Virus genome (UHGV): UHGV-1548554 | Reading direction: 5' to 3' (one strand) | DNA: 10,071 bases | Source: a virus | Part shown: in pieces, positions 1 to 10,071 of the stretch | Layout of the letters: the number at the start of each line of letters is the position of its first letter | Position numbering within the stretch: the first letter of the stretch is position 1 | Position numbers and translations under genes: made by a program | The notes under the pieces: generated by a model | Databases searched by the model: none | The model's input: only the letters and a program-made list of their open reading frames with translations | Told to the model about the DNA's origin: nothing

Positions 1-1039
1 GTAGGAATTTAAGAACCTGACTGTTAACAAGGGCATTTTGGCGAATGCGCAAATCACGCAATGTCGTATCGCTTCCGGTAAGTTTTGCGAACATGTTCTG
101 TGCGTTACCGAACAAACCTGTCGTTGGTTTTTCTGCTCTGAACTGTTGAGCAAGCGCACTCATAGAATTGGCTGAGTTTGATGATGCTGTGGCATTGTTT
201 ACAGCCGTCTCGATGCCTTTTTCCATGTTTACTGACAGCTTAGGTGCTTCGCTAATCAACTGCTGAGCCTTTTCCTGCGCTTGCTGCATCTTAAACCCGA
301 ACTCTTGCTGATCCAGAGCCAAGCGTTGTGCTGCGATATTGTGCCCAGTCATTGCTGACTGATAGGAAAGGTTTTGCCCTCTCGCCTGAAGTGCTTCACC
401 AGCCTGATTGCTGCGGATTGTCTCTGCCAGTCTGCCTCGGTCAATTTCACGACCAGCCATCTTGTCCTGAACATTGAAGTAATCAATCGGACCAAGAGCA
501 GCCATTCCAAGGTGATCAACAAACTCACCAAATCCTGAAGGGTTCTGCTGATACATCTGAGCAACGTTATTAGGGTCAACACCGACGCGCGCCAGTTCCT
601 TGGCGTTGTTTTGCAGCCATGATTGCATCGCTTCTGGAGACGATGCCGCAAGGCGGGCGCCAGCCGCTAAGGTACCGATGGAATTGCGCTGGTCTTCATC
701 AATGAATCCCATGCCTTTACGAACGGATTCAATCTGGTCTGGATATTGAGTAGCCAACTGACGCAAAGCACCGCGATCACCAGACGCATAAGCATTAGCG
801 TATGCCTGCTGAAATTCTTTCTGCCGCTGAGCCTGCTTTTCCTGCTGAAACACCCCCGCAATACCTGAAAGGCCTTGCAAAGCAGTCAGCCCAACATTGT
901 TAGCGCCTGAACGCTCAATATCATTGTTCTGTCTGATAAGCTGAAGCGTATTGCCGATGTCATTTACGCTCGGAGCGTTTGAGTTGACGCCGCCGATACC
1001 AGCCAACAATCCGCCGTTTGTTCCTTGCCAAGTAGCCAT
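1..1039 (-). CDS. Ejection / DNA-transfer protein (P22 gp20-like), N-terminal 346 codons; 3' end lies beyond the left edge of the window
   Basis: Not in the ORF track because it has no in-window stop. I hand-translated the reverse strand from ATG at 1039..1037 to position 2 and found no stop codon; the protein starts MATWQGTNGGLLAGIGGVNSNAPSVNDIGNTLQLIRQNND. A SD-like AAGGGG sits 6 nt upstream, and the start is 9 nt downstream of the gp7-like stop. Position after gp7 matches P22/Sf6 gene order. The Q/N/A/G-rich composition is typical of these ejection proteins. Confidence 0.75.
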   Translation of the reverse strand, partial: MATWQGTNGGLLAGIGGVNSNAPSVNDIGNTLQLIRQNNDIERSGANNVGLTALQGLSGIAGVFQQEKQAQRQKEFQQAYANAYASGDRGALRQLATQYPDQIESVRKGMGFIDEDQRNSIGTLAAGARLAASSPEAMQSWLQNNAKELARVGVDPNNVAQMYQQNPSGFGEFVDHLGMAALGPIDYFNVQDKMAGREIDRGRLAETIRSNQAGEALQARGQNLSYQSAMTGHNIAAQRLALDQQEFGFKMQQAQEKAQQLISEAPKLSVNMEKGIETAVNNATASSNSANSMSALAQQFRAEKPTTGLFGNAQNMFAKLTGSDTTLRDLRIRQNALVNSQVLKFL

Positions 1040-1048
1040 GATTACCCC

Positions 1049-1741
1049 TTAAAACAACGAGCCAAGCAATCCGATACCAGCACCAATGCCAGCGCCCCAA
1101 GGTGTTGATGTTCCCAAAAGGCTGGCAAGACCTGCACCGGTAATCGCACCAGACGTGCCACCGCTAATTGCAGTCTGAAGACTTGATGGTTTATTGGCAT
1201 TAGCAGCGGCAAGTGCTGCGCTTTGCTGTGCAATGCTGCTCATGTTGTTGGCGTACGTCTGCCCGGCGTTTGCCTGACCTTGCAGCGCACCAAGCCCAAC
1301 GTTTGCCAGATTGTTGTAATTGCTCATCTGATTTGATAACCAAGACTGACCGAGTGTCGGCGCGATCGTAGCCAGTTGATTGCTTGTGGCTGTCGAACCA
1401 AGTCCACCCGTCGCCTCCGCAGCAGCAAGACTCTGGTAACGCGCCTGCCCTGCAAGGTCTTTATACTGCTGAGAGTTGTAATACTGATTAAGTGCCTGCC
1501 CCTGACCTTCTAAACTGGAAAGGTTCTGAAGCTGGTTAACATACTGCTCCGCAAGAGGCGTGAACGGAGCAAGGTTTTTCATGATCGTCTGCCACTGCTG
1601 ATTTTGCAGATCTGCAGCATACTTCTGAGCTTCTGCTGCATACTTTGCGCTTTTATCAGAACTGCCACCTTTCCCGCCTTTTTCAGGGCAATAAGGTTCC
1701 TCGCCGCGCAGTTTTCTGCCCAGCTTAAATGCATATAACAT
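1049..1741 (-). CDS. Ejection protein (P22 gp7-like internal virion protein)
   Basis: 230-aa ORF. The N-terminus MLYAFKLGRKLRGEEPYCPEKGGKGGSS closely matches the P22 gp7 N-terminus as I recall it. ATG start is preceded by GGGAGA 5 nt upstream. It has a Gly/Ala-rich hydrophobic C-terminal tail. Syntenic position between gp14-like and gp20-like genes. Confidence 0.8.
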   Translation of the reverse strand: MLYAFKLGRKLRGEEPYCPEKGGKGGSSDKSAKYAAEAQKYAADLQNQQWQTIMKNLAPFTPLAEQYVNQLQNLSSLEGQGQALNQYYNSQQYKDLAGQARYQSLAAAEATGGLGSTATSNQLATIAPTLGQSWLSNQMSNYNNLANVGLGALQGQANAGQTYANNMSSIAQQSAALAAANANKPSSLQTAISGGTSGAITGAGLASLLGTSTPWGAGIGAGIGLLGSLF

Positions 1742-1743
1742 GG

Positions 1744-2199
1744 CTATCTCCCGTGATTCAGGAAGTCGATTAGTTCTTCGCGTGTGGCGCTGTAAAAAGT
1801 CACGTCATCCACGCCTTTAAAGTATTTCTTGATGGTTCCGACACGCTTAAGGCCAATCATTGCGCAGTAAATCTGCCCGTGGCGGAATTTGCGTGCGGCG
1901 AACGATGTGACGCACTGAACGGTGGTGTTAGTCAGAATGTATCGCCAGAACGCCAGCCCGATTTCCTTGCTGAAGCCGCGAATCTCTGGCAGGTACATGG
2001 CGTGGCAATCGAATGTCAGCGGCTGAATCTCCTGATAGTAAACAATGCCGCCGAACTGCCCGTGCACGTTCACCTCAAAGTAACGGCAATCAGGTTTGTA
2101 GTCGTATCCATCACCGTTGTTGCTCCCGGCGATAATGTCAGGGTGATTTCCTACTGCTTCGATCAGGTCGATGTTTCGCGTTGGTTTGAACTGAATCAT
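1744..2199 (-). CDS. P22 gp14-like protein (ejection-protein assembly / DNA-stabilisation position); function assigned by synteny only
   Basis: 152-aa ORF in the track (1744..2202, starting at GTG). I prefer the ATG at 2199..2197, which overlaps the tail-needle stop as ATGA and suggests translational coupling. Sits between tail needle and gp7-like gene as in P22/Sf6. I do not recognise the sequence itself. Confidence 0.55.
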   Translation of the reverse strand: MIQFKPTRNIDLIEAVGNHPDIIAGSNNGDGYDYKPDCRYFEVNVHGQFGGIVYYQEIQPLTFDCHAMYLPEIRGFSKEIGLAFWRYILTNTTVQCVTSFAARKFRHGQIYCAMIGLKRVGTIKKYFKGVDDVTFYSATREELIDFLNHGR

Positions 2200-3047
2200 C
2201 ACTGCTCCGCAATGATTTTGATGGTTGTGGCAGTAAACGCCGCCCCATTTGACTGAATGGTTAACGTACTGCCATTTGTGGCAAGAAAGCCGTTTTTATC
2301 CACGCTGAAGAACGTAGCTAACAGGATGTTGTCGGTTGTTGTCGCCGAGTTGCGACTGCTTACCAGTGTGTCAGGAACAGAACCGGAAAATGTTAGCTGC
2401 ATTGACCTGTTGGCGGTTCCGCTGGGCCACGTCCCGACAATCGATAGCTTGAAGAACAGGGTTTTGTTCTCGTTGAACACAACCATCTTGTTGTTAACAG
2501 TGTCGAAGAATGGTGCCAACGTGCCGGATGACGGCGTGAGCGTTTTCAGCAGGCTAACAAGGTTGGTCGGCGCTGTCGGGATGGTTACAGATACGCCAGA
2601 GTAAACAACCTCTGACTTCTTGCGCGTGGTTGCATACTCCAGAGCATCAATGCGCGTTTCATGGTCTGAAAGCGTGTTTTGAATGGCGACAACTTCATCA
2701 GTCAGATACTCAATATCGTTTTCTGCTGTCGTTAATCGTGAATCAAGGCCGACTATCGCCGCTTCTGCGTTAGTGATCCTTGTTTCGTGGTCCTGTATCT
2801 TCGCTTCAGCCGATGCCAGTCGAATTTCGTGATCGACCAGAATCACATCCTGCTCATCGTTCCTGACCTGTGCATCATAAGCGCCCTGTCCGGCCTCGTT
2901 GGCCTTGTTAGCCACGTTGCCAACATCAGTACCCTGTGCGATAACGTACAGCAGATATGACTGCGAGAAGATATTGCGTGGAAGGACTGATGTATCGAGC
3001 CGCGTAGCCTGCACAATAACAGGGGTATTGAGATTCGAATCCGCCAT
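2199..3047 (-). CDS. Tail needle protein (P22 gp26 family) with extended C-terminal domain
   Basis: 282-aa ORF. The N-terminal ~60 aa ([43 protein letters not shown]...[11 protein letters not shown]) closely matches the P22 gp26 N-terminal domain as I recall it. It is followed by a heptad-phased segment with three DHE(I/T)R(L/I) motifs at residues 72, 86 and 128, then a ~135-aa S/T/N-rich C-terminal domain. The start ATG overlaps the gp10-like stop (TAATG). Confidence 0.85.
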
Positions 3048-4465
3048 TACTCAATCCTTATCTGGCAGCCAGACAAAGTGACAGGTGACTTCGTGATAAC
3101 GCGCAATTTGAAGCCAATGTTTTTCCTGATGCGCCCTACTTTCTTCCACAAAACGCGTTTGTCGTAAACGAACGGTTCATTCTGCTCAATCATCTGCTCA
3201 CGCCCGTAATTGATGCCGTCAGTGGTTGCAGAGAGGAACAGGCGGTCGGCGTACTGAGCTACGCCAGTGGATGATTCCACCTCCAGATCGAAGCATCTGG
3301 CGTTATCCGCTTTGAACAGTGGAGTAAACAACAGGTGTTCCTGTTGAAGCCCATACTGGCTGCTGATATCGAACTGCAATTTGCCGGTAACCGATTCCAG
3401 CTTATCGCCGCACGTTATCTGATTGCCTTCGTAAATGAAGTCGATAGCGCGGTACACATCGTCATACAAGCCAGTTTTCAACACACACCATTGCGGACCA
3501 TTGGCGCTTGAAGATGCGTCGTACACGAGGACGTGACGCGGAAGATGGATAATCAGCAATTCATGAGCATCAAACCGCAACGATTCCATCACGCCATCAG
3601 CCAGTTCATTAGCAGTGTAGGAACGGAGGATTTTCTCAATGCTCGCGCTGGCGATTGGTGACACCTGCCCGGAGCCGATGATGTATACAGACGGCGCACC
3701 TGTTGCCGGATTGCTGATGAACGCATAGGAATCAGCAAACGGCGTTTTGCAGTAAGTTCCGGCGATGCCTTTTTGCACCATCAGCGATGGCTGCGCGACA
3801 TACAAAGCGGCACCAACAGTGGTTGCACCAGTCAGGGAAAAATATTCAATCGTCGATGAACCAAAGCAGACGATGAAGTCTCGCCATGTTCCGATGCCGA
3901 TGATGCCGTCAGGCTGAGACTCTGCACGATATTGTGCGCTGTATCGGTCAGGGTGCGATTCGTCTTCAAGGTCAGTGATAAACCATGAATCAGTGCCGTC
4001 TTTTGACCACGCATAACGCCCACGTAAGCGCGTAATGTCGCGGACTGAACCTAACTCATACTGCGTGAATCCGCTGTCTGTAGGCCAGTTTGAGACGGTT
4101 TTAACCGTGCCATCATAACGATACTCGACCAGTTGACCATTAACGCCTACCGCCTGTGATGTCCGACCATGCGCCATTGATACGCGACCACTTCCGGCAA
4201 CATCACCGACTTCACTTTCTCCTTTGTACAGTTTGCCACCACACACGCGATAAACAGCACTCTGCGCCATGTTGTACTCGACGCCTCGAGATATACCGTT
4301 CACATCAGAACGTTTGGCAATGCCCGGGAATGAGCGAAGATATCCGCTGCTGTTCAGGATTTCTTTGGGTGTAGCCAGCATATTCACTGGGAGATAGTCG
4401 ATATAGTCGGCGTTTCGAAAGTCTTTGCCGACACCTTTCATAAGCGGAAGTTGCTGAATCGGCAT
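3047..4465 (-). CDS. Tail hub / head-completion protein (P22 gp10 family)
   Basis: 472-aa ORF. The N-terminus [49 protein letters not shown] is near-identical to P22 gp10 as I recall it, and the length matches. SD GGTGA lies 4 nt upstream of the ATG. Position between gp4-like and tail-needle genes. Confidence 0.9.
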
Positions 4466-4474
4466 TTATTCACC

Positions 4475-4936
4475 TCACGTACTCGGATCATCTTTCTCGA
4501 TGTAAAACCGATTCCACGTAAACGCGCTTTTGTTACCACTACCGCGAGGCATGTCATTTCGCCGCTCAAGTGGTGGTATTTTGGTTAAAGCGATACAGAT
4601 TGTTTGATATGCACTGTCAGCAGCGGTAAGGAGAGCGTCTGACGGCTGAATGACGTTATCCATGCACACTTGCACAGCGAGTTTCAAAGCGACGCCATCA
4701 TTTGCCCATGCAGGGATACCTGAATCATCGTCAGGTAACGGCATGATGCCGTTTTCTGTATCAGCAAACTGATACCCAAGCTCGATACCTTTCGCCTGCC
4801 ATGCTGCCATCATGTCTTCGAGGTCATTAATGGCATCTTCAATTGCCTGAGGGTCAGCATCTGTCAACGTGGCATTGGAATACAGCCCGGCTTTTCGTAA
4901 AGCCTTAAGAACGAGATCACCCTTCGTTTTCGCCAT
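4475..4936 (-). CDS. Head-to-tail adaptor protein (P22 gp4 family)
   Basis: 153-aa ORF starting MAKTKGDLVLKALRKAGLYSNATLTDADPQAIEDAINDLEDMMAAWQ, resembling the P22 gp4 N-terminus as I recall it. ATG at 4936 is preceded by GGAAG. Syntenic with P22 gene 4. Confidence 0.85.
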   Translation of the reverse strand: MAKTKGDLVLKALRKAGLYSNATLTDADPQAIEDAINDLEDMMAAWQAKGIELGYQFADTENGIMPLPDDDSGIPAWANDGVALKLAVQVCMDNVIQPSDALLTAADSAYQTICIALTKIPPLERRNDMPRGSGNKSAFTWNRFYIEKDDPST

Positions 4937-5105
4937 CTTCTTCCGCCTTAGCCACTTTTTGCTTCGTTGCGGTTTCTTCAGGAGTTTTTACCCAGCCTTT
5001 TTTCAGGTGAGATTTAACTTCTTCGTCATCAACAATGATGTAATCGACAGCAAACTGACCACAGGTGATCATGTTGCCCGGCTTATAGAGCATTGTTCGT
5101 GCCAT
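4917..5105 (-). CDS. Small hypothetical protein (62 aa) between coat and adaptor genes
   Basis: The track ORF 4917..5144 begins at a TTG inside the terminator hairpin. The internal ATG at 5105..5103 has a strong SD (GGGAGAAG) 6 nt upstream, immediately after the terminator U-tract, giving MARTMLYKPGNMITCGQFAVDYIIVDDEEVKSHLKKGWVKTPEETATKQKVAKAEEDGENEG. Its 3' end overlaps the gp4-like start by 20 nt. Sf6-type genomes carry a small ORF at this position, to my recollection. Confidence 0.5.
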   Translation of the reverse strand: MARTMLYKPGNMITCGQFAVDYIIVDDEEVKSHLKKGWVKTPEETATKQKVAKAEEDGENEG

Positions 5106-5116
5106 TGTCTTCTCCC

Positions 5117-5140
5117 AATAAAAATGGGGCCGAAGCCCCA
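5117..5140 (-). terminator. Rho-independent terminator immediately downstream of the coat gene
   Basis: On the minus-strand RNA, 6 nt after the coat TAA: U-GGGGC-UUCG-GCCCC-A (GC-rich 5-6 bp stem, UUCG tetraloop; + strand 5125..5140) followed directly by UUUUUAUU (+ strand 5117..5124). Confidence 0.6.
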
Positions 5141-5146
5141 CCAAAA

Positions 5147-6400
5147 TTACTGCCCGGCAATAACGATGCCCGTATATTCAGGAACAAGTACAGAGCAACC
5201 ATACAGAGTGGTGAAACGAGCAGTGGTTACGCCTTTGATGTGGTCGAAGGCGTAAGACATGATCAGCGTAGCGCCCTGCTCGGTGGTTGCTGTCATTACC
5301 TGTGGACCCTGACCAGTCGGGAACGCCAGTTTGCCGTACATCAGCTCAACAGAACCATCAGCCCAGAACAGGTTAGCAGGTGCTGCGTTCTTGTTGAGAA
5401 TGGTGATTGCTGCTGATGCTGCCGGTTTGGCATCGACGTTTGCATATGGACGACTCGCAACATCGGCATTTTCAACAGGGAGAATCTTTGGAGAGATTGT
5501 TACGGTAGTTCCGCTAACAGCCAGAACACGGAATACCTGCGGTTGCCCGGTGGTATCTTTTGTGATCTGGTGTACGGAATTCACACCGGCAATGGTGAAC
5601 GCATCACCAACCTGCAAGCCAGATGCAGATACCGTAATAGTCCCCTGTCGGTTATCAACTGGCATACCATTTGAATCTTTCGCTTCAACCTTGTGTTCAG
5701 GTTGGCCTGATACTGTCAAGGATTCAGCGCTTCCTTTCGGTAATCGACCAGAAATATCGGTCTTGTAGCTATCAAAGGAGGCAACCGGAGGGATCTGCGC
5801 TTTTTCGTATGCTGTCAGGGTTGCGCCCTGAGCGTAGGCACGGTGACCAAGCTCGCCAGCAAGGTCTTTGTAGTTGAAGGGGTTCCAGAAAGAGCGACGG
5901 TTGATACCCTGAGGTACACCAATCGCCGTCATGGTGGCATCAATATCTGCCGCACCATTCCACAAGGCAAGGCCCCGTGAGCCATTTTCTGAGGCAGGAA
6001 TTGCGACCACGTTAGTAGCACGCTGCGTGACCATGGAAATCAGGTCAGAGTCAATCTGTGCAGCAAGGCGCATACCTGCGGCGCGACCAGCTTCAGTTTT
6101 ATGTTCCGGGTCACGCATTTCACGCGCATCCAGAGTGTACAGAATGTTTTTCGGCTCCTTGAACACAGAAGGAACAAGGCGCTGAACCAGTGCTGTTGGC
6201 GTTTTGCTGCTGAGATCGAGGCCTTCCTCAATGTTCATGTGGTAATGCTGCGGACGATACAGAACATCACCTGCTCGCTGCATTGCTGTATCACCGGGAC
6301 GGAATTTTTTAGCGTTACGGGAAACTACGCAGGCGGCCTCAAAGCCTTCAACGTAGTTTTCGAACATGATTTCAAGGTCTTTTGCTAATTGGTTAGCCAT
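5147..6400 (-). CDS. Major capsid (coat) protein, P22 gp5 family
   Basis: 417-aa ORF. Length and several segments (e.g. ...MQRAGDVLY..., ...RPYANVDAKPAASAAITILNKNAAPANLFWADGSVEL...) resemble P22 coat protein (about 430 aa) as I recall it. ATG has GGAG 8 nt upstream. Located just after the scaffold gene and followed by a terminator, typical for a highly expressed capsid gene. Confidence 0.88.
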   Translation of the reverse strand: MANQLAKDLEIMFENYVEGFEAACVVSRNAKKFRPGDTAMQRAGDVLYRPQHYHMNIEEGLDLSSKTPTALVQRLVPSVFKEPKNILYTLDAREMRDPEHKTEAGRAAGMRLAAQIDSDLISMVTQRATNVVAIPASENGSRGLALWNGAADIDATMTAIGVPQGINRRSFWNPFNYKDLAGELGHRAYAQGATLTAYEKAQIPPVASFDSYKTDISGRLPKGSAESLTVSGQPEHKVEAKDSNGMPVDNRQGTITVSASGLQVGDAFTIAGVNSVHQITKDTTGQPQVFRVLAVSGTTVTISPKILPVENADVASRPYANVDAKPAASAAITILNKNAAPANLFWADGSVELMYGKLAFPTGQGPQVMTATTEQGATLIMSYAFDHIKGVTTARFTTLYGCSVLVPEYTGIVIAGQ

Positions 6401-6418
6401 GCTTAATGCTCCGATAGG

Positions 6419-7312
6419 TTATTTTTTTGCCTTTTTAGCGGCGAAATACGGCGTCCAGTCACCAGTTTCCAGCGCCTTGGCTTTCAGTTTGTCGAGGTTA
6501 TTGATTACTGCGCCGTTGCTCCCCTTAACTGTCGGGGTTGTGGCTGCCGTGGTTTTTGCTTTTGGCATGATTCTGGCCTTCGATTCGATACGTTCCAGCA
6601 GACGACCAATTGCTACGGGGTTGGTAGCTTCTGCCAGTTGCTTGCGCAGTTCAGCGTTGCGACCGAGTGCCAGAACAACGATTTCCGGCTTCTCTGACTC
6701 AAACAGGATCGCGTTTTGTGTCTCGATGGGGATTTCCTCGAGTACGGCCTGCTCAGCTTCCTGATAGCCAGGAACTTTGAGAGCCTTAACACGTTGCTGA
6801 TATTTGGATAATCGCTCTTGATAGGCAGCCTGAAGCTCCTGCTCCTTCTGCTTGCGAGCCATCTCCTGTTGCTGGTACTTGCCGTTATCCTCTGCCCACT
6901 TAGCCATGCGTTGCTGGTAGATTTCTTCATCGAAACCGATGTCCTCATCATCCAGTTTTGGCATTCGCGGTGGTTGAGTGATTACCGGCTGCTGCTCGAC
7001 GGGTTTCTGAGACTGACGCATCAGCTCTTTCAGCTCGCGGTCTTTCTCTTTAATCGTCTTGCGCAGGTGTTTTACCAGTCCATGCTCTGCGCCATCTTCG
7101 CTGGTTGGCGAATCCAGCTTTTCGTCACCAAAGTAGAATTCCTGTTCTGATTCGTCGTCATCAGTTTCAGTAGCTTCCTCTGCATCATTGCCGGAGGACT
7201 CGCTGCCATCTTCTGTTTCGACTTCTTCAGCCAGTTCGACATCATCAGGAATCTGCTCTGACGCGTCGGGTTCGATTTCAACTTCTGGTGTGTTTTCTGC
7301 CATCTGGTCCAT
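6419..7312 (-). CDS. Scaffolding protein (P22 gp8-like by position and composition)
   Basis: 297-aa ORF between portal and coat. The N-terminal ~75 aa are about 40% Asp/Glu, the middle is Q/E/K-rich and helical-looking, and the basic C-terminus (...NNLDKLKAKALETGDWTPYFAAKKAKK) resembles the coat-binding C-terminal region of P22 scaffold (KLKAK motif). Its stop is 18 nt before the coat start. Confidence 0.7.
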   Translation of the reverse strand: MDQMAENTPEVEIEPDASEQIPDDVELAEEVETEDGSESSGNDAEEATETDDDESEQEFYFGDEKLDSPTSEDGAEHGLVKHLRKTIKEKDRELKELMRQSQKPVEQQPVITQPPRMPKLDDEDIGFDEEIYQQRMAKWAEDNGKYQQQEMARKQKEQELQAAYQERLSKYQQRVKALKVPGYQEAEQAVLEEIPIETQNAILFESEKPEIVVLALGRNAELRKQLAEATNPVAIGRLLERIESKARIMPKAKTTAATTPTVKGSNGAVINNLDKLKAKALETGDWTPYFAAKKAKK

Positions 7313-7402
7313 TTGTTACCCCTGTTTACTCGATGTTCAGCCCATCGGAAGGCAATAGGGTGCCAGGCCTCATAAAGACAGCCATTGCACGTTATGGGTT
7401 AA

Positions 7403-7867
7403 TTACTGCTGTGGTTGTTGCTGAGTTGATTTTTGCAGGATGCTGCTGATGTCCATGCGCTGCGCATGGCCCTGTGCCTGACTTTTCAGGACAAGCTCTG
7501 CATCAGCACGGGCATTGTCTCCTTGCTGTTGCTGGAACTGTCCGAGCAGTTTCAGAGCCTCGCGGATATCAGATTTTTGCTGGCTATCGGCAGATGCGAG
7601 GATTTTCACAACATTTGCCGCTGCAACCTGAGCATCAGTCTGTGCCTGGAATGCTTTAACCTGAATGGCTGCCTGTTCGTTCTGCGCTTTCTGTAATTCA
7701 GCCTGACCAGCAAGAAGCTGACCTTGCGCTGCAACCATAGCCGGATCTGGCTGACTGGCCTGTTGTTGTTTCGCCTGTTCAACCATCTGCTGTTCTTCAG
7801 GCGTTCTCGGCTTGATAACGCCAGACAGAAGCAACTGATTGCGGTTGTATTCTTTCAGGTCGTCCAT
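7403..7867 (-). CDS. Portal protein, C-terminal helical 'barrel' region, in a different frame from the portal body (frameshift fragment)
   Basis: 154-aa ORF. ...KPRTPEEQQMVEQAKQQQASQPDPAMVAAQGQLLAGQAELQKAQ...NARADAELVLKSQAQGHAQRMDISSILQ matches the C-terminal region of the P22 portal (gp1) as I recall it. Its frame is offset by 1 nt from ORF 7797..9596. Confidence 0.75.
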   Translation of the reverse strand: MDDLKEYNRNQLLLSGVIKPRTPEEQQMVEQAKQQQASQPDPAMVAAQGQLLAGQAELQKAQNEQAAIQVKAFQAQTDAQVAAANVVKILASADSQQKSDIREALKLLGQFQQQQGDNARADAELVLKSQAQGHAQRMDISSILQKSTQQQPQQ

Positions 7868-9596
7868 CCCCGTCCATATTGTCGAGAATCATCGACGATA
7901 CAAGGTCGTGCTTCGGCGTTCCTGGTGGGATAAGTGCCAGCATGGAAAGTAACGACTTAACCGTTGCATCACGGCGAGTAGCGAACGACTGACCGACATC
8001 GACAGTCACTTCATAGTTACCCTGCGAAAGGTCGTTAAGCGCGATAACCTGCCCTGTCTGACGGTCAACCACTTCACCAGTCATCAGCGCCACGTCATCG
8101 CTGCCGTCCTCATTAACGATGCGCATTGGCGTATCGCTGCCATAGACCTCACGCGCCATAGAAAGCCACACGACGCCAGCACGGCGCATGGATTTAGCCA
8201 TGTTGTCCATGTAGATATAGGACTGCGTGTCCATCCGGTTAAAGATGCTATCAACGGTATCGGTAGCGACGTTGCTCGGCATGTTCTCAAGCTGCGACGC
8301 ACCTGTAATTTGCTGAATAGCCGTTCCGGTGTACTGCAATAGCCCGGCAAGAGCAGGAGGCATTTGTGTCGGAGGTGTCCAGCCAGCAACCTGAGCCTCT
8401 GAAATGACCGTTCCGTTTTTGTCCTTCTTGCTGGTCATGGGAAGAACTGCAGGTCTTTTCTTATTCCTCTCTGCCCAGTGATTCATTAATGGACCGGGAA
8501 TGAAATCAACATCCACGATAGGAATGCCATCACCGCCAGCCTGAGTAGCGTTATCTGCAATCATGGAAACCATCAGGTTCTCAAGACGCTGTGCATCCAT
8601 CGCTTTTGCTGCGTGGCCTTCGATTCGCTCCTGATTATCAACAAATGAACGACGCCCATATACCGGGATGAGAGGAATATGTTCACCCGGAATACGCTTC
8701 GGTTCTTCCAGCCATTCAGCGCCAGACAGAAGACCGCAATAAACGCGGCGCTTCTTCACCGTTCGCTCGCCAATCAGTTCGAATGCACCATCGGTCAGCT
8801 CGTCGACAATATCTTTGATTTGCTCTTCATCATAAATTGCCGTTTCTCCGCTAACAGGGTTGCGCCACGCCGTGAGCTTCACCTTCTCTATGCGAACTTC
8901 GTAGTAGCGTCCAACATAGATGGCATCAGGCGTTGACCAGTCATATTGAGTGCCAGTGTCATCACGAGAAAGACTTGCAGCGATGGAATCAGGGTATTCA
9001 GCTTCGAACGCTTTAGGCGTCATGGAGAACATTTCCATAGCCCACATAGCATCAGAGCGGTCATATTGCTTGCTGTCCTGATCGAAGAAGACGCATGTCG
9101 CTGGGTCGTAAACAGGAAGAAGGCTTATACGGCGTTGCTCGTTACTCGGATCCATTTCATCTTCGTAATCGGCACACATGCGGAAACAACCGAATCCGCC
9201 CGTTACAGCATCATCAAATGCGTTATCACACGCTTCGCCACCGGATGTTTCCTGATAGTCAGCGCGGAATTTGCCGTTCATCTTTTCGGCTAACGCTTCC
9301 GATGCCTTATCGTCCTTCGGCCTGAATTTAACGCTGATGCGATTCTGTCGATACTCGCCAATGATGCGATCACATTCACGGGCAATCTTATTCAGTTCAA
9401 AGCGCGGATAATGCTCAAACCTGCCTTCATCAAATGAGTAACCAGCGTTTGTGCTGCCTTCCCACTGTGCGCCGGACACCCGGACGAAACGTTGAGCCTC
9501 AATAATCTGCTCACGCATATCCTGCGTTGCTGACCAGGCATTATCAAAGTTGCACAGCACCTTGCGATGCCAGTCAGTCATCTTTTTTTCTGCCAT
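7797..9596 (-). CDS. Portal protein (P22 gp1 family), N-terminal 599-aa ORF; homology to portal ends ~22 codons before its stop
   Basis: Segments such as ...KKRRVYCGLLSG... and ...GEHIPLIPVYG... match conserved P22 portal motifs (RRRVY, GEHIPIVPVFG) as I recall them. ATG at 9596 lies 1 nt after the terminase stop (TGAtATG). Confidence 0.9.
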   Translation of the reverse strand: MAEKKMTDWHRKVLCNFDNAWSATQDMREQIIEAQRFVRVSGAQWEGSTNAGYSFDEGRFEHYPRFELNKIARECDRIIGEYRQNRISVKFRPKDDKASEALAEKMNGKFRADYQETSGGEACDNAFDDAVTGGFGCFRMCADYEDEMDPSNEQRRISLLPVYDPATCVFFDQDSKQYDRSDAMWAMEMFSMTPKAFEAEYPDSIAASLSRDDTGTQYDWSTPDAIYVGRYYEVRIEKVKLTAWRNPVSGETAIYDEEQIKDIVDELTDGAFELIGERTVKKRRVYCGLLSGAEWLEEPKRIPGEHIPLIPVYGRRSFVDNQERIEGHAAKAMDAQRLENLMVSMIADNATQAGGDGIPIVDVDFIPGPLMNHWAERNKKRPAVLPMTSKKDKNGTVISEAQVAGWTPPTQMPPALAGLLQYTGTAIQQITGASQLENMPSNVATDTVDSIFNRMDTQSYIYMDNMAKSMRRAGVVWLSMAREVYGSDTPMRIVNEDGSDDVALMTGEVVDRQTGQVIALNDLSQGNYEVTVDVGQSFATRRDATVKSLLSMLALIPPGTPKHDLVSSMILDNMDGDGRPERIQPQSVASVWRYQAENA

Positions 9597-9597
9597 A

Positions 9598-10071
9598 TCA
9601 ACCTACACCACAAGGAATTGAGTAACTGGAATAGTCGGGTTGCGCAGCCGACTCCGGGCAATGCATACACATCATCAGCGCATCAGCCAGGTTAGGAGAT
9701 GGAATACCGAGCTTCTGCTTCATTTCGACCTTAGTCATTAGCTCCAGCTTCCCGTTGTTATTGAATTTGCGCTGAATCTGCGTCAGTTCTGCAAACAGCT
9801 TCTCCAGCATCTTCTCGCCTATTGCTTCTTTGTCGAAACTCAGCATGTCGTCGGGGTCTGCATACTCACCGTGGACAACCGCCCGATATGTCAGATAAAG
9901 CCTGTCAGCCAGCGCGTAATAGAATTGCGCTCGCTTATTGCGGAACACATCACCAATAGTGCGAACGTTGTCGCCCTGTACGACTTCATCGGCCCATGCT
10001 CCGGCCTGATATGGTGCATCTTCATCGAATGGCGATTCGCTGCCCTTGAACATCGTGGCGGTGATTTTCTT
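9598..10071 (-). CDS. Terminase large subunit, C-terminal 157 codons (5' end beyond the right edge of the window)
   Basis: The reading frame is open from the window edge (rc of 10054..10071 = KKITAT, no stop) to TGA at 9600..9598. It sits immediately upstream of and co-directional with the portal gene, as in P22/Sf6. I do not recognise the sequence itself, so the call is by synteny. Confidence 0.72.
   Translation of the reverse strand, partial: KKITATMFKGSESPFDEDAPYQAGAWADEVVQGDNVRTIGDVFRNKRAQFYYALADRLYLTYRAVVHGEYADPDDMLSFDKEAIGEKMLEKLFAELTQIQRKFNNNGKLELMTKVEMKQKLGIPSPNLADALMMCMHCPESAAQPDYSSYSIPCGVG

Follow-up and report, generated by a model that had tools for sequence, protein, structure and literature searches.

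The analyzed window is a stretch of 10,071 nucleotides from the virus genome UHGV-1548554. Its genes, all on the minus strand, run from the end of the terminase gene through the portal, scaffold and coat genes, the homologues of gp4 and gp10, a tail needle gene, and the homologues of gp14 and gp7 to the start of gp20, and they are the late operon of a P22-like (Lederbergvirus) podovirus prophage of the E. coli/Shigella type. The needle gene, its parts and its neighbors are as follows:

3047..4465, minus strand: tail hub gene, homologue of P22 gp10, upstream neighbor (Pfam PF11134, E = 1.7e-298)
2199..3047, minus strand: tail needle gene, 282 aa plus stop codon, homologue of Sf6 gene 9 and P22 gene 26
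2844..3047, minus strand: N-terminal domain of the needle (aa 1-68), expected to plug the tail hub channel; 93-100% nucleotide identity to Sf6, common to the P22 and HK620 needles
2637..2843, minus strand: trimeric coiled-coil shaft (aa 69-137), which aligns to the P22 gp26 coiled coil
2672..2838, minus strand: apparently exchangeable coiled-coil cassette (aa 70-126), an allele that differs from that of Sf6
2202..2636, minus strand: Sf6-type tail needle knob, TNF-like jellyroll (aa 138-282), with PDB and Pfam matches
2197..2201, minus strand: TGATG overlap, in which the needle stop codon (2199-2201) and the ATG of the next gene (2197-2199) share one base; reads cagTGATGatt
1744..2199, minus strand: homologue of P22 gene 14 (DUF2824), downstream neighbor (Pfam PF11039, E = 1e-53)
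1049..1741, minus strand: ejection protein gene, homologue of P22 gp7 (Pfam PF25688, E = 1.6e-134)

The gene order gp10-needle-gp14-gp7 matches that of Sf6 and P22. The TAA stop codon of the gp10 homologue overlaps the needle ATG (TAATG), and a one-base overlap of the TGATG type between the needle gene and the gene 14 homologue is also annotated in Sf6 and in E. coli 55989; with overlaps at both ends, the needle gene sits within a tightly packed late operon. A promoter scan of positions 1500..3500 returned zero promoter-like sites, and a terminator scan of the same interval returned terminator-like sites at chance level only. Antisense open reading frames over the knob, 2257..2604 (+) and 1879..2256 (+), had no Pfam matches and were taken as spurious. 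Farther upstream, a small open reading frame at 4917..5144 (-) separates the coat gene from the gp4 homologue, in a position that matches P22 orf69 and the 'hypothetical protein' genes of Sf101 and of E. coli prophages.

The needle is assigned to the gp26 family by 60% identity to P22 gp26 (233 aa, NC_002371) over residues 1-137, by matches of PDB gp26 entries at E = 1e-45 to 1e-49, and by its position between the PF11134 (gp10) and PF11039 (gp14) homologues. The N-terminal domain by itself matches the P22 gp26 N-terminal fragment 8EAP_B in a PDB sequence search (E = 1e-27). The shaft is equal in length to that of Sf6, which has 11 heptads (PMC3741392). The original prediction for this locus, which was made for positions 2199..2615, i.e., residues 145-282 and the stop codon of the needle frame, was correct in describing the N-terminal domain and the coiled coil as P22-like. 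It went on to describe a C-terminal extension of ~135 aa, rich in S, T and N and probably in beta structure, that is absent from the short P22-type needle, comparable to the knob of Sf6-type needles, and likely to be a host-range module.

The guess of an Sf6-type knob proved right. In a search of all PDB sequences, residues 131-282 were identical at 150 of 152 positions to the knob of Sf6 gp9 (PDB 3RWN, E = 8.9e-90) and, likewise at 150 of 152 positions, to the knob of the HS1 needle (PDB 4K6B, chain 4K6B_A, E = 2.8e-89). The Pfam family PF16532 (Phage_tail_NK, "Sf6-type phage tail needle knob") matched with 361.2 bits (E = 9.3e-109), compared to a cut-off of 27 bits, and residues 109-282 spanned profile positions 2-175 of 175. 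Over its whole length of 282 aa the protein is 85% identical to Sf6 gp9 with zero gaps, and the 41 differences are distributed unevenly: two at residues 8 and 12, 37 at residues 71 to 126, and two in the knob, D252N and S270A, of which S270A is also found in HS1. The gene is 99.5% identical in nucleotides to the E. coli 55989 gene for a 'tail needle knob protein', and the same product name is given to such proteins by RefSeq and the NCBI annotation pipeline. At the level of sequence, these PDB, Pfam and RefSeq matches settle the identity of the domain as an Sf6-type knob.

The fold is supported in several ways. Homologous knob crystal structures are seven-stranded beta jellyrolls (PMC3741392; the original description of the Sf6 knob by Bhardwaj et al. 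2011 is used here as relayed by that paper), and S, T and N make up 36% of residues 138-282, compared to 19-22% of the N-terminal and coiled-coil parts, in agreement with the predicted S/T/N-rich, beta-rich character. Since crystal structures with 99% identity exist, a monomer-only model was used as a fold check. The single-sequence AlphaFold2 monomer of residues 127-282 was of moderate quality (pLDDT 65, pTM 0.65); Foldseek ranked 3RWN and 4K6B first (TM-score 0.78, E about 3e-20), ahead of TNF-family, C1q and PRD1 P5 jellyrolls. The model thus points to a TNF-like jellyroll for the knob protomer, which is also implied by the 99% identity to solved structures. The published knob is a homotrimer with L-glutamate at each subunit interface (PMC3741392), and the ligand is contacted by E146, K200, S248, D250, L255 and K277 in Sf6 numbering (Leavitt et al., PMC3741392). 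All six contact residues are kept at the same positions in the window's knob, and a trimer with bound L-glutamate is predicted from this conservation. Also present is the phosphate triad S231-R232-N233, which lies at the distal tip and is conserved in all P22-like knobs (PMC3741392). Codon 252 (2292..2294, minus strand) reads AAC rather than GAC, so that Asn252 stands two positions away from Asp250, one of the L-glutamate ligands; in a comparison of nine knob sequences, the window alone had Asn at this site.

The relationship of the knob to the P22-type needle is that of a replacement. P22 gp26 aligned to residues 1-137 of the needle only, with no significant alignment past residue 137, and the P22 and HK620 tips were unmatched to the knob in a multiple alignment; the C-terminal part is thus not P22-like, as had been claimed. 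P22 gp26 has its own 93-aa C-terminal tip, codons 141-233 (PMC3741392). Therefore, the extra domain was recognized correctly, while its description as an addition to a short needle was not: comparison of the two proteins indicates the replacement of a 93-aa tip by a knob of ~143 aa, with a net gain of 49 aa. The start of the domain was placed roughly right, at residue 145, compared to the published boundary at residue 140.

We compared the needle gene in 30-nt bins to seven phages and five E. coli prophages, and the gene appears from this comparison as a mosaic of three modules. The first (residues 1-69) is 83-100% identical to Sf6, Louie, HK620 and JEP4. The second is a coiled-coil cassette with sharp edges that occurs in at least two alleles, with about 50% nucleotide identity between them; its flanks are 90-100% identical, and heptad register and length are kept between the alleles. 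The window's allele is also present in E. coli 55989, O128:H27 90-9281, 20AR0354 and UID2309220041 (93-100% identity), and the other allele in Sf6, Louie and E. coli O111:H8 2009C-3675 (47-60% nucleotide identity to the window). BLAST comparison with the E. coli O111:H8 prophage breaks exactly at window positions 2671 and 2839, which delimits the cassette to 2672..2838. The third module, from about residue 127 to the end, contains the last coiled-coil turns (a stretch of 12 residues) and the knob, and is 90-100% identical across all knob-bearing E. coli and Shigella needles compared. The same three-part pattern has been published for HS1, with 98% identity in the N-terminal domain, 67% in the shaft, and 99% in the knob (PMC3741392). 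In E. coli 20AR0354, the gene directly adjoining the needle start (locus 842..849) is not the gp10 homologue but one with a NUMOD4 domain (homing-endonuclease-like).

Similarity to the P22-type needles (P22 and HK620) stops at residues 137-140, i.e., at about window positions 2628-2637, and in JEP4, which has a longer, HS1-like shaft (317 aa), high identity resumes at about gene nucleotide 420, which corresponds to about window position 2628. Putative recombination junctions can thus be placed at about 2838/2839 and 2671/2672 for the cassette, and at about 2628-2637 for the exchange between knob and P22-type tip. A junction had been expected near 2615..2630; the expectation of a recombination junction stood, and the breakpoints lie 0-55 nucleotides further into the coiled coil. 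In the suggested check of GC content and codon usage, the knob carries no foreign signature: its GC content of 0.506 equals that of the window, and its GC3 of 0.628 is within the range of the neighboring genes (0.46-0.65). On the plus strand, GC skew is positive from 2100 to 2700, probably because the knob is rich in Thr and Ser codons.

Mosaicism is also seen at the scale of the whole window. E. coli 55989 matches the window at 1025-4475 and 9654-10071 only, and the head genes, from the gp4 homologue to the portal gene (4476..9653), have no megablast-level match in that genome. Within the matching part, the needle gene is 99.5% identical, compared to 93% for the surrounding tail and ejection genes. 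This indicates that the window is a mosaic relative to E. coli 55989, with a recent exchange of either the needle gene or the head-gene blocks.

The needle gene is widely distributed. It was matched in 896 of 5426 complete E. coli genomes, with at least 80% of the gene covered in 315 of these. Among phage records, 16 matched the needle gene at the nucleotide level and 296 matched the knob at the protein level, the latter mostly with less than 60% identity; the low-identity matches come from Vi01-like, T4-like, Aeromonas, Dickeya, Edwardsiella and Vibrio phages. This widens the set of 21 knob homologues "outside" the P22-like phages that were known in 2013. The Salmonella Lederbergvirus vB_SalP_ABTNLsp11242 has a needle (locus 1072..1938) with a 77%-identical knob, and the needle gene of Klebsiella phage phiKp_30 (host as recorded) is 95% identical in nucleotides. 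Within the P22-like phages, the knob was described in 2013 as confined to phages of Escherichia and Shigella, with a divergence of at most 4.9%, and the Salmonella and Klebsiella carriers update this statement.

In the needle trimer, the N-terminal domain is known to close off the channel of the tail hub (PMC9728967). The trimer projects past the tailspikes with the knob at its distal end, and it is released at infection (PMC3741392, PMC9400499). We consider it very probable that the domain under study is the Sf6-type knob of a P22-like prophage needle, a jellyroll tip that acts on the kinetics of delivery and not on host specificity. Under this explanation, the N-terminal domain of the trimer would plug the hub channel and retain the DNA within the head, the coiled coil would form the shaft, and the last ~143 residues would fold into a TNF-like jellyroll knob with one L-glutamate per subunit interface. 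The knob would have been substituted for the unrelated P22-type tip through recombination of modules where the coiled coil ends. After contact of the needle with the envelope, the tip would influence the speed of delivery of DNA and ejection proteins, with the knob serving either in the release trigger or as a mechanical punch about 45 Å wide; host specificity would be determined by the tailspike, not by the needle tip. Identity and fold are established by the matches given above, and the functional part would carry over from what has been published on knobs with 99% identity.

The most direct evidence comes from tip exchanges (Leavitt et al. 2013, PMC3741392). P22 with Sf6 codons 69-282, or with the HS1 knob alone, had normal titres and plaques and infected Salmonella normally, and mutation of the L-glutamate ligands had no measurable effect. 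A foldon-tipped needle was tolerated, with virion infectivity reduced to 0.13 relative to the parent phage. Changes of the tip slowed the release of potassium from the host. The conclusion of the authors was that the tip is unlikely to contribute to host specificity and that it modulates how fast DNA is delivered. All Sf6 mutants with an expanded host range have been mapped to the tailspike, the protein that also contains the OmpC-binding region (PMC9400499). By analogy, a kinetic or mechanical role would be the best-supported function of the window's knob. It should be noted that the published swaps were made in P22 on Salmonella under laboratory conditions.

These data bear directly on the claim of a host-range module, under which the knob would recognize a secondary receptor of E. 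coli or Shigella, and would thereby decide which hosts can be infected. The needle tip is placed to meet the outer membrane first (PMC3741392), its fold resembles the receptor-binding knobs of adenovirus and PRD1, and the hosts of the knob-bearing P22-like phages known in 2013 were all Escherichia or Shigella, with a knob in none of the 48 Salmonella P22-like phages. However, P22 bearing the Sf6 or HS1 knob retains infection of Salmonella, even the foldon tip works, and the Sf6 mutants are in the tailspike only. Moreover, the knobs of P22-like phages diverge by at most 4.9%, unlike a diversifying receptor-binding protein, and the Salmonella and Klebsiella phages described above carry a 77%-identical knob and a 95%-identical needle gene, respectively. 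We therefore regard host-range determination by the knob as very unlikely, and this part of the original prediction is not upheld. A narrower possibility is that the knob with Asn252 has a host-specific sensing or triggering role when the host is a native one (E. coli or Shigella), through an envelope component or a ligand. Such a role would escape notice because the swaps were of P22 on Salmonella in the laboratory, and Leavitt et al. allow for a specific function of the tip on native hosts (PMC3741392); nonetheless, we consider it very improbable, and the effect on delivery kinetics is the reading that we retain.

The state of the prophage is a separate consideration. The portal region (7403..9596, minus strand) is split into a 599-aa frame (7797..9596) and a 154-aa frame (7403..7867) by a 5-bp deletion, GCGAA, near window position 7871, as judged against Sf101 and the nearest E. 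coli prophages. Across the entire window, identity to the best-matching complete E. coli genomes is 96.8%, and the nearest prophages align over 10076 bases, compared to 10071 in the window. The prophage may be defective, or the portal sequence may contain an assembly error; if the frameshift is real, this copy of the needle may never be assembled into virions. Conceivably, then, the needle gene is an inert relic without current function, in line with the broken portal gene and with the more than 100 E. coli genomes that are reported to have small P22-like remnants with an Sf6-type needle gene. Conversely, the needle frame is intact and of full length, as are all remaining late genes of the window; only 4 nucleotides and 1 amino acid separate the needle gene from its E. 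coli 55989 counterpart, and the portal deletion could be an assembly error. A relic thus appears unlikely, and in any case that interpretation bears on the state of the prophage, not on the identity of the domain.

The knob, its structure, its modular exchange and its distribution were already published. With two crystal structures, a Pfam family, a RefSeq product name, a dedicated functional study and a RefSeq protein one residue away, the locus has little weight as a discovery. The useful outcome is a correct annotation: a needle with an Sf6-type knob, three modules that appear exchangeable, and a portal gene that is apparently broken. The view of the needle tip as a host-range module is a common assumption, and it is contradicted by experiment for the Sf6-type knob family.

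Compared to known needles, the window's protein combines parts that are each found elsewhere. Sf6 gp9 (3RWN) has the same length of 282 aa, the same gene position, and a nearly identical N-terminal domain; its knob differs only at the two positions given above and has identical ligand residues, whereas its coiled-coil cassette (aa 70-126) is the other allele, with about 50% nucleotide identity. The needle of HS1, a prophage of E. coli HS (4K6B), shares Ala270 with the window and differs in the crystallized region by Ser instead of Asp134 and by Asp instead of Asn252; its shaft has 16 heptads in a protein of 317 aa, compared to 11 heptads in the window type. The needle of E. coli 55989 (WP_000785535.1) has 845 of 849 nucleotides and 281 of 282 amino acids identical, the coiled-coil allele included, and N252D as the sole substitution; in that prophage, however, the head genes belong to a different type and the identity of the flanking genes is only 93%. 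P22 gp26 (2POH, 3C9I) has a homologous plug domain and coiled coil, the same gene position and the same role as a channel plug, whereas its tip (codons 141-233) is unrelated to the knob in sequence and fold. The converse arrangement is found in phages that are not P22-like, which carry PF16532 at the C-terminus of proteins without the gp26-like N-terminal plug and coiled coil. These include Vi01-like Ackermannviridae, T4-like phages (for example, Citrobacter phage Margaery and Aeromonas phage 44RR2.8t), and Edwardsiella and Vibrio phages; their knobs have 38-58% identity, are often annotated as 'tail needle knob', and are reported to conserve the L-glutamate ligands.

Follow-up and report, generated by a model that had tools for sequence, protein, structure and literature searches.

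Capsid assembly and headful packaging are classically taught on the example of phage P22, yet one conserved gene located centrally in the morphogenetic operon of this phage has no assigned role. This gene, orf69 (NP_059631; positions 6135-6344 of NC_002371), lies in the slot between the coat gene and gene 4, overlaps gene 4 by 17 nt, and its product matches phrog_1175 with an E-value of 4.5e-31; PHROG 1175 carries no functional annotation. ECRS218_0017 of phage CUS-3 and gp06 of phage Sf101 belong to the same PHROG and occupy the same slot. In phages ST64T, ST160 and BTP1 the slot is filled by Orf186 (PHROG 3769), which has the N-terminal domain of the same family (phrog_1175, E 2e-18) and the same overlap with gene 4. 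Our literature searches returned only unrelated ORF69s for P22 orf69, nothing relevant on hkbT (the HK620 gene in this slot) or on virion proteomics, and no report on the WDGH domain that Orf186 additionally carries.

The slot is filled in all three P22-like types. In Sf6 it contains gene 6, which is similar to HkbT of HK620 (PHROG 3251). This gene encodes a protein of 61 aa and is preceded by a post-coat terminator; it shares 26 nt with the beginning of gene 7, the adaptor gene, and the tail of its product is first basic and then acidic (KRGRKAADNGNSTDKG). Sf6 gp6 matches phrog_3251 and not phrog_1175, and comparison of its N-terminal part with the PHROG 1175 family using hhalign gave no significant similarity, either with the single sequence (E 0.61) or profile against profile (E 0.27). 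Sf6 gene 6 is either a non-homologous replacement or a relative that has diverged past detection.

A comparable gene order is found in phage lambda, where FI is located between E (capsid) and FII (head closure). According to a review, gpFI enhances packaging as an accessory that links the capsid with the terminase-DNA complex, and no accessory factor is entered for P22 in the packaging-factor table of the same review (PMC13595911).

The 62-aa ORF and its neighbours

The window, i.e. the whole stretch of 10,071 nt that was analysed (UHGV virus genome UHGV-1548554), is a CUS-3-type P22-like prophage. Its coat (major capsid) gene of the P22 gp5 type (5147..6400, minus strand) was recognised by matches to PF11651 P22_CoatProtein (E 3.2e-74) and phrog_283 (E 3.6e-119), and the CUS-3 counterpart is annotated as "putative coat protein". 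The head-tail adaptor gene of the P22 gp4 type (4475..4936, minus strand) matches PF11650 P22_Tail-4 (E 7e-41) and phrog_637, "head-tail adaptor Ad3" (E 5.7e-70). The order in the window is coat - ORF - gp4, the coat gene being directly upstream of a 62-aa ORF at 4917..5105 on the minus strand (ATG at 5105-5103, TGA at 4919-4917), whose translation is MARTMLYKPGNMITCGQFAVDYIIVDDEEVKSHLKKGWVKTPEETATKQKVAKAEEDGENEG. The mechanical list of open reading frames begins the ORF at a TTG at 5144, from which the product would have 75 aa. The ATG at 5105 is nevertheless the supported start, because this TTG falls within the post-coat hairpin described below and because the in-frame stretch 5' of the ATG is not kept in relatives, some of which are closed by a stop codon only a few triplets before it. 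This start is preceded by the Shine-Dalgarno sequence GGGAGAAG (5109..5116, minus strand), seen by direct reading of the sequence, the GGAG core of which ends 6 nt before the ATG; the sequence-only reading had called it the best of the region.

Between the coat stop codon and the ORF there is a terminator-like hairpin, GGTGGGGC-TTCG-GCCCCATT followed by TTTATT (5117..5142, minus strand). It is the sole minus-strand terminator-like site within 4400-5600 and is present in the minimum free energy fold of the minus strand of 5095-5160, a stretch of 66 nt with a modest z-score of -1.83. The hairpin is similar to the "t coat" stem-loops that follow the coat genes of Sf6, where it is annotated as a terminator, and of P22, where it is annotated as a stem_loop. 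No minus-strand promoter-like site was found before the ORF in the region 4400-5600, and no terminator was found after the ORF, which runs on into gp4.

The ORF overlaps the start of the adaptor gene by 20 nt (4917..4936, minus strand), again in agreement with the sequence-only reading, and the identical -20 overlap with gp4 is observed in the enterobacterial relatives. The last codons of the ORF, KAEEDGENEG, double as the ribosome-binding site of gp4 and as its N-terminal coding sequence, with the ribosome-binding region located in the KAEE codons; the overlap is likely a translational-coupling junction. The Lys/Glu-rich end of the protein, earlier described as an acidic tail, is indeed present, and its acidity is in part a consequence of the gp4 ribosome-binding site and first gp4 codons that overlap it.

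An ortholog of P22 orf69 under purifying selection

The ORF is a CUS-3-type ortholog of phage P22 orf69 (PHROG 1175) and a protein-coding late gene. It matched phrog_1175 with an E-value of 9.2e-29 over residues 2-56; a pairwise BLASTP comparison with P22 Orf69 gave an E-value of 4e-7 with 26% identity across 42 residues, and hhalign of the 93-sequence family profile against P22 Orf69 gave a probability of 97.3% (E 2e-11). The two genes share the N-domain motif xYKPG...VID..E....DGW..P and a location after coat and before gene 4; both overlap the start of the adaptor gene and are preceded by a post-coat hairpin, whereas the P22 protein has a basic tail segment, KPRKGRKPKA, which is absent from the tail of the window protein. 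The earlier view that P22 has no gene at this position was mistaken.

Proteins identical to that of the window (100%) are found in Sf101, Huey, Kapi1 and JEP4, and the CUS-3 protein is 98% identical; the ORF is carried by 428 of 5426 complete E. coli genomes. A profile search retrieved 104 representative clusters (50% identity) at E<1e-3, and the hosts of the family include E. coli, Citrobacter, Proteus, Morganella, Providencia, Ralstonia and a Flavobacteriales MAG. The analysis was extended by scanning IMG/VR with a degenerate DNA pattern, all 120 matches of which (120/120) were true family members. In 50 of the 52 informative distinct IMG/VR proteins/loci, the start of a gp4 homolog lies between -62 and +66 nt from the end of the ORF, and in most of the IMG/VR loci the coat gene ends at most 285 nt upstream of the family ORF. 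The order coat-ORF-gp4 was also observed in the Ralstonia phages Firinga and RSK1, in a freshwater phage and in a Logan contig. The Orf69 family is thus a stable component of P22-type head/neck modules, almost always located immediately upstream of gp4 and usually overlapping or abutting it. It should be mentioned that one apparent fusion of the N-domain with a glycine/alanine-rich sequence, P0197, is probably a chimera or a deletion derivative and was not considered further.

The ORF is under purifying selection. Ten distinct nucleotide variants of its 41-codon core show only synonymous differences from the window, and dN/dS values of 0.12-0.19 were obtained against moderately diverged homologs. 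The antisense ORF of 128 aa (4869..5255, plus strand) has no match to a family, and homologs of the 62-aa ORF are present in distant phages. On the basis of the dN/dS values and the homology, the possibility of a chance ORF or of an antisense gene was dismissed, and the ORF at 4917-5105 is a genuine small gene wedged, as the sequence-only reading had described, between the coat and adaptor genes. Its evolutionary rate is close to that of its neighbours, the mean pairwise distance being 0.35 for the family ORF and ranging from 0.31 to 0.33 for gp4, coat and gp10. For the ORF distances, the partial correlation is 0.66 with gp4 given coat and 0.38 with coat given gp4; linkage by itself may account for the co-inheritance with gp4.

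Conserved N-terminal domain and variable tails

The first 45 codons of the ORF (4971..5105, minus strand) encode a conserved N-terminal domain, as judged from the alignment, the AlphaFold2 (AF2) model and dN/dS, while codons 46-62 together with the stop codon (4917..4970, minus strand) encode a short Lys/Glu tail, TATKQKVAKAEEDGENEG, in which pLDDT falls and which represents a minimal form of the charged tail that varies within the family. The consensus of the N-domain is MLYKxG...G...DYIIVD.eeV...L..GW..tPeE, and the domain (about 45 aa) is predicted to consist of a beta-hairpin, a strand and a helix. In the alignment of 93 sequences, G37 is invariant and M5, L6, Y7, V25 and W38 are kept in at least 90% of the members. 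An AF2 run with an alignment of 8 sequences was unusable (pLDDT 51), so that the run with the 93-sequence alignment was used instead (model pLDDT 82); in this run the means of 10-residue blocks are 88-94 at residues 1-40 and 81 at residues 41-50, and they fall to 57 and then 46 in the tail.

The tails of the family are heterogeneous. Among the 93 representatives, a dense basic cluster is present in 63, an AT-hook-like motif in 16 and a helix-loop-helix motif in 16, and the tail of the window protein is among the 18 without any of the three. The close relatives of the window ORF have tails of the type PEPEPE...KKKPG(P/R)KPKA, to which the tail of Orf186 (KKPGPKPKAESDADKD) is similar; unlike the window protein, Orf186 has a WDGH domain of approximately 100 residues (PF25311, E 2e-40), which separates its N-domain from its tail as an insert.

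The profile searches and the structure prediction that had been suggested as a follow-up provided a family and a confidently modelled N-domain, but no relative in Pfam, NCBIfam or PDB. A Pfam scan of the ORF gave no match at E<=1, and hence none to PF14000, the family of gpFI; in the scan of the 93 family members nothing useful was found, one member (1/93) having a sub-threshold match to Rho_N (E 0.0015), and the NCBIfam scan was equally uninformative. Foldseek comparison of the pLDDT-82 model with the PDB returned 27 matches, among which gpFI did not appear and none was significant (best E 3.2), and only uncharacterised phage proteins were matched in BFVD. The sequence-profile search of the PDB with the family profile gave chance matches only, so that no PDB chain was similar by fold or profile, capsid decoration proteins and other solved virion components included.

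The tail motifs of the family stay below the cut-offs of curated Pfam models for DNA-binding families. The helix-loop-helix tails, which are found in about one sixth of the family, align weakly but in register with the N-terminal helical region of gpFI (hhalign E 0.002, probability 13%), and a profile of these tails has no relative in the PDB. Given the weakness of this gpFI alignment and the lack of a PDB relative for these tails, membership in the HeH/SAP (Rho_N-like) group is not claimed; such membership and that in the AT-hook group were both rejected for the window protein, whose tail has neither motif, and the motifs of its relatives are below the curated Pfam thresholds.

Proposed role and alternative explanations

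We propose, with a probability of roughly 0.45, that the protein encoded by the ORF is a small non-virion accessory of packaging or head completion which acts in the manner of lambda gpFI. An Orf69-family protein of this kind would not be an ordered component of the virion and would act at the transition from DNA packaging to head completion. The conserved 45-residue N-domain would dock on a partner from the same module, gp4 or the portal being more likely than coat, and the flexible charged tail could tether DNA, a terminase-DNA complex or an acidic protein surface. Most relatives have a Lys/Arg cluster, a helix-loop-helix module or a motif of the AT-hook-like RGRP/GRKPK type in their tails; the reading of these tails as DNA-binding is one at the level of sequence patterns. 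The window tail is a stripped-down Lys/Glu version, and any essential function must therefore reside in the N-domain. The protein would be a bridging chaperone working in the manner of gpFI, the gene of which holds the equivalent position, after the capsid gene and before the first head-completion gene. In addition, the overlapping gp4 start is probably supplied with ribosomes that have translated the ORF, which would be a secondary role in cis. The assembly factor guessed at in the sequence-only reading was in this respect reasonable.

The comparison with lambda is one of analogy. Popovic and co-workers (2012) reportedly found that gpFI has two modules with a flexible linker between them. gpFI (PF14000; PDB 2LSM) and the window protein are both small, but the order of the modules is reversed, the globular domain of the window protein being N-terminal, and the window protein is without a second module of the gpFI type. 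The alignment of the family profile with gpFI using hhalign had a probability of 1.4% (E 0.038), which does not demonstrate homology. The ORF is not a member of the gpFI family, and the likeness is one of gene position and overall architecture only. P22 genetics is not known to have recovered a gene between genes 5 and 4, and purified gp4, gp10 and gp26 complete P22 heads in vitro; any role of the protein is therefore likely to be non-essential or only stimulatory.

Four other explanations were considered. The protein could be a minor virion, decoration or connector-associated protein, present in low copy number or disordered, for example at the portal/gp4 junction or on the capsid. The gene is part of the structural operon, where it is flanked by two virion genes and linked to gp4; a protein of 7 kDa can readily be overlooked on gels, and the RefSeq record of Sf101 names the identical protein "virion structural protein", with no basis stated. 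However, the protein is "hypothetical" in every other record, RefSeq P22 and the annotations of Sf101, Huey and Kapi1 included, PHROG 1175 is without function, and neither the AF2 model nor the family profile resembles a PDB chain; the long-established list of P22 virion proteins is not known to include Orf69. We consider this explanation unlikely. Still less probable is a leader acting mainly in cis, with a dispensable peptide, the translation of which would lead ribosomes beyond the post-coat hairpin and on to the overlapping gp4 start, itself only weakly signalled. The strong Shine-Dalgarno sequence of the ORF, its 20-nt overlap with the gp4 ATG and the dual use of the KAEEDGENEG codons would all fit such a leader, as would the tight overlap or abutment, which is near-universal in the family and is also seen in the unrelated Sf6 gene 6. 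Nevertheless, a leader does not need a conserved fold, and yet the 45-residue domain has residues that are near-invariant across bacterial classes, with dN/dS of 0.12-0.19 and AF2 confidence of about 90; moreover, the family has acquired extra domains, such as the WDGH insert in Orf186 of ST64T and ST160 and the helix-loop-helix tails. The translational coupling to gp4 is probably real but secondary.

A similarly improbable explanation is that of a nucleic-acid-binding regulator, directed at late gene expression or at the host, which would bind DNA or RNA through an AT-hook-like or helix-loop-helix tail and so affect transcription or translation instead of assembly. Many of the tails have basic clusters, RGRP-type hooks or helix-loop-helix motifs, and a terminator-like hairpin precedes the gene; on the other hand, such tails are missing in the window version and in 17 other representatives, and DNA binding therefore cannot be the conserved core function. 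The motifs also score below the curated DNA-binding Pfam thresholds, and the strict adjacency to gp4 in otherwise mosaic genomes argues for a morphogenetic module. The sequence-only reading had favoured a lineage-variable insertion slot and had considered a moron; a moron, lysogenic-conversion or anti-defence gene placed in such a slot is, in our opinion, very improbable. The ORF is small, it has its own strong Shine-Dalgarno sequence behind a terminator-like hairpin, and the slot is taken by an unrelated protein in phages of the Sf6 type and by a family member with the WDGH insert in those of the ST64T type. Against this, the upstream region is without a minus-strand promoter-like site and the ORF is without a terminator of its own, position and sequence are kept across distant hosts, synteny with gp4 extends to distant phages, the slot is occupied in each of the P22-like types, and the divergence is like that of a core structural gene.

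Returning to the packaging or head-completion accessory, its extension to the whole Orf69 family, P22 included, is more doubtful than the proposal for the window protein itself. The family would then be an unrecognised packaging/head-completion chaperone, with an undescribed mini-fold docking on gp4, the portal or coat and with exchangeable DNA-tethering tails, analogous to gpFI and evolutionarily independent of it. If the protein is an accessory of the FI kind, packaging chaperones would have arisen independently, as a recurrent solution, in siphophage-type and podophage-type head modules, and if the chaperone reading is true, it would fill the empty "other required factors" cell of P22 in current packaging tables. 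The window ORF itself is ordinary and had been annotated before; the gene is widely conserved and mildly interesting within the operon of a model phage. One broad family joins it to P22 orf69, almost always directly upstream of the adaptor gene and evolving at the rate of a core structural gene, which makes it a concrete and cheap target. Even if the protein proves dispensable, the label "conserved hypothetical, P22 orf69 family" would be better than the present ones.

The small ORF and its surroundings

All long ORFs of the window lie on the minus strand and together constitute a P22-type late operon. In operon order, from high to low coordinates, these are a C-terminal fragment of the terminase large subunit (9598..10053), the portal in two ORFs (7797..9596 and 7403..7867), the scaffold (6419..7312, positioned as in the CUS-3 annotation and without a significant Pfam match), the coat (5147..6400, PF11651), the 62-aa small ORF, the gp4 adaptor (4475..4936, PF11650), gp10 (3047..4465, PF11134), the tail needle (2199..3047), a gene at the gp14 position (1744..2202, DUF2824) and, last, gp7 (1049..1741). 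The 901 bases around the small ORF are 98-99% identical to CUS-3, Sf101, JEP4, Kapi1 and Huey; on this identity we place the window among the CUS-3-type Lederbergviruses, and it most likely represents an E. coli prophage. The small-ORF region is present in 428 of 5426 complete E. coli genomes, labeled "hypothetical protein" in the records listed.

Two differences from CUS-3 were observed elsewhere in the operon. Relative to the intact CUS-3 portal gene (2199 nt), 5 nt (GCGAA) are deleted between 7870 and 7871, which breaks the window's portal gene (7403..9596) into ORFs of 599 aa (P22_portal profile positions 2-539) and 154 aa (positions 537-594); either the prophage is defective or the sequence contains an error here. 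The needle protein, 282 aa long, has a C-terminal knob of Sf6 type (PF16532, E 9e-109), whereas the CUS-3 gene at the equivalent position has only 702 nt (233 aa), a mosaic difference within an otherwise CUS-3-like module.

The coat gene stop at 5147 is followed by a terminator-like hairpin, GGTGGGGC-TTCG-GCCCCATT, and then TTTATT (5142..5117, minus strand); the region contains no other terminator-like site on this strand. The Shine-Dalgarno sequence GGGAGAAG (5116..5109, minus strand) separates the hairpin from the ATG of the small ORF, which runs from 5105 to 4917 and ends in EEDGENEG; the gp4 ATG at 4936 lies 20 nt inside it. Every element described in the sequence-only reading is present. 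The TTG at 5144, the start in the mechanical ORF list, falls within the hairpin, and the in-frame upstream stretch is unconserved among relatives.

The small-ORF protein matches phrog_1175, the P22 orf69 family, with an E value of 9e-29, and annotated genes encoding a 100% identical protein were found in nine phage records. Over the 41-codon core, all differences between the window and ten nucleotide variants are synonymous. Compared with homologs at 68-88% amino-acid identity and without saturation at synonymous sites, dN/dS is 0.12-0.19. The small ORF is thus a true gene, as had been supposed, and under purifying selection; its translation is probably coupled to that of gp4. The alternative that the antisense frame is the conserved one was not borne out: the 128-aa ORF at 4869..5255 (plus strand), which covers the small gene and the 3' end of the coat gene, has no Pfam or family match and is most readily taken as a shadow ORF.

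In E. coli prophages, residues 1-20 of the protein occur as two alleles, MARTMLYKPGNMITCGQFAV and MSQIMLYKPGSMITCGPHSL, and residues 21-62 are identical in both (window 5046..5105, minus strand, compared with retrieved loci L015, L027, L034, L059 and L087), which suggests a recombination junction within the small ORF.

Relatives in the slot between coat and adaptor genes

P22 had been taken to lack a gene at this position. This proved incorrect, and with it the contrast drawn with Sf6-type genomes: P22 orf69 (6135-6344) occupies the slot, with an annotated stem-loop in front of it, and shares 17 nt with gene 4. P22 Orf69 (MKIAIYKPGGSIMVWGVMAQMKVIDSSELPEYVKDGWLDHP...) and the small-ORF protein share a PHROG and are homologous as judged from BLASTP (E 4e-7) and hhalign (probability 97.3%, E 2e-11). 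In ST64T-type phages the family N-domain (the conserved N-terminal part of about 45 residues) belongs to a 186-aa version, seen in ST160 Orf186 (L007 2501..3061), in which a WDGH insert (PF25311) separates it from a KKPGPKPK tail; tblastn matches in ST64T, ST104 and BTP1 resemble this protein. Sf6-type genomes do carry a gene here, as had been stated: Sf6 gene 6, whose annotation notes similarity to HK620 HkbT, lies behind a terminator and overlaps the adaptor gene. However, it belongs to phrog_3251 and no significant similarity to the orf69 family was found, although its tail, KRGRK followed by acidic residues, resembles orf69-family tails. The slot is therefore always filled, by the orf69 family in P22-type and CUS-3-type phages and by an unrelated or unrecognizably diverged protein in Sf6-type phages; its reading as a lineage-variable insertion site was not supported.

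A profile search, the kind of check that had been proposed for this ORF, returned 104 clusters at E<1e-3 among 1.84 billion representative proteins, nearly all of 50-190 aa with the family domain N-terminal. A second search gave solely "hypothetical protein" labels, from E. coli, Citrobacter, Atlantibacter, Proteus, Morganella and Providencia. With tblastn, homologs were also located in Ralstonia phages Firinga and RSK1, immediately before the Ad3 adaptor gene; a freshwater phage and a Logan contig have their homolog in this position as well. IMG/VR was scanned with a degenerate pattern for MLY-x13-D[YFW][IV][IV]V-x11-GW, and all 120 stretches recovered encode true family members. Using HMMs for gp4, coat and gp10 built from six known loci, a gp4 homolog was found to start -62 to +66 nt from the end of the family ORF for 50 of 52 informative distinct proteins, and in most informative loci the coat gene ends at most 285 nt upstream. 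The only two informative exceptions, L024 and L093, have the gp4 homolog 2260 nt and 179 nt downstream. Many environmental P22-like modules have about 220 nt between the coat gene and the family ORF; in both gene-called loci (L008 6822..7004; L009 3233..3463) this gap holds an additional small ORF of 60-76 aa, for which no family match was found.

The mean pairwise distance of the small protein (0.35) is close to that of coat, gp4 and gp10 (0.31-0.33), and its distances follow those of gp4 and gp10 somewhat more closely than those of coat (partial r 0.66 versus 0.38). The small gene behaves as a core module gene rather than a moron, with near-obligate adjacency to gp4. Although the gene is already known, being annotated in dozens of records and assigned a PHROG, its connection to P22 orf69, the wide occurrence of the family and the gp4 adjacency are new here, as are the confident N-domain model without a known structural relative and an FI-like hypothesis open to test.

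Protein anatomy

The AF2 model, predicted from a 93-sequence alignment, has a mean pLDDT of 82.5 (block means about 90 for residues 1-40 and 81 for residues 41-50). Its strands in residues 3-15 probably form a hairpin with the turn at the conserved PG; a further strand (18-26) and a helix (27-35) follow, and then the conserved GW. Every aligned sequence has G37, and M5, L6, Y7, V25 and W38 are kept in at least 90% of the sequences. PDB searches yielded no similar solved structure, and the BFVD matches are uncharacterized phage proteins only.

The tail is variable, charged and modeled with low confidence. Enterobacterial tails often contain PEPEPE repeats, then KKKPG(P/R)KPKA and an acidic end. 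Among the 93 representatives, a dense Lys/Arg cluster is present in 63, an AT-hook-like RGRP/RGRK/PGRP motif in 16 and a C-terminal helix-loop-helix motif (PTRxELExKAxELGIKFDGRTSDxKL..IEEAL) in 16, while 18 lack all three, the window's protein among them. Since the motifs did not reach the thresholds of curated Pfam models, "DNA-binding" is a reading of sequence patterns. The acidic end is conserved in part because the final six to ten codons also serve as the ribosome-binding site and first codons of gp4.

Candidate functions

The gene is conserved, under purifying selection and attached to gp4, and it lies behind the post-coat hairpin. The assembly role raised in the sequence-only reading is plausible. 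We favor a non-virion assembly accessory, with a probability of about 0.45. Such a protein would act at the step from packaging to head completion, its N-domain binding a partner from the same module and its flexible tail, in most lineages, tethering DNA or an acidic surface. A minor virion protein is unlikely: only one unexplained RefSeq label speaks for it, and a similar chain is absent from the PDB. The small ORF could instead be purely a leader for translational coupling, but as a sole function this is contradicted by the conserved fold and the dN/dS, and we consider it improbable. A nucleic-acid-binding regulator seems no more probable, being weakened by tail-less members such as the window's protein. 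Least of all do we expect a moron, which had also been considered, or an anti-defense gene; the missing promoter and the strict synteny contradict this reading.

For the assembly accessory, the closest functional model is lambda gpFI, whose gene occupies the equivalent place (E - FI - FII). gpFI connects the capsid with the terminase-DNA complex and is a strong packaging enhancer (PMC13595911), and in other phages, too, capsid genes are followed by gpFI-like genes (PMC4493119); the packaging-factor table of the former review lists P22 without any accessory factor. The gpFI N-terminal helical region (TKDELIARLRSLGEQL...) aligns weakly but in register with the helix-loop-helix tails (hhalign E 0.002, probability 13%). 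Every test run (Pfam, Foldseek, hhalign) spoke against membership of the small protein in the gpFI family (PF14000). The small protein may therefore work like gpFI without being a family member, and a specific FI-like mechanism is rather unlikely. P22 genetics is not known to have revealed a gene between 5 and 4, and heads can be completed in vitro with purified gp4, gp10 and gp26 alone; any role of the small protein is thus probably stimulatory, not essential. The N-terminal region of gpFI (TKDELIARLRSLGEQLNRDVSLTGTKEELALRVAELKE; lambda FI, L130 1503..1901) also gave a sub-threshold SAP match (E 0.0018).

Follow-up and report, generated by a model that had tools for sequence, protein, structure and literature searches.

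Portal proteins of P22-like phages

The portals of P22-like phages are encoded by a single continuous ORF of about 708 to 733 aa that includes the wing, stem, clip, crown, and barrel. In P22 gp1, the crown comprises residues 525 to 600 and the barrel comprises residues 600 to 725, and a core consisting of residues 1 to 602 has been expressed, oligomerized, and crystallized, including in complex with gp4 (PMC5290284; structures 5JJ1 and 4V4K). The final 50 residues of gp1 are dispensable, as seen in P22 dif1, which is viable although its gp1 lacks residues 676 to 725 (PMC4992974). The portals of the Lederbergvirus phages CUS-3, Sf101, phiv205-1, and Kapi1 and of the NLHY01 prophage are each encoded by one 2,199-nt ORF (732 aa), in the gene order terL-portal-scaffold-coat-gp4-gp10-needle. 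An intact portal of this kind aligns end to end with Sf6 gp3 (PDB 7SFS; E=6e-249) and with P22 gp1 (3LJ5 and 5JJ3; E=5e-118), the crown and barrel included.

The window, a 10,071-nt stretch of viral DNA from a metagenome (UHGV-1548554), covers the head and tail-accessory genes of a presumed E. coli prophage of the P22-like group (Lederbergvirus, CUS-3/Sf101-type) and has the same gene order. As in other P22-like phages, its portal gene sits between the large terminase and scaffolding genes. Immediately upstream is the 3′ part of terL (9598..10071, minus strand), which is cut by the window end, and immediately downstream is an intact scaffolding protein gene of 297 aa (6419..7312, minus strand). 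The terL-portal-scaffold-coat synteny was seen in L001, in the sister contig L004, and in the closest isolate contig, L135. Apart from the portal, the window genes have the lengths found in intact relatives: in addition to the partial terL and the scaffold, these are the coat (417 aa), a 62-aa ORF, gp4 (153 aa), gp10 (472 aa), the needle (282 aa), a DUF2824 protein (151 aa), and gp7 (230 aa). Both the window and L004 carry phage structural genes only.

A 5-bp deletion splits the portal gene of the window

Compared to the single 732-aa ORF of its relatives, the portal of the window is split into two minus-strand ORFs of 599 and 154 aa. ORF1 (7797..9596; stop codon TGA at 7799..7797) consists of 576 native residues, which make up the wing, stem, clip, and first half of the crown, followed by a 23-aa out-of-frame tail. 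ORF2 (7403..7867) encodes the remaining half of the crown together with the complete C-terminal barrel and is equivalent to P22 residues ∼565 to 725. A search with the PF16510 (P22_portal) profile gave 507.5 bits (E=6e-152) for ORF1 and 33 bits for ORF2, at a cutoff of 26.1. ORF1 covers positions 2 to 539 and ORF2 covers positions 537 to 594 of the 594-position profile (2 to 594 combined), and since this coverage is complementary, the two together represent one portal. The preliminary description had assigned both ORFs to the portal, and the ORF and profile analyses agree with it. The out-of-frame tail of ORF1 (7868..7800, minus strand; DGRPERIQPQSVASVWRYQAENA) has 23 codons, one more than the 22 counted previously, and overlaps the start of ORF2 in the other frame. 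A shorter reading of ORF2 (7403..7786, minus strand; 127 aa) begins at an ATG at 7786, 10 nt past the ORF1 stop. This shorter reading is the gene called on L004 (gene 2286-2669), and the exact protein is present in the searched protein collection.

Alignment with intact relatives showed that the portal gene carries one 5-bp deletion, of GCGAA or, equivalently, CGAAG. The deletion junction is at 7871/7870 if GCGAA was lost and at 7870/7869 if CGAAG was lost, and these two placements are indistinguishable because of a 1-nt G microhomology. The intact relatives read ATGGACG(GCGAA)GGGATGGAC, the five bases in parentheses being absent from the window. Thus, ATGGACGGCGAAGGGATGGAC in the relatives corresponds to ATGGACGGGGATGGAC in the window, and across the junction the intact allele is ACGGCGAAGGGATG whereas the deleted allele is ACGGGGATG. 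In codons, the relatives have GAC GGC GAA GGG ATG and the window has GAC GGG G/ATG. The full coding-sense junction is AAT ATG GAC GGG G/ATG GAC GAC CTG, with the ATG of ORF2 at 7867..7865, directly after GGGG. The intact protein reads ...LDNMDGEGMDDLKEY..., from which Glu577 and Gly578 are removed by the deletion. Every relative reads GGCGAAGGG at this site, including one that is 99.78% identical across the whole window. A megablast search with 7403..9596 found the portal in 11 phage records and in 425 complete E. coli genomes; the portal span was 2,199 nt in the matches listed compared to 2,194 nt in the window, and the phage portals (CUS-3, Sf101, phiv205-1, Kapi1, and others) had 95 to 97% DNA identity. 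For instance, the alignment with the E. coli AZ146 prophage contains one indel only, the 5-bp gap.

The preliminary description had located the frame switch at the GGGG run (7868..7871, coding sense, minus strand), and both its coordinates and its frame analysis were correct. However, it had explained the switch as a 1-nt frameshift, a gained G in a C4/G4 homopolymer, whereas the alignments show a 5-bp deletion that created the run. This means that the G4 run is not a preexisting homopolymer to which a G was added.

Two candidate origins of the deletion were considered and rejected. One was the footprint of an excised insertion sequence: in L131, the end of an IS1203-like element abuts ATGGACGAC, but this point is 4 to 9 nt from the deletion and the lineages differ. 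The other was slippage between the copies of the 7-nt direct repeat ATGGACG...ATGGACG, which would remove 15 nt and not 5.

The break lies in the middle of the crown

The last 212 residues of an intact relative align to P22 gp1 (3LJ5 chain) with no gaps, placing residue 5 of the query at P22 residue 511. In this alignment, the break corresponds to G562/K563 of P22 gp1: Gly576 is equivalent to P22 G562, the start of ORF2 to residue 565, and the alternative ATG at 7786 to residue 592. Because the P22 crown extends from residue 525 to residue 600, the break is mid-crown, ∼40 residues ahead of the barrel, rather than at the junction between the portal body and the barrel, where it had been placed before. 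The Glu-Gly pair that is removed belongs to a DG(E/K)G motif (P22 residues 561 to 564), which is DGEG in Sf6 gp3 and DGKG in P22 gp1. This crown turn is conserved across the family and is lost, together with the reading frame, in the window portal. The break site looks like a Gly-rich turn between helices.

The native part of ORF1 ends 40 residues short of the P22 1-602 core. P22 dif1 is likewise a C-terminal truncation of a P22-family portal, but it loses only the dispensable last 50 residues, whereas the window portal loses ∼156 native residues, among them half the crown and the entire barrel. No phenotype for a truncation at residue 562 or for an in vivo deletion of the full barrel was found in the accessible literature.

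Nearest relatives and age of the deletion

The nearest relatives were reached by an exact-protein look-up with the tail-needle protein of the window. These are contig NLHY01000022.1 (83.9 kb) of the isolate draft genome GCA_002226825.1 (L135) and the Logan assembly ERR10176544 (L136), which do not differ from each other in the region compared and have an intact 732-aa portal ORF. Across its full 10,071 nt, the window is 99.78% identical to both, the differences being 17 SNPs and a single gap, the 5-bp deletion. The native part of ORF1 corresponds to residues 1 to 576 and ORF2 to residues 579 to 732 of the L135 portal; both parts are collinear with this intact orthologue and 100% identical to it, with no amino acid differences. 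This exact match favors a genuine inactivating mutation in a prophage, one of the possibilities raised in the preliminary description. Another of them, a naturally barrel-less portal, found no support, ORF2 being simply the missing part of the intact protein.

The exact 599-aa protein is recorded on one contig only, the 9,222-nt scaffold_4275 of COST17-1_SAMEA4545442 (ENA ERZ28576142; L004). A search for literature on the sample accession SAMEA4545442 found none. L004 matches the window collinearly over positions 10071 to 850, with no indels and 10 SNPs, of which two are synonymous changes in the portal gene (8154 and 8148) and the other eight fall close together in gp10 (4286..4391). Compared to L135, the window and L004 have in common the deletion and seven further derived SNPs, and in the portal gene the deletion is the sole difference between L004 and L135. 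Judged from this comparison, the deletion is very recent, younger than any substitution in the portal gene, and does not represent an established architecture. Because L004 has the same deletion but is separated from the window by 10 SNPs, the allele has been assembled at least twice. However, the independence of these assemblies, which might derive from one sample or from related ones, is limited because both terminate at the identical base in terL and differ in tight SNP clusters.

Distribution of the deleted junction

The deleted junction, searched as sequences of 23 to 35 nt, was absent from IMG/VR, from GTDB (one genome per species), and from JGI metagenome contigs, and the intact 28-mer junction was present in at least 120 IMG/VR contigs. 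A 111-nt query centered on the junction matched 419 complete E. coli genomes and 12 phage records with a best identity of 95.7%; among the matches listed, 116 nt of the record align to 111 nt of the window. None of the 419 genomes or the 12 phage records carries the deletion, and none reaches the identity expected of a carrier. The last 56 residues of ORF1, which include the out-of-frame tail, returned no other carrier from a set of 5.8 billion proteins searched by 90% cluster representatives. This is probably because only representatives were searched, the 599-aa protein lying inside a cluster of a 733-aa portal. The exact look-up with the gp10 protein of the window returned no record, which indicates that the index searched does not include the contig of the window itself. 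The deletion is known from two metagenome assemblies only.

Interpretation of the split portal gene

The split gene is probably the result of a recent and genuine inactivating 5-bp frameshift deletion in the portal of a gut E. coli P22-like prophage. The deletion would then be present in the DNA itself, beyond the assemblies. By removing Glu577 and Gly578 from the DG(E/K)G turn of the crown, it would shift the frame such that translation from the normal start yields a 599-aa protein with the native wing, stem, clip, and first crown half followed by 23 nonsense residues, lacking the remainder of the crown and the whole barrel. The 154-codon remnant, which has no good ribosome-binding site, would probably be made poorly or not at all. 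Such a truncated portal is presumably nonfunctional, and its truncation should prevent or severely impair the formation of infectious particles. The expected outcome would be a prophage that forms no normal infectious heads and is in early decay. Most likely, the event is known in kind, a small-deletion pseudogenization of a prophage structural gene in a well-studied family, and involves no new mechanism. Its biological weight is small, a frameshifted structural gene in a prophage being either routine early decay or an assembly flaw. For annotation, its value is that the two ORFs should be treated as one disrupted portal gene rather than as a short portal with a separate hypothetical protein.

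Errors in the sequence would also produce a split gene. An error in homopolymer length, or a true +1 G insertion in the G run, is ruled out by the alignments: five bases are gone relative to all relatives, and a length miscall therefore cannot explain the window. The sole point in favor is that taking out one G formally restores a long ORF of 730 aa, and the reconstruction in the preliminary description stands to that extent. However, its product (...LDNMDGMDDLKEY) lacks two residues of the ancestral protein (...LDNMDGEGMDDLKEY), the sequence ...NMDGMDD... occurs in no family member seen, and both Sf6 and P22 keep DG(E/K)G. Moreover, the window is 5 nt shorter than its relatives and not 1 nt longer, and the relatives read GGCGAAGGG rather than GGG, none having been seen as GACGGGATGGAC with an intact 730-aa portal. 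Comparison with related strains, which had been proposed as a check, thus bore out the disruption of the portal, the relatives being intact at 732 aa, but not a single-G lesion, and one G should not be taken out to "correct" the lesion. An assembly or consensus artifact, in which the phage in the sample is intact and the gap arose from contig joining or polishing in a strain-variable region, is unlikely but a more serious concern. Assembly of the portal gene from gut metagenomes is evidently difficult, as scaffolds that are apparently of the same ENA assembly series have N10 joints within ∼100 nt of the site (L125, L126, L130, L132, L134, L142, and L144). In addition, the window and L004 end alike in terL, their two tight SNP clusters resemble alternative bubble paths, and none of the isolate genomes examined has the allele. 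On the other hand, a clean 5-bp loss with no Ns and a 1-nt microhomology is atypical of de Bruijn assembly or short-read errors, the deletion is found in two contigs that differ in SNP content, and there is no other indel in 10 kb compared to the 99.78% identical relative.

A different reading accepts the deletion and takes the split gene to be functional, either through a +1 slip on GGG-G, which would yield a nearly full-length portal minus Glu-Gly (...NMDG-MDDL...), or through a barrel that is reinitiated separately and acts in trans. We consider this very doubtful. The sequence GGG_G might let the P-site Gly tRNA re-pair in the +1 frame, where the next codon is the ATG of ORF2, and the ATG at 7786, close to the ORF1 stop, would be the only start plausible for termination-reinitiation. 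A virion needs just 12 portal subunits. Also in favor is the ability of the P22 1-602 core to oligomerize alone (PMC5290284). However, conservation of the frameshift is lacking: none of the relatives has it, the nearest being in frame, and the deletion arose after the last substitution in the portal gene. The 0-frame A-site codon is GAT, which is neither rare nor a stop and therefore gives no signal for pausing. Neither ATG is preceded by a convincing Shine-Dalgarno sequence, no Shine-Dalgarno-like stimulator lies at the right distance, and the break falls within the crown and not between domains. That the deletion is real and the phage nevertheless viable, by +1 slippage or with a barrel-less portal plus a reinitiated barrel peptide, is more doubtful still; if true, it would mean that, in nature, P22-type portals can do without the barrel or obtain it in trans.

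Other broken portals in this prophage group

When the 154-aa and 127-aa C-terminal products were looked for as separately called genes, about 45 further contigs were found. Apart from the scaffolds with N10 gaps, the broken portal alleles of this prophage group affect the same gene and the same C-terminal 150 nt as in the window, but their lesions are independent and at other positions, and none has the 5-bp deletion. They include nonsense mutations in L129 (TCG>TAG), L133 (GGA>TGA), L137 and L143 (CAG>TAG), L139 (GAA>TAA), and L145 (GGA>TGA), a 13-bp deletion in L138, the IS1203-like element abutting ATGGACGAC in L131, and an IS-associated truncation in L140 (complete genome CP031282.1). Two explanations of this clustering, a hot spot for mutation and selection favoring barrel-less portals, were rejected. 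The lesions are of unrelated types, and their C-terminal clustering reflects ascertainment because the contigs were retrieved by a separately called C-terminal ORF. The base rate of portal breaks is itself a caution against over-reading any single one. In this prophage group, broken portals are nothing unusual and make up about 2 to 3% of copies: in IMG/VR, a sample not selected in this way, 2 of the 77 loci with the whole gene have broken portals, one at codon 266 and the other at codon 5.

Interruptions of the portal gene in other contigs

Among the contigs retrieved through a portal C-terminal product called as a separate gene, the interruptions of the portal gene were of several kinds. In seven ENA metagenome scaffolds (L125, L126, L130, L132, L134, L142, and L144), which appear to come from one assembly series, a run of Ns lies inside the gene. 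The run is exactly 10 Ns long in several of these scaffolds and longer in L134 and L144; in L126 the Ns were added without loss of sequence, and in others they stand in place of sequence. In both cases the protein collection ends up with split genes that are spurious.

Other contigs, from unrelated samples, carry sequence lesions at portal codons ~555 to 605, namely, five different nonsense mutations and one 13-bp deletion (L129, L133, L137, L138, L139, L143, and L145). Some of these lesions recur; for example, the L138 contig is on record in 5 samples. The positions come from contigs retrieved through the separately called C-terminal product, and their clustering in the C-terminal stretch most likely reflects ascertainment together with clonal spread of defective prophages.

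A mobile element was found in another metagenome contig (L131:1-138), where the end of an IS1203/IS629-like element of the IS3 family adjoins ATGGACGAC, the first codons of ORF2 (7403 to 7867, minus strand). This junction is only a few bases from the deletion in the window. Two further contigs, L127 and L128, one of which is an E. coli isolate draft (GCA_015049345.1), begin at this junction too, and the repeat seen in L131 is the probable cause.

The portal gene is also cut off in a complete 4.5-Mb chromosome (GCA_003382705.1), where a copy of the same prophage (CP031282.1, 1866090 to 1872473) is in an advanced state of decay. There, a transposase-bearing element truncates the portal beside an integrase fragment. 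The coat gene of this copy is broken into ORFs of 367 and 49 aa. Separately, a ~258-nt fragment with 97% identity to the E. coli portal region occurs in the record of Aeromonas phage AP1 (MT713136.1, 246634 to 246891), a 254-kb jumbo phage, where it has no portal annotation. Its presence may be due to contamination, to chimerism in the assembly, or to a recent transfer.

Mosaicism and assembly features of the window

In gp10 (minus strand), all 13 differences from the 99.78% identical isolate prophage L135 fall within 193 nt, at 4199 to 4391. The five at 4199 to 4256 are common to the window and its sister contig L004, and the eight at 4286 to 4391 occur in the window only, matching neither L004 nor L135. 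The cluster resembles a patch of recombination or the path of another strain through the assembly graph. The last base of the window, position 10071, is position 1 of L004, an independently recorded ENA contig. Since both end at this identical base inside the large terminase gene, a common assembly-graph branch point is suggested, and the two possibly come from the same or a related sample.

The tail needle (2199 to 3047, minus strand) is 282 aa long with a C-terminal knob (PF16532), like that of Sf6, whereas a 233-aa form occupies this position in E. coli AZ146, as it does in several further relatives. This difference reflects the kind of mosaic exchange that P22-like phages typically show.
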